Shown: one piece after another, positions 1-64,000 of the stretch
How positions within the stretch are numbered: the first letter of the stretch is position 1
Layout of the letters: the number at the start of each line of letters is the position of its first letter
NCBI GenBank assembly: GCA_965213705.1
Contig: OZ243913.1
Span: 3,936,001-4,000,000 of the forward strand
Direction: 5' to 3'
DNA from: Trueperaceae bacterium
GTDB taxonomy: Bacteria; Deinococcota; Deinococci; Deinococcales; Trueperaceae
Length of the DNA: 64,000 nucleotides
Position numbers and translations under genes: made by a program
Notes under the pieces: generated by a model
What the model was told of the DNA's origin: nothing
The model's input: the letters and a program-made list of their open reading frames with translations, nothing else
The model's database searches: none

Positions 1-293
1 ACGGCGTCACGCAGGTTAAAAATCAGGTCCGTGCCCGCTTCGGTTTCGACAAATTCCCAACTCTCGGCCAAGCCCGACTTGACCTCGGCGAGGTCGGTGC
101 CTTCGAACTGCACCAGGGTCTCGTAAAGGTTGCTGGCGATGAGGTTGCAGGCAAATTCGTAGCACACGCCGGGGTCTAAAGTGATGAGGTCGCCCGAATC
201 TAGGCCGAACACGAGGGTCGACTGCCGCGAGGACTGAGCGAACCCCAGCGAGAACAACGTTACTCCGACGAGCCAAACAGCGAGCTTACGCAT
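1..293 (-). CDS. ABC transporter substrate-binding protein, peptide/nickel family 5 (N-terminal part; runs off window edge)
   Basis: Manual translation from ATG 293: MRKLAVWLVGVTLFSLGFAQ...LITLDPGVCYEFACNLIASNLYETLVQFEG...GLAESWEF; signal peptide, LDP and LYETLV/LAESW motifs; AGGAGG RBS. Not in ORF track. Confidence 0.85.
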   Translation of the reverse strand, partial: MRKLAVWLVGVTLFSLGFAQSSRQSTLVFGLDSGDLITLDPGVCYEFACNLIASNLYETLVQFEGTDLAEVKSGLAESWEFVETEAGTDLIFNLRDA

Positions 294-628
294 GTGACCT
301 CCTAAAGTACCTTCTCCCACCTACGGAAATTTGTAAGCGAGAAAGACTCAAAGTTTCTTGAAATCAAGTGCAAGTGTAACCTAGTTTATGGGTTAAAACA
401 ACCAATCCCGAAGGTTGAGGGTACTGGCGGTTCCGCTTTATCCCCTTCGACCTCTCTATTCGCCGTGTCCACCGAAAGCTGGATGAAGTTCCTGCTCGAG
501 AATCTTTCGAGCCTCCAGTTCGAACGAACTATACAAGAGTTACACTCAGAGAGATTTTCGGTACAGTTAGAATTTATGAGCGGATTTCGAAAATTCGGAT
601 TTAACAACGCCATGTCGGAGGAAACATT

Positions 629-2164
629 TTGACAACAGTCGCCGTTATCGGGGCGGGCACGATGGGCCGGGGCGTCGCGCAAGTCGCGGCGCAGGCGGGG
701 TACGACGTTGTTCTTTATGATGCGTTTCCCGAGGTTTTAGAAAAAGCCGCCGCCGAGTTGGAAACCATTTTCGAGATGCTTGCTGCCAAGGAGCGGCTCG
801 AGTACCCCGCCGAAGTCCTGGCGCACATCGCGTTCAGCTCGAGTTTGGGTGATGTTCGAAATGCAGATTGGATAGTCGAGGCCGTCCCCGAAGACTTGAG
901 CCTCAAGCGCGACCTATTCAGCGAGCTAGGTGATTTGGGCGAACATACCGTGCTGGCGACGAACACCTCTACCCTGTCGGTCTCGGGCATCGCCGCGGCG
1001 GCGTCACGGCCCGAGCGCGTCGTCGGGCTGCACTTTTTCAACCCCGCGCCGCTCATGAACCTCGTCGAGGTGGTTCCGGGCGTGGCGACCGACCTGAGCG
1101 TCGTGGAGCAGGCGCGTTTTTTCGTGCAGGGACTGGGCAAGACGCCCGTGGTCGCGCGGGACGCGCCCGGCTTTATCGTCAACCGCGTGGCGCGGCCCTT
1201 TTACGGCGAAGCGCTGAAGCTGCACGGCGAGGGCCTGCCGGTAGAAACCATCGACCGAGTTATGCGCGGCCTGGGTTTTCGCATAGGGCCGTTCGAACTG
1301 ATGGACTTAATCGGCATCGACGTGAACTACGCCGCGGCGAAGAGCGTCTACGAGCAGTTTTTTCACGAGCCGCGTTACCGCCCGCACCCCCTGCAGCGCA
1401 GCATGGTCGAAGCGGGCTGGCTGGGCCGCAAGACCGGGCGCGGTTTTTACACCTACCCACGCGAAACGCCTCAAGAAAAGCAAAACGGGCGCGGTATGTC
1501 TTCACTGCGGCCTTATTTGATAGGGCCGGAGGACTTGCTCGAGCTGTACGCGGACTTTCCCCAGGTGGACAACCCCGCCGAGGCCGACTTCGTTTTGGAC
1601 CTGTACAGTGACCCGATAGGTCTGAGTCTGGACGAAGCGCACCACGAGACATTGCTGAACAGCGATTTGCCGGTGGTTCGACTCATGTGGGGCGGCTCGA
1701 GCAGCGTTTTGGCCGGCGACGTCGCGCCGAACGAGTTGGCCGGCTTCAGCCTCGTGCCGCCTTTTGAAAAAGGTTGCACGGTCGAACTGTGCGTCCCACT
1801 CGGCCAGGGCGACACCGACGCGCTGCGGCTCGCCGGGGCTTACTTCAAGGCGCAGGGCCTCGAGACGGTTCGAATCCCCGACACCCCCGGCGGCGTGGGC
1901 TTTCGAATTCTCGCCATGATTATCAACGAGGCGGTGAGCGCCGTGGCGGAAAAGCTTGCCCCGCCCGCCGCCATCGACACTGCTATGAAACTCGGCACGA
2001 ACTACCCGCTGGGACCTTTGGAGTGGAGCGAAACGCTGGGGCTCGAGAACTTGCTGGTCGGCTTGCAAGGCTTGTTCGAGGAGCTGGGCGAAGACCGCTA
2101 CCGCCCCCACCCCCTCCTCAAACGCATGGTCGCCGCGGGTGTGCAGCGCTGGGACGAGCTGTGA
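629..2164 (+). CDS. 3-hydroxyacyl-CoA dehydrogenase, PaaH-like (duplicated C-terminal domain)
   Basis: GAGTMGRG Rossmann motif, ATNTSTLS, GLHFFNPAPLM, PGFIVNR, second GTNYPLGP repeat. Confidence 0.9.
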   Translation: MTTVAVIGAGTMGRGVAQVAAQAGYDVVLYDAFPEVLEKAAAELETIFEMLAAKERLEYPAEVLAHIAFSSSLGDVRNADWIVEAVPEDLSLKRDLFSELGDLGEHTVLATNTSTLSVSGIAAAASRPERVVGLHFFNPAPLMNLVEVVPGVATDLSVVEQARFFVQGLGKTPVVARDAPGFIVNRVARPFYGEALKLHGEGLPVETIDRVMRGLGFRIGPFELMDLIGIDVNYAAAKSVYEQFFHEPRYRPHPLQRSMVEAGWLGRKTGRGFYTYPRETPQEKQNGRGMSSLRPYLIGPEDLLELYADFPQVDNPAEADFVLDLYSDPIGLSLDEAHHETLLNSDLPVVRLMWGGSSSVLAGDVAPNELAGFSLVPPFEKGCTVELCVPLGQGDTDALRLAGAYFKAQGLETVRIPDTPGGVGFRILAMIINEAVSAVAEKLAPPAAIDTAMKLGTNYPLGPLEWSETLGLENLLVGLQGLFEELGEDRYRPHPLLKRMVAAGVQRWDEL

Positions 2165-2589
2165 AACCGATTCCCGAAGGTCACACGGCAACCCATGAAA
2201 TTGTCGTCACAGAAGAGATGACCGTCGATTTTGAACAGGACGACCCCCGCCTCGGCAAGCTTCACCCCGTTTACGCGACCTACTGGTTGGTCAAGCACAT
2301 GGAAATGGTCAGCCGCAAAGTCATCCTCCCCTTTTTAGATGCGGACGAAGAGGGCGTCGGCTTCGAGGTGAGCGTGACGCACCTCGCCTCGGCGCTCCCC
2401 GGCATGACGGTGCGAATAAGCGCCGAGCACCTGAAAACCGAAGGGAACCGCATCTACGCCCGCTGCGAAGCGGTGAGCGAACTGGGCGACCTCGTCGGGA
2501 CAGGCACGACCACACAAGTTTGGATGAAACGGGAACGGCTCAACGGCGGCTTCGCCAAACTGAGAGAACGTTGGGACGACCGCGGCTAA
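2161..2589 (+). CDS. Hotdog-fold thioesterase (FlK-like)
   Basis: GTG 2161 overlaps upstream stop; HPVYATYWLVKHME...GVGFEVSVTHLASALPGM. Confidence 0.8.
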   Translation: MKPIPEGHTATHEIVVTEEMTVDFEQDDPRLGKLHPVYATYWLVKHMEMVSRKVILPFLDADEEGVGFEVSVTHLASALPGMTVRISAEHLKTEGNRIYARCEAVSELGDLVGTGTTTQVWMKRERLNGGFAKLRERWDDRG

Positions 2590-3524
2590 CCCAACACGGT
2601 TCGCAAGTCCGCCAAACCGATGTTCGCGCCGCAAATGACGAGTACGACGTTTTTGCCCTCAAGCCGCTCCTGCAGTTTCTGGTACGCCGCCACCACGACG
2701 CCCGCCGCACCTTCCAACAACATGTGATGCAGCTCGATGAAGCGCCGCACCGCGACTTTAATTTCGTCCTCGGACACCGTCACGTAGTCGTCCACGAGGT
2801 TTTTGACCATCTCAAAGGTCACCGCGCCCGCCTCCACGCCGCCCGCCGTGCCGTCAGAAAGCGTCGGGAGCGACGGTATATCCACAATCTTTCCCGCCCG
2901 TACCGACGCCATCATCACCGCCGAGTTTGCGGGCGAGCAGGCGATGATTTCGACGTTCGGCCGCACCGTTTTCAAGTACGCGGCTATACCTGAGACGAGC
3001 CCGCCACCGCCGAGCGCGACGAGGACGACATCTATCTTGTCCAACTGCCGCACCAACTCCACCCCGACCGTACCTTGCCCCGCCACGACCTCTAGGTCGT
3101 TATAAGGCGAAACGTAGGTCAACTTGTTCTCGGCGGCGTAGGCTCGAGCCTGCTTCTCAGCCACCACGCCGTCGTCACCATAAACGCGCACCTCGCCGCC
3201 GAGCCGCTTTATCGCCTCAACTTTCGTCGGCGCGGCGTTTTCGGGGACGAAGATGAGGCCGGAAAGCTCGAGCTTGTTCAGCGCGTAAGCGACCGCCGCC
3301 CCGTGGTTGCCGGTCGAGGCGGTGACGACGCCGCGCGCTTTTTCCTCCGCGCTGAGCGACAAGAGCTTGTTCAGCGCCCCGCGCACCTTGAACGAGCCCG
3401 TGGGTTGGAGGGTCTCGAGCTTGACGAACACGTTTTCACCGAGTGGCGAGGGCAGCAGCGGCGTCTCGGGCAGGTAAGGGCGCAGTCGGGTTTCAGCTTT
3501 GAGGACGTCCTCGGACAAGGTCAC
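2586..3524 (-). CDS. PLP-dependent threonine/serine dehydratase family protein
   Basis: KLETLQPTGSFKVRGA, ASTGNHG, GGGGL motifs. Confidence 0.9.
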   Translation of the reverse strand: MTLSEDVLKAETRLRPYLPETPLLPSPLGENVFVKLETLQPTGSFKVRGALNKLLSLSAEEKARGVVTASTGNHGAAVAYALNKLELSGLIFVPENAAPTKVEAIKRLGGEVRVYGDDGVVAEKQARAYAAENKLTYVSPYNDLEVVAGQGTVGVELVRQLDKIDVVLVALGGGGLVSGIAAYLKTVRPNVEIIACSPANSAVMMASVRAGKIVDIPSLPTLSDGTAGGVEAGAVTFEMVKNLVDDYVTVSEDEIKVAVRRFIELHHMLLEGAAGVVVAAYQKLQERLEGKNVVLVICGANIGLADLRTVLG

Positions 3525-3584
3525 AGCCTCCTATTCTATCTCGCGAGAGCGGAGCCGAACCCGGCCCTGTGTTTTAATTAAAGA

Positions 3585-5105
3585 ATGAAACCTGCCAACA
3601 CCCGCCCCCTACTTCTCGCCGGGGCCGTTTTTCCCACTTACCCTCACCCCGCCGACGCCCTCTTAGTCGTCGACGGCAAAATCCGCGCGGTCGGCCGACG
3701 CCAAGACGTAGACCTACCGCCGCACACGGTCATCAAAGACCTGAACGGGTTGACCGTGCTGCCCGGACTCGGCGACGCGCACGTCCACTTCGCGGCGACC
3801 GGCTTTTTGCAGAGCGCCGTCGACTGCCGCGGCATCAAGACCATCGCCGCTTTGTTGGAGCGTTTAGCGAGTGAGGCACGCAAAAAAGCGCCGGGCGAAC
3901 TTGTTTTGGGGTTGCGGCTCGAGCACCTGGAATTTTCCAGCAAACGCGTCCCGACCCTGCAGGAATTAGAGGCGGCCGCGCCCGACAACCCGGTTTACCT
4001 GCGCCACATCACCGGCCACAGCTCGGTGGCGAGTGCGAGCGCGCTTGAACTTCTGAATTTTCAGAGCGGCCAGCCCGGTGTACAGGTCGACGCCGAGAGC
4101 CTTCCCACCGGCTACCTCATCGCCCAGGCGACCCAGGCCGCGACGCAAAAGATGTACGCGCTGAACGCGCAACAAGTGGGCTACGAGACCGCGTTTCGGG
4201 CGGCGGCGCGGGTGGCGGCGGAACAGGGTTGCACCGCCGTTCACGCCTTGGACGACCTCGGCGCGGTCGAAGCGTTGCTGAGGCTCGAGCCCCAGCTTGA
4301 CGTGCGCGTCTTGCCCTACACGCAAAGTTTCGACATAGACGCCGTCCAGGCCTTGGGCCTGCCGCGAATAGGCGGTTGCCACGGTTGCGCGCTCGACGGC
4401 GACTTCGACATGCACACCGCCGCGCTCACCACGTCTTACAAAGGCTGCCCCGAAGATTTCGGCCTCCTCTACCACAACGACCTTTCGCTGCAGGGCTTCG
4501 TGCTGGACGCGCACCGCCGCGGGCTGCAACTCGCCTTTCACGCGGTCGGCGACCGGGCCGTGGAGCAGGCGCTGCGAGCGTTCGAACGCGCCCAGCTTGA
4601 ACACCCACGCCCCGACCCGCGCCACCGCATCGAACACGCGCAACTCATGAGCCCCGAGCAGATGGCGCGCGCAAAAGCCGCGGGCGTCATGCTGTCGGTC
4701 CAACCGGCGTTCAACCACGTTTGGGACCACCACACCTACGACGAGTGGGTGGGCGAACGTTCGAACGAGGTCGACCCGCTCGCCACGATGCTGCGTGCAG
4801 GATTGATACTCGCCGGGGGTTCGGACAGCACCGTGACCGATTTGCAACCCGTGTTGGGCGTCCACGCGGCCGTGAACCACTCGCGCGAGGAGGAGCGCGT
4901 CAGCGTGGCCGACGCCATGCGCATGTTTTCTTACGGGGTCGCTTACAGCACCTTTGACGAAGGCGCGCGCGGCACGGTTGCGCCCGGTCTCGACGCCGAC
5001 TTAACCATGCTGGCCCAAAACCCGTTCGACGTTGACCCCGCCGCCATCAAAGACATTCCCGTCGCCATGACGTTCGTGCAGGGGCGGGCGGTGTTCGAGG
5101 CTTGA
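3585..5105 (+). CDS. Metal-dependent amidohydrolase (amidohydrolase_3/YtcJ-like)
   Basis: PGLGDAHVH, HAVGDRA, RHRIEHAQ, GSDS motifs. Confidence 0.88.
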   Translation: MKPANTRPLLLAGAVFPTYPHPADALLVVDGKIRAVGRRQDVDLPPHTVIKDLNGLTVLPGLGDAHVHFAATGFLQSAVDCRGIKTIAALLERLASEARKKAPGELVLGLRLEHLEFSSKRVPTLQELEAAAPDNPVYLRHITGHSSVASASALELLNFQSGQPGVQVDAESLPTGYLIAQATQAATQKMYALNAQQVGYETAFRAAARVAAEQGCTAVHALDDLGAVEALLRLEPQLDVRVLPYTQSFDIDAVQALGLPRIGGCHGCALDGDFDMHTAALTTSYKGCPEDFGLLYHNDLSLQGFVLDAHRRGLQLAFHAVGDRAVEQALRAFERAQLEHPRPDPRHRIEHAQLMSPEQMARAKAAGVMLSVQPAFNHVWDHHTYDEWVGERSNEVDPLATMLRAGLILAGGSDSTVTDLQPVLGVHAAVNHSREEERVSVADAMRMFSYGVAYSTFDEGARGTVAPGLDADLTMLAQNPFDVDPAAIKDIPVAMTFVQGRAVFEA

Positions 5106-7006
5106 AAGGGTTGGGCTCGAGGGGAAACTCGACAAACTGCTTTAACAGACATGCGTAGTGACGGTTGTCGGGTCGTTTTTGTGCGTTTTTTGACCGTGGT
5201 AACCTCGGGGTAAAGTACGCTTGGGAACATCTTCGACTGAGAGGGCGAGCGTGACGACACAACCGCATACCGACCTGAAGTTCTTTACCAACGAACCCGA
5301 CGCCACCCTCTACCACCGCTTCGTTAAAACCCTCGAGTACGCTTCACACTTCGATGTTCTTGTAGGCTACTTCCGCACCAGCGGCTTCCACCGGCTTTAC
5401 CGGGCTTTGGAGCGCACCGAGAAGGTCAGGATTTTGGTCGGCTTGAGCGTAGACCGCAAAGCGTTCGAGATAATTGAACAGGTGCGCGACTCAAGCAGAA
5501 TCGACTTCGAGTCGCATGAACGCACCCGGCAAGTGTTTGTCCGCAACCTCACCACCGAGATGAGCGAGTCGGAGGACACGCCGGAGGTCGAAATCTCCGC
5601 CCGTAAGTTTATCGAGTATTTAGAGTCCGGCAAGCTCGAGCTGCGCGCCTACCCGAGCCGGAACCTGCACGCCAAGGTCTACATTTCGCGCTTTCCCGAG
5701 AATTTCATGGAGTTCGGTAAAGTTATCACCGGCTCGAGCAACTTCTCGGAATCCGGTCTGGTGGCACAGCGCGAGTTCAACGTCGAACTCAAAGACCGCC
5801 CCGACGTGGAGTTTGCCCTTGCAAAGTTCGAAGAACTGTGGGCCGAAGGGGTGGACATTTCTCAGGAGTACGTGGACACGCTGCTCACAAAGACCTGGCT
5901 CTCGGACCAAATCACGCCCTATCAGCTTTACCTCAAGTTTTTGTACGAGTATTTCAAAGAGGACATAAATATAGACGAGGATGTGGACCTCTTTTTGCCT
6001 GAGGGTTATATGGATTTGGCGTACCAGAAGCAGGCGGTGTTAGCAGCTAAGAAAATAATCGAGGCTTATGGTGGCGTGTTCATCGCGGACGTGGTTGGTC
6101 TCGGCAAGACGTTTATCGCGGCGCTGCTTCTGCAGCAACTGCCGGGCCGCAAGCTCGTCATTTGCCCGCCGGTTTTGGCCGACTATTGGAAAGAAACCAT
6201 GCACCAGTTTTACGTGCCGGGTGTCGAGGTGGAGTCTTTGGGCAAGCTCGAGCAAATCTTGGAGCGGGGCGTTGAAAAGTACAGCACGGTCGTCATCGAC
6301 GAGGCGCACCGTTTCCGCAACGAACTCACCCAGGGCTACGAGACGCTTCACAAGATTTGTCGGGGCAAAAAGGTCGTGCTGGTCTCGGCGACGCCCCTGA
6401 ACAACAAGCTCGGCGACATCTTGAGCCAGCTCAAACTGTTCCAACCCGGCAAACAGAGCGCCATCCCCGGCGTGCGCAACTTAGAAGCGTTTTTCAAAAC
6501 GTTGCAGAAAAAGCTCGACAGCGTGGACAAGGACGACCCTTCGTACTTAGAACTGGTCGAAGAAACCTCCAAAGAAGTGCGGGATAAAGTCTTGAAACAC
6601 GTCATGGTACGGCGGACGCGCACCGAAATCAAAAAGTATTTCAGCGACGACTTAGAAAAGCAGGGGCTGCGCTTTCCCGAGCTAGCCAGTCCAGAGCGCA
6701 TCATTTACGAGTTCGACGGCAACATCGAAGAGGTGTTCAACACGACCATCGGTCTATTAAAAAGCTTCACTTACGCCCGCTACACCCCCCTCCTCTACCT
6801 GAAAAAAGGGCTGGGCGAGTTCGAGTTGCAGTCCCAGCGCAACATCGGCGGTTTTATGAAGGGCTTATTGGTGAAGCGTTTGGAGAGCAGCTTTTACGCC
6901 TTCAAGCAAACCGTAGACCGCTTCATCACCTCCTACCAGAACTTTCTTCACATGCTGGAGGGAGGAACCGTCTACATCAGCAAAAAGGTCGGGTAGTGGC
7001 CCACCA

Positions 7007-7423
7007 TCAACTGACAGCAGCACGCTCAAGATTGTAGCGGACCAAGAACAGATGCAAGCAAATGAGGTGCATGTGTTCGGACTTGGAGAAGGATAAGGTC
7101 TTTCTGACAAAGCGCGCTAGGCGTTGGCGGATAGTATTGTTAAAGCGCTCGACGTGTGCTGTAAGCCCTGAGTCTTTACCAACAGCTTGATGCTGTTCAT
7201 CGGGAACGACGGCCTGATAAGCTTCCCAGAAGTCACTAAACACCGTGCCTTGTTTATAAGCATCTGGGATGTTACGCCAAAGTTTTTGACAAGTAGCAAT
7301 GCCACGTCCACCTACAACACAAGCGACCACCTGGCGTGTCTGCTTACAAAGCGCTATCCAGGCCCACCGTTTGTTACGTCTACATCGAACAAATGACCAC
7401 ATCTCGTCGAGTTCGAGTTGCAC
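7007..7423 (-). CDS. insB: IS1 InsB DDE transposase domain (probably fused to InsA by slippage)
   Basis: ELDEMWSFV, SDFWEAY, HVERFNNTIRQRLARFVRKTLSFSKS. Confidence 0.9.
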   Translation of the reverse strand: MQLELDEMWSFVRCRRNKRWAWIALCKQTRQVVACVVGGRGIATCQKLWRNIPDAYKQGTVFSDFWEAYQAVVPDEQHQAVGKDSGLTAHVERFNNTIRQRLARFVRKTLSFSKSEHMHLICLHLFLVRYNLERAAVS

Positions 7424-7457
7424 CGCTTCAGGGTTCTCGGGCGTAACCAGTGTGGCG

Positions 7458-7736
7458 CTAAGCGGCGGTGTCGTCGCGGCTTTTTTTGAGCCATTTCGCT
7501 ATTGTGGTGCGGGACACGCCGAATGTTCTGGTCAGCCCACGCATACTAGAGCGCTCCTGATACGACTTCAGTATCTCATCTTTCTTCGCTTCGCTGTACC
7601 CTTTAGTGCTCGCGTTCTCGCGACTGGACTTGCCGCACGCTCGACACAGGTACTTTTGCTTGCCGTTTGGTGCATGACCGTTCTTGACAAGCTCTTCGCT
7701 CTCGCAGTGGCAGCAACGTACAACTTTGGTGACCAT
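7458..7736 (-). CDS. insA: IS1 InsA (zinc ribbon + HTH)
   Basis: CCHCES..VKNG...GKQKYLCRAC, SMRGLTRTFGVSRTTIAKWLKK. Confidence 0.9.
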   Translation of the reverse strand: MVTKVVRCCHCESEELVKNGHAPNGKQKYLCRACGKSSRENASTKGYSEAKKDEILKSYQERSSMRGLTRTFGVSRTTIAKWLKKSRDDTAA

Positions 7737-10700
7737 TCCTTAGCTTATCAGTCTTTGCTAAACCACTACCAAAGGTCGATGTCTACGACCTGCTGGACGG
7801 GGACGACGAAGAGAGGCTGTTGAGTTTGGTCGAGCAGGACAAGGTACAAAAGTACGCCGCTACCGAGTTCAAGTCCGACTTTGCGACGAAGTTGCGCAGC
7901 GACCTCGCGCTGCTTCAAACCGTGCAAAAGATGTGGCGGCGCATAGAAGACGACCCCAAGTTGGGGGCCTTCGAGCGGGAGCTTACGAAAAACCCGCTGC
8001 TCGAGGACAACAAGGTCATCGTGTTCAGCGAGTCGAAGGAAACGGCTCGCTATCTCTACGAACAGCTTGAAGACCGCTTTCCGAACCAGGTCTGCTTTTA
8101 TGCCAGCGGGGGCGGCGTCTACGGCGGGCAAACTTACAGCGTCGGCGCGGCCAGAGAGCTTATCCAGGCGAACTACAACCCGAACCACAGCAACCCGCGA
8201 GACGATGTCCGCATTCTGATTACCACCGACGTGCTGGCCGAAGGCATCAACCTCCACCGCTCGAACACCGTCGTCAACTACGACCTGCCCTGGAACCCGA
8301 CCCGCGTGCTGCAACGTGTCGGGCGCGTGAACCGCGTCGGCACCGAGCACAAAACCGTCTACGTGTTCAACTTTTTCCCGACCTCGCAGAGTGACGAGCA
8401 CTTAGGGTTAGAGGGCAACATCAAAGCCAAGCTGCAAGCGTTTCACGACACGTTGGGCGAGGACGCCAAGTACCTCTCCAGCGACGAAGAGGTCTCCACC
8501 CACGAGCTTTTCGGCGAGAAGTACGCCGACACGCTTTACCGCAAGCTCACCGACAAGGACGCGCTCGAGGCCGAGGAAGACGAGGCGACCGAACTCAAGT
8601 ACCTCAAACTCATCCGCGAGGTCCGGGACGAACAGCCGGACCTGTTCGAAACCGTCAAACGCCTGCCCAAAAAGGCGCGGAGCGGCAAGACGTGGCCGCA
8701 GGCGGAAAACGGGCAAGACCACCTGCTGACCTTTTTTCGCAAGGGCAAGCTCAAAAAGTTCGTGCTCGGGCGCGGCCAAGGCGAGCCGGTTGAACTCACC
8801 TTTTTGGACGCCGCCAGAATCGTCGCTTGCCGCCCCGAGACCGAGCGGTGCCAGGTGCCGAGTCCCTACTACAGTCTGCTCACGCGCAACAAAGAAGCGT
8901 TCAAACACGTCACCAGCGACGACCCGGTAGACCTGAGCGGCGGGGGCGGCGTGACCAACGAAAAACACATCTTGCAAGTGCTCAAATCCAGGGAGTTTCG
9001 GCACTTCAAGGGCTTTACCGACGAAGACGAACATTTTCTCAAGGCGGTACGCGAGGCGCTCGAGGCCGGATTGGTCGCCAAAAACACCGCCAAGCGCGTC
9101 AAGACCGACCTCAAAAACAGCTTGCAACCGCTCAAAGTCCTGGCCGTGTTGCGCAGAAACTTAGACGTTGCCCAGTTTCGGCAAACGGATGCAGAAGAGC
9201 ACCTGGACCCGCGTGAAGTGATTTTGTCCGAATACCTGGTTAGCAGTGAACCCGTAGGGAGTGAACCAGCATGAGACCCCAAGAAGCCGGCACCTTAGTC
9301 GAGGCCACCTTCAACCACAGCTATGACGAAGGGCGCTTCCGGCTGTTCGCCCGCAACTTGTTCGGCGACTTGGAGGAGAAAAGCGACCGCTGGGCCGGGA
9401 GCTATGTGCCCGAAGCTTTCCGGGGCTTTGTCAGCCAGTACGGGCGCCTGGGCAAGTTCGAGGACGCCGAGGGCTACAGCGTGGACGTGCTGGCCGTGAA
9501 GCTCAAAAGCGCCGCGCAGTTGGAACGCGCCCGTAGCGCCCAGCGCAACTTCATTGCCCGGTACTTAAACGGCGGGCGCGGCGACGTGCTCAGGGACGCC
9601 GCCCTGGTCGCGTTTTACGCCGACGACGACCCCGACTGGCGCTTCTCGCTCGTGCGGATGGACTACAGCCTCGACTTAGAGCACAACAAGCTGCGCAGAG
9701 ACCTCACCCCGGCGCGGCGCTACTCGTTTCTGGTCGGCCCGAGCGAGCGCACCCACACCGCCCAAAAGCAACTTTCCAAAGTCCTGACGGGCGACGCCCT
9801 CCCAACCCTGACCGCCCTCGAGCAAGCCTTCAACATCGAAACCGTCACCAAAGAGTTTTTCGAGAAGTACAAGGAGTTGTTCTTAAACCTCAAAGAGGCG
9901 CTGGACGCGCTGGTAGACGAGAACACGCGCGTCGCGCAAGAGTTCACGGCCAAGGACATCGACACCGCCAACTTCTCAAAACGCCTGCTCGGACAAATCG
10001 TGTTCCTGTACTTTTTGCAGAAAAAGGGCTGGCTGGGCGTGCAGCGTGGTGCGGCCTGGGTCGGCGGTCCCAAAGACTTTTTGCAGCGCCTCTTCGCCGG
10101 TGACTACGTCCGGTACGGCAACTTTTTCAACGACATTTTAGAACCCCTCTTTTACGAAGCCCTGGCCGTGGAGCGCAGCGAGCACTACTATTCCCGCTTC
10201 GACTGCGCCATCCCCTTTTTGAACGGCGGTCTGTTCGAACCCATTGGCGGCTACGACTGGGTGAACGTGGACATCCCGCTAAAGAACGAATTATTTGAGG
10301 ACATCTTCGGCGTGTTCGACCTCTACAACTTCACCGTGCGCGAGGACGAACCGCTCGACAAAGAGGTCGCGGTAGACCCCGAGATGCTGGGCAAGGTGTT
10401 CGAGAACCTGCTGGAAGTCACCGACCGCAAGAGCAGGGGAGCCTTTTACACGCCCCGCGAAATCGTCCACTACATGTGCCGGGAGAGTTTAATCAACTAC
10501 CTGGACACCGCGCTCAACACCGTCAAGCGCCCCTTGGCAAAGCAAGCCGCCAGCCAAGACGCCCTGTTCGGCAAGCCCCAGGCCCGACAAGAACCGTTGT
10601 ATGAAGAGGTCTACGAGGCGCGTGTGCCCAGAGAGGACATAGAAGCGTTCATCCGCTTAGGCGACGTGGCCCAGGAGCACGACGCCACCACGGTTCAAAA

Positions 10701-10888
10701 GGGCAAAGAGACCGAAGCCTACAGCTTCAAAACGCCCGAGAGCATCCGCGGGAGTGCCGGGGCCATCGACGACGCGCTTGCCAGCATTAAAATCTGCGAC
10801 CCGGCCATCGGTTCGGGCGCGTTCCCGGTCGGGATGATGAACGAAATCGTGCGGACACGTTCGGCGCTGACGCCGTACTTAGCTGCGG

Positions 10889-10985
10889 CCCCCCTTAACA
10901 AGGGGGGTTGGGGAGATTTAGCCCAGGCCACTCGAGAAGCAGCCGACAGAAGCAAATCCCCCCTTAGTCCCCCCTTGTTAAGGGG
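10889..10985. repeat. REP-like inverted doublet inside the methyltransferase coding sequence
   Basis: CCCCTTAACAAGGGGGG...GATTT and inverted AAATC...CCCCCCTTGTTAAGGGG. Confidence 0.8.
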
Positions 10986-12070
10986 CGAAGGGAACGGACG
11001 AACCCCCTACGACTTCAAGCGCCACGCGATTCAAGAAAGCATTTACGGCGTGGACATAGACGCGAGCGCGGTGGACATCGCCAAGCTGAGGCTGTGGTTG
11101 TCGCTGGTGGTGGACGAGGACGACTTCGGGACGATTAAGCCGCTGCCGAACTTAGGTTACAAAATCGTCGAAGGCAACTCGGTGTTGAGTTTGGAAGGAG
11201 CCATCACCGACGGGCGTGAAATGCGTGACCTCGAGACCCTCAAACGCGCCTACTTCGGCGAGACCCGCGCCGGCAAAAAGCAAGAACTGAACCGGCGCAT
11301 CGACCAGACCCTCACCAACATCTTCCGGTCGGCGCAAGACTTCGGCTCGAGGGCGAACTTCGACTTTCGCATCCACTTCAGCGAGGTGTTTCACCAGCAG
11401 GGCGGCTTCGACGTGGTGATAGGCAACCCCCCCTACGTGCGCCAAGAAGCGCTGGGCGACTTGAAAGACCTGCTCAAAAAGTACGAGGCGTACCACGGCA
11501 GCGCCGACCTGTTCGTGTACTTTATCGAACTGGGCGTCAAGCTGCTCAAAAAGGGCGGCACGTTTGCCTACATCGTGGCGAACAAGTGGATGCGGGCGAA
11601 CTACGGCAAACCTCTTAGAGCGTGGCTCAAAAAGCAGCAACTTTTAACCATCATCGACTACGGCGACCTGCCCGTGTTCGAGACCGCCACCACCTACCCG
11701 TGCATTTTGTTCGTCGGCAAAGACAAGCCGAACGAAGAGGTGCAAGTGGTCAAGATGGAAGAACTCGCCTTCGAGCACTTGAGTCGCTATGTTGACGAAC
11801 GCAGCTACGCACAGACGCAGAAAGACCTCGAGGACGGCGGTTGGTCACTGGCAAACAGAGACGCGCAGAAGGTACTCGACAAAATAAGCAAGGTCGGCGT
11901 GCCCTTAGAGCAGTATATAGACGGAAAAATCTACCGTGGCGTTCTAACCGGACTCAACGAAGCCTTTGTGATTGACGAAGCAACCAAAAATAAGCTGATA
12001 GCCGAAGACCCCAAAAGCGCCGAAGTCATTAAACCGTTTTTAGCGGGGCGAGACATCAAAAAATTTTCAC

Positions 12071-12110
12071 CGCCGAAAAGCAAAAATTAGATAATTTTTG
12101 CTTTTCGGCG
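12071..12110. repeat. Perfect 19-bp inverted repeat with 2-nt loop, containing the premature stop
   Basis: CGCCGAAAAGCAAAAATTA-GA-TAATTTTTGCTTTTCGGCG. Confidence 0.95.
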
Positions 12111-12743
12111 AAATTTTGACATTGAGGAGTATCCTGCAATTAAAAAACACTTGAGCCAGTTTAAGGACAGACTCACACCCAAACCGAAAGGTTGGACGGG
12201 TGCAGACTGGCAGGGGCGGAAGCCAGGGTCTTATAAGTGGTATGAAATTCAAGACGCAGTTGATTACTATGAAGAGTTTGAAAAGCCTAAAATTATGTAT
12301 CTTGTATTTCAGGTAAGACCCACCTTTACCTTTGACTCGAGCGGAACTTACGGAAATAATGCTATCTGGATTATTCCAAAGGACGATAAATTTTTGCTGG
12401 GAGTTCTCAATTCAAAAATAGGTTGGTTCCTTATTTCTAATTACTGTACTCAAATCCAGAACGGGTATCAGCTTATCTTCAAATACCTCGGTCGAATCCC
12501 CATCCGCACCATCGACCCCTCCAACCCCTCGGACAAGCAAAAACACGATTCTATGGTGGAACGTGTCGAAACCATGCTCGCGCTGCACGAACAAAAGGGG
12601 GCGGCGACGGAGCAGGGCGAGCGCGCCCGCTTGGAGCGGGAGATTGCGGCGACGGATGAACAAATCGACACGCTTGTCTACGAGCTTTACGACCTGACGG
12701 ATGAGGAGATTGCTATGGTCGAAGAAGCGGTGGCGGGGTAGCG

Positions 12744-12992
12744 GTGAACTACGACATCGGCTTTAAACCTCGAGCGGTCAAAGACTTAAAAGCGCTAGAC
12801 CAGCGCGAAAGCGCGCGCATATCTGAAAAAATAGAGGCTATGCGGGATAACCTGACGGGAGACGTAAAAAAACTTACCGACTTTACGCCGGAGTACCGCC
12901 TACGTGTCGGCAACTACCGCGTCCTCTTTACCCTCGAAGATAATAAGGTTGTCGTTTACCGCGTTCGTCACCGCAAAGACGTGTATAGATAA
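12744..12992 (+). CDS. RelE/ParE-family toxin
   Basis: 82 aa; DVKKL...YRLRVGNYRVLF...RVRHRKDVYR. Confidence 0.9.
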   Translation: MNYDIGFKPRAVKDLKALDQRESARISEKIEAMRDNLTGDVKKLTDFTPEYRLRVGNYRVLFTLEDNKVVVYRVRHRKDVYR

Positions 12993-13006
12993 GAAGGGAT
13001 TGTTCC

Positions 13007-13210
13007 GTGGCCGATTTAGCTTTGCATCCAGAGTTCTTAGTCAAAAATGGCAAGAGAGAATTTGTCGTACTGCCTTACGAAGAGTTTGAGGCTTTGCAAG
13101 AAGTTCTTGCCGACGCGCAAGACCTCATCGACTTGCGAGCAGCCAAAGAAGAGGAAGGTGACGCCCCTACGCTGTCGCTGGAGGAAGTCAAGCGGCAGTT
13201 GGGCTTCTAG
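13007..13210 (+). CDS. Antitoxin (Phd/YefM-like)
   Basis: KNGKREFVVLPYEEFEALQE..D..DL; acidic; directly after toxin. Confidence 0.8.
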   Translation: MADLALHPEFLVKNGKREFVVLPYEEFEALQEVLADAQDLIDLRAAKEEEGDAPTLSLEEVKRQLGF

Positions 13211-13257
13211 TTTGAAGGAGCAACCTGTGGGATTTGGACCGTCAAAGGGAGTATCGC

Positions 13258-13509
13258 ATGAGCGTTGAAGAAGCTGTTGTGGAAAAACTGCGAATGTTGC
13301 CCCCTGAGCGGCGGCGGGAGGTGCTCGAGTTTGCGGAATTTTTGGAGAGCAAGTCACATTTGCCGATAGACGAGTTCGAGCGGCTGCAAACTTTTATCGA
13401 GGACGCTCAGGACTTGTTCTTGCTTAGACAAGCAAAGGCCGAGGACGACGGCGAAAGAATTTCTCTGGCTGAGGTAGAGGCGCGTTTGGGCTTGACTGAA
13501 CAGCCGTAA
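13258..13509 (+). CDS. Second, chimeric antitoxin-like protein (DUF2281-like N-terminus)
   Basis: LPPERRREVLEFAEFL then LPIDEFERLQ..IEDAQDL..LRQAKAE...SLAEVEARLG, similar to the upstream antitoxin C-terminus. Confidence 0.7.
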   Translation: MSVEEAVVEKLRMLPPERRREVLEFAEFLESKSHLPIDEFERLQTFIEDAQDLFLLRQAKAEDDGERISLAEVEARLGLTEQP

Positions 13510-13519
13510 GCTATGACGC

Positions 13520-13579
13520 GAACTTTACGACCTGACGGACGAGGAAATTGAGATTCTGGAAGAATCTATCTCTAAATAG
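13520..13579 (+). repeat. Orphan copy 2 of the methyltransferase 3' tail
   Basis: GAACTTTACGACCTGACGGACGAGGAAATTG...TAG = ELYDLTDEEIEILEESISK*. Confidence 0.9.
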
Positions 13580-13582
13580 GGA

Positions 13583-15478
13583 CTATTCTGCTTCCGGCGC
13601 TGTGTAAGCCTGAGCCTGGTGAGATGGACTTTCAGGATAACGCATGAGCAAACGACCGTCAGTCACCAACCTACTGATGTACTGCCGAATGGTTTGCGGC
13701 TTACGGTTTAGCAGCTTTGCGATTTCACGAATGCTGAGGTGTTTGCCTCGGGCGGCTTCGATAATTGCTAGTTCCAACTGTTCCTTCGGCATCCTTTTGT
13801 ATTCACGCGCCCTCTGAATCAGCGGGTGGGCCTGTTGATTTTGAGGATTAGCCTGTTGACCTGCCTGTTGATTTTGAGGGCTAGCCTGTTGATTTTGAAG
13901 ATTAGCCTGTTGACCTCGCGTGAAGAGATTGGGTCTGTTGTCCAGCACATCGACTAGCTGATAAGTTGTGCCGCTGGCTACACCGCTGGAAACCACGAAA
14001 CCGTTTTCCTTTAGCCCACGCAGCATTTTGGTGATGTCGGCAGGGTGCTGGTCGCTCATTTCTTGCAAGCGTTTGTTACTCACCGAGCCTTCGCGCAAGG
14101 CGGTAATCAATGCCAACCTTTGGTGTTGGTCCAAAGCGGTGTAACGGTTACCGAATTTTGCCGCCAATATTTCGGTGAACTCTTCGGGTACGAGGCTTTG
14201 CATGGTCAGCTCGAGGGTGACTTGTTCGGGCTGGGTGTTTTCGCTCAAAACGGGGTCTCGCCAATCCTGAGAACGCCAGGCCCGCAGAATCTTGGGGATA
14301 CCCGTGCCCGCACGGTCAGCAGCACCAATCAGGTAAAAAATTTGGAAGAGCGCGGGATTGCGCTGATCGCTTTGTCCCCCTTGCTCGTTCAAAATCACAC
14401 TTTTGGGCAGCCGCAAGCGACCGGGGTTGACAAAGACGAACTTGTGCGCGTACTTGTGAATAAGAATACCTGTAGTAGAGCTGTGGTCGGCATGAACGAG
14501 GGCATTCACCAGGGCCTCGCGCAAGGCGCTGTGAATAGGTGTGTTGTCCACCCTACGAGCGCCTTCTAGCTGAAAAGGAACTTTTAGGTCGGCCGTCAAC
14601 TTGGCATAAACACGCCGAAAGAAGTCGTACAAGTTGCCCGACCATGCGCCGTCGTTGATAACCCGGTCGGTCCAGCGTTGCTCGGGGTCTAGGTTACGCT
14701 CTTGATAGTCGAGCTGAAAGTGGGGCAACTTCTCCTTGAGCGCCAAATGATTCCCAAAGGTGAGGAGGCCTGCCAGTGTCAGCCCCTCTCGTCCAGTCTG
14801 CCGGTCGCGCCGCCACGCCCCTATAGACGTAAGAAAGTCCAAATCATCCTGGGTAGCCCTGTTACCGCCAGAACGTTCTAAACGGAACTCTTGACGGTAG
14901 GCGTCTAAGGATTCCCTACTCAGGTCACTCAGCGTGTAGTGCTCGAGGATGTCGTTGTCTTTGGTATCGTCACTCGCCTCGGCAAACATCCGGCGTACTG
15001 TCGCCTCACTGCAAAGGTGGTCGCCGTCGTTGAAGCGCTGGTAAGTACCACGCATAGGATTGTCGTTGATGTAGACAGGGCGGTCTTTGCGGGTAGCAGG
15101 TGGCACGTGAAGGATGAGCAGGTGGGCATCCTCACAAACGAGATGTTGGACATGCTGATTAGTTAGGATATTTTTGTTGACCTTGCTCTTATTGTTGACT
15201 GTGTTCCAGAAGTCTTTTTCTAGGTTTGTCACGCTCTGAAGACCTATGGGCTGCAACGTGCCGTCGTCAAGTTCCTTAGCACCGAGCACTATCTTACCGC
15301 CTTGGGTGTTGGAGAACGAACTGTAACTTTCCCAAATACTCTTGGGAAGTTTGCCCTCACCCTCTCTACCTCGCGCATCTTTTACTTCACACTGATACGA
15401 CTCCGTCAGGGTGTTCAGCTCATCACAATCTATCTGTTCCGGGTTGTTTCGTCTTTGAAATGTAGGTGCTGCACCCAT
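13583..15478 (-). CDS. Schlafen/AlbA_2 + RecG-C-like ATP-binding domain + HTH protein
   Basis: ECK-like EVKDA...WESYSSFSNTQGGKIVLG, ALREALVNALVHAD, NPGRL, RNPAL, DRAGTGI; C-terminal HTH; 21-bp QQANPQN repeats. Confidence 0.85.
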   Translation of the reverse strand: MGAAPTFQRRNNPEQIDCDELNTLTESYQCEVKDARGREGEGKLPKSIWESYSSFSNTQGGKIVLGAKELDDGTLQPIGLQSVTNLEKDFWNTVNNKSKVNKNILTNQHVQHLVCEDAHLLILHVPPATRKDRPVYINDNPMRGTYQRFNDGDHLCSEATVRRMFAEASDDTKDNDILEHYTLSDLSRESLDAYRQEFRLERSGGNRATQDDLDFLTSIGAWRRDRQTGREGLTLAGLLTFGNHLALKEKLPHFQLDYQERNLDPEQRWTDRVINDGAWSGNLYDFFRRVYAKLTADLKVPFQLEGARRVDNTPIHSALREALVNALVHADHSSTTGILIHKYAHKFVFVNPGRLRLPKSVILNEQGGQSDQRNPALFQIFYLIGAADRAGTGIPKILRAWRSQDWRDPVLSENTQPEQVTLELTMQSLVPEEFTEILAAKFGNRYTALDQHQRLALITALREGSVSNKRLQEMSDQHPADITKMLRGLKENGFVVSSGVASGTTYQLVDVLDNRPNLFTRGQQANLQNQQASPQNQQAGQQANPQNQQAHPLIQRAREYKRMPKEQLELAIIEAARGKHLSIREIAKLLNRKPQTIRQYISRLVTDGRLLMRYPESPSHQAQAYTAPEAE

Positions 15479-15772
15479 CAGAAAATTTTAGCATCTCCCG
15501 ATCCAGGGCATTTACCTGAAACGTAGCAACGCTCGAGCGGATGAAAACGGCTTGAGTGTTGTTACGGGCGTTGAAAAAACCCTGTCGAGGGCGCAACGAG
15601 AGGAGCGCGCTGGTATCCCGGTGACTCTAAGGGAATTGAATCTTAGTTCTAAAATGTAATCGGATGCAATCCAGATGCAATTAAATTGAAAAATTAAGTC
15701 CAGCACGGCAAAAGATACAAATCCACCGAAGCTCAAACATGCAATAAATAGCCAGTAACAGAGCATCTGTCC

Positions 15773-15996
15773 CTTACACATTGAGCCAACCCTGGCGACC
15801 GAGCCACCTATGGGATGGTTAGAATGGTTAACACATGCTGGACCCACAACGACAAAAAGCTACAGAGCAGGGCGAGCGCGCTCGCTTAGAGCGCGAGATT
15901 GCGGCGACGGACGCTGCTATCGACGCGCTTGTTTATGAGCTTTACGACCTGACGGACGAGGAGATTGCTATTGTCGAAAATTCTACAGCGCGGTAA
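15773..15996 (+). pseudogene. Orphan copy 3 of the methyltransferase 3' end (degenerate)
   Basis: Frameshifted IEPxNPGDRATY..MVRMVNT then MLDPQRQKATEQGERARLEREIAATDAAIDALVYELYDLTDEEIAIVENSTAR*, homologous to about 12505-12741; left edge approximate. Confidence 0.88.
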
Positions 15997-16031
15997 GGTA
16001 AGGGCAACATGAAGCATTTTTGTGATATAGC

Positions 16032-16060
16032 TTGCCAAAATATTCTATATATGTTATATT
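16032..16060 (+). promoter_or_regulatory. Sigma70-type promoter of the TAC operon with an overlapping AT-rich imperfect palindrome
   Basis: TTGCCA-17 bp-TATATT. Confidence 0.65.
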
Positions 16061-16076
16061 ATGGTTGGTACGATTA

Positions 16077-16463
16077 GTGAAGGAGTCTTGGCGTGTTGCT
16101 TACTTCAAAGATGAGAAAGGTAGTGTTCCCGTCAAGGAATTTTTCGAGCTACCGAGCGTTATAGGTATTACTGAAGGTGAGAAGAAAGTGTTTAAACAGC
16201 GTTTAAAGTGGGTACGGCAAAGAGGGTTAGGACTTGCTGAAAGGCGGGGTGATGTTTTGGAACATCTCAAGAACGAAGGAAACCTTTATTCGCTTCGCAT
16301 TCCCAGCAAACCGAACAACCCTCGCGTTCTACTCTGCTCTATTCCAGGCAGTAATCAATTCGCTTTGCTGCACGCCTTTAAAGAGAAAAACTCGCGCGAT
16401 TACAAGAGAGCAATCAGTGTAGCCAAAGGACGACGAGACCGACTTCTCGCAACTGTAAAGTGA
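16077..16463 (+). CDS. HigB/RelE-like toxin (Gp49-like)
   Basis: WRVAYFKDEKGSVPVKEF...LYSLR...RVL...LLHAFKEK; GTG 16077 preferred because 16032 lies in the promoter. Confidence 0.8.
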   Translation: MKESWRVAYFKDEKGSVPVKEFFELPSVIGITEGEKKVFKQRLKWVRQRGLGLAERRGDVLEHLKNEGNLYSLRIPSKPNNPRVLLCSIPGSNQFALLHAFKEKNSRDYKRAISVAKGRRDRLLATVK

Positions 16464-16480
16464 AGACTGGAGCTGTACTC

Positions 16481-17014
16481 ATGGCAAAAGATGAAACTAC
16501 AAACAATACCTACTTGGACTCTGAAACGGACGTGTTGGAGCATTTGGGCAGCCTGATTCCTGATACGCCCGAAATGCGCCGCGTGGGTAAGCAGGAGTGG
16601 TTCCGCTTGCTGTTGACGGACGCCATGATAGAAGCGCGCAAGCGTGCCGGTTTGACGCAGAAAGAAGTCGCTAAAGAACTCGGCGCAACCCAGAGCTGGG
16701 TGTCCAAGCTCGAGAGCGCCAACCACGACCACGGGGTCGAGTCGGTGGTGTCTCACCTGGACGCAGTCGGGGCTGAACTGCTGATGGCGGTCAAGGTCGG
16801 CGATGATTTGATTCAGGTCGAAACCAGTGAAGAAGATGTCCTGGTGAACATTCCTGTCTGCTACCAGGATGAGGCTTTAGAAGCCGGTATGACCTTGCGA
16901 GATTTCATCTGCTCACGGCTCGAGGAATACCGTTGGAGAGATGGTGTGAGCGTTTTCGACGTGCCGGAGGGCTTCGCTCGGTTTGATACTGAAGAGGGCT
17001 ATACCCTCCGCTGA
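16481..17014 (+). CDS. XRE-HTH antitoxin (HigA-like) with C-terminal extension
   Basis: ARKRAGLTQKEVAKELGATQSWVSKLES; long acidic/aromatic tail. Confidence 0.82.
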   Translation: MAKDETTNNTYLDSETDVLEHLGSLIPDTPEMRRVGKQEWFRLLLTDAMIEARKRAGLTQKEVAKELGATQSWVSKLESANHDHGVESVVSHLDAVGAELLMAVKVGDDLIQVETSEEDVLVNIPVCYQDEALEAGMTLRDFICSRLEEYRWRDGVSVFDVPEGFARFDTEEGYTLR

Positions 17015-17517
17015 TGCCCACAGCAAAACCGAAACCTAAAACAGTACAAGTCACGCCCGAAGCCTACAACACCTTTTTGCAAGGGCTCGAGCTGAAACGG
17101 GTGCGACTGGCTTCCGCCAAGGTGAAGACCGAAGTAGACCATCCTGCACCCTCCGAAACTGAAATTCGCGCCGAGTACGAACGGGATTTTGAAAATGATG
17201 AGGGTGGTTTTGAAGCTTTTGCCAGCTATAGGCTCGAGTTTGTGAAAATAGAAACCGGTGAGGTTCAAGGTGTTGTCGAAGCGACCTTCGGGTTACAATT
17301 CGACAGTCCCGAGCCAATGCGTGAAGATATTTTTGAAATCTTCGGTGAGTTGAACTTGAAAGTCAACTCCTGGCCTTATGCCAGAGAGTACGTGCAAACC
17401 AACATGGGGCGGATGGATTGGCCGGGCTTCACGCTACCGCTTATGAAACCCTCGCTACCCAAACCTGAGCCTGCAGCAGTCGCCAAGCCAAAACGAAAGA
17501 GCAAGAAGAAAGTTTGA
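17014..17517 (+). CDS. SecB-like chaperone
   Basis: WPYAREYVQTNMGRMDWPGFTLP resembles the SecB C-terminal PY.RE...R...P..LP motif; translationally coupled (TGATG). Confidence 0.8.
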   Translation: MPTAKPKPKTVQVTPEAYNTFLQGLELKRVRLASAKVKTEVDHPAPSETEIRAEYERDFENDEGGFEAFASYRLEFVKIETGEVQGVVEATFGLQFDSPEPMREDIFEIFGELNLKVNSWPYAREYVQTNMGRMDWPGFTLPLMKPSLPKPEPAAVAKPKRKSKKKV

Positions 17518-17809
17518 GCACGCCATAAGTAAGGTTGTTCTGTGTACAAGCGACTCGGCCTCTGCCGCTTTCTTGAAGGCTTGACTCGAGCACCGTTTTA
17601 GCCGGACAGTATCAACACAACGTCAACCCCACTTGTGTCTGGAAAAATAGCGCCGTCCTTGGGGCTGAAGCTGTTGTAATGGCTGCCTTGACAAAGCCGT
17701 AACCGAACTTGCCTTAGTCGTGCTTGTAGTAAACAGGGCGTGCCTCCACCTCGCTCTCAGCGCAGATGGTGATGTTCCTTATGACCACAGGCAACCTGTC
17801 ACCTGCAGC

Positions 17810-17873
17810 TTGACAAGCTACACGGCGCAGCTTAAAGTAAACCCATCCCAAGCGTAGTTAGGAACCTAGCTAC
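17810..17873 (+). promoter_or_regulatory. Promoter and palindromic operator upstream of the TrmB gene
   Basis: TTGACA-17 bp-TAAAGT; GTAGTTAGG-AA-CCTAGCTAC at 17854-17873. Confidence 0.6.
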
Positions 17874-17874
17874 T

Positions 17875-18747
17875 ATGCAAACCTTTGTCCGCAGCACTGT
17901 CGTCGGCAGCGTCGCTCGGAGCGCCGACGCGCTACGACCACTCGGTTTTACGACCTACGAGGCGAAAGCCTACGTCGCCCTGCTCAGTCGGGGCGCACTC
18001 AACGGCTACGAACTCGCCAAGGCGTCGGGCGTGCCACGCTCGATGGTTTACGAAACCCTGACCAAGCTGCTCGACAAGGGCGCGGTGAGCGCGCTGGCCG
18101 AAGACCAGGGCCGTTACGCGGCTGTACCTTCAGAAGAGTTGTTGCCCCGTTTGCGCGCCCAGACAGAAACCGAGTACCGCCACGCCGAAGAAGCGTTGGC
18201 CGCGCTCGAGACCCCGCCCACGGCAGACCTCATCCACCGCCTGGAAGGCGGCGCCCGCGCGCTGGCGGCCGCAGCGGACATGATTGACGGGGCGCGTGTT
18301 TCTTTGAAAGTTTCGGTGTGGGCGTCCGACTTAGAGACCCTGACGCCCGCCCTGCAGCGGGCGCACGCGCGCGGGGTAAACCTCGTCACGGTGCTGTTCG
18401 GCAGCACGCTTCCCGACAACATCGGCCGGGTCTACAAACACGCGGGCGCAGAAAGCGAATACCGCATCGTCGCGGCGCGGTTGCAGGCCGAACTACTCGT
18501 CATCGTCGCCGACCACCGCGAGGTGTTGCTGGCTAGTTTGAGCCCCGGTCCGGGTTGGGCGGTGCGCACCCGCGACCGCGCCCTCGTGCTGGTCTGCGAA
18601 GAGTACATAGGCCACGACATCGTGCTCTCGGCCCTCACCGAGCACTTCGGGGAAGAGGCGGTCAACCGGGTGTGGCAGGAGAACGCCGAGTTGCGCCGGC
18701 TGGTGTCGGGCGCGGACAAGCGTGAACAAGTACAGGAGGCGAGATGA
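17875..18747 (+). CDS. TrmB-family transcriptional regulator
   Basis: LGFTTYEAKAYVALL..GYELAKASGVPRSMVYETL. Confidence 0.9.
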   Translation: MQTFVRSTVVGSVARSADALRPLGFTTYEAKAYVALLSRGALNGYELAKASGVPRSMVYETLTKLLDKGAVSALAEDQGRYAAVPSEELLPRLRAQTETEYRHAEEALAALETPPTADLIHRLEGGARALAAAADMIDGARVSLKVSVWASDLETLTPALQRAHARGVNLVTVLFGSTLPDNIGRVYKHAGAESEYRIVAARLQAELLVIVADHREVLLASLSPGPGWAVRTRDRALVLVCEEYIGHDIVLSALTEHFGEEAVNRVWQENAELRRLVSGADKREQVQEAR

Positions 18748-19685
18748 ATCACGACTACCGCTTGATGGTGCGCATCCGCCGTTTTGAAGAAAGGGCTGAG
18801 GCGCTGTTTCTGGGCGGCAAGTTGCCCGGCTTCGTCCACCTGTCTACAGGCCAGGAGGCGGTGGCGGTGGGGGTGTGTTCGGGGCTGCGCAAAACCGACC
18901 TCATCACCTCCACCCACCGCGGCCACGGCCACGCCATCGCCAAGGGCATGAGCGTCGAAGCGATGTTTTTAGAGCTGTTCGGCAGCCGTGACGGGGCTTG
19001 CAAGGGCAAGGGCGGCTCGATGCACATTTTCGACTACCGCGTGGGGATGTTGGGCGCCAACGGCGTGGTGGCGGCGGGCCTCGCCATCGCCACGGGCGCA
19101 TGCCTTGCCGCGCAACTTGCCGACGACGGGCGCGTCGCCGTACCCTTTTTCGGCGACGGGGCGCTGGGCCGCGGAACCCTGCACGAGAGCTTGAACCTTG
19201 CAGCGGTCTGGAAGCTGCCCGTGGTTTTTGTGCTGGAACAAAACGGCTACGCCTCGACGACGCCTTACAACGACACCCACGCCTACCCCTCGGCCGCCGC
19301 TTTCGCGGAAGGGTACGGCCTGAAGGCTCACAAAGTCGACGGCAACGACCTGCGCGCCGTGGCTCGAGCGGCGCACGACCTCGTCGAGCGGGCGCGGCGC
19401 GGCGACGGCCCCGGCTTTCTGGAGGCCCTGACCACCCGCGTCAAGGGCCACTACGTGGGCGACCCCGAAACCTACCGCAACCGGATGGACGCGGCCGACA
19501 CGCGCGCGCTCGACCCGCTGGTGCGCTACCGAGCGTTTCTACTCGAGGAGGGTGTCGGAGAGGACGCCCTGCTCGACATCGAACAAGAAGAAGCGGAGCG
19601 CGTCGAAGCGGCGGCGGTCAAAGCGGCCGCCGCACCCCGTCCCGAGGCGGCCGAAGCCCTTACCGACCTGTTCGTGGAGGCCTGA
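18744..19685 (+). CDS. ThDP-dependent dehydrogenase E1 alpha (AcoA/PdhA-like)
   Basis: HLSTGQEA, STHRGHGH, GKGGSMH, GDGA...NGY. Confidence 0.92.
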   Translation: MNHDYRLMVRIRRFEERAEALFLGGKLPGFVHLSTGQEAVAVGVCSGLRKTDLITSTHRGHGHAIAKGMSVEAMFLELFGSRDGACKGKGGSMHIFDYRVGMLGANGVVAAGLAIATGACLAAQLADDGRVAVPFFGDGALGRGTLHESLNLAAVWKLPVVFVLEQNGYASTTPYNDTHAYPSAAAFAEGYGLKAHKVDGNDLRAVARAAHDLVERARRGDGPGFLEALTTRVKGHYVGDPETYRNRMDAADTRALDPLVRYRAFLLEEGVGEDALLDIEQEEAERVEAAAVKAAAAPRPEAAEALTDLFVEA

Positions 19686-20713
19686 TGAGCACGTCTACGA
19701 GTACGGCTGCGAACACGACAACCGCGAGTACGACGGCCGCGCGCCGCATCAACTTAGCCCAAGCCACTTTGGAGGCGATGGACGAGGAGATGGCCCGCGA
19801 CCCGCGCGTTTTTCTGATGGGCGAGGACATCGCCCGGCAGGGCGGCGTGTTTGGGCAGTTCAAGGGCCTGAGCGAGCGCTACGGCTTGAGCCGGGTCCGC
19901 GACACGCCCATCTCCGAAGCCGCCCTGGTGGGCACCGCGCTGGGCGCGGCGCTGGCGGGGGCGCGCCCCGTTTTCGACATGCACTTCGCCGACTTTTCAC
20001 TCGTCGCGATGGACGAAATCGTCTCGCAGATTGCCAAGATTCGCTACATGTCGGGCGGGCAGGTCGAGGTGCCGCTCGTCATTCGGATGCCCGACGGCGC
20101 GATTCGTTCGGCGGCGGCGCAGCACTCGCAGTCTTTGGAGGCCCTGTTTTTGCACGTTCCGGGGCTGAAGGTGGTGACGCCGTCGAACCCCGCCGACGCC
20201 AAGGGCCTGCTCAAGGCCGCCATCCGCTCGCCCGACCCGGTGCTCTACCTAGAGCACAAGGCGCTCTACACCGTAAAGGGTGAGGTGCCCGAAGGCGACG
20301 TGGTGGTGCCGCTGGGCGCGGCGACGGTCGCGCGGGAAGGTCGGGACGTGACGCTCATTTCCTACTCGCTCACCCTGCGAAAAGCGCTGCAGAGCGCCGA
20401 ACACTTAGAGCAGCAAGGTGTGAGCACCGAGGTCGTCGACCTGCGCAGCCTCAACCCGCTCGACTGGGCCACGGTCTATGCGTCGGTGCGCAAGACGAAG
20501 CGGGCGGTGGTCGCGCACGAGGCTTGGCGCGCCTACGGGGTCGGCGCGGAAATCGCCGCGCGTTTGCACGAGACGCTCCACCGCGAGCTGGCCGCACCGG
20601 TCGAGCGCGTGGGCGCGGCGCACGTGCCGATTCCCTTTTCGCCGCCGCTCGAGCAAGCCGTCATCCCGCAAGTTGAGGACATCACCGCCGCCGCGCTTAG
20701 GGCGCTCGCGTGA
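19685..20713 (+). CDS. ThDP-dependent dehydrogenase E1 beta (AcoB/PdhB-like)
   Basis: GEDI, DTPISE, AAQHSQSLE, DLRSLNPLD; ATG 19685 coupled to upstream TGA. Confidence 0.92.
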   Translation: MSTSTSTAANTTTASTTAARRINLAQATLEAMDEEMARDPRVFLMGEDIARQGGVFGQFKGLSERYGLSRVRDTPISEAALVGTALGAALAGARPVFDMHFADFSLVAMDEIVSQIAKIRYMSGGQVEVPLVIRMPDGAIRSAAAQHSQSLEALFLHVPGLKVVTPSNPADAKGLLKAAIRSPDPVLYLEHKALYTVKGEVPEGDVVVPLGAATVAREGRDVTLISYSLTLRKALQSAEHLEQQGVSTEVVDLRSLNPLDWATVYASVRKTKRAVVAHEAWRAYGVGAEIAARLHETLHRELAAPVERVGAAHVPIPFSPPLEQAVIPQVEDITAAALRALA

Positions 20714-20973
20714 CCCGGACGGTTCCTATGCCCCAGCTCGGCCTCACGATGGAAGAGGGGACGCTGCTGCGCTTTTTGGTCCAGGTCGGCGAGTTCGTCG
20801 AGGCGGGGCAGGACCTGCTGGAGGTCGAGACGGACAAGGCGGTCAACACCGTGCCTTCGAGCGACCGCGGCTACTTGCGCGAGGTCTGCGCCGCGCCGAA
20901 CACCGAGTACCCCGTCGGCGCGGTGTTAGCCTACCTCACCGACACGGCGGACGAGGCGTTGGAGCGCTCGTGA
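20710..20973 (+). CDS. Stand-alone lipoyl/biotinyl carrier domain
   Basis: MPQLGLTMEEG...EVETDKA; 87 aa only. Confidence 0.88.
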   Translation: MTRTVPMPQLGLTMEEGTLLRFLVQVGEFVEAGQDLLEVETDKAVNTVPSSDRGYLREVCAAPNTEYPVGAVLAYLTDTADEALERS

Positions 20974-21833
20974 CGGGCGCGACCCTGGCCCGCTGGCGCG
21001 ACCGGGCGCAGCCCACCGTCGACCTGTACGTCGACGGTCGCTTGCCCGGCTACGGGCGCACCTTGTTCGTCCTCATGGGCGCCACCCTGACCGACCGCGC
21101 CGCGGCCCTGGGCGTCAAGCCAGGTTTCAACATCGCCATGCTCGAGTCGCCCCCCGGCAAGGGCGCAGCGCCCCACATCCACGAAACCCTCGAGGTCCTC
21201 ATGCCGGTGACGGGCAGGTGGCGCTTCGAAGCGGGTGGGCACGCCGTAGAGCTGGGACCCCTCGACGTGCTCGTCATTCCCACCCACCTCTACCGGAGTT
21301 TTCGCAACGTGAGCGGCGAGACGGCCAAGCTGTTCGCGCTCGTCGCCGGCCGCGACATGGTCAACACCATCGCCATGCACCCGGACGTCGTGGCGGCCGC
21401 CCGCGGGGCTGGCTTAGACGTCGACGACGTCGGCCGGCAGCGCTTGCCGGGGTTCGAGCCACAGGCCGTTCACATCACCGAGCGACGCGCGAGCGCCGAG
21501 GAGGTCGCACGCGGGGCTGTGCTTTACGAGACCTTCGCCGACTCGAGCGGCTACCTGCACGTGCTGGGACCCCGCGACAGCGACGCGCGCGTCGAAGAGG
21601 ACGTTTCGTTCTCGCTCGGCTTCGTGCGGGGCGGGAGGTACGAGCCGGACCGCGCGAGCAGCTTGGAAGTGCTCGTGCCTTTAAGTGAGGCCTGGCGGCT
21701 CGAGGAGCCCGGCGGGGCGACGCCCCTAGAGCCCTTCGACACGGTGCTGGCCTCCAACGGAACGTTTCTCAACCCCGACCCCCACGCGCTGCTGCTCACC
21801 TTACGGGAACACCATCCAAAGGAGGATGTATGA
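20970..21833 (+). CDS. Cupin-domain protein
   Basis: PGKGAAPHIHETLEV...GPLDVLVIP..YRSF; GTG 20970. Confidence 0.75.
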   Translation: MTGATLARWRDRAQPTVDLYVDGRLPGYGRTLFVLMGATLTDRAAALGVKPGFNIAMLESPPGKGAAPHIHETLEVLMPVTGRWRFEAGGHAVELGPLDVLVIPTHLYRSFRNVSGETAKLFALVAGRDMVNTIAMHPDVVAAARGAGLDVDDVGRQRLPGFEPQAVHITERRASAEEVARGAVLYETFADSSGYLHVLGPRDSDARVEEDVSFSLGFVRGGRYEPDRASSLEVLVPLSEAWRLEEPGGATPLEPFDTVLASNGTFLNPDPHALLLTLREHHPKEDV

Positions 21834-22846
21834 AAAAATGGCTGCTGACCATGCTCGTACTCGGAACGTTTTTGGCGCTCGGCGTCACCACGGCGCAGCG
21901 CACGCTGCGCCTGTCTTACATCGCGCCCGAAGGCGACAAATGGGACTTGGGCGCTAAGCGCTTCGCCGAACTCGTCGAAGAGCGTTCCGGCGGCGCGCTG
22001 CGCGTCGAGACCTTCCCCGGCTCCATCCTGGCAAACCGTTCACAACAGGCCGAGGTGCAGGCCGTCCAGTCCGGCACCATCGACATGGCGATGGTCAGCC
22101 CCATCCTGCTGGCCCTGTTCGTCGACTCGCGCTTCGACATGTACAGCTTGCCGTTTCTGTTCCCCGACCAGGAAGTCGCCCTGGCGACCGTCGACGAGCT
22201 GCGCCCGCAGACCGACGCCTGGCTCAGCGAGCGCGGCCTGCAGGCCCTCGCCTACGGCGTCAACGGCTTCCGGCAGGTCACCAACTCGGAGCGCGTCATC
22301 ACGAGTCCCGAGGACATGGCCGGGCTCAAGTTCCGCGCGGCGGGAACGCAGATTTTTCTCAAGACCTTTGAAGAGCTGGGCGCGTCGGCCATCACCATGA
22401 ACTTCGGCGAGGTGTTCACCTCGCTGCAGCAAGGCGTCATCGACGGCCAAGAAAACCCGCTCGGCGTCATTCTTTCGACGAAACTCTACGAGGTGCAGCC
22501 CTACGCGACGGTGTGGAACTACGCCTTCGACCCGGTCATCCTGACCATGAACGCCCAACTGTTCTCGACCTTTTCGGCAGACGAGCAAAGCCTGCTGCAG
22601 ACGGCGGCGGAAGACGCCATGCAGTACGAGCGCGAGCTGGCGGCCGCGTCGGACACGACCGCGCCGGAAACGCTCACCGCGGAGGGCATGAACGTCTACT
22701 ACCCCAGCGCCGAAGAGTTGGCCGTGTTCAGGGACGCGGTCGGAGCCGTCTACACCGACCCCGCCATCGTGGAGCGAATAGGCGCGGAAAACCTGGACCT
22801 CGTCACCCGTACGGTAGAGCGCATTCGCACCGAGATGGGCCGCTAA
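21830..22846 (+). CDS. dctP: TRAP transporter substrate-binding protein DctP
   Basis: Signal peptide, NGFRQ, GLKFR, LQQGVIDGQENP. Confidence 0.92.
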   Translation: MKKWLLTMLVLGTFLALGVTTAQRTLRLSYIAPEGDKWDLGAKRFAELVEERSGGALRVETFPGSILANRSQQAEVQAVQSGTIDMAMVSPILLALFVDSRFDMYSLPFLFPDQEVALATVDELRPQTDAWLSERGLQALAYGVNGFRQVTNSERVITSPEDMAGLKFRAAGTQIFLKTFEELGASAITMNFGEVFTSLQQGVIDGQENPLGVILSTKLYEVQPYATVWNYAFDPVILTMNAQLFSTFSADEQSLLQTAAEDAMQYERELAAASDTTAPETLTAEGMNVYYPSAEELAVFRDAVGAVYTDPAIVERIGAENLDLVTRTVERIRTEMGR

Positions 22847-22852
22847 CCCCGA

Positions 22853-23389
22853 GTGTCGCCCCCCGGACGCCCCACGAAACGCCGCACGGTCTTCAACTTG
22901 CCCGTAGAAGAAAACCTGGCCGCGCTGCTCCTCGTAGCCATGACGACCATCGCTTTCGTGGGCACGGTGAGCCGCTACGTGTTCAACCGGGGCATCCCGT
23001 TTTTGGAGCAGTTCACCCCCGAACTGTTCGTGTGGATGACCTTTTTGGGCGCGGCGGCGGCGGCGCAGCGGCGGGCGCACCTGGGCAGCACTTTTTTGCT
23101 CGAGCAGCTTCCCCCCAAACTCCGCCGCGCGCTGCGGCTCGTGCTGCTCGGCTTGTCGGTGGTTTTTTTCGGCATCCTCGTTTATTACGGCTGGCAGGGG
23201 GTCCAAAACGACCTCCGCTTCGGCATGAAGAACGCGCTGGGGCTGCCCAACTGGGTCATCACGGTGGCGGTGCCGATAGGAGGCTTGCTGCTTATAGCGC
23301 GCTCGGTGCAGGCGTTTCTCACCGAGCCCGCCGCTGAACCCACTGCTGAACCAGTTGCCGAACCCGCTGCTGAGTCTCCAGCAGAATGA
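22853..23389 (+). CDS. dctQ: TRAP small permease DctQ
   Basis: 4 TM segments, RYVFN, VWMTFLGA. Confidence 0.85.
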   Translation: MSPPGRPTKRRTVFNLPVEENLAALLLVAMTTIAFVGTVSRYVFNRGIPFLEQFTPELFVWMTFLGAAAAAQRRAHLGSTFLLEQLPPKLRRALRLVLLGLSVVFFGILVYYGWQGVQNDLRFGMKNALGLPNWVITVAVPIGGLLLIARSVQAFLTEPAAEPTAEPVAEPAAESPAE

Positions 23390-24678
23390 ACTTACCCCTC
23401 GCCCTCACCCTTTTCAGCGCTTTTTTCTTCTTGCTGCTGTCCGGACTCCCGGTCGCCCTCAGCCTCGGCTTATCGGCGGTGGCGGCGATCGTAATTTTCG
23501 ACTTGGGCAGCCTGCAACTCGCGCCCCAACTCATGGTGTCGGCGACGAACTCCTGGACGCTGCTCGCCATCCCCTTTTTTATCCTGGCGGGCAACTTGCT
23601 GGGCCACTCCGAGCTTTCCCGGCGACTGGTCGTCCTGGCAGAAACGGTCGTCGGCAACGTGCCGGGCGGGCTCGCTATCGTAACCATTGGGGTGAGCATC
23701 TTTTTTGCGGGCATTTCCGGCTCGGGCGCGGCCGACACGGCGGCGCTCGGCGCGCTGCTCATTCCGGCGATGGTCGCTTCGGGCTACGGCAAGGACTTTG
23801 CCGCCGGCTTGATAGCGGCGGGGGGCGGTATCGGCATTATCGTGCCGCCCAGCATCGCCCTCATTATCTACGGCGTGGTGGCGCAGAACGTTTCGATAGG
23901 CAAACTTTTTATCGCGGGCATCGTGCCGGGCATCATCGTGGGTTTGTCGCTCATGGTCGTGGCCTACCTCATCTCCAGGCGGCGCGGCTACCGGGCGGCG
24001 CGTCCGCGGGGCAACCTTAGAGAAGTCGCCGTCGCCCTGCGCCGCGCCCTGTGGGGTTTGCTCGCGCCCCTGATTATCTTGGGCGGCATCTACGGCGGCA
24101 TCTTCACCCCGACCGAGTCGGCGGCGGTGGCGGTGGTGTACGGCTTGTTGGTGGGCGTTTTTATCTACCGCGACCTGACGCCGAAGGTGATTTGGTCCAT
24201 CCTGCGCGCTTCCGCCGTGACCACCGCGGCGGTCATGTTCATCGTCGCCGCGGCCAGCTTGTTCAGCTACGTCTTGACCGTGGGACAGCTCGCGAGCGGC
24301 ATCGCGAACGCGCTCGTCACGCTGACCACCTCGAAATACGTGCTGCTCTTACTTGTCAACCTCGTCTTGCTCGTGGCGGGCATGTTTATGGACGGCATCA
24401 GCGTGTTCTATATTTTTGTGCCCATATTTTTGCCCGCCCTGGTGCAACTCGGTGTCGACCCCCTGCACTTCGGCGTCGTCGCGACGGTCAACGTCGCCAT
24501 CGGTCAGATTACGCCGCCTGTCGGCGTCAACCTGTTCGTCGCCGCGCCCATCGCCGGCGTCAACCTGCAACAAATCAGTCGGGGCGTGCTCCCCTTCGTG
24601 GCGGCGGAACTTTTGGCGCTGACGGTCATCAGCTTGTTTCCCCAGTTGTCTTTGTGGTTGCCCGGCCTTTTGGGTTAG
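23386..24678 (+). CDS. dctM: TRAP large permease DctM
   Basis: LLAIPFFILAG, IVPPSI, FTPTESA, ITPPVGVNLF. Confidence 0.92.
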   Translation: MNLPLALTLFSAFFFLLLSGLPVALSLGLSAVAAIVIFDLGSLQLAPQLMVSATNSWTLLAIPFFILAGNLLGHSELSRRLVVLAETVVGNVPGGLAIVTIGVSIFFAGISGSGAADTAALGALLIPAMVASGYGKDFAAGLIAAGGGIGIIVPPSIALIIYGVVAQNVSIGKLFIAGIVPGIIVGLSLMVVAYLISRRRGYRAARPRGNLREVAVALRRALWGLLAPLIILGGIYGGIFTPTESAAVAVVYGLLVGVFIYRDLTPKVIWSILRASAVTTAAVMFIVAAASLFSYVLTVGQLASGIANALVTLTTSKYVLLLLVNLVLLVAGMFMDGISVFYIFVPIFLPALVQLGVDPLHFGVVATVNVAIGQITPPVGVNLFVAAPIAGVNLQQISRGVLPFVAAELLALTVISLFPQLSLWLPGLLG

Positions 24679-24727
24679 CGCTCGAGCCCTGAACCGTTCG
24701 GTACGGATTCCAACAACACAACTGATT

Positions 24728-24765
24728 CCTTTCCGGTTAATTCCCTCGGGAACTAACCGGAAAGG
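24728..24765. terminator. Hairpin between convergent operons
   Basis: CCTTTCCGGTTAATTCCC-TC-GGGAACTAACCGGAAAGG. Confidence 0.55.
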
Positions 24766-24900
24766 GTGTCAGTGACGTGTGGAAGCGCTAAAGACATGGG
24801 ACCGAAAAGCCTCGTCAGGCGTGGTCGCGCCAGCTACCGCTAAGTTTGGCAGGTGTGTCGTCAAAACTTTCGCTGAGCGTCGGGTCTACCGAAAGGCGTG

Positions 24901-25926
24901 TCAGCCGGGATTTCCGGTTCCGCCCGTCGCACCGAAAACCTGACTGGTCACGTAGGTCGTGGCGTCTCTGGACGCGAGCATCACGTAGATAGGCGCGAGT
25001 TCGGCCGGCTGACCCGGACGGCCCAGCGGCGTCCCGCTGCCGAACGTCACCACGTTTTCAGGCTTTTGCCCACCGGTGACTTGCAGCGGCGTCCAAAAAG
25101 GCCCCGGCGCCACGGCGTTTACGCGTATTCCCTGGTCGACGACCTGTTTGGCAAGCGCGTGTGTAAAGGCCACTATCGCCGCTTTGGTCTGGGCGTAGTC
25201 GAGCAGAATTTTCGAAGGGTCGTAGGCCTCGACCGAGGCGGTGTTGACGACACAAGCACCTTCTGACAAGTGTGGCAGTGCAGCTTTGGTAATCCAGAAC
25301 AGTGCGTAGACGTTCGTCTTCAACGTCTGGTCGAACTGTTCGGTGGTGATGTCGAGAATCGACGGCTGCCACCGCTGAAACGCGGCGTTGTTAACGAGCA
25401 CGTCGAGCCCGCCCAGCTCGCCGACCGCCGTGGTGACCAGTTGCTGGCAAAACGCCTCGTCCCGGATGTCGCCCGGAATGGGCACGGCCTTTCTACCCGC
25501 CGCCTCGACGAGCGCCACGACCTCTTGCGCGTCCGGCTCCTCGGCGGGGAGGTAGTTGATGGCGACGTCGGCCCCCTCGCGCGCGTAGGCGATGGCCGCG
25601 GCCCGGCCTATGCCGGAGTCTCCGCCGGTGATGAGCGCCCTGCGACCCACCAGCTTGCCCGACCCCTGGTAGCTTGTCTCGCCGTGGTCGGGTACGGGTT
25701 CCATGAGCCCGGTCAGACCCGGCCACATTTGCCGCTGGGCCGGGAACGGCGGCTCCGGATACTCGGGGGGTGGCTGACTCACCTGCGCCGCGCCGTTGCC
25801 GGCAGCACCTCCCGTAGCTGCATCCTGTTGGCCGAGCGCCGGCGTCGCCAGCGCCGCGACGAGGCCGGTACCGATGCCGCCGAGGACGCGGCGACGTGAC
25901 AGCTTGACGTCAAATTCCGATTTCAT
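24901..25926 (-). CDS. SDR oxidoreductase, YghA-like, with Tat-like N-terminus
   Basis: PDHGETSYQGSGKL, TGGDSGIGRA, NNA, YAQTK; SRRRVLGG leader. Confidence 0.88.
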   Translation of the reverse strand: MKSEFDVKLSRRRVLGGIGTGLVAALATPALGQQDAATGGAAGNGAAQVSQPPPEYPEPPFPAQRQMWPGLTGLMEPVPDHGETSYQGSGKLVGRRALITGGDSGIGRAAAIAYAREGADVAINYLPAEEPDAQEVVALVEAAGRKAVPIPGDIRDEAFCQQLVTTAVGELGGLDVLVNNAAFQRWQPSILDITTEQFDQTLKTNVYALFWITKAALPHLSEGACVVNTASVEAYDPSKILLDYAQTKAAIVAFTHALAKQVVDQGIRVNAVAPGPFWTPLQVTGGQKPENVVTFGSGTPLGRPGQPAELAPIYVMLASRDATTYVTSQVFGATGGTGNPG

Positions 25927-26321
25927 GTTTTCTCCTGACTTTGGTCATCCTTGTGGTTGGTTATTCCCGTGGTTGTTTGTCCTTGTGAGAGGTGAGGGAC
26001 GGCGGGCCTGCTTGACCTGCTACCTGCTTGACCTGCAAGAGGCAAAAGCGCAGTTTGTGTTCCGTAGAAACCGTGCAGGTCGATGTTCGCGGAACGGTTG
26101 CGCGATTCGGCCGGGTTCCGTTCGGGTGCCTTTGGTTGAGGTTTGTGCGGCCGGTACGGTCAACCCCCGGTTACTCGCCTAGTGTTTCTGGGCCGAACAG
26201 AAAAAGTGGGTTGACCGGCGAACGCTCAGCTGACCCGCTGTTCACGTTGGCGGTCTTGAGGTAGCGGGTGTCGTGCGAACGAGGGGGCCTGTAAGGTGGC
26301 GGTCCCCTCGGTTCGCGCGGG

Positions 26322-26794
26322 CTAGCTCATGATTTGGGCGGCGAGTTGCGAGTGCGCTTCGTCCCTTGCTTGGCTTCCTCCAACGACTGACCCATCGCCT
26401 GCTTCACGCGCCCCAGCCCGGCTTGGTCCGCGTAAGCCGCCATCGTGCCGAAGGCGGCAATCCAGTAGTGGAGCGCGAGCTGCCCCGCGGCGATGATGCC
26501 GAGGTCGCGGACCTCGTCGGTGGGGGCGGCTTGGCGAATTTTACGCGACACCTCGTAGTGAGCCTCGAGGACCGGGTTCTCACCCTCTCCGTCCGCGCCG
26601 ACCTCACTCATGGCCTGGTCTATACGCTCGCGCCACTCTTCGGACGTCTCACTGCCCTTTTCCAACAGCGACTTCAGTTCGGGATTGGTAGCCGCCTGTT
26701 CAATCTCGTCCGCGGCGTCGGCGGCGACGCGCCCACCCGCTTTTAAGGCCGGTAGGCCGTCGGCGATGAGCTGTTTAAGGTTGTCTTCGTTCAT
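26322..26794 (-). CDS. DUF892/YciF-like ferritin-fold protein with probable frameshift near the C-terminus
   Basis: RDLGIIAAGQLALHYWIAAFGT; alternative frame continues DEAHSQLAAQIMS*. Confidence 0.75.
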
Positions 26795-26942
26795 GGTTTC
26801 CCCCCTTAGGTTGACTAAAGACCGCAGCCCCTAAGGCTGCAGCCTCTAAAAAAGATACAGAACGAGGCTGCAAAAAACAGCTACTCAGCGCTCATTCGGG
26901 GTGCTCCCCGGTGTTTGTACCCCAGTATTTACACCCCAGTGT

Positions 26943-28802
26943 TTATGCCCTCACTTGATTTTTGCCCCGACGCTTGGCTTCGTAAAGTTTGCGGTCCGCC
27001 AGCGCCACCAGTTTTTCGCAGTCACACACGCTCGTGTCGTCTGAAACCCCGATGCTGAGCGTGACGGCGAGGCCGGGCGCTACCGCGTCCCAGGAATGCG
27101 CCGCGACCTTTTGGCGGAGGTCGTTGCAAACCGCAACGGCTCCCGGCGCGGCGGTTTCCGGGAAGAGCAGCACGAATTCCTCGCCGCCGTAGCGCGCGGC
27201 GGTATCCACTTCGCGCAGCTGGCTTAAGAGCCGCGCCACGGTCCTCAGCACCTCGTCGCCCACGGCGTGCGAAAAGGTGTCGTTGATGTGCTTGAAGTCG
27301 TCGATGTCGCAAAGTGCCACGCTCAGCGCGTGGCCGAAGCGGCGCGCCCGCACAAACTCCTCACCCAGCCGCGCGTCGGCGTAACGGCGGTTGTAGAGGC
27401 CGGTCAGCGCGTCCTCTTTAGCTTGACGCTCGAGCCTCGCCGCAAGCTCCGCCGCTTGCTCGTTGAGCGCTTGCAACGCTAGGTTAGCCTGGGCAAGCTC
27501 CACGTTTTTGAGGCGGTAGATTTCGCGCTCTTTTTCGGCCTGCCCGGTTTCGAACCTTATCCGCAAGCTTCCCAGGGCGCGGCTCGAGGCTTCGTTGAAG
27601 ACGCGTTCTTTCACTTCGCAGTAGCGCTCGTGATGCTCTAGGGCTTGGGCCAACAGCCCGCAGCGTTTGAACGCTGCCGAGAGCGATTTGTGCGCGCCGT
27701 AAACGTTGTCCTGAGACCCGCTCCGCGTGGCGGCCAGAAGCGCTTCTTGCAACAGGGGCAGGGCCTGACGCGGTCGACCCACATACAGCTCTCCCAAAAG
27801 CAGCAGGGTTTCCGCCTCGCCCTTCAGGTCGCAGAGCGCCTTTTTGAGCGCCAGGCTCCGCTCGAGACAAGCCCGCGCCCGGTTCGTTTCTCCAAGTGCC
27901 CTGCGGATAGAGCCCAGGCTGTCAAGCGAGTAAGAGACACCCCGCTTGTCGCAGAGCGCTTCGCGGAGGTCGAGACTTTGCTGCTGATAGGCGAGTGCGC
28001 CGGCAAAGTCCCCGAGCTTCTCGAGAGCGAGCGCCATGTTGTCCAGCACCAGGGCGCGTAGGTTTTCACCGGCCTCGTTTTCACCAGCCTCGTTTTCACC
28101 AGCCTCGTTTTTGCCAGCCTCGTTTCTGCCGGCCGCGCCCAGACTCAACGCCTTGCGGTAGTGCTCGAGCGCCTCTTCAAAGCTACCCAGCCGGTAGTAG
28201 CTGTAGCCGATGTTGTTGAGAAGCTGCGCTTCGCCCTCACGGTTGCCGGAGGCGGTGCACAGCTGCCAGCTCTTGAGGTTGTAAGCGAGCGCGTCCGCGT
28301 GGTCGCCTAAGTAGTCGTGGATGTAGCCCAGGCTTTGGAGCGCTTCGGCCTCGGACGCGTCGCCGCGCCCCTCACAAAGTTGGTAGCGCGCGAGGTAGTA
28401 GTAAAGCGCCCAGTTGAGGTCGCCCAGTTCCGAGCTGATGAGACCGAGCATGTTCAGGGTGTTTTCAACCCTGCGCCCGTCGCCCAGCGCCTCGAAACAA
28501 GGCAGCGCCGCCAACGCATCCTTCAGGGCCTGTTGCGGGTTTGAAAGCCGTAAGAACAAGTTGCACCTGACGTAGAGGCTGAGCGCCACACCCGACGGGT
28601 AGCTAAGTGCCTGAGCCGCCTCGAGAGCCTTTTCGCAGAGCGCGAGCGCCTTTTGAGTGTCACCAAAGCGCACCTCCCAGGCGCGGTCAAGCAGGTCGTT
28701 CACCTCGGCGACCAGGGGCGCGTCGGCGGGTGGTAGGGCTGTGGCGTCGGACAAGGTACTGGCTCCTTGGGTACCACTATAGTCGAGGAGGTCTTTCAAC
28801 AT
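26943..28802 (-). CDS. TPR-repeat diguanylate cyclase
   Basis: TPRs; DALTGLYNRR, DIDDFKHIND, REVD..RYGGEEF; internal 15-bp NEAGE repeats at about 28063-28125. Confidence 0.92.
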   Translation of the reverse strand: MLKDLLDYSGTQGASTLSDATALPPADAPLVAEVNDLLDRAWEVRFGDTQKALALCEKALEAAQALSYPSGVALSLYVRCNLFLRLSNPQQALKDALAALPCFEALGDGRRVENTLNMLGLISSELGDLNWALYYYLARYQLCEGRGDASEAEALQSLGYIHDYLGDHADALAYNLKSWQLCTASGNREGEAQLLNNIGYSYYRLGSFEEALEHYRKALSLGAAGRNEAGKNEAGENEAGENEAGENLRALVLDNMALALEKLGDFAGALAYQQQSLDLREALCDKRGVSYSLDSLGSIRRALGETNRARACLERSLALKKALCDLKGEAETLLLLGELYVGRPRQALPLLQEALLAATRSGSQDNVYGAHKSLSAAFKRCGLLAQALEHHERYCEVKERVFNEASSRALGSLRIRFETGQAEKEREIYRLKNVELAQANLALQALNEQAAELAARLERQAKEDALTGLYNRRYADARLGEEFVRARRFGHALSVALCDIDDFKHINDTFSHAVGDEVLRTVARLLSQLREVDTAARYGGEEFVLLFPETAAPGAVAVCNDLRQKVAAHSWDAVAPGLAVTLSIGVSDDTSVCDCEKLVALADRKLYEAKRRGKNQVRA

Positions 28803-28934
28803 TCTTACAAGCGTTTGTCAGTCCACTTCTCTCGACCGGTAGCGTCTGAGCGACCACGAGGCCGGTTGGCATCACCCCGGACTTGTTAAGAGGTCTACTT
28901 TGCAGCAGGTCCCGGCAGTAAAAGTCAGCCCTCT

Positions 28935-29345
28935 TTGAAGGTTCGTCCCGGCTTGGGTGAAATGCTACCGACACAGGTCAAGCCCTATGACATTCAAGTG
29001 CTTTACCCACAGATGCTAGAGCGCGGCCTAAACCCTAAGACCGTCCGGCACTGTCAGAACATCATTCACAACGCCTTTGAGCAGGCTGTCCGCCGGCAGC
29101 TTGCCAGCAACCCGGCCCAGCATGTCGACTTGCCAAAACAGCATCACGCCGTTGTCCTGAGACCCGCTCCGCGTGGCCGAATGAGCACGGCCTGACGTTT
29201 GCCAATGAGAACGGTGAAGCGCTTGAAATGAACAACTTTCGCAACCGGAACTTTGGAAACGCCCAAGAACGGGCGGGGCTGTCCGGCTTTGACCTCTACA
29301 GCTTGCGACACACCCACGCGACCCTGCTACTTTTGGCCGCCCTTT
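28935..29345 (+). pseudogene. Tyrosine recombinase (phage integrase) remnant with internal deletion
   Basis: VKPYDIQ..Y..M...GLNPKTVRH...AFEQAV....NPA (core-binding region) and FRNRNF...AGL...DLYSLRHTHATLLL (catalytic box) with the middle missing. Confidence 0.75.
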
Positions 29346-29644
29346 CACGGTTGCGGGTGCGGTCGGTGTGTTTGACACTCAAACTGTCCTCACCAGCGAC
29401 AAGAGCAAAGTACGGGCTCTTCTGTGCGCCATCAACCAAACATGAGCAGCGAGAGGGGACAAACATGTCTGAATCACAGGGTTGTGTTCGGCAAGAAAAC
29501 TGTTCCCGCTCGTTTGGTGCTGTAGCTAACCTCGTTAAACGGCCGTCGATACACCTGGTGTAGTTCATGCCAGCGCTGGAAACGTTGTACTATCGAGCTA
29601 CTTGTACCACGTTTCCACGTTTCACTACGCGTTTCGAGGTTGCC

Positions 29645-30700
29645 GTGAACTCACTTTCCCCAAACTACCTGCAACAGCTTCCCGTTACTATGTCGTTACT
29701 TCAAACTGTCTCCCGGCTCGAGTACGTGCGGGGTCAACAAGACTTGTTCCGCACCCAGGCCCCGGAGCTGCTAGCCCAACTCCAGACGATAGCTACCATC
29801 GAATCTACCGAATCCAGCACGCGGCTCGAGGGGGCAACGGCGCCGAGGCAGCGTATCGAGGCACTGGTGCTCAAGAACCCCGAGCCTCAAAACCGTTCGG
29901 AGAGCGAGATTGCAGGCTACCGGGACGCGCTCAGGATGATTCACAAGAGCGCCCCCCACATGCCCTTCAGCGAGAACATCGTCAAGCAGGTTCACCAAGT
30001 TCTTTACCGCTACCTGCCCCAACCGGGCGGGCAGTACAAGGGCACACAAAACGACATCGTCGAGCGGGACGCAAAAGGCACCGTTCTCCGAGTGCGGTTC
30101 AGGCCGACGAGTCCGGTAGAAACGCCAGGAGCAATGCTCGAGCTGGTCGAGAACTACCGGCAAGCCGTCGCTGGCGGCGCGGTCCAGCCGCTCTTTTTGG
30201 TTGCGCTCGCCGTTTTGGACTTTTTGTGTGTTCATCCCTTTGCCGACGGCAACGGCAGGACCGCCCGGCTGCTTACGCTTCTGTTGCTTTACCAGCACGG
30301 CTTTGAGGTAGGCCGCTACATCAGCTTGGAGCGCGTCGTCGAAGAAAGCCGCGACACCTACTACGAAGCGCTCGAGGCAAGTAGCCAAGACTGGCACGAA
30401 GGCGCACACGACGCCACGCCTTGGTTAAATTATTTTTTAGGCATCATGACCAGGGTCTACAAAGAGTTCGAGGAGCGTGTCAGACTGGTCCGTGGCTCGC
30501 ACGGCACGAAAACAGACATGGTTCGCCTGGCGGTGACGCGCCGCCTTTCCCCTTTCCAAATCAGCGACATTGAACGCGAATTACCTAACGTCAGCAGGGA
30601 CCACATTCGCAACGTCCTAAGTCAGCTCCGTGACGAGGGCGGCGTGCGCTTAGAGGGTGCCGGGCGGGGTTCACGGTACGTGCCTATCAAAAATACGTGA
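29645..30700 (+). CDS. Fic-family protein with C-terminal HTH
   Basis: HPFADGNGRTAR motif, SSTRLEG. Confidence 0.92.
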   Translation: MNSLSPNYLQQLPVTMSLLQTVSRLEYVRGQQDLFRTQAPELLAQLQTIATIESTESSTRLEGATAPRQRIEALVLKNPEPQNRSESEIAGYRDALRMIHKSAPHMPFSENIVKQVHQVLYRYLPQPGGQYKGTQNDIVERDAKGTVLRVRFRPTSPVETPGAMLELVENYRQAVAGGAVQPLFLVALAVLDFLCVHPFADGNGRTARLLTLLLLYQHGFEVGRYISLERVVEESRDTYYEALEASSQDWHEGAHDATPWLNYFLGIMTRVYKEFEERVRLVRGSHGTKTDMVRLAVTRRLSPFQISDIERELPNVSRDHIRNVLSQLRDEGGVRLEGAGRGSRYVPIKNT

Positions 30701-30720
30701 CGAGGATGCTGAAAATAAAG

Positions 30721-30752
30721 CAACCCGCTCGCGTTGGGGAGCGGGTTGTTTC
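30721..30752. terminator. Intrinsic terminator between Fic and the tRNA
   Basis: CAACCCGCTC...GAGCGGGTTG stem. Confidence 0.6.
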
Positions 30753-30774
30753 GTGTCTTGCCCAGACTTGCTTG

Positions 30775-30851
<77 letters not shown>

Positions 30852-31008
30852 TCGCAGCAAAAGCAAGTCTACCGCCCACGTGAAGATTGTGTCAAGCGGT
30901 GCCGGACATTTGCAGCCGATTTTTGAGTGTTTGGTATAGAGAAGCTTCGGCGGCGCAGGTGCCGCACGTTTCAGTTCCGGCGGCGGTGGGCGCGTATACT
31001 GTACGTTT

Positions 31009-33315
31009 GTGAAGGTTACCGACACCACCCTCGCCAAGCTGGACTTTCCGAAGATTCGTGAGGCTTTAGCCGAGCGGGCCGCCTCGTCGTTCGGGGTGGA
31101 GCGCGCGCTCGAGCTGCAGCCGACGCTGAACAGGGCCGAACTCGGCGCGGCCTGGCAACGCACCCAAGAAGCCCTGGACGGCCCCGCCTTAGCGCTGGGC
31201 GGCGTGGAGGACGTGCGCCCGCTGGTCGCGTCCATCCGTGACGGCCGCTTAGTCGAAGGAGCCGACCTGCTCCGCATCGCCTACACAATGGACGCTTCTG
31301 GCACGCTCAAGCGGGCGATTCTGGCCTCGGAGCGCCCGGCTCTGGGCGAGCTGGCCCTGCGCTTGCGCTCCTTCGACGGGGCGCTCCGCCTAGTGCGTGA
31401 ACAGCTCGACTTGGACGGCAACGTCCGCGACGACGCCACGCCCAAACTGCGCGACATCCGCCGCCGCCTGAACCCCCTGCGCGGGCGCATCCGCGAACGT
31501 TTGCAGGGTCTCCTAGCGACCTATTCGGAATACGTGCAGGACGCCATCGTCACGCTGCGCCGCGACCGCTACGTGATTCCGATTCGGGCCAGCTTTCAGT
31601 CACGGGTGCCGGGCATCGCGCTCGACAGTTCGGACTCGGGCGCGACCGTGTTTATCGAGCCGCAGTCGGTGGTGCCGCTGAACAACGAACTAGCGCTGCT
31701 GGAATTTGAGGAGCGTGACGAGGTGCGGCGCATCCTGGTCGCGCTTGGGCAGCGACTGGCCTATGAAGAAGGGTTGGAAGAAACGTTCGAAACTTTGGCC
31801 CAGCTCGACCTCGTGCTGGCGAGCGCGCGGCTCGCCGAGGACTGGCGCTTGAGTCTGCCCGAGCTGAACGACACGGGCGAGATTCGACTCGTCGAAGCGT
31901 GTCACCCGCTTATCCAAGGCTGCGTGCCGAACTCGCTGTCCCTAACGCGCGAGCACCGGCTGCTCATCATTACCGGGCCGAACGCCGGGGGGAAAACGGT
32001 CCTCTTAAAGACCCTCGGGCTGGCGGCGCTCATGGCGCACAGCGGCTTGTTCGTGGCGGCGAGTCGCCAAAAACCACCTACGCTGCCGTTTTTGGACGCC
32101 CTGCTGACCGACATCGGCGACGAGCAGAGCATCGAGGCGAGTCTGTCGACCTACGCGGGCCACCTACAAAACCTCAAGGCGATTGCCGAGGGCGCAACTC
32201 AAAACGTCCTCGTCCTTATCGACGAACTCGGCTCGGGCACCGACCCGGCCGAGGGCGCGGCCCTGTCGCAAGCGATTTTGGAGCGGGTTTTGCAAAGCGG
32301 CGCGAAGGGCCTCGTCACCACGCACTTGGCCCCCTTGAAAGTGTTCGCCTCGGAGACAGGGGGCGTGCAGAACGCGGCGATGAGCTTCGACGTGGCGCGC
32401 TTGCGCCCGAACTTCAGCCTGCTGCTGGGCCAGCCCGGCCGCAGTTACGCCCTCTCGATTGCCGAGCGCATCGGCTTGTCCGGCGACTTGTTGGAGCGCG
32501 CCGCAGACATCTTGGGACCGGAGGGTGAAAAACTCGAGTCCCTCCTCGAAACTTTAGAAGGCCAGCGATTAGAACTCGAGCGCCAAGTCCGCGAGGTCGG
32601 CTCGGCCCGCGACCAGGCCGTGCAAGAGGCGGCCGTCTTGCGTGAGCAAATAGACACCCTGCGCGCCCGCGAGGCGGAAGTCATCGCCGCCGCCGCCGAG
32701 CGCGCCGAGGACATGCTGCAAGACACCTTGCAGCGCGCCAAAGAACTCAAGCGCACCGCCACCACCAGTCCCGAGGGCCGCTCCAAGGCCTTGGAAGAAC
32801 TGCAAGAGCTGCGGAAGACGGCTCGAGCGCAGGCGCGGCCCGCGCCGAAAGCTGCGAGTGAAAAACCCCGCGCAGACCTGCAACCCGGCGCACTCGTGCG
32901 TGTCGCCGACTACGACGCCGAAGGCCCCGTGGTCGAACTGCGCGGCGACGACGTGGTGGTGCAACTCGGGCTGCTGAAAGTCGAGGTGCCTAAAAAGAGC
33001 GTCAAGCTCGTCAAGGAACCCGAGGCCAAGGTCAAAACGGCTGCGGGCGCTTACGCCGCGCCGAGTCGCTTCGAGAGCGAACTCAACATCCGCGGCGAGC
33101 GGGTCGAGGCGGGGCTGGAAAAAGTGCGCGACTTCGTCCTCGAGGCCAAAGCCTTAAAAGCGCCTTCGGTGCGCATCTTGCACGGCAAGGGCACCGGCAC
33201 GCTGCGCGACGCGGTGCGCAACTACCTGAAAGACGAAAAACTCGTCGAGCGCTACGAAGACGCCGTACCCTACGAGGGCGGGCACGGCGTGACGGTGGCG
33301 TACCTGAGAAATTAG
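31009..33315 (+). CDS. mutS2: Endonuclease MutS2
   Basis: ITGPNAGGKT, DIGDEQSIE, DELGSGTDP, Smr domain ILHGKGTG. Confidence 0.95.
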   Translation: MKVTDTTLAKLDFPKIREALAERAASSFGVERALELQPTLNRAELGAAWQRTQEALDGPALALGGVEDVRPLVASIRDGRLVEGADLLRIAYTMDASGTLKRAILASERPALGELALRLRSFDGALRLVREQLDLDGNVRDDATPKLRDIRRRLNPLRGRIRERLQGLLATYSEYVQDAIVTLRRDRYVIPIRASFQSRVPGIALDSSDSGATVFIEPQSVVPLNNELALLEFEERDEVRRILVALGQRLAYEEGLEETFETLAQLDLVLASARLAEDWRLSLPELNDTGEIRLVEACHPLIQGCVPNSLSLTREHRLLIITGPNAGGKTVLLKTLGLAALMAHSGLFVAASRQKPPTLPFLDALLTDIGDEQSIEASLSTYAGHLQNLKAIAEGATQNVLVLIDELGSGTDPAEGAALSQAILERVLQSGAKGLVTTHLAPLKVFASETGGVQNAAMSFDVARLRPNFSLLLGQPGRSYALSIAERIGLSGDLLERAADILGPEGEKLESLLETLEGQRLELERQVREVGSARDQAVQEAAVLREQIDTLRAREAEVIAAAAERAEDMLQDTLQRAKELKRTATTSPEGRSKALEELQELRKTARAQARPAPKAASEKPRADLQPGALVRVADYDAEGPVVELRGDDVVVQLGLLKVEVPKKSVKLVKEPEAKVKTAAGAYAAPSRFESELNIRGERVEAGLEKVRDFVLEAKALKAPSVRILHGKGTGTLRDAVRNYLKDEKLVERYEDAVPYEGGHGVTVAYLRN

Positions 33316-33339
33316 CGCGATTTACGCTAAAGTAGAGAC

Positions 33340-33567
33340 ATGCCTAAGACGATTCAAAATTGTAACGTGCCGGACGACCTCCACCGGCGGCTCAAGGTCA
33401 GGGCGGCCGAGTTGGGTATGACCTTGTCCGGCTACTTGCTTAAGGAAGCTAAACAGGCGGTCGAGAGACCGACCTTGCAAGAGATGATGGAACGGCTCGC
33501 CAAGAAAAGACCGGTGCAACTCGGTGAGGACCCTGTTGTGACGATTCGGCGTCACCGGGACGCTTGA
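33340..33567 (+). CDS. RHH antitoxin (FitA/VapB-like)
   Basis: NVPDDLHRRLKVRAAELGMTLSGYL. Confidence 0.8.
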   Translation: MPKTIQNCNVPDDLHRRLKVRAAELGMTLSGYLLKEAKQAVERPTLQEMMERLAKKRPVQLGEDPVVTIRRHRDA

Positions 33568-33970
33568 CCGGCGAAAGCTTAGCATTTGTCGTAGACGCTT
33601 CTGCGGTAGTCGCCCTCCTTTTAACCAACCGTCCGCAACACGTTTGCGTCAAAGGTTCGTCGAGGCTGACAGTTTACACGCCCCTCACTTACTCGACCTG
33701 GAAGTTGCGCAAGTATTGAGACGGGCTGTGCTGAGAGGTTCTTTGTCCAACGCAGAGGGCGAACAAGCTTTGTTGGAATACACTCTTTTGAGAATCTTGA
33801 AATATCCCCATCGACCTCTTTTAGAACGCGTTTGGCAACTCAAAGCCAACGTGTCCGCCTACGACGCCGCTTGTCTAGCCCTGGCCGAGGCGCTGGCCGC
33901 ACCGCTCCTTACGCTCGACGGGCGGCTGGCTCGAGCACCCGGCCACACCGCCGAAGTAGAATACGGGTAA
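33564..33970 (+). pseudogene. VapC PIN toxin, frameshifted
   Basis: TTG 33564 frame gives FVVDASAVV; HAPHLLDLEV...SAYDA..LALAE...LLTLD lies in another frame from about 33644. Confidence 0.75.
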
Positions 33971-34035
33971 CCGCGGGACATTTACCTCTCGCCAGCTTCC
34001 GCCCAACCGCTTATAACCGACTAAGGAGTGATGGC

Positions 34036-35391
34036 ATGAACGTTCAAACCCCCGTCGGCGGCCCGCGCTTTTACCCGGTCGTGGGCAACTTGCTAGAGCT
34101 GGCCCAAGACCCCACTAGCTTTTTTCTGACCGCGCGGCGCGAGCACGGCGACCTGTTTCGCTACCGGTTCGGCCCGCGCACGGTGTATTTGGCCGCGCAC
34201 CCGGACGCGGTGAAGCACGTGCTCTTGGACAACAACATCAACTACCGCAAACACAGCGCCTACGACAAGGTCAAACCGCTTGTCGGCGAGGGGTTGCTCA
34301 CCAGCGAGGGCGACACCTGGCTCGCCAACCGCCGCTTGGCGCAACCCGTGTTTCACCGCCAGCGCATCCAGAATTTCGGCGCGATGATGGTGACGGAAAC
34401 CCTGCGGATGCTGGACGAGCGTTGGGAGGGGTACGCGCGCAGCGGCAAACCCTTCGACCTGCTGCCGGAGATGATGCGGCTGACCCTGACGGTCGTCGGT
34501 CGGGCGCTGTTCAGCCGCGACCTGAGCGGCGAGGCCCATAAAGTCGGCGAGGCGCTGAGTTTCGCGCTCGAGCACAGCAACAAACGCAGCTTGTCCGTCG
34601 TCAACGCGCCGGCCCACTGGCCGCTGCCGGCCAACCTCCGCTTCAAGCGGTCGCTGGCGGCGCTCGACAACCTTGTCTACGGCATGATTCAAGAGCGGCG
34701 CGCGGGTGGCAAGGACCAGGACGACCTGCTGTCGATGCTCCTCCACGCTTCAGACGCCGACACGGGCGAGGCCATGAACGACCGCCAGCTCCGCGACGAG
34801 GCGATGACCCTCTTTTTGGCCGGTCACGAAACGACCGCCAACGCGCTCGCCTGGCTTTTTTACCTGCTGTCGCAGCACACCGCGGTGACGCGCAGGCTTT
34901 TGGGCGAGACAGACGCGGTGTTGCAGGGCCGCGTTGCCACGCTGGACGACGTGCCTAATCTGCCCTACGGCCGCATGGTCGTCGACGAGGCGCTGCGTCT
35001 GTACCCCCCCGCCTGGATTATCGGACGGCACACGCTCTCTGCTGACCGCTTAGGCGGCGCGGACATCCCGGCCGACACCGACGTGTCCATCAGCCCGTTC
35101 GTGACGCACCGCCACCCGGACTTTTGGGACAACCCGGAAGGCTTCGACCCCGAGCGTTTTTCGCCCGAGCGCAGTCGCGGGCGGCACCGCTTCGCGTATT
35201 TTCCCTTCGGCGGCGGGCCGCGGCTGTGCATCGGCAGCAGCTTCGCGCTGCTGGAAATGCAGCTTACGCTGGCGACGATTTTGCAACGTTTCGAGCCACA
35301 ACTTGTGAGCGGGCATGGGGTCGAGCCTCACCCCGGCATCACCCTACGGCCCAAAAACGGCGTGCTGATGACGCTGAAGCGGCGAGGTTAG
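34036..35391 (+). CDS. Cytochrome P450
   Basis: AGHETT, EALRLYPP, FDPERF, FGGGPRLCIG. Confidence 0.95.
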   Translation: MNVQTPVGGPRFYPVVGNLLELAQDPTSFFLTARREHGDLFRYRFGPRTVYLAAHPDAVKHVLLDNNINYRKHSAYDKVKPLVGEGLLTSEGDTWLANRRLAQPVFHRQRIQNFGAMMVTETLRMLDERWEGYARSGKPFDLLPEMMRLTLTVVGRALFSRDLSGEAHKVGEALSFALEHSNKRSLSVVNAPAHWPLPANLRFKRSLAALDNLVYGMIQERRAGGKDQDDLLSMLLHASDADTGEAMNDRQLRDEAMTLFLAGHETTANALAWLFYLLSQHTAVTRRLLGETDAVLQGRVATLDDVPNLPYGRMVVDEALRLYPPAWIIGRHTLSADRLGGADIPADTDVSISPFVTHRHPDFWDNPEGFDPERFSPERSRGRHRFAYFPFGGGPRLCIGSSFALLEMQLTLATILQRFEPQLVSGHGVEPHPGITLRPKNGVLMTLKRRG

Positions 35392-35394
35392 CCA

Positions 35395-35451
35395 GACCCC
35401 TCCGCCCTTCAACCCATCCTCCCCTAAAAGGGGAGGATGGGTTGAAGGCGG
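35395..35451. repeat. REP-like element extended to a 20-bp perfect hairpin; probable bidirectional terminator
   Basis: GACCCCTCCGC then CCTTCAACCCATCCTCCCCT-AAA-AGGGGAGGATGGGTTGAAGG. Confidence 0.75.
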
Positions 35452-35467
35452 CTCAGCTCAGAAAGGG

Positions 35468-35887
35468 CTACTCGAACCCGAACGCCTGAAGGATGGCCTG
35501 AGGCACCCGCTTCGGGCGGCCGCTGCCCGGTTCTATCCACACCCATTCGGTCAGGACTTCGACCAAAAGTTCATCCGTGGTTGCAAGCCGCACCTCGTTG
35601 TGGCGCAACCCCCGCGGCCCGCCCAGCTGGGTGATGCGCGTCGAGACGCGTAAAACGTCGCCGAGTTTGGCGGGCCGGTAATAAGTGATTTCGTGTCGCC
35701 GGATAATCGGCACTGCGCCGTGCGTCTTGAACGCTGCGAGCGTCAGTCCTTCACGCTCCGAGTGGGCGCGGCCGCAGGCCTCGACGTACATCAGGTAGAC
35801 GGCGTTGTTGACGTGCTCGAGTTCGTCCAGGTCTTCAGGCGCGACCTTGACGGTGTGTTCGAAACGGGCGCGGGCGTCGGGTTCCAT
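35468..35887 (-). CDS. Acyl-CoA thioesterase (4HBT/YbgC-like)
   Basis: DLDELEHVNNAVYL. Confidence 0.88.
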   Translation of the reverse strand: MEPDARARFEHTVKVAPEDLDELEHVNNAVYLMYVEACGRAHSEREGLTLAAFKTHGAVPIIRRHEITYYRPAKLGDVLRVSTRITQLGGPRGLRHNEVRLATTDELLVEVLTEWVWIEPGSGRPKRVPQAILQAFGFE

Positions 35888-35989
35888 GAGCCTCAGTTTA
35901 AACGGGCTGCGCAAGTCCGGCGCAACCTCCTCGGGCCCGGCTGACGGTTTCCTGACCGACAGCGCCGCACTTGCGCGTTAGTATGGCGC

Positions 35990-36700
35990 ATGGACACTCT
36001 CGAAAAACAGTACGTCATCGACGCGCTCGCGGTGGATTCGTGGCGCTTGTTTAGAATTATGGGCGAGTTCGTGCAGGGTTTCGAGGACATGCAGGGCGTC
36101 GGCAAGGCGGTCACCATCTTCGGCTCGGCCCGCTTTACAACCGACCATCCCTACTACGAAAAAGCGGAAAAGCTCGCCCGCGAGCTTGCCGAGGCGGGTT
36201 ACGCGGTGTTGACCGGCGGCGGTCCCGGCATTATGGAGGCGGGCAACAAGGGCGCTTATCAGGCGGGCGGCCGCAGCTTCGGACTCAACATCGACCTGCC
36301 CCACGAGCAAGATCCCAACCCCTACCAAACCGACGAAATCAAGTTCCGTTACTTTTTCACTCGCAAGGTCATGTTGGTGAAATACTCGACCGCCTTTGTG
36401 ATTTTCCCCGGCGGGTTCGGCACCCTGGACGAAATGTTCGAAGCCCTGACCCTCATCCAGACCAAAAAAATCAAGCCGTTCCCGGTCTACTTGGTCGGGA
36501 TAGAATACTGGAGCGGCCTCCTCGAGTGGCTCAAAAACACCCTCTGCAGCATGGGCACCGTCTCACCCGAAGACCTGGACCTGTTCAAAGTTTTGGACGA
36601 CGTGGCGGACATCCCCGAGGAAATCGACAAGTATTACCTGAGCGAAAACCACGGCGGCTTCAACAAGCCTTCAGAAGTCAGCTCGAGCGAGGGCACGTAA
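35990..36700 (+). CDS. LOG-family protein (TIGR00730 type)
   Basis: FGSAR, TGGGPGIME, PGGFGTLDE. Confidence 0.92.
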   Translation: MDTLEKQYVIDALAVDSWRLFRIMGEFVQGFEDMQGVGKAVTIFGSARFTTDHPYYEKAEKLARELAEAGYAVLTGGGPGIMEAGNKGAYQAGGRSFGLNIDLPHEQDPNPYQTDEIKFRYFFTRKVMLVKYSTAFVIFPGGFGTLDEMFEALTLIQTKKIKPFPVYLVGIEYWSGLLEWLKNTLCSMGTVSPEDLDLFKVLDDVADIPEEIDKYYLSENHGGFNKPSEVSSSEGT

Positions 36701-36812
36701 CCTTTTCGCTTCTCGGGGTGCGCGCCCTAGAAACGGACCCACCTACACGCGAAGGACGCCCTCAGTTCTGAGGGCGTCGGGACTGGTTCAACATCTCTGT
36801 TTTCGGCGGGAC

Positions 36813-37016
36813 CTAAACCTCTTCCCCGTCCCCGTCGGCGGGATAAGCGTCGTCGGGCAGAGGTTTTTGGTCCTCCGGGTCCATGTTCACTTCGGCCCCG
36901 TGGCCGTAGGTAGGGTCGAAACTTTTGCCGCCCTCGTAGCGGTTGCGGGCGACGTCTTTGTCTTTGTCGTGATAGTCCTGCTTCGGGTCGTAGTTTTTAG
37001 AGTTGGTGTCCGGCAT
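36813..37016 (-). CDS. Small acidic hypothetical protein
   Basis: 67 aa, host-like codons, RBS-like GGGG. Confidence 0.55.
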   Translation of the reverse strand: MPDTNSKNYDPKQDYHDKDKDVARNRYEGGKSFDPTYGHGAEVNMDPEDQKPLPDDAYPADGDGEEV

Positions 37017-37333
37017 GGTGTACCCCCATCGGTATGTTCAACAGAGTGCTGCGGTCGCGGCGTCCGAAGACGCTTGTGGGCTGCTCGAGCCCGGTGCTCG
37101 GGCAAAATCAGTCTAGCACGCGCCGCACGGAACTTGCCCCGGCCAACTGCTTTGTGTACAATGCAAGTTAACCCTCGCCACATAAATGTAGGGTAGTATA
37201 CTCATACCAAGGTGCGAACCACACTCGTCTCCAGTGCCCTTCCTCCAACGTCGGTAGAGTCGACACCATTACTTTGTACACGGTTGTTCACAGTTGGGCG
37301 CGTTCGTGGCATTCTCGAAACCAGGAAGGGTCT

Positions 37334-37588
37334 ATGCTCCACAGGTTCAGCGAACTTAGTCAGCAGGTCGAAGTCACTTCGGCGAGGTTGGAGCGGTTGT
37401 TGGACGACTACGGTTTGTTCGTAGATACCGACCAAGCCAAGTTTCTCAAAGGCTACTTGCGCTCGCTGCGCTTGGATTTCGAGATGGCGATGACGCGTGG
37501 TGAAGAGTCGCAGTTGCAACTCATTTTGGAAGACGTCGACGACCTGCTGAACGACGCTTCAGTACGCCTCAAACAGTCCTTAAAGTAG
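37334..37588 (+). CDS. Hypothetical helical protein
   Basis: ATG after AGGAAGG; MLHRFSELSQQ... Confidence 0.6.
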   Translation: MLHRFSELSQQVEVTSARLERLLDDYGLFVDTDQAKFLKGYLRSLRLDFEMAMTRGEESQLQLILEDVDDLLNDASVRLKQSLK

Positions 37589-37606
37589 CGGCCTGACAGC
37601 TATAAA

Positions 37607-38719
37607 TTACTCTCCCGTGTAGGGCGGCATGGCCCTGGCGCCGAACACTTGCGCGGCGAGGGTGTAAATGGCTTGAGGCTCCAAACCTTTGCCCAAGTAC
37701 ACGTCCCCTTTCCAAATCTCGACGTGCGGGTGCGGGTCGTCCTCGGTGTTTTGCGCCGCCTCGAGGGTGCCCGAATTGCCGGTCGCGCCGACGACTTGCC
37801 CTTGTTTGACGGCGTTGCCAACTACTACCTCGCCGGAAATGCCCGACAGGTGCGCGTAGCGCGTGACGAAACCGCCCGCGTGCTCAATCCACACCTGACG
37901 GCCCCGCAACTTGTCGAGGATGTCCGGCGGCGTGTTGAGGCTGCGCTTGGCGGCGTCGATAACCTGGTTGTACTGCTCGAGACTGTTTTCGACGTAGCCG
38001 TGGTCGGCGCGCACCACCACGCCATCGGCGACCGCGCTGATGGGCGTGCCGTAAGAAATAGGCACGCTCACCGAGCCGCCATAAAAGTCGAAGCCTTCGT
38101 GGGTGCCGTTGCGGTAGGCGCGCGGCGCGCCGGGCAGGTGGTTGGCGCGTGAACTTATCGTTGCGCCCTCGACCGGCACCACGTAAGCGCTCGGCCAAGC
38201 GGGGTCGAAGGGCTCGTCGGTAAGTTCTTGCAGCCGGTTGTAGAGTTCGCTGCTCATGGCGCTGTTGCCGCGGGCCAAGTCGGCGGCGCTCTGAGCGTCG
38301 GCGTTGCGTAAACTCGGGTCGGCGGCGGCGTTCATGAGGTGCAGCGGCACGGCTAAGTTTTTGGCGTCCCGCGCGGCGTACATGAGCGCGGTCCAGCCCG
38401 CGTCGGTCTGAGCGTTGACGTCCGCGCCCGCCTTTAACAGCGTGTCCAGCACGGCCGGGCTGTCGCCTTCGCTGGCCGCGTACATAAGCGGCGTTTGGCC
38501 GTACTCGTCTCGAGCGTTCAGGTCGGCTCCGGCCGCGATTTTTTCAGCCACCGCGGCGGTGTCGTCCGTTTTGGCGAGGGCGAACAGGTTGCGCGTCGGC
38601 GCGCTCGCCGTTTGGGAGGCGGGCAAAAAGGGCAGCTCGAGCACCTCGAAACGCCACAGCGCAAAAGCCGCACCTACCAAAAGGAGCAGGGTCAGGATGA
38701 TTGCCGAAAAAACTCTCAC
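37607..38719 (-). CDS. Membrane-anchored ankyrin-repeat + M23 peptidase
   Basis: N-terminal TM, GQTPLMYAA and GWTALMYAA ankyrins, HEGFD, YAHL, HPHVE. Confidence 0.88.
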   Translation of the reverse strand: MRVFSAIILTLLLLVGAAFALWRFEVLELPFLPASQTASAPTRNLFALAKTDDTAAVAEKIAAGADLNARDEYGQTPLMYAASEGDSPAVLDTLLKAGADVNAQTDAGWTALMYAARDAKNLAVPLHLMNAAADPSLRNADAQSAADLARGNSAMSSELYNRLQELTDEPFDPAWPSAYVVPVEGATISSRANHLPGAPRAYRNGTHEGFDFYGGSVSVPISYGTPISAVADGVVVRADHGYVENSLEQYNQVIDAAKRSLNTPPDILDKLRGRQVWIEHAGGFVTRYAHLSGISGEVVVGNAVKQGQVVGATGNSGTLEAAQNTEDDPHPHVEIWKGDVYLGKGLEPQAIYTLAAQVFGARAMPPYTGE

Positions 38720-38860
38720 GTCTCAGGTTATAACCCGTCCGCCCTGCCAGGGGATGAGACGAAGCTAACTTTGGGGCGGAGGAAAGTACCGAGTACCGAG
38801 TTGAAAGTGACAACAGTTCCAGGAGCGATTGAGACGTACCAACGCGCAAGTTCAGAAGCA

Positions 38861-38897
38861 GACCCCCACAGGGCCACCTCCCCTAAAAGGGGAGGTA
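38861..38897. repeat. REP-like element
   Basis: GACCCC...CACCTCCCCTAAAAGGGGAGGT. Confidence 0.65.
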
Positions 38898-39020
38898 AGG
38901 TCAAGACCGATTTGTCTCAATGTCAAGTGGAAGAGTTATTAGTTTTTGGTTCTCAGATTAAAAACGAGTAATTAAGACCTTTCCCCACCCGAACTGAAAC
39001 TTTTATGTCAGACTGGAAAC

Positions 39021-39515
39021 GTGATTGTTTTGCTGATGGGCGTGTCGGGCTCGGGCAAGACGACGGTGGGCGGCCTGCTCGCCGCGCGTTTGGGCTGGCC
39101 TTTTTTCGACGCCGACGAGTTTCACCCGCAGGCCAACATCGCCAAAATGGCCCGCGGCACCCCCCTGACCGACAAAGACCGGCAGCCCTGGCTGCAGGCG
39201 ATTCGGGCCAAGATGGACGCCCTGGAAGCCCAGGGCCGCTCGGCCGTGCTGAGCAGTTCGGCCCTCAAACAGGCCTACCGCGACCTGCTCTTGGGCGGTG
39301 ACGACGGCGTCAAGCTCGTCTACCTAAAAGGAAGTTACGACCTCTTGAAAGACAGGCTCGAGGCGCGCGAGCAGCACTTTTTCAAGCTCGAACTTCTCGC
39401 GAGCCAGTTCGAAGCGTTGGAAGAACCCCAAAACGCCCTGGTCGTCACGGTGGACAAAAGCCCCGCCGCCATTGTGGAGGCAGTTTTAGAGGCGCTCGAG
39501 CTGTACACAGCCTAA
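39021..39515 (+). CDS. gntK: Gluconokinase
   Basis: MGVSGSGKTTVG, DADEFHP..NIAKM..G.PLTD.DR.PWL. Confidence 0.9.
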   Translation: MIVLLMGVSGSGKTTVGGLLAARLGWPFFDADEFHPQANIAKMARGTPLTDKDRQPWLQAIRAKMDALEAQGRSAVLSSSALKQAYRDLLLGGDDGVKLVYLKGSYDLLKDRLEAREQHFFKLELLASQFEALEEPQNALVVTVDKSPAAIVEAVLEALELYTA

Positions 39516-39566
39516 AATCACACAACCTAAATAGAGCATCGACAGAGCCCAGTCTCAGGAGCCGCC

Positions 39567-40019
39567 CTAGTCTTTTTCGCCGGCAGCTTCGCTCAGTTTG
39601 TGCCGCAGGCCGTGCAAGGTCTCTACAAGTTGTTGGGCCTCGGGTGCGGACAAGTCCAGCGCACAGGCCAGGGCCTCGGGTATGTCGCTTGCGCGCTTTT
39701 GCAGGGCTCTTCCCGCAGGGGTCAACGAGATGACGACGCGCCGCTCGTCTTGGTCGTCGCGCCGGCGTTTGACGAGACCGGCACTTTCCAAGCGCTTCAG
39801 CAGCGGCGTCATAGTGCCCGAGTCGAGACCGAGGCGGGTGCCCAGCGCCGCGACCATGAGGCCGTCTTGTTCCCACAACGCCAGCATCGTAATGTACTGC
39901 GGATAAGTCAAGCCGAGCGCTTTGAGAAGCGGCCGGTAAAAGCGCGTCACCGCGTTGGACGTCGCGTAGAGCGCGAAGCAAAGCTGGTCGTCGAGCTTGG
40001 TAGAAGCGGATGTCGACAT
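39567..40019 (-). CDS. ohrR: MarR-family regulator, OhrR-like
   Basis: LDDQLCFALYA..YRPLL..LGLTYPQY. Confidence 0.85.
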   Translation of the reverse strand: MSTSASTKLDDQLCFALYATSNAVTRFYRPLLKALGLTYPQYITMLALWEQDGLMVAALGTRLGLDSGTMTPLLKRLESAGLVKRRRDDQDERRVVISLTPAGRALQKRASDIPEALACALDLSAPEAQQLVETLHGLRHKLSEAAGEKD

Positions 40020-40201
40020 CTTCTTGGTGATTATATAGGTCTCGGCCGAAAAAGGTGTTCAGTTACCGGCATTGGTAGAAAGGGCCGGAAAAAGTGTGGG
40101 CGCGAGAGCTGGAACAAGCGGCGTGGCGACACTTCCGACGGGTGCGGCGACCGTGACAGGTCAGACCCGGACGCAGCGCGTGGCTCTGCTAAACTGAGCC
40201 G

Positions 40202-40426
40202 GTGTTCGAAATCCTGGCCGGCGACGTTTTTGTGGTGGACGGCGACCTTCTCACCGTGTTCAAACTGCGCGTCGGCGTGGTAGGTGACCGCGTCGACACG
40301 TTCGTCCACTTTTCCTACCGTGGCAAGGTCAAGCTGCGGCCTGCGGAAAAGTTTTGCGGCTGGCTCGGCGCGGGTTTGGAAAACGGCACGGTGAAAAACC
40401 TCAACCGCGAGGCCGATTTTTTCTGA
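40202..40426 (+). CDS. Small hypothetical protein
   Basis: 74 aa ORF with host-like codon usage; no recognisable motif. Confidence 0.4.
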   Translation: MFEILAGDVFVVDGDLLTVFKLRVGVVGDRVDTFVHFSYRGKVKLRPAEKFCGWLGAGLENGTVKNLNREADFF

Positions 40427-40704
40427 GGGGTTCTCACAGGGCTGTCTTAACTCGGGTGAGAGATAACACGGCTTCCGGTACTACAGCTCCCCTTGGAAGA
40501 GTTGTTCGCTTCCTTATCGCTAGTCCGTGTTTTTTTCGCCCTGCTCGCATTTGATTCCGAAGAAATGAAACGGAAAAGGTACAAGCGCGGAGAATGGCGA
40601 ATGCAGAAGGGGAACGAGGCGGCAGTCTGTGTTTTGCAGTCCGACTCCCGACCTCCTCGTTCAACAGCTTCAGCCTGCGCTTGAAATGAGTTGTAGGTTT
40701 GTTC

Positions 40705-41664
40705 TTACGAAGCGTCCAGCACCCCCCGCGCCGCCACGTCGTCGGTGACGAGCACGTCGGCGTAACCGCCGCGCAACGCGCCGCCGAGCGCCGCTGTCTT
40801 AGCCGCGCCCCCCGCGACGACCACGACGGTCGGAATCGCTTTCAGGGCGTCTAAGCCGATAGTCACGGCCCGTTCGTTGACGCCCGCCGCCACGGGACGT
40901 CCGTTTGGACCGTAGAACTGCGCGCAGACGTGGCCGGTCGCGCCGGCTTTTTTGAGTCGTCCCAAGTCTTTTTTGCTCAAGTAACCCTTAAAAATGAGGC
41001 CGGAGGCGTCGGCGGTCAGCGGGCCGACGCCGGTGAGTACGATATCGGCCTTTTTCGCCGTTTGGATGAGGTCTTTCACAAGCGGTTCTTGCAGCAACCG
41101 GTCGCGCGTCTCCGCGCTCTCGACCATCAGCGGGGCGTGCAAGTAGCGGTAGGTCGCCGAATACTTGTTGGCGAGCTGGCGCGCTAAGTCGGGGCCGTCT
41201 TGCAGCGGGTTCCCCGAGCCGAGCGCGCCGATGATTTGCAGCACGGTCAGGTCTTTGAGCGGGCGCGGCGCGACTTGGCTTACGGTGCTGGCGAGCGAGC
41301 GGCCGTAAGACACGCCGAGCACCAGGCCGCTGCGGATGACGCCTCCCAAGTAACGTGCCGCTAAGTAACCCAACCCGTCTATGGTCTCGGCTTCGGTGCG
41401 CCCGTCGGAGCGGAGCACGAACCCCTGCTCCAAGCTGAAAGCATTTTTGAGGTCGCGCTCCAAGGCACTGTCGCGCACCCACTTGTACTGAATGGTTATT
41501 TTGACGACGCCCTTATCTCGAGCCTCTTTCAGCAGCCTCGAGACCGTCGAGCGCGAGGTTTGGAGTTGCCGCCCGATTTGCGCCTGGGTCAGTTGCTCTT
41601 CGTAGTACAACTTGGCGACTTCGACCAGCAAGCCGGTGTCGTCGTCGGAGGGTGGGTTGTTCAT
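40705..41664 (-). CDS. SorC/DeoR-type sugar-binding transcriptional regulator
   Basis: VAKLYYEEQLTQAQIG....SRSTVSRLL; start ATG 41664. Confidence 0.9.
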   Translation of the reverse strand: MNNPPSDDDTGLLVEVAKLYYEEQLTQAQIGRQLQTSRSTVSRLLKEARDKGVVKITIQYKWVRDSALERDLKNAFSLEQGFVLRSDGRTEAETIDGLGYLAARYLGGVIRSGLVLGVSYGRSLASTVSQVAPRPLKDLTVLQIIGALGSGNPLQDGPDLARQLANKYSATYRYLHAPLMVESAETRDRLLQEPLVKDLIQTAKKADIVLTGVGPLTADASGLIFKGYLSKKDLGRLKKAGATGHVCAQFYGPNGRPVAAGVNERAVTIGLDALKAIPTVVVVAGGAAKTAALGGALRGGYADVLVTDDVAARGVLDAS

Positions 41665-41700
41665 GCGCTTGTGGGTCTCCAGTCGTGAGCTTACAGGTTC

Positions 41701-41763
41701 TTTGCACACCTGTGCAAAAGGTTGCACCCTTGTGTTGACCGAGTTTACACCGCGTGATACGTT
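41701..41763. promoter_or_regulatory. Palindromic operator and ulaG promoter
   Basis: TTTGCACA-CC-TGTGCAAA (41701-41718); TTGACC-17 bp-TACGTT. Confidence 0.65.
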
Positions 41764-41853
41764 TTGGTAACAAACAATCTTTTTCGCCCGCACCGGCCGT
41801 AAAGTGCCGTAGGTACGTCGCGGACGAGCCCTGAATAGCAAGGAGCCGCAAGG

Positions 41854-42918
41854 TTGAGCAAAGTCAACGAACTGACGAGAGAAAACTGGATACTGAGCAC
41901 CTTCCCCGAATGGGGCACCTGGCTCAACGAAGAAATTGAGGCCGAGACCGTTTCCCCCGGCACCTTTGCGATGTGGTGGCTCGGCTGCACCGGTATCTGG
42001 CTCAAGACCGAGGGCGGCGCGAACCTTTGCTTCGACCTGTGGGTGGGCAGCGGCAAGCGTTCGCAAAAGCTGCCCGACATGACCCCCGACCACCAGCACC
42101 GCCGCGCCATCGGCGCGGTGCAGATTCAGCCGAACCTGCGCAACGCGCCCTGCGTGCTGGACCCCTTCGCGATTCGCGAAATCGACGCGGTGCTCGCCAC
42201 CCACCACCACAGCGACCACATCGACGTGAACGTGGCGGCGGCGGTCGTGCAAAACTGCGGCCCGCACGTGCAGTTTATCGGGCCTGAGACCTGCACCGAC
42301 CTGTGGAAAAAGTGGGGCGTACCCGAGGAGAGGTGCGTGACGGTGCGACCGGGCGACAGCGTGACGGTCAAGGACACGGAAGTTATAGCGCTCGAGTCCT
42401 TCGACCGCACCGTGCTCGTGACCGCGCCCAAAGGCGTCGTGTTGAAAGACCAACCTGTCCAGGACATGGACCGGTCGGCGGTGAACTACCTCGTGAAAAC
42501 CCCCGGCGGCAGCCTATACCACGGCGGCGACTCGCACTACTCGAATTGGTACGCCAAGCACGGCCAGGACTTTTCTATCGACGTGGCGCTGGGCTCGTTC
42601 GGCGACAACCCCGTCGGCATGACCGACAAAATGACTTCCGTAGACCTGCTTAAGATGGCCGAGAGTTTGCAAGCGCAAGTGGTTATCCCCGTTCACCACG
42701 ACATTTGGAGCAATTTTCAGGCCGACACCAACGAGATTTTGGTGCTCTGGAACATGCGCAAACACCGGCACAAGTACGCGTTCAAACCCTTCATCTGGCA
42801 AGTCGGTGGTAAGTTCACCTATCCAGCCGACAAGGACGCGTTGCAGTTCAACTACCGGCGCGGTTTCGAAGACGCTTTTACGAGCGAGCCCGATTTACCG
42901 TTCAAGGCGCTGCTCTAG
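41854..42918 (+). CDS. ulaG: L-ascorbate-6-phosphate lactonase UlaG (metallo-beta-lactamase fold)
   Basis: [48 protein letters not shown]. Confidence 0.92.
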
Positions 42919-43032
42919 CAGGTTTCATCAGGGAAGTTTTTTCATCAGGGAAGTTCCCGGCAGCCCCCCGCCGGTAGCTACAAAGGAGAAAGTCGTGACC
43001 AAAGTTCTAGCCGTTCTAGCAAAGGAGAACAA

Positions 43033-44367
43033 ATGAAAAGTGTTCGCATTTTAGGCTTGCTGCTCTTAGCGACGTTGGGTTTGTCGTTTGCACAGCCCTA
43101 CGCAGACTATGAAGGCACGACCATCGTCGTGAGCTGGCCCGCCCTGGGTCACTTCGAGGCGGCCGCCACGCTCATCCCACAGTTCACCGAGGAAACGGGC
43201 ATCGAGGTCGAACTCGATCTAACCCAATACCTCAACATGAAAGACCGCCAAATCACCGAGATTTCCAAACCCGGCTCGGGTGACTTAGACGTGGTTTCGT
43301 GGGTGGTGTTTACCAAAAACGAGTACGTGGCGAACCAGTGGCTCGAGCCCCTGGCCCCCTACCTCAACAACCCGCGACTCACCATGCCCGACTACGACAT
43401 TGCCGACATCGTCCCCGCCTACCTCACCAACGGCGGCAAGTCCGGCGGGCGCAAGGGTTACTTAGAAGGTCCCGGCGCGTCGCTCTACGGCATCCCGTTC
43501 AGCCCCGAGACGAGCATCCTGGCCTACCGCACCGACATCTTCGACGAGTACGACTTAGAAGTTCCTACGACCTACGACGAACTGCTTGAGACCGCGCAGT
43601 TCATCACTGATAACGTACCCGGCGTCTACGGCATGACCACGCGCGGCTCGGCCGGGCACCAGGTCGTCCACGCCTGGCTGCTACACCTGTCGCCCCTGGG
43701 CGGCACCGTGCTGGACGACAACTACAACCCCGTCGTGAACTCGCCCGAGGCGATTCAGGCGGTCGAGACGCTGCAGACGATTCTCGAGAACTCCCCTCCC
43801 GGTGCCGAAGCGAACGGCGCGGGCGAGCAGGACGCGGCGTTTTTACAAGGTGATTCCGCCATGTACTTAGACCGCATGGCAATCGCGCCGATGGTCTCGA
43901 ACCCGGAAGTCTCCAACGTCGTCGGCAAAGTCGGCTACGCGCTCCACCCCACCGCCGCGACCTGCGGCAGTGAGACGGGGGGCTTTGCAATGGGCATTCC
44001 CTCGAACTCGCAAAACAAAGAAGCCGCGTGGCTCTTCATCCAGTGGTTTACGAGCAAGATGGGCGACCGGATGATTGTCGACGCGGGCGGTAACCCCATG
44101 CGCATGTCGACCCTCGCCGACCCCGAACTGCAAGCCGCGCACCCCGAGTTCCCGGTCGTCTTGGAGCAGCTGGAGTGCGCCAACGCCGACTGGCGGCCCC
44201 TCATCCCCGAGTGGCCCGCGATGAACGCGCCGATTTTGGGTGAAGAGATTTCAGCCGCGCTCACCGGCCAAAAGAGCATCGAAGACGCGATGAACTCCGC
44301 CAACGACCGCCTGCGCGAACTCCTCGACCGCGCCGGTTACTACAGCTGGGGCTCGAGCCAACAATAA
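43033..44367 (+). CDS. Sugar ABC transporter substrate-binding protein (CUT1)
   Basis: Signal peptide, YRTDIF...VPTTYDEL, NKEAAWLFIQW. Confidence 0.88.
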   Translation: MKSVRILGLLLLATLGLSFAQPYADYEGTTIVVSWPALGHFEAAATLIPQFTEETGIEVELDLTQYLNMKDRQITEISKPGSGDLDVVSWVVFTKNEYVANQWLEPLAPYLNNPRLTMPDYDIADIVPAYLTNGGKSGGRKGYLEGPGASLYGIPFSPETSILAYRTDIFDEYDLEVPTTYDELLETAQFITDNVPGVYGMTTRGSAGHQVVHAWLLHLSPLGGTVLDDNYNPVVNSPEAIQAVETLQTILENSPPGAEANGAGEQDAAFLQGDSAMYLDRMAIAPMVSNPEVSNVVGKVGYALHPTAATCGSETGGFAMGIPSNSQNKEAAWLFIQWFTSKMGDRMIVDAGGNPMRMSTLADPELQAAHPEFPVVLEQLECANADWRPLIPEWPAMNAPILGEEISAALTGQKSIEDAMNSANDRLRELLDRAGYYSWGSSQQ

Positions 44368-44377
44368 ACTCTAAAAA

Positions 44378-44502
44378 GTCCCCCTTTGAGGGGGATTTAG
44401 GGGGTCTCACCGAGTCTCAAAGCTTGAAAGACCCCCACCTGAACACCCCGGCTCGAGTGAGACCCCTCCGCCCTGCGGGCACCTCCCCTCAAAGGGGAGG
44501 TC
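44378..44502. repeat. Cluster of REP-like palindromes after the substrate-binding protein gene
   Basis: TCCCCCTTTGAGGGGGATTTAGGGGGTCT and GACCCCTCCGCCCTGCGGGCACCTCCCCTCAAAGGGGAGGT. Confidence 0.75.
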
Positions 44503-44551
44503 AAAAATTTCTCGGGCCTCCCCTTTATTGAGAGCACGTTGAGAGAATATT

Positions 44552-45460
44552 ATGCGCACGAACAGAGCCGTCCCCTATCTTTTTTTACTTCCCGCCGTCG
44601 CCATCCTGGTGCTCGGCCTCATGGTGCCGCTCTACAACTCGCTGGTGCTCAGTTTCTACGACTGGAACTTTGGGCAGGCGTGGGCGGACAAGGATTATTT
44701 GGGCTTTCAAAATTTCCGCCGTCTCCTCACCGACCCGGTCGTGTGGGCGTCGGTGCGCACGACGTTTATATTTGGTTTTTGGGTCGTGCTGTTGGAGATG
44801 ATTATCGGCGTCGGGCTGGCGCTGCTTTTAGAAAAGCCGGTGCGCGGGGCGTCGTTCTTTCGGACCATCTTCGTGCTGCCGCTGATGATTGCGCCCATCG
44901 TAGTGGGCCTCGTGTGGCGCTACCTGCTCGACGCGCGCAACGGAGTCATCAACTATTATCTCGAGGCCGTCGGCAACGCCCTCCCCTTTTTGCAAAACCT
45001 CGGTTTCGACAGACAGGAATGGCTCGCCAAACCCGACCTGGCGATGCTCTCAATCGTCGTCAGCGACGTGTGGCAGTGGACGCCGTTCATTTTTATGATT
45101 GCGCTGGCCGGGTTGCAAGGTTTGCCGAGCAACATCGTCGAGGCGTCGCACATCGACGGGGCGAACTGGTGGCAGATGACCTGGAACATCAAACTGCCGA
45201 TGATGCGCAACATCCTCCTCATCGCGCTGCTGATGCGAATTATCGACGTGTTCCGGGCGCTCGAAGTCATCTACATCATGACCAACGGCGGGCCGGGCGC
45301 TTCGACACGGGTGCTGTCGCTGCTGCTTTTCCAAACCGCCTTCACCTCGCAAGACCTGGGCTACGCCGCGACGATTGCGGTGCTGCTGAGCGTTATCTTA
45401 ATCGTGCTCAGCGTGCTGCTGATGCTCTACAACAACCCGCTGAAAGACCGGGCGGTCTAG
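44552..45460 (+). CDS. Sugar ABC permease
   Basis: WQWTPF, EAA-like loop EASHIDGA. Confidence 0.9.
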   Translation: MRTNRAVPYLFLLPAVAILVLGLMVPLYNSLVLSFYDWNFGQAWADKDYLGFQNFRRLLTDPVVWASVRTTFIFGFWVVLLEMIIGVGLALLLEKPVRGASFFRTIFVLPLMIAPIVVGLVWRYLLDARNGVINYYLEAVGNALPFLQNLGFDRQEWLAKPDLAMLSIVVSDVWQWTPFIFMIALAGLQGLPSNIVEASHIDGANWWQMTWNIKLPMMRNILLIALLMRIIDVFRALEVIYIMTNGGPGASTRVLSLLLFQTAFTSQDLGYAATIAVLLSVILIVLSVLLMLYNNPLKDRAV

Positions 45461-46399
45461 GTGCAGCAGACCGTCCAACGCGGCTTGGAAAAGCGCGAAC
45501 AGAAGGCGCGCAACGCCCCCGTCAAAAGCGGTGACGTATGGCGCTACATTGCACTGGTAACCCTGGCGCTCGTCACGCTCGCGCCTATTTTTGTGATGTT
45601 CGCGACCTCACTCAAACTTCCCGTGGAGATTCAGTCTCGAGTTCCCCGCTGGATTTTCATGCCCACGGTGAGCAACTATACCGAAGTCATCACGCAGTAC
45701 CGGATGATTCCCTACCTCGTCTCGTCGCTCGTCATCGCGTTGGGTTCGACCTTTTTCACGCTTCTCACGGCGGGCATGGCGGCGTTTGCGCTGGCGCGGA
45801 TGCGCTTTCCGGGGCGCGGAATAATCGCGCAGACGACGCTCGTGATTCGCATGATTCCCCCGGCGGTCATCGCGGTGGCGGTCATCGGTTTCTGGATTTC
45901 GTGGAACATCAGCGACGTTTCCGAAGGCGTGCGTTTCAACTTACCCAACGGCCTCGGGCGAGGCGACCTGTTCGACGGCTCGCAACTCGGGCTGATGCTG
46001 TTTTACACGGCGCTCAACCTGCCCTTTTCGGTGTGGCTGCTGTTCGGCTTCATCCAGCAGATTCCGGTGGAGTTGGAAGAGGCGGCCATCGTCGATGGCG
46101 CGAACCTGCTGCAAGTCTTGTTCCGCGTGATTTTCCCGCTCATGGGCGGCGGCTTCGCGGTCTCGGCGATTTTTACCTTTCGCATCGCCTGGAACGAGTT
46201 CATCCTGGCGCTCTTTTTGACAAGTCGCTACACCAAAACGCTGCCCGTGTTCGCGTCGGAATTTATCCGCGACGACGGTGTGCTCTGGGGCCAGATGATG
46301 GCGGTCGGCAGCCTCATCGCCATTCCGCCCCTCATCATCACCTTTTTCGCCGCCAAGCAGATTATTGCGGGAATGACGGCGGGGGCGGTGAAGGGGTAG
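45461..46399 (+). CDS. Sugar ABC permease
   Basis: ELEEAAIVDGA, WNEF, GMTAGAVKG. Confidence 0.9.
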   Translation: MQQTVQRGLEKREQKARNAPVKSGDVWRYIALVTLALVTLAPIFVMFATSLKLPVEIQSRVPRWIFMPTVSNYTEVITQYRMIPYLVSSLVIALGSTFFTLLTAGMAAFALARMRFPGRGIIAQTTLVIRMIPPAVIAVAVIGFWISWNISDVSEGVRFNLPNGLGRGDLFDGSQLGLMLFYTALNLPFSVWLLFGFIQQIPVELEEAAIVDGANLLQVLFRVIFPLMGGGFAVSAIFTFRIAWNEFILALFLTSRYTKTLPVFASEFIRDDGVLWGQMMAVGSLIAIPPLIITFFAAKQIIAGMTAGAVKG

Positions 46400-46408
46400 G
46401 GCAAACCC

Positions 46409-46450
46409 GACCCCTCAGTCTCTTCGAGCCAGCTCCCCTAAAAAGGGAGC
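46409..46450. repeat. REP-like element
   Basis: GACCCCTCAG...GCTCCCCTAAAAAGGGAGC. Confidence 0.6.
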
Positions 46451-46528
46451 CAAGAGAGTACGGCCAGTTTGATTATCCTCACTCGTATCTGTCATCGGAA
46501 AAGACCAAATAATCCCTGAAGGGACACC

Positions 46529-47188
46529 ATGAAACCCAAACTCCAGCTCGCTCTCGACATGTTCGACCTGCCCGCGGCACTCTCACCTCTGCAAAAAGCT
46601 CACAAACACATCGACATCGTCGAGTGCGGGACGATTCTTTGTTTGTCGGAGGGGATGCACGCGGTGCGGGCGGTAAAGAGTTTGTTCCCGGACAAAATCG
46701 TCCTCGCCGACGTGCGGATTGCCGAGGCGGGGGGCATCATTTCCAAAATGTGTTTCGACGCTGGAGCCGATTGGGTGACGGTGGTGAGCGGCGCGGCCCC
46801 GGCGAGTGCGGAGGTCGTCTTAAAAGAAGCGCGGAGTCGTGGGCGGGACATGCAAATCGAACTCAGCGACGGTTGGACGTGGGACCAGGTCGAGCACTGG
46901 CGCGCTCTCGGCGTGGGCCAAATCATCACCAAACGCAGCCGCGACGGCGAGGCCAAGGGCGAGTTGAGCTGGCAAGACGGCGACCTGAAAACCGTTCAGC
47001 GGTTGCACGACATGGGTTACAAGGTCTCGGTGGCGGGCGGCGTGACCGCTGAGGACGTGGCGCGGTTCGAGGGTGTGCCGGTCTACGCCTTTATCGTCGG
47101 GCGGGCGATTTACGGCGCGGACGACCCGGCGGGGGCGGCTGAAACTTTTCAGGAAGCCGTTTCTAAAACCTACGGCGCGGCGGTCTAG
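46529..47188 (+). CDS. ulaD: 3-keto-L-gulonate-6-phosphate decarboxylase (UlaD/SgbH-like)
   Basis: LQLALD, ECGTILC..EG, LADVRIAEAG, RSRD, IVGRAI. Confidence 0.85.
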   Translation: MKPKLQLALDMFDLPAALSPLQKAHKHIDIVECGTILCLSEGMHAVRAVKSLFPDKIVLADVRIAEAGGIISKMCFDAGADWVTVVSGAAPASAEVVLKEARSRGRDMQIELSDGWTWDQVEHWRALGVGQIITKRSRDGEAKGELSWQDGDLKTVQRLHDMGYKVSVAGGVTAEDVARFEGVPVYAFIVGRAIYGADDPAGAAETFQEAVSKTYGAAV

Positions 47189-47301
47189 CGTGCGCGGCGA
47201 CGAGAAACCGGGACTCGAGCCTTCATCCCCGCACCCGAAGCGTTAGGCTGAGGCGTGTGTAAGGTGATTTTCCTTCACGTTTTACCGGACGTGCCCTGAC
47301 C

Positions 47302-48261
47302 ATGCCCCGCTTCGACGTCACCACCATCGGCGAGGGGCAACTGCGGCTTTGCGTCCCGGCGGGGACGCGGCTCGAGCAGGCCAGACAGTTCGACGTTCAC
47401 ACCTCCGGCACCGAGGCTAATGTCACTTGCACGCTGTCGCGTTTGGGCTGGAGTTGCGGCTGGGTGAGCGCCCTGCCGGACACGCCCCTGGGCCGCCGCG
47501 TGGCGGGCGAGTACCGCTTTACCGGCCTGGACCTAACAGCCGTGAAATGGTCGCACGACCACCGCTTGGCAACCTACTACGTCGAGTATGCGGTGCCGCC
47601 CCGCTCGACGCAAGTGTATTACGACCGGGCGGGCACCTGTTTTACACAACTCACAGTCAGGGACATCGACTGGGATTACTTGCTCGACACACGGTTGCTG
47701 CACCTTTCAGGTTTGAGCATGGCGCTTTGCACCAACATTCAAGAGGTGTTGACCGAGGCGGCCGCGCGTGCGAAGGCGGCGGGCGTGCCGGTCAGCTTCG
47801 ACATGAACTACCGCAGCCGTTTGTGGGCGCCGCAGCGGGCGAGGGACTTGACCGAGCCGCTGGTGCGCAACGTGGATGTTCTTTTTTGTGGGCGCGCCGA
47901 CGCCGCACAGGTGTTCGGTTGCAGGGGTACACCCCAGGAAATGGTCGCGCAACTGGGTCAGCTGACCGACGCCCGGTACATCGTCATGAGCATGTCACAC
48001 GAAGGGTTGATGGGCTGGGACGGCCACACCTACAGCCACGTGCCCGCTCGAGACGTCGTCATCCTAGACCGGATAGGCGCAGGCGACGCGATGGTGGCGG
48101 GCGTGCTGCACGGCTACCTGCAGGGCGAGTTCACCAAGGGTTTGGAGTACGGCGCGCTGACCGCCGCGCTTTCCTTGAGCCAGTACGGCGACCAGCCGGT
48201 GACGAACCGTCAAGAGTTGGAGCAGTTGCTGGTGCGGGGCGGCGGCGACATCGTCCGCTAA
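47302..48261 (+). CDS. PfkB-family sugar(-acid) kinase, KdgK-like
   Basis: GTEANV, FDMNYRSRLW, DRIGAGDA. Confidence 0.88.
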   Translation: MPRFDVTTIGEGQLRLCVPAGTRLEQARQFDVHTSGTEANVTCTLSRLGWSCGWVSALPDTPLGRRVAGEYRFTGLDLTAVKWSHDHRLATYYVEYAVPPRSTQVYYDRAGTCFTQLTVRDIDWDYLLDTRLLHLSGLSMALCTNIQEVLTEAAARAKAAGVPVSFDMNYRSRLWAPQRARDLTEPLVRNVDVLFCGRADAAQVFGCRGTPQEMVAQLGQLTDARYIVMSMSHEGLMGWDGHTYSHVPARDVVILDRIGAGDAMVAGVLHGYLQGEFTKGLEYGALTAALSLSQYGDQPVTNRQELEQLLVRGGGDIVR

Positions 48262-48677
48262 TGCGTTTCGGCCTTTTTGTCGAGGCGGGCTTTCAATAAC
48301 AAGCTCAAACTACCGAACAAGACCAGTGCCAAGCCACTTACAACGGCGACGACGTTCCGTGCAAAGCGGACGGTCTTCATTTGCCAGGGGTAGATGTCGT
48401 TCTCGAGCAGGTAGGTTTCGTTCAGAAAACGGACCGGCTCGCCGCGGGCATCGGTACTTTCTATAAACGCCTTTTTATCGAACACGAGGTACATGTTCGC
48501 GCCGCCTACGGGCGTGCCAACCTCGCCGAGGAGGGCGGCCGTGGCTTCACCGAAGGGGACGACGCGCTGCACCGTCTCAGCCTGACGCCCCAGCCAAAAG
48601 GTAGCGAGCAGTGCAAAAATCATGACCAAGGCGGCAAGGAGCGCCGTTCCCGCGCTGAGGCTCGCCAAGCGTTTCAC
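48258..48677 (-). CDS. Hypothetical membrane protein
   Basis: Two TM segments; adjacent to the YceI gene. Confidence 0.65.
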   Translation of the reverse strand: MKRLASLSAGTALLAALVMIFALLATFWLGRQAETVQRVVPFGEATAALLGEVGTPVGGANMYLVFDKKAFIESTDARGEPVRFLNETYLLENDIYPWQMKTVRFARNVVAVVSGLALVLFGSLSLLLKARLDKKAETH

Positions 48678-49274
48678 CTAGTCACTCGCGGAGGCGAAGA
48701 GAGTCACGCTCAGCTCGAGTTCGTCAGCGATACTGTCGGTTCCGTAAGCGGTGTTGTCTATTCCGTAGTCGCTCAGCTTGACGATAAAAGTAGTTTTAAC
48801 CGAGAGGATGTCGCCTCTAAAGCCCGCCGCTTTCGTTTCCTCGCTCTCGAGCAGCGAGCGCACGGTTGCCGTGGCCGTCAGCGGCGCGACGCCGCCACTC
48901 ATCGCGAGGCTGCCCGTAATCTTGTAGCGGTCGTTCCCCAAGGGCGTCACACTTTCTAAGTCCAGACGGACTTCGGGATAAGTGTCGAAGTTCAGCCATT
49001 TTCCGCTGCGCATGTTTTGGTCACGCCCGCGGCTGCCCGTGTCGATGGTGGTCGCGTCCAGACTGACGTAGCCCGAACCCGTCTGTGTCGTGGAATCGAA
49101 GCCGATTTCGCCCGTGAGCGCGCTCGAGGTGCCGCTGAAGTCTTCGGCGGGGGTGCTTGAGTTCACGACCATCACGCTTCTACCGTCGGTTCCCCCGGCA
49201 CCGACGACGTACTGGGGCTGCGCCAGACTGAAACCCGACAGTAAAAGGCACAGAAGAAATGGCACCGACTTCAC
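48678..49274 (-). CDS. YceI-family protein
   Basis: Signal peptide, IDTG...RDQNMR...WLNFDTYP, LSDYGI. Confidence 0.85.
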   Translation of the reverse strand: MKSVPFLLCLLLSGFSLAQPQYVVGAGGTDGRSVMVVNSSTPAEDFSGTSSALTGEIGFDSTTQTGSGYVSLDATTIDTGSRGRDQNMRSGKWLNFDTYPEVRLDLESVTPLGNDRYKITGSLAMSGGVAPLTATATVRSLLESEETKAAGFRGDILSVKTTFIVKLSDYGIDNTAYGTDSIADELELSVTLFASASD

Positions 49275-49714
49275 GGAGCCTCCAAAAAGGTCGCCCCTGT
49301 AGGCCCGAAGCCCACCTCTTGCACCGTGACACCTCCGTCTTTCGCCCACATGAAGTGAGGCACGCCTGCGGGCGTGTGGACGACCGAGCCGGCGGGATAG
49401 GGGATGAATTCGACCTCTTCCAAACTGTCGCCCACCCCGAAATACATTGTCCCGGACACCACGATGGTAAAGCGGTCGTCGGGGTGCGTGTGGCCGGGAA
49501 ACACGGCACCCGCGGGGATTTCACCGACCGAAGTGTAAAGTTCGGCGCGGTTGCCGTCCCCCAACAAGTTTGCGCTTCGCATACCTTGGACGAGCGGAAC
49601 GTCTTGCCAGTCGAACGCCTCGGGTGTGACGGCGTCGTAGCCGTAACCTTGGCTCAGCCCGAAGGTGGCGAGGGCGGCCATTAGGGTGACTAGGATGAGT
49701 CTCGAGACAGTCAT
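49271..49714 (-). CDS. Secreted cupin protein
   Basis: Signal peptide, PGHTHPDDR..VVSG...PAGVPHF. Confidence 0.8.
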   Translation of the reverse strand: MTVSRLILVTLMAALATFGLSQGYGYDAVTPEAFDWQDVPLVQGMRSANLLGDGNRAELYTSVGEIPAGAVFPGHTHPDDRFTIVVSGTMYFGVGDSLEEVEFIPYPAGSVVHTPAGVPHFMWAKDGGVTVQEVGFGPTGATFLEAP

Positions 49715-49771
49715 GTCAACTCCTTTAAAAGAATGCGTAATGGAACGATTGGTCAAAAACAAGCCAAAAAA

Positions 49772-50353
49772 TTAGTCGAGAACGCTGAGGGTGATGTCGA
49801 TGATGTCTTGCAAGGTTTCACGTTCGGGTCCGCGGCGGGCGCGAACTCTCAGGCCGAGCACGGTGTTGTACAAAAAGCGTGCGAGGGCCTGCGGGTCTTT
49901 GTCGGCGGCGATTTCTCCCTTCTGCTGGGCTTGTCTGAGTGCTGCCGCGAACACAGCTTCTTTGTCCGCCTCGGCCTCGTTGAGCCGCTTTCTAAGTTGC
50001 GGGTCGTGCGGCGCGAGTTCGGTCGAGGTATTTACCGCCAGGCAACCGTAATAAAAATCGGTCGTCAGCGACGATTCGAGGAGGGTGTCGAAAAGCCGTC
50101 TGAAGCCTTCCTTGACGTCTTCGGAAGCCTCGAGTACCCCGAGCATTTTTGCGCCCTGCTGCGCCTGGTAACGCTCGAAAACGCTCAAGAACAGGTCGCG
50201 TTTGTTGCCAAACGAGTTGTACAAGCTCTGCTTCGCCAGGCTTGTCTCTTTGACCAACTCGTCAACCGAGGTCGCTTCGTAGCCCTGCCGCCAGAAAAGT
50301 TTCATGGCGCGCTCGAGCACCTCTTCACGGTCGTAGGTCTGGGGTCGTGCGAT
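49772..50353 (-). CDS. TetR-family regulator (apparent ATC start codon)
   Basis: (M)ARPQTYDREEVLERAMKLFWRQGYEATS..SLYNSFGNK, GCLAVN; AGGAGGT precedes ATC. Confidence 0.85.
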   Translation of the reverse strand: MARPQTYDREEVLERAMKLFWRQGYEATSVDELVKETSLAKQSLYNSFGNKRDLFLSVFERYQAQQGAKMLGVLEASEDVKEGFRRLFDTLLESSLTTDFYYGCLAVNTSTELAPHDPQLRKRLNEAEADKEAVFAAALRQAQQKGEIAADKDPQALARFLYNTVLGLRVRARRGPERETLQDIIDITLSVLD

Positions 50354-50586
50354 GGCTCACCTCCTGTTGAAAGGATAGGCGATGCGAGTATTAGAATGAT
50401 TAGTCTATAACTGAAGTGCGCTTCAGACCTTTGGACTTCGTGGTGAGCAAAAGTAACAGGGGCTCGACTATTTCGCCGAGCCCTACTGCGAGAAAACCGT
50501 TTCAGTCAATCTCTCAGCTCTCGAGAAGACGGGTCAGAGTTTGTCCATTCAGCACCGCCCCACCAGAAAACTGCTCTGAAACATTC

Positions 50587-51342
50587 TCAGGCGCTCACCC
50601 CCGGCATCTTGCCCAAAATAATCATGCCCAGCACCTCGTCCTTGGTCACGTCCTCGGTGCGCACCGTCCCGACTAAGTGGCCGTTGTGCAACACCGTGAT
50701 GCGGTCACACAGGTCGAACACGTCGTGGATGTCGTGGCTGATTAAAAAGATGCCTATGCCTTCGCGCTTCAGGCCCTTAATGAGCTGGCCGACCTTCTCG
50801 GTCTCCTGCGGCCCGAGCGCGGCGGTGGGCTCGTCCATGATGAGAATTCGTGCGTTGAAGTAAATCGCCCGCCCGATGGCGATGGCTTGCCGCTGCCCGC
50901 CCGAGAGGTTGCGCACGTTGTCGCTCAGGGACTTTATTTTGAGGTCCAGGCGGTCCAAAACTTTGCGCGCCTCGGCCTCCATGCGGTCGTCGTCGACGGT
51001 GCCGAACGGCGTCATGAGTTCGCGGCCCAAAAAGACGTTCGCGGGCGCGGGCAGGTTCTCGGCCAACGCGAGTTGCTGGTAGATGGTTTCGATGCCCTGC
51101 GCCTTGGCGTCGCGCGGGCTGCGGATGGTGACCGGCTGGCCGTTCACGAACACTTCGCCCGCGTCGGCCTGGTAAGCCCCGGAGAGAATTTTGATAAGCG
51201 TGGACTTGCCCGCGCCGTTGTGGCCGAGCAGGCCCACCACCTCGTCGGGGTAGAGGTCTATCGAGACGCGCTCGAGGGCGTGCAGACCGCCGAACGACTT
51301 GGAGATGTTGCGCATTTCGATTAAGGGCGTCACGCCAGCCAC
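50587..51342 (-). CDS. Sugar ABC ATP-binding protein (single NBD)
   Basis: [21 protein letters not shown]. Confidence 0.92.
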
Positions 51343-51343
51343 C

Positions 51344-52636
51344 TCAACCCTCCGTCAAACCGCTGCGGCGGCGGTAAAGCACGTCGAGCCACACCGCGAC
51401 GATGAGGACCAGCCCGATGATGACCTGGATGAGCGAGCTGTTCAGGTTTAGAAGCACCATCCCGCTCTGCAGGCTTTGCATAAACACCGCGCCGATAATC
51501 GCCCCCACGACCGTGCCGTAACCCCCGGCGAGCGAGGTGCCGCCGATAACCGCCGCCGCGATGACGTACAGCTCGGTCAGGGTCCCGGTCGAGTTCACGC
51601 CCGAGTTGAGGCGCGCCGTCGCGACCGCCCCGGCGAGAGCGCTCAACACGCCGATGAGCATAAACACGTACAGCGTCATGCGCTTGGTGTCGATGCCCGC
51701 GAGCTGCGCCGCTTCGGGGCTGCCGCCCATCGCGTAGACGTAGCGCCCGAACTTCGTCAGCCGCGCGACGCCGGTCATGAGGAGTGCCACGCCGATGAGG
51801 ACGAGCACGGGAATGGGTATCCCCTGCGCGATTTCGGTGCGCGGCCGGTTGTAGGCGTTCATGATGAGGACGAAGCCCGCCACCGCCGCAACGGCCGCCA
51901 AGCCGACCAGCACTTCGGCCCAGAGAGGCCGCACCGGGAAACCGAGCCGGGCGCGTTTGCCGCGCGTCTGAAAAGCGAGTAAGACGATGGCTAGAATAGC
52001 CGCCAAGCCGACCATCCAACTCCAAAACGCGCCGATGGAACCGTTCAGGCCGCCGCCCAAAAGTTGGAAGTTGCTGTCCAAAGGCGCGACGGTACGCCCT
52101 TGCGTCAGCAACCACGCGCCGCCCCTAAAAATAAGCAAACCCGCTAAAGTGACGATAAATGAGGGAATAAGTTGGTAAGCTATCCAATAGCCCTGAAACG
52201 CCCCGATGAGCGCGCCCGCCAGCAAACCCAGCGCGAGGGCGGCGAGCCAGTTCCAACCCCCGGCCGGCAGGGCTTGCGTTTGCAGCACCGCCATGATCAT
52301 TCCCGTAAAGCCCAGCACCGACCCCACCGACAAGTCGATGTGGCGCATCACGATGACGAAGACCATGCCGGTCGCGATAATGCCCACCACGCTCGTCTGG
52401 ACGGCCAAGTTCCAGAGGTTGCGCGGCGACAAAAAGCCGGTGCCGAAAAACTCGCCTACTGAACCGATAGAAATGTCGTTCTTAAAAATAAACGCGACGT
52501 GAAAACCGAGCCAGAGCAGCAGCAGCACGCCGACCATGCCAAGGAGTCGCACGTCTATCTCGAGCATCCTCAAAAACCCCGGCAGCCCGCCGCCGGAGGT
52601 TTTTTTGATGTTGACCTTGGTTTGAGACGTCGCCAT
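51344..52636 (-). CDS. xylH: Xylose-type ABC permease
   Basis: [29 protein letters not shown]. Confidence 0.85.
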
Positions 52637-52698
52637 AGCTTTCCCTTCGCGCAACCCGAGTTGTAAAAGAGGCCGTACCGGAGCAAGAATACCAAAAA

Positions 52699-52729
52699 AG
52701 CCGGACGCTGACGACGCCAGCGTCCGGCT
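52699..52729 (-). terminator. Stem-loop between xylF and xylH
   Basis: AGCCGGACGCTG...CAGCGTCCGGCT with a T-run on the minus strand. Confidence 0.6.
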
Positions 52730-52745
52730 CGAACTCAAACCCTAC

Positions 52746-53777
52746 TTACTGACAAGCGGCCGGGGCGTCGGCGCTGCTCGCGTCCACGCCGGCACACAGG
52801 TCTGCTTGAGAAATCCAATTCGCGTCGATAACGACGTCTAAGTTGTCCCTGGTGACCGGGATGGGGGCCAGCAGGATGGCGTTCATGTCCATGCCCTTGG
52901 GGCCGTTGCTGAAGGTCGTCGCGCCTTCGACTGCGTCTACGGCGGTGCCTTGGGCTAAGGCCATCGCGATTTCAGCGGCGGCCGTGCCGAGCGCGCGCGA
53001 GTCTTTAAACACCGACACCGTTTGGGTGCCGAGCGCGACGCGGTTGAGCGCGGCCTGGTCGGCGTCTTGACCCGACACGGGCACTTGGCCCGCCAAGCCC
53101 TGCGAGGCGAGCGCGGCAATCGCGCCGCCCGCGGTGCCGTCGTTCGAGGCGACGACCGCGTCGACGTCGTTGTTGTTAGCGGTTAAGATTTGCTCCATGT
53201 TGCGCTGCGCGTTTTCAGGCAACCAACCGTCGGTGTACTGGTCGCCCACAATCGTAATGTCCCCTGCGTCGATGGCGGGTTGCAGGACCTCGAGCTGACC
53301 GCCGTTCAAAAAGTCGGCGTTCGGGTCCTGGGCGCTGCCCTTGATAAACACGTAGTTGCCGGTCGGTTGCGCCTCGAGAATGGCGCGAGCCTGCATCCGC
53401 CCGACCTCGACGTTGTCGAACGTCAGGTAGAACACGTCGTCGGCTTCGATGAGCCGGTCGTAGGCGAGAACCGGAATGCCTTGCGCCTGCGCCGAGGCGA
53501 CGGCGGGCAAAATGGCGTCGGCGTCCTGGGCCAGCACTATCAACGCTTCCGCGCCCTGGGTGATGAGGCTCTCGATGTCGGAGAGTTGCTTCTCGACCGA
53601 ACTCTGCGCGTCGGCGCTGATGTAACGACCGCCCAACTCTTCGATTTTCGCTTTGATAGCGGCTTCGTCGGTTTTCCAGCGCTCTTCTTGAAAGTTCGAC
53701 CAGCTCACGCCGATAGTCTGCGCGGCGGCGACGCTGAACAGCAGGGCAACCAACATCATCAAACCTAGCTTTTTCAT
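52746..53777 (-). CDS. xylF: D-xylose ABC transporter substrate-binding protein
   Basis: [37 protein letters not shown]. Confidence 0.88.
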
Positions 53778-53975
53778 AAACCTCCCGTAACTGTGACGCG
53801 CCTGTGCAAGCCCACCGTTTGAAACGGCGTAGGTGTGTTACCTGCCGGGTCCTGCCAACTGCGTCACGTAAAGGCTAATGTACTCGCCTCACACAGCTTT
53901 CGTCAAGTTGGACACGGCGCTTAATGAAACCGCCGACAGCGGTGCAGAGCCCGGTTTCATGCTACAAATGACCAC

Positions 53976-55541
53976 ATGCTGCGCTCGAGTCTAGCCTTCT
54001 TGATGTTCGTCACCACCTTCACCCTGGCGCAAACGCCGCTGTTCGTCGAGGAAACCTCTACCGCCGGTATCAACCACGTTTACGACGGCGGCTGGGAGTA
54101 TTTCGTGGGCGGCGGCGTGGCCGCGTTCGATTGTAGCGGCGACGCGCTGCCCGACCTGTTTTTGGCGGGCGGTATCAACGCGTCGGCCCTGTACCGCAAC
54201 GTGAGCGAACCCGGCGGCAGTTTGAGGTTCGAGAAGGTGGACGGCGTGGAGCCCCAGTACACGACCGGTGCCTACCCGCTCGACCTCGACGGTGACGGGG
54301 TTTTGGACTTGGTTGTGCTGCGCGTGGGCGAGAACGTCCTGTACCGAGGTCTGGGCGACTGCCGCTTCGAGCGCGCGAACGAAGCTTGGGGCTTCGACGG
54401 CGGACGCGCTTGGACGACGGCCTTTGCCGCTGTTTGGGAAGCGGGTCAAAGCTGGCCGACCCTCGCCTTTGGCAACTACGTCGACCGCGACGACCCGGCG
54501 GGGCCATTCGGAACGTGCGACCGCAACCTGCTGGTTCGACCTGTCGCGGCGGGGGGCTACGGGACCGAGGTTGTGCTCGAGCCCTCCTACTGCACCTTAT
54601 CGCTCCTTTTTACCGACTGGAACCGTTCCGGCACGCCTGCGCTGCTGGTCAGCAACGACCGCCAGTACTACCTCACCAACCAAGACCGCAGCGGCTCCGA
54701 GCAGTTGTGGCGGCTGGGCGAAACACCCACCCTTTACACTGAGGCCGACGGCTGGGCCAAGCTGCAAATCTGGGGCATGGGCATCGCCGCGAGCGACCTT
54801 TCGGGCGACGGCCTGCCGGACTACTACCTGACGAGCATGGCCGACCAAAAACTGCGGGTTTTGACCCAGGGCGCGGCGGGACCGAGCTATCAGGACGCCG
54901 CGTTCGAGCGCGGCGTGACCGCGCACCGCCCCTTTTACGGCGACGACTTAAACCCCTCGACCGGTTGGCACGCTGTCTTTGAGGACGTCGACAACGACAC
55001 GCTCACCGACCTGTTTGTCACCAAGGGCAACGTGGACAGTATGCCGGAGTTCGCGCTCGACGACCCGAACAACCTGTTTTTGGGCGCGGCGGACGGCACC
55101 TTTAGCGAGGTCGCCGAAGCCGCGGGCGTCGCGAGTTCGGAACGCGGGCGCGGCGCTGCGGTGGTCGACTTAAACCACGACGGCCTGCTCGACATCGTCG
55201 TGAACAACCGGCGGGCGAACCTCCAGCTGTGGCGCAACGTGAGCGCGAACGCCGGGAAGTTTGCTGAGTTGCGACTCTTTCAACCCGGTTCCAACCGCTT
55301 CGGAATTGGTGCGCGGCTCGAGGTCAAACTCGGCGAGCGCGTCCTCGTCAGGGACCTCACCGTCGGCGGCGGCCACGTGAGCGGCGCGCACTCGTTTGTG
55401 CATGTAGGTTTGGGCGACGCGACCGAGGCGCAGGTTCGCGTCACTTGGCCGGACGGCGAGCAGAGCGGCTGGTACACCGTAAAGGCCGATAGTTGGAACT
55501 TGTTAAAGCGAGACGCAGCAGAGGCCGAGGTTTTACCCTAA
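53976..55541 (+). CDS. CRTAC1-like FG-GAP repeat + ASPIC/UnbV protein
   Basis: Repeated DxDGDG.xD motifs; NRFGIGAR...HVGLG...VTWPDG. Confidence 0.85.
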   Translation: MLRSSLAFLMFVTTFTLAQTPLFVEETSTAGINHVYDGGWEYFVGGGVAAFDCSGDALPDLFLAGGINASALYRNVSEPGGSLRFEKVDGVEPQYTTGAYPLDLDGDGVLDLVVLRVGENVLYRGLGDCRFERANEAWGFDGGRAWTTAFAAVWEAGQSWPTLAFGNYVDRDDPAGPFGTCDRNLLVRPVAAGGYGTEVVLEPSYCTLSLLFTDWNRSGTPALLVSNDRQYYLTNQDRSGSEQLWRLGETPTLYTEADGWAKLQIWGMGIAASDLSGDGLPDYYLTSMADQKLRVLTQGAAGPSYQDAAFERGVTAHRPFYGDDLNPSTGWHAVFEDVDNDTLTDLFVTKGNVDSMPEFALDDPNNLFLGAADGTFSEVAEAAGVASSERGRGAAVVDLNHDGLLDIVVNNRRANLQLWRNVSANAGKFAELRLFQPGSNRFGIGARLEVKLGERVLVRDLTVGGGHVSGAHSFVHVGLGDATEAQVRVTWPDGEQSGWYTVKADSWNLLKRDAAEAEVLP

Positions 55542-55545
55542 AAAC

Positions 55546-56226
55546 TCACGGAGTTGCAGGAATACTCGCAAATGCCGCGGGCGGGCTGAGGCCGCGCCAA
55601 TTCGTTCCCCCGCCCCGCCGCGGCGGCCAGATGACGGCGGTCGCCCGGCCGGCGATGTTCCCCGCCGGGACGAAGCCGTAGACGCGCGAATCGCAACTGT
55701 TGGGCCTGTTGTCGCCCAGCACGAAATAGTGGCCCGGCGGCACCGTGACTTCGCGCATGGTGCTCGAGCTTAAACTCCCACCCTTGTCGGTAAGAAACGA
55801 CTGCTCGAGCCGCGCCCCGTTGATAAAAACTTGCCCGTTCCCCAAACGAACCGTGTCGCCCGGCCGGCCGACAACCCGTTTCACTAAAAAGTCCCGTCGC
55901 CCGCGGCGGCAGGGCGAGTCCTCGACTTCGCGAAAAATAACGACGTCACCACGCCGGTACTCGCCCAAGATTCCGGCCCGGTGCAGCCAGGTCTCGTACT
56001 TCGGGACGAACAGCCGGTCGCCGGTGAGGAGGGCGTTGAGGACTTCGCCCGAGCCGCCGTTCAGGGTCGGGTACATCGACGCGCCCGCCACGCCGACGGT
56101 GGTAACCAGGAACGTCGTGACGAGCAGCGCGACGACGAAAGCCTCGGCGTAGCCCCGAACCTCGCGCCAGAAGGACGACGGCGGTTTTTTAGAGGTTTTT
56201 TTAGACACGTCAGCGGTTTTGGGCAT
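55546..56226 (-). CDS. lepB: Signal peptidase I
   Basis: GASMYPTL, VKRVVG, GDNRPNSCDSR. Confidence 0.92.
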   Translation of the reverse strand: MPKTADVSKKTSKKPPSSFWREVRGYAEAFVVALLVTTFLVTTVGVAGASMYPTLNGGSGEVLNALLTGDRLFVPKYETWLHRAGILGEYRRGDVVIFREVEDSPCRRGRRDFLVKRVVGRPGDTVRLGNGQVFINGARLEQSFLTDKGGSLSSSTMREVTVPPGHYFVLGDNRPNSCDSRVYGFVPAGNIAGRATAVIWPPRRGGGTNWRGLSPPAAFASIPATP

Positions 56227-56371
56227 AACACCTGCTCCTGACTCGAGAAGAGCCGCTTTTAGCTTACAATCAGAGCTTGGTCGCGCTTGTGTCGCGCCGC
56301 TGTGTCGCGCCGAAACTGCAGCCGCCGGCGTAAAGTCGAGAGAAGTCCGAGGCTCGAGAACAGGTGAAAAC

Positions 56372-57781
56372 GTGCTCCGCCCTAAAACTAGACGCGAAAT
56401 CAGAGACTTGTCCACCCTCGCGCTGCCGCTCATCTTGGCGCAACTGGCGCAAAACACCCTGAGCTTTATCGACACGCTCATGGTGGGACGGCTCGGCAAC
56501 GAGGCGCTGGCCGGGATTGCCCTGGGCAGCACCGTGTTCTCGTTCGTGTTTCTCGTTTTGTCGGGGGTTATTTTGGCCGTTTCGCCGCTCGTCGCGCAGG
56601 CGCACGGGGCGGCCCGGCCCGACGAGTCGGGCCGGGCGGTGCGCCAGGGTTTGTGGCTCGGCCTGCTGCTGTTCGCGCCCGCTTTCGTCCTGTTCTGGAA
56701 CGCCGAGCCCCTGCTGCTGCGCTTGGGCCAGGACCCGGCGACGTCGGCGCTGAGCGCCGCCTACTTGCGGGCAATTTCCTGGGGGTTGTTGCCCGCGCTC
56801 GGAACGACGGCGTTGCGGGGACTGCTCGAGGGTTTGGGCGTCACCCGGCCCATCATGCTTTTCAGCTTAGCCGGCGTGGGACTGAACATCGTCGCCAACA
56901 ACGCCCTCATGTTCGGGCGCTTCGGTTTGCCGGCGCTGGGTCTGGTCGGCACCGGCTACGCCAGCAGCTTTGTTTACGCCATGATTTTTTTGGCGCTGGC
57001 GCTGTACGTGACGTTGAAGTTCGGGCGTTACCGCATTTTCAAAGACCTGCGCCGACCGGACTTTACAATGCTCGCCGAACTCGTGCGCGTCGGTCTGCCG
57101 ATAGCCTTTACGTTAGGCTTCGAGGTCAGCATGTTCGCGACCACCGCGTTTTTGATGGGTTTGCTCGGCTCGGCGCAACTCGCGGCGCACCAAATCGCGC
57201 TGCAGTCGGCCTCGGTCACCTTTATGGTGCCTTTGGGCCTGGCGATTGCTACCTCGATTCGCGTCGGGCAGGCCGTCGGCCGGGGCGACGCGGACGGGGC
57301 GCGGCGTGCGGGCTACGTCGGCATCGCGGGCAGCGTCCTTTTTATGTGCGTGAGCGCGCTGACTTTTTGGCTCGCGCCGCGCTTCGTCATCGGACTTTAC
57401 TTGGATTTAGGCGCCTCTGCCAACTCTGAGGTCGTCGCCCTCGCTACGGGTTTCTTAGCTTTGGCGGCCGCGTTTCAAATTTTCGACGGTCTGCAGGTGA
57501 GCGCCTCGGGCGCGCTGCGCGGGCTCAAAGACACCCGCGTGCCCATGTTTATCACCCTGTTTTCTTACTGGTTCGTCGGGATAGGCAGCGGGACGCTGCT
57601 CTGTTTCAGCTTGGGGCTGGGCGGGCGCGGGCTGTGGCTCGGGCTCGTGTTCGGCCTGGCGACGGCGGCGGCGCTGCTCGTCTGGCGTTTTTACCACGCG
57701 GTACGCGGTCGGCTCAGACAGCAAGCGGCAGCCGCGGAGTCGAACGTCCCTAGCGTCGCCGCTCCGGGTCCGTTACACTAA
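56372..57781 (+). CDS. MATE efflux transporter (NorM-like)
   Basis: DTLMVGRLG, AAHQIA, FQIFDGLQ....GALRG. Confidence 0.92.
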   Translation: MLRPKTRREIRDLSTLALPLILAQLAQNTLSFIDTLMVGRLGNEALAGIALGSTVFSFVFLVLSGVILAVSPLVAQAHGAARPDESGRAVRQGLWLGLLLFAPAFVLFWNAEPLLLRLGQDPATSALSAAYLRAISWGLLPALGTTALRGLLEGLGVTRPIMLFSLAGVGLNIVANNALMFGRFGLPALGLVGTGYASSFVYAMIFLALALYVTLKFGRYRIFKDLRRPDFTMLAELVRVGLPIAFTLGFEVSMFATTAFLMGLLGSAQLAAHQIALQSASVTFMVPLGLAIATSIRVGQAVGRGDADGARRAGYVGIAGSVLFMCVSALTFWLAPRFVIGLYLDLGASANSEVVALATGFLALAAAFQIFDGLQVSASGALRGLKDTRVPMFITLFSYWFVGIGSGTLLCFSLGLGGRGLWLGLVFGLATAAALLVWRFYHAVRGRLRQQAAAAESNVPSVAAPGPLH

Positions 57782-57800
57782 CTCTTACTGGAGGTTCGCC

Positions 57801-57932
57801 GTGGAAACGTTTCTTGCAATCAGTATGTACAGCGCGTTCGTACTCAGCGGCTTGAGCGCGGTCGCCGTGGTGTTGATACTCCTCGCCAAGTTTTTGAAAG
57901 ACGCTACTTACGACCCGGACACCGACCACTAG
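57801..57932 (+). CDS. Small single-TM protein, 43 aa
   Basis: GGAGG RBS, GTG start, METFLAISMYSAFVLSGLSAVAVVLILLAKF...; below ORF-track cutoff. Confidence 0.55.
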   Translation: METFLAISMYSAFVLSGLSAVAVVLILLAKFLKDATYDPDTDH

Positions 57933-57998
57933 GCGCAGCGGCGCGGCGGCGACTCAAAAACTCCGGTTTTTCAGCCCCACACCCGGAAAGCCTGAGAC

Positions 57999-58493
57999 GT
58001 GTTCAGAGCGCTGAGGCGGTTTTTGCGCCAGCCTAGACCGTCACCTACCGAGGCGGCGCGGGTGTTGCGAGGCGTGTTCGCCGCAATGTTCTTGGCCCAG
58101 GTCGGGGTAGCCGCCGCGCTGGCAAGCGGGCTCGCACTTCTGGCACCCGTTCAGACCTCAGCCTCACCGTTGACAGCGCAAATTCTCGTCGTTCTAGCCC
58201 TGGTGGACCTTCCCGTCGCCGCGACGCTGCCCTACTTGGGTGCGCGGGGCGGCGGCAAAAGCGCGGCGCTGGCGGCGACGTTGCTGGCAGGCGTCCTGCT
58301 GGCGACGCCCGCCTGGTTTCTAGCTTTCGCCGCGTTGGTTAAGAGCGGCGCCGTGTACCTGCTTTTGCTGCTTGCAGTGGTCCTCAACGCCTACGCGTTG
58401 GGCTTTTTTTTGTGCGGCCGCTTTGCCGGTTTTGCGGTTGTCGCAACTCCCGGCTCCGCAAAAGGTCGTGTGACGAAGCAAGCCCAGCGGTAA
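57999..58493 (+). CDS. Hypothetical membrane protein
   Basis: About 4 hydrophobic segments. Confidence 0.6.
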   Translation: MFRALRRFLRQPRPSPTEAARVLRGVFAAMFLAQVGVAAALASGLALLAPVQTSASPLTAQILVVLALVDLPVAATLPYLGARGGGKSAALAATLLAGVLLATPAWFLAFAALVKSGAVYLLLLLAVVLNAYALGFFLCGRFAGFAVVATPGSAKGRVTKQAQR

Positions 58494-58630
58494 GTAGAAG
58501 CTCAGCGGGTAGCTCGGCGCGCCCGCACTTTTGCCCGAGCGCAGGTCACAGGCGACGCTTAAGTCAGCCGCCAAGCCCTAGCACCAGACCGTGATTTTGC
58601 ACGGGAGGCTCGAGTTACACTCTCAGCACT

Positions 58631-59176
58631 ATGACGAGTCTTTGGCAACTGTTCTGGTCGTTCACCAAGGTCGGCGTGTTCGGTTTCGGCGGCGGCCCGT
58701 CGATGATTCCCTTAATTCAGCAAGAGGTCGTCGAGTCGCAGCAGTGGCTCAGCCAAGAGGAGTTTCTGGACGCCTTCGCCTTTGGCAACGCGCTACCGGG
58801 GCCGATTGCGACGAAGCTGGCGGGTTACGTCGGCTACAAGGTCGCCGGAGTTCTGGGCGCGGCGGCGGGACTCGTCGGTATCGCCGTGCCGACGATTATT
58901 GCCATCGTCGCCCTCGGCGCGCTCTACGCGCGCTACAAAACCAATCCCGCCATCGAAGGGTTTTTGAGGGGCGTGCGCCCGGTCGTCGTGGCGCTGTTGG
59001 CCCTCGTCGTGTGGCAGTTCGCGCCCAAGGCCTTCGGCGCGCCGCCCCAGTGGCTCGCCAACTGGGCGCTGTGGGGCTTGGCCGTGGTTGCCTTCGTGTT
59101 GTCGGTCCGGTACAACGTGCATCCGGCGCTGCTCATCGTGGTGGGCGGGTTCGTCGGGGTGGCGTTTTTGCGGTAA
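58631..59176 (+). CDS. Short-chain chromate transporter (CHR family)
   Basis: GFGGG, LPGPIAT, GY.VAG. Confidence 0.88.
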   Translation: MTSLWQLFWSFTKVGVFGFGGGPSMIPLIQQEVVESQQWLSQEEFLDAFAFGNALPGPIATKLAGYVGYKVAGVLGAAAGLVGIAVPTIIAIVALGALYARYKTNPAIEGFLRGVRPVVVALLALVVWQFAPKAFGAPPQWLANWALWGLAVVAFVLSVRYNVHPALLIVVGGFVGVAFLR

Positions 59177-59267
59177 GGAAAAGGAAGTACCGAGGACCGA
59201 GTGGAAAGTACCGAGTGAAGTCAAAAGCTTTTTCTTTTTCGAGCACCCTCGAATGGAGCAGACCTGC

Positions 59268-59735
59268 ATGGAACCTTTCAACCCAGAGCGTCACAGCAAA
59301 GCTATGGCGGCAGCGGCCCTCATCCGGGACGAGGCGGGAGCGTTGCTCATCGTCAAACCCGTTTACCGCGATGGCTGGCTGTTGCCGGGCGGTATGGTGG
59401 AGCCGGACGAGTCTCCCAAGCAAGCCTGTCGGCGCGAAATCAAGGAGGAAGTGGGCCTCGAGCTTGAGGTGGGCCGCTTGCTGTGCGTGGACTACGAGAG
59501 CAGAGACCTGGGTGGTTTTGAGAGAATGAGATTCTTTTTCGGCGGAGGCGTGATAACGCCAGCGCAAACAGCCTGCATCGTCCTCCAAGAGTCCGAGTTG
59601 AGTGCTCACGCTTTTGTACCACTTGAAGAAGCCCTGGAAAAGCTCAATCCTTTTTTGAGTCGCCGTCTGCAACACGCTCTAGCAGCCGAGCAGACTGACG
59701 AGACGTTTTACGTCGAGGACCTGGAACGCGCTTAA
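59268..59735 (+). CDS. NUDIX hydrolase
   Basis: PGGMVEPDESPKQACRREIKEEVG. Confidence 0.88.
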   Translation: MEPFNPERHSKAMAAAALIRDEAGALLIVKPVYRDGWLLPGGMVEPDESPKQACRREIKEEVGLELEVGRLLCVDYESRDLGGFERMRFFFGGGVITPAQTACIVLQESELSAHAFVPLEEALEKLNPFLSRRLQHALAAEQTDETFYVEDLERA

Positions 59736-59745
59736 GGAGTCGTGC

Positions 59746-61326
59746 ATGAACTACACCTTCCCCTACCCTTCCCAGCGGATGCCGGTGATGGCGAAAAACG
59801 TCGTCGCCACTTCGCAGCCGCTCGCCGCTCAGGCGGGTTTAAGGATGCTGCTCAAGGGCGGCAACGCTGTCGACGCCGCGCTCGCCGCCGCCATCACCCT
59901 CACCGTGGTCGAGCCGACGAGCAACGGCATCGGCAGCGACGCTTTTTGCATCCTGTGGGACGGTAACGAGTTGCACGGCCTGAACGCCTCGGGCCGCTCG
60001 CCCGCGGCGTTGACGGCGGAGCGGTTCAAGGGCCAAAAGCAAATGCCCCTGCGCGGCTGGGACGCGGTGACGGTGCCGGGCGCGGTTTCGGCTTGGGTCG
60101 AGCTGTCGAGTAAATTTGGCAAACTGCCGTTCGAAGACCTGTTCGAGCCCGCCGTCACTTACGCTCGAGACGGCTTTCTCGTCTCCCCCATCACCGCCCA
60201 CGCCTGGAGTTACGCGCCGAAAACCTTTGGCGATTTTGAAGCGTTCAGCAAGGGCTTTTTGCCGGGGGGCCGCGCGCCGCGAGCGGGTGAGGTGTTCAAG
60301 TATCCCGAGCAGGCCGGCACCTTGGAGAAAATCGCTACGACCAAGGGCAAGGCGTTTTATGAGGGCAAACTTGCCGAAAAAATGGTCGCGGACGCCCAAA
60401 GACACGGCGCGCTGCTCACCGAAGAGGACTTGGCCGCGCACCGAGCCGACTGGGTCGGCACGATTTCGCAGCGTTACGGCGATGTCGAACTGCACGAAAT
60501 TCCACCGAACGGTCAGGGTTTGGCCGCCCTGATGATGTTGGGCATGTTGAAACATCACGACGTGAGCCGCTACGAGGTGGACTCGGCCGACAGCCTGCAC
60601 CTTCAAATAGAAGCCATGAAACTCGCCTTTGCCGACGCCTACCGCTACATTGCCGACGTGAACGCGATGGACGTTTCTGTGGAAGCCTTGCTGGACGACG
60701 CTTATCTTGCCGAGCGCGCCAAACTCATCGACATGACCAAGGCCCAAACCCCCCAATACGGCGTGCCAAAACGCGGCGGCACCGTCTACCTCACCGCTGC
60801 CGATGCGAGTGGCATGATGGTGTCGTTCATCCAATCGAACTACTACGGCTTCGGCTCGGGCGTGGTGGTGCCGGGGACGGGGATAAGTTTGCAGAACCGG
60901 GGTGCGGGTTTCGTGCTCGAGACAAACCACCCCAACGAGGTCGGCCCCGCCAAACGCCCTTTCCACACCATCATCCCGGCTTTTTTGACCCACTCGGGCC
61001 GACCCCTCATGAGTTTCGGGGTGATGGGCGGGCCGATGCAGCCGCAGGGCCACGCGCAGATGGTACTGCGCATCCTCGACTATAGCCAGAACCCGCAAGA
61101 AGCGAGCGACGCGCCCAGATGGCGGGTCGTGGGCGGAAACGAGGTCGCCGTGGAACAAGGTTTCAGCGACGCGGTGCTGAACGACCTCGTCAGCCGGGGC
61201 CACGAGGTCAAGGTGGACGACTCGGCGTTCGGCGGCTTCGGCGGGGCGCAGCTCATTTACAAGACCGAAGGTGGGTACGTCGCCGGCTCGGACTCGCGCA
61301 AGGACGGGCAGGCGGTGGGGTTTTAA
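59746..61326 (+). CDS. ggt: Gamma-glutamyltransferase family protein
   Basis: GGNAVDAA, GTVYL, LQNRG, KRPFHTIIP, MGGPMQPQGH. Confidence 0.93.
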   Translation: MNYTFPYPSQRMPVMAKNVVATSQPLAAQAGLRMLLKGGNAVDAALAAAITLTVVEPTSNGIGSDAFCILWDGNELHGLNASGRSPAALTAERFKGQKQMPLRGWDAVTVPGAVSAWVELSSKFGKLPFEDLFEPAVTYARDGFLVSPITAHAWSYAPKTFGDFEAFSKGFLPGGRAPRAGEVFKYPEQAGTLEKIATTKGKAFYEGKLAEKMVADAQRHGALLTEEDLAAHRADWVGTISQRYGDVELHEIPPNGQGLAALMMLGMLKHHDVSRYEVDSADSLHLQIEAMKLAFADAYRYIADVNAMDVSVEALLDDAYLAERAKLIDMTKAQTPQYGVPKRGGTVYLTAADASGMMVSFIQSNYYGFGSGVVVPGTGISLQNRGAGFVLETNHPNEVGPAKRPFHTIIPAFLTHSGRPLMSFGVMGGPMQPQGHAQMVLRILDYSQNPQEASDAPRWRVVGGNEVAVEQGFSDAVLNDLVSRGHEVKVDDSAFGGFGGAQLIYKTEGGYVAGSDSRKDGQAVGF

Positions 61327-61423
61327 AGATGGAGCCGAGAAACCAAAAGTCGCTGTGGTGTCTATAAAGCGTCCAGCCACGACGTCTTGAACTGACATCA
61401 GCGTTTCTCTTACCCTAGAGGCC

Positions 61424-61918
61424 GTGAGGTACGGGCGCTATTTTCTAGCCATCTTGAGGCACAAACGCCGCGTGCTAAAACAGTGCTGGCTCGAGGGCCT
61501 CTACTGGCAAGGCTTGACCCACGACTTATCAAAATTTTTGCCCGACGAGTTTTTCGGTTCAGCCCTCTTTTTCGAGGGTGCCGGCTTGACGGACGAACAG
61601 CGGGAAAGAGCGCAAGTCGGGCTTCTCAAGCACTACCACCGCAACCCGCACCACCCCGAACACTGGCTGCTCAAGCCGGGCCGCGTCCTGCCGATGCCGC
61701 GGCGTTACTTGCTCGAGCTGCTCTGCGACTGGCGCGCCTTGGCGGATAACCCGGAGAGCGTTAAAGCGTGGTACGTGCAAAACAGAGACGAGTTCGTCTT
61801 TCACCCGGAGACGCGCGCCGAACTCGAAACGCTGCTCCAGGTGGCGCCGGCACGCCCGGCGACCGACGCCGACCGGACAAGCCGGGGGCGTGAAAAACGC
61901 AACACCCAACCCAAATGA
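61424..61918 (+). CDS. DUF5662-like HD-domain protein
   Basis: HK...HDLSKF..DEF, HYHRNPHHPEHW, CDW. Confidence 0.7.
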   Translation: MRYGRYFLAILRHKRRVLKQCWLEGLYWQGLTHDLSKFLPDEFFGSALFFEGAGLTDEQRERAQVGLLKHYHRNPHHPEHWLLKPGRVLPMPRRYLLELLCDWRALADNPESVKAWYVQNRDEFVFHPETRAELETLLQVAPARPATDADRTSRGREKRNTQPK

Positions 61919-62106
61919 GGTCAAACTAATAGGAAACTTATCCTAAGCGATTATAGTGACTTGATGCTTTGCGGTCCAACACCGGCCAATTCGCCCACTA
62001 CCGTTTTTGAAGACGCGAAGCTCGTCTTTTGCGAGGGGCTGCCGCGAGCAGAGTTGCCACGAGCACAGTTGCCACAAGCACAGTTGCCACGAACGAGTAG
62101 ACGCCG

Positions 62107-63828
62107 GTGAGGACCGCCGACATCAAACAGGCCGCAGGGCAGCCGCAAGAACGGAGTGGGCTCAACCGGCACGTGCGCGACCTGCTCGAGACCGACCTGG
62201 AGTTGGCCGCAACAATGGTTCAAGAACTGCTCGAGCACCTGCCCGAGGCCGACCTGTACAACCGCGCCCAGGCACTCCGGACCTTGGGCGTCGTCCAGGT
62301 CAAAGCAGGCAACTACACCGCCGCTCAAAAAACCTTGCGGCAAGCCCTGAGCTTGAGCCAGGCCGCCTACGACCCCGCAACGCAAGCCGATATTTACACG
62401 CACCTGTCGTCAAGCGCTTACTTTTTGAACGACTTCGAGGCGGCGCTGTCTCACGCTATCAAGGGATTAGAAGCCAGCCGCGAAGCCGGCTCTAAACTCA
62501 ACGAGGCTTTTGCGCTTCACAACATCGGCTGGGTGTACGACAACTTCGGGCTGCACAAAGACGCGCTCGACAGTTTTAGCGCCGAACTCGCTATTTTAGA
62601 AGAGCACGGCGTCGGCGGCACTCGCAAAGCGCGCGTTCTGAACGCGGTCGGCATGGGTTACAGGCGTTTGGGCGACCACGGCCGGGCGACGACCTACCTG
62701 GAGTCGTCGCTGGCGCTGGCACACCAACTCGGCGACCTGCGCTCGCAAGCGCTGGCGCTTGGCAACTTGGGTGTGGTGAGAGAGGACTTGGAACAACCCG
62801 AGGCGGCGCTGCGTTACTACGAAGACAGCATCACCTTGTACCTGAGCGCCGACGACCCTTACGAGCTGGCGCGGCAGTACACCCACATGGGTAAAACTTT
62901 GTTGGGTTTGGCGCTTGACGGCGAAGCCAGGAGCGCCTTTACGCAAAGCCTGGTCCACTTGCAGCGCGCGCCCAACGTGTCCTTAAAAATCGACGTGCTG
63001 CTGAACCTGAGCGAACTCGCCAAACGCCAGGGCGAGGCTCAGTCCGAGCTGGAACGCCTGAACAACGCCTTGCAACTGGTCGACCAAGAAATGGCCCCCG
63101 CCGACGCCTACCGCGTCCACAAAGCGCTCGCGGACCTTTACAAAGCGCGCGGCGAGGCGGAACGAGCCCTCGAGCATTTCGAGACGTTTCACGGTTTGCA
63201 AGAGCGGGTGCGGCGCGAGGCCGAGCTGCGTAAAACCAAGGGTTTGCTGCTCCAGTTCGACGTCGAACGTTTGGAGTTCGAGCGGGAAATGTACCGTTTG
63301 AAACACGTCGAACTGGCACGGGCCTACGCGCAGCTCGAAGAAGTGAGCGTCCGCGACCCGCTGACCAACCTGCACAACCGCCGGTTCTTGGCCCAACAAC
63401 TCGCGCAAGAGGTCGAGCGGGCCAAACGCTACGACAGGCCGCTGAGCCTTATGCTTTGCGACATCGACAACTTTAAGCAAGTCAACGACACCTTTTCACA
63501 CGCCGTCGGTGACGAGGTCTTGAAAGCTGTTGCCGACCTGCTGAAAAGCCGCACGCGCACTTCCGACCTCAAAGCCAGGTTCGGCGGCGAAGAACTCGTC
63601 GCCGTCTTCCCAGAAACCTCGCTCCAAGACGCCGTGTCGCTGTGCGAGGCAATGCGCCGCGCCGCCGAGAGCTACGACTGGGCGGGGCTGCACCCCGACT
63701 TGCGCGTCACTTTGAGCGTAGGCGTCGCCCAACTGCGCCCCGAAGACACCCCGGACAGTCTGCTGCGCGTCGCCGACGACCGCATGTACGAAGCTAAAAA
63801 AGCGGGCAAAAACAGGGTGTGCCGCTAG
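62107..63828 (+). CDS. TPR-repeat diguanylate cyclase
   Basis: TPRs; DPLTNLHNRR, DIDNFKQVND, RTSD..RFGGEEL. Confidence 0.92.
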   Translation: MRTADIKQAAGQPQERSGLNRHVRDLLETDLELAATMVQELLEHLPEADLYNRAQALRTLGVVQVKAGNYTAAQKTLRQALSLSQAAYDPATQADIYTHLSSSAYFLNDFEAALSHAIKGLEASREAGSKLNEAFALHNIGWVYDNFGLHKDALDSFSAELAILEEHGVGGTRKARVLNAVGMGYRRLGDHGRATTYLESSLALAHQLGDLRSQALALGNLGVVREDLEQPEAALRYYEDSITLYLSADDPYELARQYTHMGKTLLGLALDGEARSAFTQSLVHLQRAPNVSLKIDVLLNLSELAKRQGEAQSELERLNNALQLVDQEMAPADAYRVHKALADLYKARGEAERALEHFETFHGLQERVRREAELRKTKGLLLQFDVERLEFEREMYRLKHVELARAYAQLEEVSVRDPLTNLHNRRFLAQQLAQEVERAKRYDRPLSLMLCDIDNFKQVNDTFSHAVGDEVLKAVADLLKSRTRTSDLKARFGGEELVAVFPETSLQDAVSLCEAMRRAAESYDWAGLHPDLRVTLSVGVAQLRPEDTPDSLLRVADDRMYEAKKAGKNRVCR

Positions 63829-63906
63829 ACCCCGTGTAAGAATTTTGTAAGAACTCTTTGTTACCCTTTTCACACAACACCGTGAGAGGTGGAGAGGGTG
63901 ACGCAG

Positions 63907-64000
63907 ATGCAACAAACCTACCGAGCAGTTTCCACTTTACCCGAGCGCTTTTCGCTCGTGCCGACCGGCAGCGGCGCGCTGCGAGTGATGCACGCGGCGC
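63907..64000 (+). CDS. 5' end of an ORF running off the window
   Basis: ATG after GGAGAGGG; open to the window edge. Confidence 0.35.
   Translation, partial: MQQTYRAVSTLPERFSLVPTGSGALRVMHAA

Follow-up and report, generated by a model that had tools for sequence, protein, structure and literature searches.

How does a restriction-modification gene come to carry a stop codon at the very tip of a perfect hairpin, and could the change that put it there be undone? The question is raised by a putative adenine methyltransferase-specificity gene in the window, by which we mean the whole stretch of 64,000 nucleotides that was analysed. An earlier note on this DNA had described two palindromic arms around a GA loop with an in-frame TAG, and had proposed that a 2-nt micro-inversion of the loop switched the gene off, either as a one-off template-switch knockout or as a reversible, recombinase-free ON/OFF switch. 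When recomputed, the arms were exactly as described: 19 nt each, 100% complementary, with 2 nt between them. The open reading frame from position 9271 is closed by the TAG, and when an X is placed at that codon the frame stays open for 1156 codons to 12741, the length that had been claimed for the inverted loop. Read through in this way the gene contains no other stop or frameshift, and what interrupts it is a stop in frame, with no shift of the reading frame. The minus strand does spell the same peptide, as had been pointed out; this follows from the palindrome itself and is no separate evidence. The features of the locus are collected in Table 1.

Table 1 Features of the methylase locus and its hairpin; positions are those of the window.
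Feature	Position	Strand	Details
Partner PLD-nuclease / SNF2-helicase gene	5221..9274	+	interrupted by IS1; 1089 codons once the insertion is removed
IS1-family element	6992..7770	-	8-bp target duplication, 6984-6991 and 7771-7778
Eco57I / type IIG-like adenine methyltransferase-specificity gene	9271..12741	+	1156 codons; GSGAF at 514, NPPY at 719; A+T-rich target-recognition region
Extended hairpin	12060..12117		stem lengthened by 7 pairs (12060-12066 / 12111-12117) on the far side of a 4-nt bulge, 12067-12070
Left arm of perfect inverted repeat	12071..12089	+	codons P-K-S-K-N and TA of codon 940
In-frame TAG, codon 940	12088..12090	+	upstream of the TaqI_C target-recognition match
Loop GA, 2 nt	12090..12091	+	spans the codon 940/941 boundary (base 3 of 940, base 1 of 941); TC (Tyr-Leu) when inverted
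Right arm of inverted repeat	12092..12110	+	codons I-F-A-F-R-R
R-R-N against R-G in closest homologues	12106..12114	+	one codon extra, near-invariant Gly lost

Matches to the Eco57I and N6_Mtase families lie before the stop and a match to TaqI_C lies after it, and with an X at codon 940 the amino-methyltransferase motifs and the C-terminal target-recognition domain stand in one chain. The PADLOC model REase_MTase_IIG (PDLC03596) matches the whole methylase at 931 bits, and the BREX PglX and DISARM DrmD models place it far below their cut-offs. That match, the GSGAF and NPPY motifs and the C-terminal recognition domain liken the protein to those of type IIG (Eco57I-type), but it differs from them in being paired with a PLD-SNF2 gene and in its N-terminal domain. 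When the PD-(D/E)xK definition was applied to this domain no such nuclease site was found: residues 30-134 hold no conserved (D/E)xK motif across 73 relatives, of which 67 conserve D72. From the lack of this motif, restriction would likely need the partner gene. The recognition region has a G+C content of 42.5%, against 59-60%, and a product truncated at the stop would lack this DNA-recognition end; it is predicted to have no activity. Six Eco57I matches over the cut-off were found in the genome, the methylase with its stop included. The methylase gene also contains an in-frame hairpin insert at window positions 10891-10985, with 17-bp perfect arms, a 61-nt spacer and the peptide APLNKGG...PPLLRG; related copies exist elsewhere in the genome and the insert is common to protein P0123.

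The hairpin itself stands out from its coding background. Across 300 codon shuffles of the methylase gene the longest perfect arm was at most 11, and the hairpin strand folds with a z-score of -9.1, none of 200 shuffles being equally stable. Perfect repeats with an arm of at least 19 and a loop of at most 12 number 24 genome-wide, so the 19-bp repeat is not unique in the genome. Flipping the loop removes a stop with at least 80 open codons on both sides in five of the 328 genome repeats with an arm of at least 12 and a loop of at most 30; among these five the methylase hairpin has by far the longest open flanks (941 and 214 codons), and the other four appear by eye to be intergenic or off-frame. 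The sole other perfect repeat in the window with an arm of at least 14 and a loop of at most 12 lies at 35406-35448, with 20-bp arms and a 3-nt loop.

The two codons that share the loop, 940 and 941, were compared in 240 homologues, namely the best 120 of 3325 longer and the best 120 of 492 shorter matches. The longer matches read YL (71), FL (33), YV (5), HL (4), FV (2), YI (2), WL (2) and YM (1), and the shorter ones YL (60), FL (36), YV (10), HL (5), FV (4), WL (3), YI (1) and YF (1); pooled, the principal counts are YL 131, FL 69, WL 5 and YI 3, with no WI. Leu stands at 941 in 214 of the 240 best matches and in all three of the closest proteins. The closest among the listed homologues, P0124, reads KKFSPPKSKNYLIFAFR; across the loop it has GRDIKKFSPPKSKN-YL-IFAF-RG-FNL, in which both flanks are identical to the window and enclose precisely the Y-L that a flip would give, and it is 85% identical to the window protein over residues 900-1010. 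A single inversion restores both Tyr and Leu, whereas point mutation would need two events, which favours the flip. A Trp-to-stop origin was rejected on the absence of W-I among the 240 best matches, and on these sequences a simple change of that kind is a very unlikely source of the TAG. The micro-inversion proposed earlier is thus supported: the homologues read Y-L or F-L and not W-I, the closest protein combines identical flanks with Y-L, and the Trp pattern that was named as speaking against it was looked for and not seen in the 240.

Whether the arms are older than the flip can be judged from the peptide, as the arms are codon-aligned and the residues on either side can be scored for reverse-complement compatibility. 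This was possible in 237 of the 240 proteins, three being unparsed. All six flanking codon pairs were compatible only in P0124, P0012 and P0062 (3 of 237), and among shuffled pairings in 10 of 20000. The three proteins are kin and count as one event. A hairpin-compatible peptide hence persists in three relatives with open frames; that of P0124 allows a perfect arm of 21 bp at this loop, and two of the three read F-L-V, which breaks the innermost pairs. Distant homologues are without the hairpin, the longest perfect arm being at most 8 in 61 of 61 and 99 of 99 distinct DNA segments, a score that covers the segments parsed by our patterns and leaves out loci that did not fit them. The earlier note had expected homologues with imperfect arms; this is borne out by the distant ones, while the three closest proteins fit near-perfect arms. 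At the level of coding potential it is likely that the arms predate the flip. This order also fits yeast, where spacer inversions of 2-5 bp are described between arms longer than 9 bp, nine of ten on arms that were already perfect (accessible text of PMC8604942). The protein-level evidence would place the homogenisation of the arms, in the open state, in the common ancestor of P0124, P0012 and P0062.

DNA of the closest relatives was searched for by degenerate pattern scans, which gave no match in metagenome and genome contigs and one unrelated match in viral contigs. An allele with the window's hairpin was likewise not found in scans of related loci (80 of 393 loci and 79 of 570 kept), in genome searches (41, 128, 363 and 128 genomes) or among plasmids (94 records, all below 60% identity), and the same-genus genome G001 gave no match with the queries used. 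The opposite orientation of the spacer is indicated at the protein level by P0124, and otherwise at one junction of run X2, described below. P0124 shares its flanks, not its recognition region, with a gene of genome G004. We also considered F-A-F and K-F-S as template-switch products private to this gene; the idea was dropped, as P0124 has both and locus L100 reads F-A-F-R-G without a hairpin.

One change next to the loop does appear private. None of the 240 best-match homologues has the extra residue of R-R-N, and 237 of them keep the Gly. The bases of R-R-N add pairs to the hairpin stem, and the change may have come from the same template switch as the flip or from a second one. Neither the longer stem nor the inserted codon had been described in the earlier note. 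Lying beside the loop, the change means that a back-flip would open the frame again but not bring back the ancestral protein; as translated, the flipped-back protein differs next to the loop from every one of the 240 best matches.

The state of the loop in the sampled population was examined in the contigs of four listed sequencing runs. Two runs from one sample, X1 and X2, cover the stretch; X1 is possibly the assembly's own source. X3 gave no matching contig and X4 two unrelated pieces only. In X1 the hairpin is spanned by a single contig of 1484 nt, which has GA and shows no difference from the window. In X2 (depth about 500) a left-flank contig with GA ends at 12100, and the next contig starts at 12081 with two letters different. 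The first 30 bases of this second contig are exactly the minus strand of 12071-12100 and are followed by the right flank; in this contig the right flank is thus attached to a TC loop. The ends of the X2 contigs sit where a two-state graph of 31-mers predicts, and words of 31 letters do resolve the hairpin, 22 junction words being state-specific. If the remainder of their contig has a depth of 500, the GA entry words in X2 average about 309, a possible depletion that would fit a large TC fraction, as a weak hint. None of the listed contigs contains the left-flank TC junction or the GA exit of X2; these missing junctions would be explained by assembler pruning.

In this one sample a TC junction is seen in X2 only, and X1 shows GA alone. 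The TC junction may represent either unflipped or re-flipped molecules of the population or a library artefact; being a single junction from one run, set beside the GA of X1, it neither proves nor refutes reversibility. Two further observations had been named earlier as refuting: a GA loop that is an assembly artefact, against the proposal as such, and the absence of TC from deep data, against reversibility. GA is present in two sets of contigs assembled from raw reads, and one run (X2) has a TC junction among its contigs. In both runs, over window positions 11954-12548, there are also contigs of depth 2-3 that match the flanks of the recognition region and diverge over the 442 nt between; these are a related allele with another recognition domain from the same sample.

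The surroundings of the gene bear on what its loss would mean. Without the IS1 the partner gene runs through its codons with no stop. The genome has eight further IS1 copies, 99.6-100% identical, and, judged by the intact 8-bp duplication and these near-identical copies, the insertion is recent. Of 79 relative loci, 61 match the PLD-SNF2 partner with both of its halves, as do 38 of the 41 long ones. Interrupted relatives of the methylase exist as well: a 92% identical one leaves the frame at residue 579, where a sequencing error is possible, and a close full-length one (L094:10800-12060) has its recognition region interrupted by a transposase-like insert. Protein P0062 carries at residues 711-829 an in-frame domain like REP-associated tyrosine transposases (NF047646, 43.5 bits, below the cut-off of 80), and contig C1 of genome G000 begins and ends inside one IS1 copy. 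Relic copies of the methylase 3' end (ELYDLTDEEI) were found in the window at 13520-13568 and 15859-15995, flanking cargo genes (ParE-like, DUF2281, AlbA-ATPase-HTH and a Gp49/HTH pair); such ends resemble the outcome of serial exchange at the end of the gene. Given the A+T-rich recognition region, the downstream relic ends and the flank-only sharing between P0124 and the G004 gene, the locus resembles a defence slot of high turnover. Recombinase families were not detected among the 12 neighbouring ORFs scanned.

Relatives of the locus were also surveyed for similar hairpins (153 distinct loci of 165). Repeats with an arm of at least 12 number 12 in the 416,632 bp of their methylase-matching DNA and 9 in the 763,564 bp of the other long frames; most of the 12 appear by eye to be in-frame REP-type hairpins. 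No second stop-state case was found in the 153 loci (0 of 12 repeats), and two of the 12 would gain an in-frame stop if flipped (L162:7806-7834 and L171:8449-8481, both perfect hairpins in open methylase genes). With nine flippable loops, the numbers are too few to call an enrichment.

We consider it probable that a template-switch inversion of the spacer, on an inherited perfect hairpin, created the nonsense codon in a locus that was already losing its function. Replication would have jumped from one arm to the other as its template and read the loop in reverse, so that Tyr-Leu became stop-Ile. The hairpin itself would be older, formed through copying of the same kind in a small gene lineage and carried in the open state, and the knockout was probably tolerated with the partner helicase-nuclease broken by IS1 and other methylases in the genome. 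A reverse flip would be possible in principle, at rates presumably like those of mutation. Nothing points to selection for switching. Several observations count against this reading: in X2, the deeper run, the junction of TC with the right flank displaced that of GA, and the GA entry words may be depleted; the hairpin-compatible peptide persists in three open-frame relatives; the gene is otherwise free of stops and frameshifts; and two relative loci hold hairpins that a flip would turn into an in-frame stop, in methylase-matching DNA that has more such repeats than other long frames. An ordinary point mutation of a Trp or Tyr codon to TAG within the hairpin, after a separate Leu-to-Ile change, could draw on the Y-I (3) and W-L (5) pairs among the 240 best matches, and a Tyr-Ile state could itself form a loop-less palindrome; this history takes two events in place of one flip, W-I is absent, and the Leu kept at 941 by most homologues and by the three closest proteins makes it highly improbable. 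The GA could also be a sequencing or assembly artefact at the hairpin, in a population that is mainly TC, with the gene intact, or mixed. The preparation of libraries is known to alter the centres of palindromes (PMC6941819, PMC10908179), the TC junction survives in the deeper run, and X1 might be the source of the assembly itself, but 31-letter words with their state-specific junctions resolve the hairpin, GA is found in the spanning contig of X1 and at high depth at the left junction of X2, and palindrome artefacts, in the accessible text of those reports, are minority calls near read ends. We regard this account as decidedly unlikely.

A working phase switch without a recombinase would keep the hairpin and let flips of the loop toggle the methylase-specificity subunit ON and OFF, with both states maintained. 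The OFF state would be safe if methylation and restriction alike take their specificity from the subunit. In favour of such a switch are the lack of a conserved (D/E)xK in the 73 relatives, the PLD-SNF2 partner of most long loci, the TC junction of X2, the contig ends placed exactly where a two-state graph has them and the hairpin-compatible peptide common to three open-frame relatives. Against it stand the partner gene broken by IS1, an ON product with R-R-N for R-G that has no counterpart among the 240 best matches, the F-L-V that breaks the innermost pairs in two of the three relatives, and the GA-only X1 with the left-flank TC junction in no listed contig. Known phase variation, moreover, runs at about 1e-3 per division (PMC11475388), and no such rate for loop flips was found in the accessible literature. 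Such a switch is unlikely here. Equally doubtful is the broader proposal of a phase variation free of repeat tracts and recombinases, in which a self-repairing hairpin flips its 2-nt tip between a sense pair and a stop, both states are common in the wild population, and the hairpin is inherited with a swappable recognition domain (P0124, P0012, P0062). Of the two outcomes that the earlier note had offered, the template-switch knockout is supported and the reversible switch is not borne out, because TC is seen at one junction, the partner is IS-broken and the flipped-back protein is unlike every homologue.

As a natural bacterial example of a nonsense codon made by a loop flip, the inherited-hairpin knockout is unusually clean, since it comes with a near-identical relative in open frame and with public runs in which the states can be counted. 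It makes a standing question directly testable, namely whether template-switch flips happen often enough at long perfect hairpins to serve for ON/OFF switching. If they do, there would be a class of phase-variable genes that searches for repeat tracts and invertases cannot see; if they do not, a defence locus that is dying has suffered an ordinary knockout, and the case warns that variants at palindrome centres in metagenome data can be artefacts. No usable rate of loop flips is given in the accessible text of PMC7202029. Searches of the accessible literature, mostly outside the subscription journals and without supplements, listed no paper in which a methyltransferase is phase-variable through a hairpin tip.

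Spacer inversion is a known and reversible type of mutation. The nearest precedent is the intermolecular template-switch spacer inversion in coding DNA (Abraham and Hazkani-Covo 2021, PMC8604942), of which the accessible text describes perfect arms above 9 bp around short spacers, as with the 19 bp and 2 nt found here, and two adjacent codons changed at once. There too the arms were likely perfect beforehand, and the yeast inversions are reversible and need no adaptive cause. The present case differs in lying in a bacterial restriction-modification gene, in its arm extension and one-codon insertion, and in that one state is a stop, whereas that study removed gene sets with premature stops. Homogenisation of inverted-repeat arms is described in bacteria (PMC5941160, accessible text). 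Artefacts of library preparation, in which several bases change at the centre of a palindrome and reads become chimeric with the opposite strand (PMC6941819, PMC10908179, as far as accessible), share the signature of the TC junction in X2, but explain minority reads and not a majority GA or the pattern among homologues. Intragenic invertons (PMC10028968) also toggle a premature stop by inversion between inverted repeats inside a gene; in the accessible text they are proposed to be driven by invertases, with an example of 57 bp, whereas the segment here is 2 nt, with no recombinase in the 12 neighbouring ORFs, and of the two TC junctions expected when both flanks occur in both orientations the contigs show one. 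Phasevarions (PMC11475388, PMC12707154) likewise set a restriction-modification methyltransferase ON or OFF by a small change within the gene; in the accessible parts of these reports they do so by slippage of repeat tracts, which shifts the frame, or by recombinase shuffling of repeats, unlike the in-frame stop at a hairpin tip. By analogy, the resemblance to stop-making invertons and phasevarions would be one of outcome only, and the working of the locus would be that of the known spacer inversions.

Follow-up and report, generated by a model that had tools for sequence, protein, structure and literature searches.

Genes can be inserted at restriction-modification (RM) loci without a mobile element. 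Furuta, Abe and Kobayashi (2010; PMC2853133) described insertion with long target duplication at such loci, one H. pylori target being a Type IIG gene, and also allelic substitution of target recognition segments (TRDs) in Type IIG genes. Arrays formed by C-terminal displacement are known from rhs loci, for which integrase-free homologous recombination through circles has been proposed (Jackson et al. 2009; PMC2935791), and sequential displacement has been put forward for the Vibrio cholerae T6SS immunity arrays (Kirchberger et al. 2017; PMC5361080). Also relevant are the tvr (SpnIV) locus of pneumococci (Kwun et al. 2018; PMC6265443) and the domain movement (DoMo) seen in specificity genes of RM systems (Furuta et al. 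2011; PMC3077401); toxin-antitoxin (TA) islets devoid of mobility genes were noted in 2026 (PMC13617665).

We analysed a window of 64,000 nucleotides from a Trueperaceae bacterium (GCA_965213705.1, contig OZ243913.1, 3,936,001-4,000,000 of the forward strand). It contains a Type IIG-like (Eco57I/TaqI_C) adenine methyltransferase gene of 1156 codons (9271..12741, plus strand; Pfam Eco57I, N6_Mtase and TaqI_C; PADLOC REase_MTase_IIG, E 7.7e-255), which combines an N6-adenine methyltransferase and a C-terminal TaqI_C-type recognition domain in a single polypeptide. Pfam matched no nuclease domain in the methylase, and its PLD-helicase partner may be the supplier of one. Downstream, direct repeats of the conserved 3' tail of this gene alternate with cargo. 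The explanation we favour, and hold to be somewhat more probable than all others combined, is that tail-plus-cargo modules are gained and lost by RecA-type crossover within the tail, as proposed for rhs loci. Direct evidence covers the repeats, their orientation and variable length, the lack of TRD remnants, modules shared in different orders and one pair of filled and empty sites.

The tail at the end of the methylase gene (copy 1, 12505..12741, core from 12682) recurs on the same strand as two orphans, copy 2 at 13520..13579 and copy 3 at 15790..15996 (firm over 15859-15995, core from 15937). Each core, starting at 12682, 13520 and 15937, reads ELYDLTDEEI plus nine residues and stops at codon 20; the last nine residues are AMVEEAVAG, EILEESISK and AIVENSTAR, respectively. 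When the 4.25-Mb genome was scanned on both strands with the 32-mer core, the three copies appeared at 0, 3 and 4 mismatches; between 5 and 8 there was no match, and the two at 9 were unrelated. A tail HMM trained on other genomes recovered only the same three copies and the end of a second Type IIG gene that this genome carries (the second own locus). Recurrence of the three copies by chance is excluded. They had been reported in a preliminary description of this DNA and prove to be the only close core matches in the genome; tail copies are not scattered genome-wide.

Copy 2 and copy 1 have only ~46 nt in common, at 83% identity, which is short for RecA. Copy 3 matches copy 1 at 82% over 137 nt (15859-15995), and among 167 tails its best match is the resident one. 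The extension of about 160 bp upstream of its core that had been attributed to copy 3 stands for the first 78 nt; the ~90 nt further 5', where another frame reads NPGDRATYGMVRMVNT and resembles the resident NPSDKQKHDSMVERVET, are weak at the DNA level, with 76 of 2000 shuffles reaching the score. A possible fourth, degenerate tail end (IWTVKGSIA and stop, 13208..13262, plus strand), whose stop overlaps the next ATG, is tentative: its score against the main tail end of the relative G035 (VKIVEGSVS and stop) was reached by 10 of 2000 shuffles, a figure that is optimistic because it includes shared start context.

Each tail is followed by a different cargo set. Behind copy 1 lie, on the plus strand, a RelE/ParE-family toxin (12744..12992; Pfam ParE_toxin, E 6e-11), a Phd/RelB-like antitoxin (13007..13210; profile match) and a chimeric antitoxin with a DUF2281 N-terminus and a RelB-like C-terminus (13258..13509; Pfam and comparison with G004), which likely arose by deletion from two genes found separately in G004. 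Copy 2 is met by a convergent, minus-strand Schlafen AlbA_2/RecG-C/HTH protein (13583..15478; Pfam SLFN_AlbA_2, HATPase_c_4 and HTH). Copy 3 precedes a plus-strand Gp49/RelE-type toxin (16032..16463; Pfam Gp49, E 4.6e-5), an HTH antitoxin (16460..17014; Pfam HTH_31 and HTH_3) and a probable SecB-like chaperone (17014..17517). These are the sets first proposed from the sequence, and we could uphold all of them except for the firmness of the SecB assignment: the protein had no Pfam or NCBIfam match, and its matches to SecB-like Rv1957 in the PDB (E=0.1) and in the Atlas (0.95, with SecB on 12% of members) are weak. The trio occurs together in G001, gene order kept, at 51-57% amino acid identity. 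The RelE/ParE toxin is 77-78% identical in amino acids to homologs behind tails ending in AVAG-stop in G004 and at the second own locus, and the Phd/RelB-like antitoxin is 93% identical to its homologs in the same two places. Predicted promoters and terminators at the locus were as many as in shuffled sequence.

As in PMC2853133, the repeats here are long and direct, vary in length, often run across a start or stop codon, leaving the target gene intact, and come without a mobile element. The inserts described there are RM genes acquired in single events, whereas those in the window and its relatives are TA and Schlafen-type genes, not R and M genes, mostly small TA genes that are stacked serially and reshuffled, with the methylase tail itself as the recurrent target. 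A point against tail crossover is that the cargo is found in G001, G117 and G018 with no tail detectable.

Comparison with relatives captured this reshuffling. At one chromosomal site, the only tail of G035 precedes a RelE/HTH pair, whereas in G079 a PIN-type TA pair is flanked by two tail copies with one difference in their last 222 nt; downstream of its second tail lies the same cargo as in G035 (93% over 985 nt). Direct repeats of more than 30 bp are here paired with an empty site in a relative, and the near-exact duplication comprises the tail only. In G079, a foreign ATPase has also replaced the gene as far as the tail's 5' edge. Tail ends ending in AVAG-stop precede the same relE in the window, at the second own locus and at a G004 orphan; the same 73-aa gene, for which HicB is a tentative label that Pfam does not confirm, is overlapped by the main tail of G004 and, at the second own locus, by a degenerate orphan; and ends of the type xVEGSxS-stop overlap DUF2281 at the G035 main tail and a G004 remnant. 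Going upstream, one and the same antitoxin has an orphan tail behind it in the window, in G004 and at the second own locus (where the tail is degenerate; 4 of 2000 shuffles), and three different genes come next. These alignments indicate that 3' tail ends travel with the downstream gene and 5' tail edges with the upstream gene. Relatives of the same family do not share an identical layout, the same TA modules being shuffled between their tails.

Orphans could alternatively be inert scars of one-off illegitimate insertions, kept only for the ribosome-binding and start context that they give the next gene, and never reused. Tail stops do overlap or abut cargo starts (ATGA/GTGA) in G004, G035, G008, G073 and the window, and the smallest remnants are exactly the tail's last codons. 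However, the same modules stand in different orders with breakpoints inside tails, and the 222-nt duplication in G079 far exceeds any need for start context; we consider inert scars improbable.

The preliminary description had also offered the tail as an att-like crossover site, which in its fullest form would make the locus an integron-like cassette array served by a site-specific recombinase whose gene lies outside the window. In favour of this, the ~30-nt core is preserved in every window copy, the 5' border is nearly the same in several long orphans, and the genome has six tyrosine and three serine recombinase matches above the cut-off. Yet the stretch of homology in orphans varies between tens of bases and 228 nt, its 5' edge falls at many different places, the G004 remnants are the last 6-11 codons and lack the core, conservation tracks codons, and orphans decay. 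As had been noted, the locus has no integrase: neither PF00589 nor PF00239 matched in the window. The case for a fixed site consequently falls, with only a slim chance left to it, whereas the tail as a recurrent joint between cargo modules is borne out by homologous loci with variable cargo, by differing layouts and by copies that are not scattered. Some long orphans, namely both copies in G079, those in G008 and G071, and copy 3 of the window, begin no more than a few tens of bases from the TRD/tail border, which hints at a preferred junction that homologous recombination does not explain. With the tvr locus (PMC6265443), the window shares an RM setting, direct repeats and TA homologs. At tvr, a dedicated in-locus recombinase shuffles Type I hsdS genes, with excision and reintegration through circles; the window has neither a recombinase nor spare TRDs.

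The other proposal had been that the 3' end of the gene is repeatedly replaced by incoming DNA that brings a new TRD, tail and cargo, which would make each cargo gain a specificity switch. Such DNA would recombine in the methylase core, either by illegitimate recombination facilitated by homology or by a double crossover whose far end lies in an orphan tail of a donor. The TRD (12055..12495, plus strand, limits approximate) is indeed variable: the DNA match of the window ends at 12059 and restarts at 12497 against G004, and ends at 12053 and restarts at 12476 against G035. Amino acid identity to both falls from 60-96% to 30-44% in residues 951-1100. The segment is also more AT-rich than the remaining gene, as first noticed, with a GC content in 150-nt bins of 0.35-0.47 over 11971-12570 against 0.52-0.70 elsewhere in the gene. 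By these comparisons, TRDs are exchanged, with conserved flanking sequences as crossover points as in DoMo (PMC3077401), where TRDs move within or between genes and no downstream cargo array is described. At one site, G035 and G094 carry different TRDs as well as different cargo, the G079 replacement ends at the tail's 5' edge, and displacement is the mechanism proposed for the Vibrio arrays (PMC5361080); all of this favours the proposal.

What speaks against TRD displacement is that right junctions formed at random by illegitimate recombination would be expected to leave TRD pieces behind in many cases, and none of 27 main-to-orphan gaps had one (the blast covered gaps of 90 nt or more). In leave-one-out trials this search recovered 113 of 128 remnants of 120 nt; the TRD library missed the broken G018 gene, and decayed remnants may escape detection. 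In addition, copies 1 and 3 share, at 27 of 30 nt, a helix sequence that occurs in none of the other tails in the comparison, where agreement is 22 nt at most, copy 3 is nearest to the resident tail, and the G079 duplication is tail alone. The idea that every step brings a new TRD finds no support in these results, and displacement as a whole seems unlikely, although its double-crossover version would leave no TRD remnant and is compatible with tail crossover. A coupling of cargo gain to specificity switching is possible.

Orphan tails are joints, not a silent TRD reservoir, and the modules lack specificity information because the conserved tail follows the variable recognition domain. This sets them apart from rhs (PMC2935791). 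Both have direct repeats of a conserved gene segment, variable in length, downstream of the full gene in a GC-poor tract, and in both the repeats are nearest the locus's own gene. Orphans of rhs, however, consist of a conserved core and a variable tip and store alternative specificities, whereas the moving information here is the neighbouring cargo. T6SS arrays likewise grow without an integrase, an illegitimate step making junctions that homologous recombination spreads, but they follow an effector-immunity logic in which the retained unit is the cognate immunity gene rather than a piece of the upstream gene.

Homologous loci with orphan tails and variable cargo, which the preliminary description had anticipated, exist in many other microbes. 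Orphan tails lay downstream at 15 of 69 metagenome loci (table rows L234 and L051 are poorly aligned), and none was on the minus strand in 88 loci; same-strand tail matches of at least 10 bits occurred at 6 of 66 genome loci against 0 of 60 upstream regions. Among 167 tails, the own main tail was the best match for 13 of 25 orphans, as expected if identity limits exchange, and second best for four more, while eight of the 25 were clearly nearer foreign tails; all comparisons here are between species rather than strains, and kin are not independent. Phage showed no sign of being carriers: the eight tail-bearing loci on viral contigs, seven ends of long frames and one short tail, included no second tail.

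In the tail-crossover model that we favour, the conserved last 60-230 bases of the methylase gene would act as a crossover segment for the host's own homologous recombination, and no integrase would be required for tail-plus-cargo modules to be gained, lost and rearranged behind the gene. Two tail copies would recombine to excise a tail-plus-cargo circle; single crossover of a circle, or double crossover of a linear donor, at a similar tail would then yield tail-cargo-tail, keeping the methylase stop codon intact and pushing older cargo downstream. TRD exchange, and even whole-gene replacement, would use the same tail as its right-hand border in an apparently separate event. The first junction between cargo and tail is beyond homologous recombination by itself and would need a further event, probably a rare illegitimate one anchored by homology. 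We infer RecA dependence, circles, the order of events and this first junction; the genome has two RecA genes. In assembled contigs of a possible source sample, which are blind to rare variants, we saw no circle, deletion or within-species variant, and no tail-to-tail joint among 15 of 57 joints listed. Contigs spanning 13106-16899 match the window, and sequencing runs X3 and X4 contain next to none of the locus.

The Type IIG-like system at this locus is broken, its genes no longer being intact and expressible. An in-frame TAG interrupts the methylase at codon 940 (12088-12090), and an IS1-family element (InsA/InsB; 6992..7772, minus strand; Pfam DDE_Tnp_IS1 and Zn_ribbon_InsA) splits the PLD-SNF2 helicase gene into 5' (5221..6996, plus strand; Pfam PLDc_2 and SNF2-rel_dom) and 3' (7820..9274, plus strand; Pfam Helicase_C) parts that are one continuous gene in G004 and G035. 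Neither lesion appears in the preliminary description. The stop-bearing form was found in sequencing run X1, and the element has eight more near-identical genomic copies (blastn 99.6-100%), one of which spans contig ends. The stop lies in a perfect inverted repeat with 19-bp arms and a 2-nt loop (12071..12110); inverting this interval opens the methylase frame, and close homologs read Y/H-L-I at this place. As a special site the palindrome was discounted, since perfect inverted repeats with arms of 15 bp or longer number ~90 in the genome. G001 is without the locus at this site, and its right flank is non-syntenic, so G001 supplies no empty counterpart for the window. A tRNA adjoining the left flanking gene in G001 had prompted the idea of a tRNA-anchored island, which we rejected: the window has another tRNA, at 30775, and no tRNA-end duplicate turned up.

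In the literature searched, mostly without subscription papers, we found no description of serial orphan Type IIG tails with cargo. The earlier claim that nothing of the kind had been described nevertheless goes too far, given the Type IIG target of a long-target-duplication insertion in PMC2853133 and the integrase-free circle model for rhs in PMC2935791. Tail-cargo arrays are a new use of known parts rather than a new machine, and the individual mechanisms are known. A more sweeping reading, which we find doubtful, is a family-wide, integrase-free cassette system in which tail-capped TA and defence modules from a common pool would circulate as circles and dock at any compatible Type IIG tail; the tail would provide the translational start of the incoming gene and persist as an attachment point after the methylase is replaced, and flipping of the 40-bp palindrome loop would toggle the methylase in the population. 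The question addressed by these arrays is how TA and defence genes pile up beside restriction systems without mobile elements, and a short, conserved and easily searched gene end that marks the joints offers a guilt-by-association handle for new defence genes.

Profile and defence-gene annotation assigned two genes of the window to a PLD-SNF2 helicase and a Type IIG-like adenine methyltransferase; the closest homologous loci are titled Trueperaceae. We confirmed that the last 20 codons of the methylase gene (core at 12682) recur on the same strand at 13520 and 15937, each time stopping at codon 20. In a 32-mer scan of the whole genome (G000), these three were the only copies of the core with no more than 8 mismatches; searching with a tail HMM gave a single additional match, the genuine end of another Type IIG gene. 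The third copy had been described as reaching upstream of its core as a frameshifted relic; 137 nt of it are firm at 82%, and the frameshifted part beyond them looks plausible as protein and is weak as DNA, where 76 of 2,000 shuffles reached its score. The segment encoding the target recognition domain (TRD) is AT-rich as proposed (GC 0.35–0.47). Annotation upheld the labels of the toxin–antitoxin (TA) and defence-type cargo behind the tails, with SecB weakly supported; cargo 2 lies on the strand opposite to the tails. At 13258–13509, a DUF2281 gene is joined to a RelB-like gene in a chimeric antitoxin, likely the product of a deletion fusing the two, and the Schlafen gene contains short tandem-like repeats coding for a Q/N-rich linker (13802–13909).

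Orphan tails, copies standing downstream of a gene's own main tail, also occur elsewhere. From 80 genome loci we left out 4 without a usable gene end, 8 without the tail motif and 2 with <1 kb downstream; 6 of the remaining 66, including G004, had same-strand downstream tail matches of at least 10 bits, compared with 0 of 60 upstream regions. Opposite-strand matches in two genome loci were parts of long convergent frames. Among 80 metagenome loci chosen by tail likeness, 69 had at least 500 nt downstream; 15 of these carried one or two orphans, and no minus-strand matches were found in the loci surveyed. Their homology to the main tail was mostly 66–89% and extended over very different lengths. 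Five long orphans, two in G079 and one each in G008, G071 and the window (copy 3), begin near the TRD/tail border. Among 167 tails, the locus's own main tail was the best match to 13 of 25 orphans and the runner-up for 4; for the other 8 it ranked lower. No TRD homology was detected in 27 main-to-orphan gaps against a library of 128 TRD regions, whose leave-one-out sensitivity was 113/128 for 120-nt pieces; a decayed gene in G018 escaped detection. Cargo genes were found also without tails. The same relE–antitoxin pair overlaps the stop of a 401-amino-acid ORF in G117 (L245:1479–3141) that we take to resemble Type I hsdS, so ends of other restriction–modification genes may dock the same cargo.

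Related loci reveal how tails and cargo are joined. G004 carries an orthologous helicase and methylase (63% amino acid) with a differing TRD. Besides its main tail it has a short orphan fused to the window's relE block (77% nt) and a second orphan, which has a BrnT-like pair downstream and, upstream, the same antitoxin as window copy 2. In G000 itself, a second Type IIG locus has the relE block immediately after the main tail; that same antitoxin is followed there by a degenerate tail. Across these three loci, tail 3′ ends associate with the downstream gene and 5′ edges with the upstream gene, the outcome that crossing over within the tail produces. The second Type IIG gene (L021, G000:C1:2741300–2746950) is intact and of another subfamily, with the relE block, more TA genes and tRNA-Arg downstream. 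In G073, an orthologous helicase–methylase locus (L150, on C8) has its TRD interrupted by an IS; both the TRD and the tail belong to a different type, and the TA genes behind them also occur in G008 and G018.

The search of the family took in 101 genomes from a larger group. One chromosomal site is common to three congeneric genomes. In G035 it contains the gene, a single tail and cargo. In G094 the gene is the same, its TRD is another and the cargo differs in part. In G079 an AAA ATPase has taken the place of the gene, of which a 74-amino-acid N-terminal remnant persists, and two tails identical at 221/222 nt flank a PIN-type TA pair ahead of the G035 cargo. In G083, G008 (two cases) and G071, tails had no methylase match within 14–20 kb. 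Small TA-type genes come next, and upstream of two of these solo tails lie different defence-type genes (GmrSD for one of the G008 tails). Tails can thus persist away from a methylase gene, and the solo copies are best read as leftovers after gene replacement.

Homologous crossover within the tail fits the arrays best. Recombination between two copies would excise tail plus cargo, and integration at a similar tail would add both while keeping the methylase stop. Such crossovers would leave every TRD where it is, since the variable part precedes the conserved one. TRD exchange clearly occurs in comparisons with relatives, and it can bring cargo along when the right crossover lands in the donor's orphan. 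The coupling of TRD switching to cargo gain in the preliminary description is not supported as obligatory; here, the close similarity between copies 1 and 3 speaks against it. The tail-crossover model leaves the first cargo–tail junction and the border starts of the five long orphans without account. No tyrosine or serine recombinase was matched in the window, and the genome has two RecA genes. A short ORF at 29228–29563, 12 kb past the array near tRNA-Met, contains a stretch that we consider reminiscent of a tyrosine recombinase C-terminal motif and has no PF00589 match. Among the 15 of 57 joints listed, assembled contigs, in which rare variants would escape, showed no circle or deletion.

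The helicase–methylase system of the window looks inactive: an IS1-family element (6992–7772) splits the helicase gene and the methylase has an in-frame TAG at codon 940. The element has 9 near-identical copies in the genome, 8 besides this one. The TAG lies within a perfect inverted repeat (12071–12110; 19-bp arms, 2-nt loop), inside the gene near the left TRD border; by computation, inverting this interval alters two bases and opens the frame. Close homologs have Y/H-L-I at the stop position, with YL the most frequent pair (in 6 of 34 aligned homologs). In sequencing run X1, one contig crosses the palindrome in the stop form; in X2, from the same sample, a contig begins exactly at 12081, with two letters differing somewhere along it. 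Since simulated k=31 graphs broke at 12060, 12071, 12081 and 12092 only with both loop orientations present, both likely occur in the sample's reads; the X2 break pattern could alternatively be a library artefact at the hairpin. Spacer inversion through template switching is a described type of mutation in the cited account (PMC8604942). Genome-wide, ~90 inverted repeats are perfect over arms of 15 bp or more, and many of them have 0–2-nt loops. Within the methylase gene, a short GC-rich insertion (~10880–10990, residues ~538–575), with weak matches at several other places in G000 and in relatives and very high read depth, is probably a small repeated element.

The proposed mechanism equals the rhs circle model as outlined in its source, with the geometry reversed here (PMC2935791). 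Insertions with long target duplications, often across start or stop codons, are described by Furuta et al. 2010 (PMC2853133); in one of their cases, from H. pylori, the target named is a Type IIG gene. The tvr locus, as presented in its report, requires a recombinase (PMC6265443), unlike the window with its lack of a match, and programmed inversions are another route for Type II restriction–modification genes in the account cited (PMC9881135). The literature searched yielded no description of orphan tails in series together with TA cargo. The tail–cargo pattern is real and general, a variant of known recombination-built arrays.
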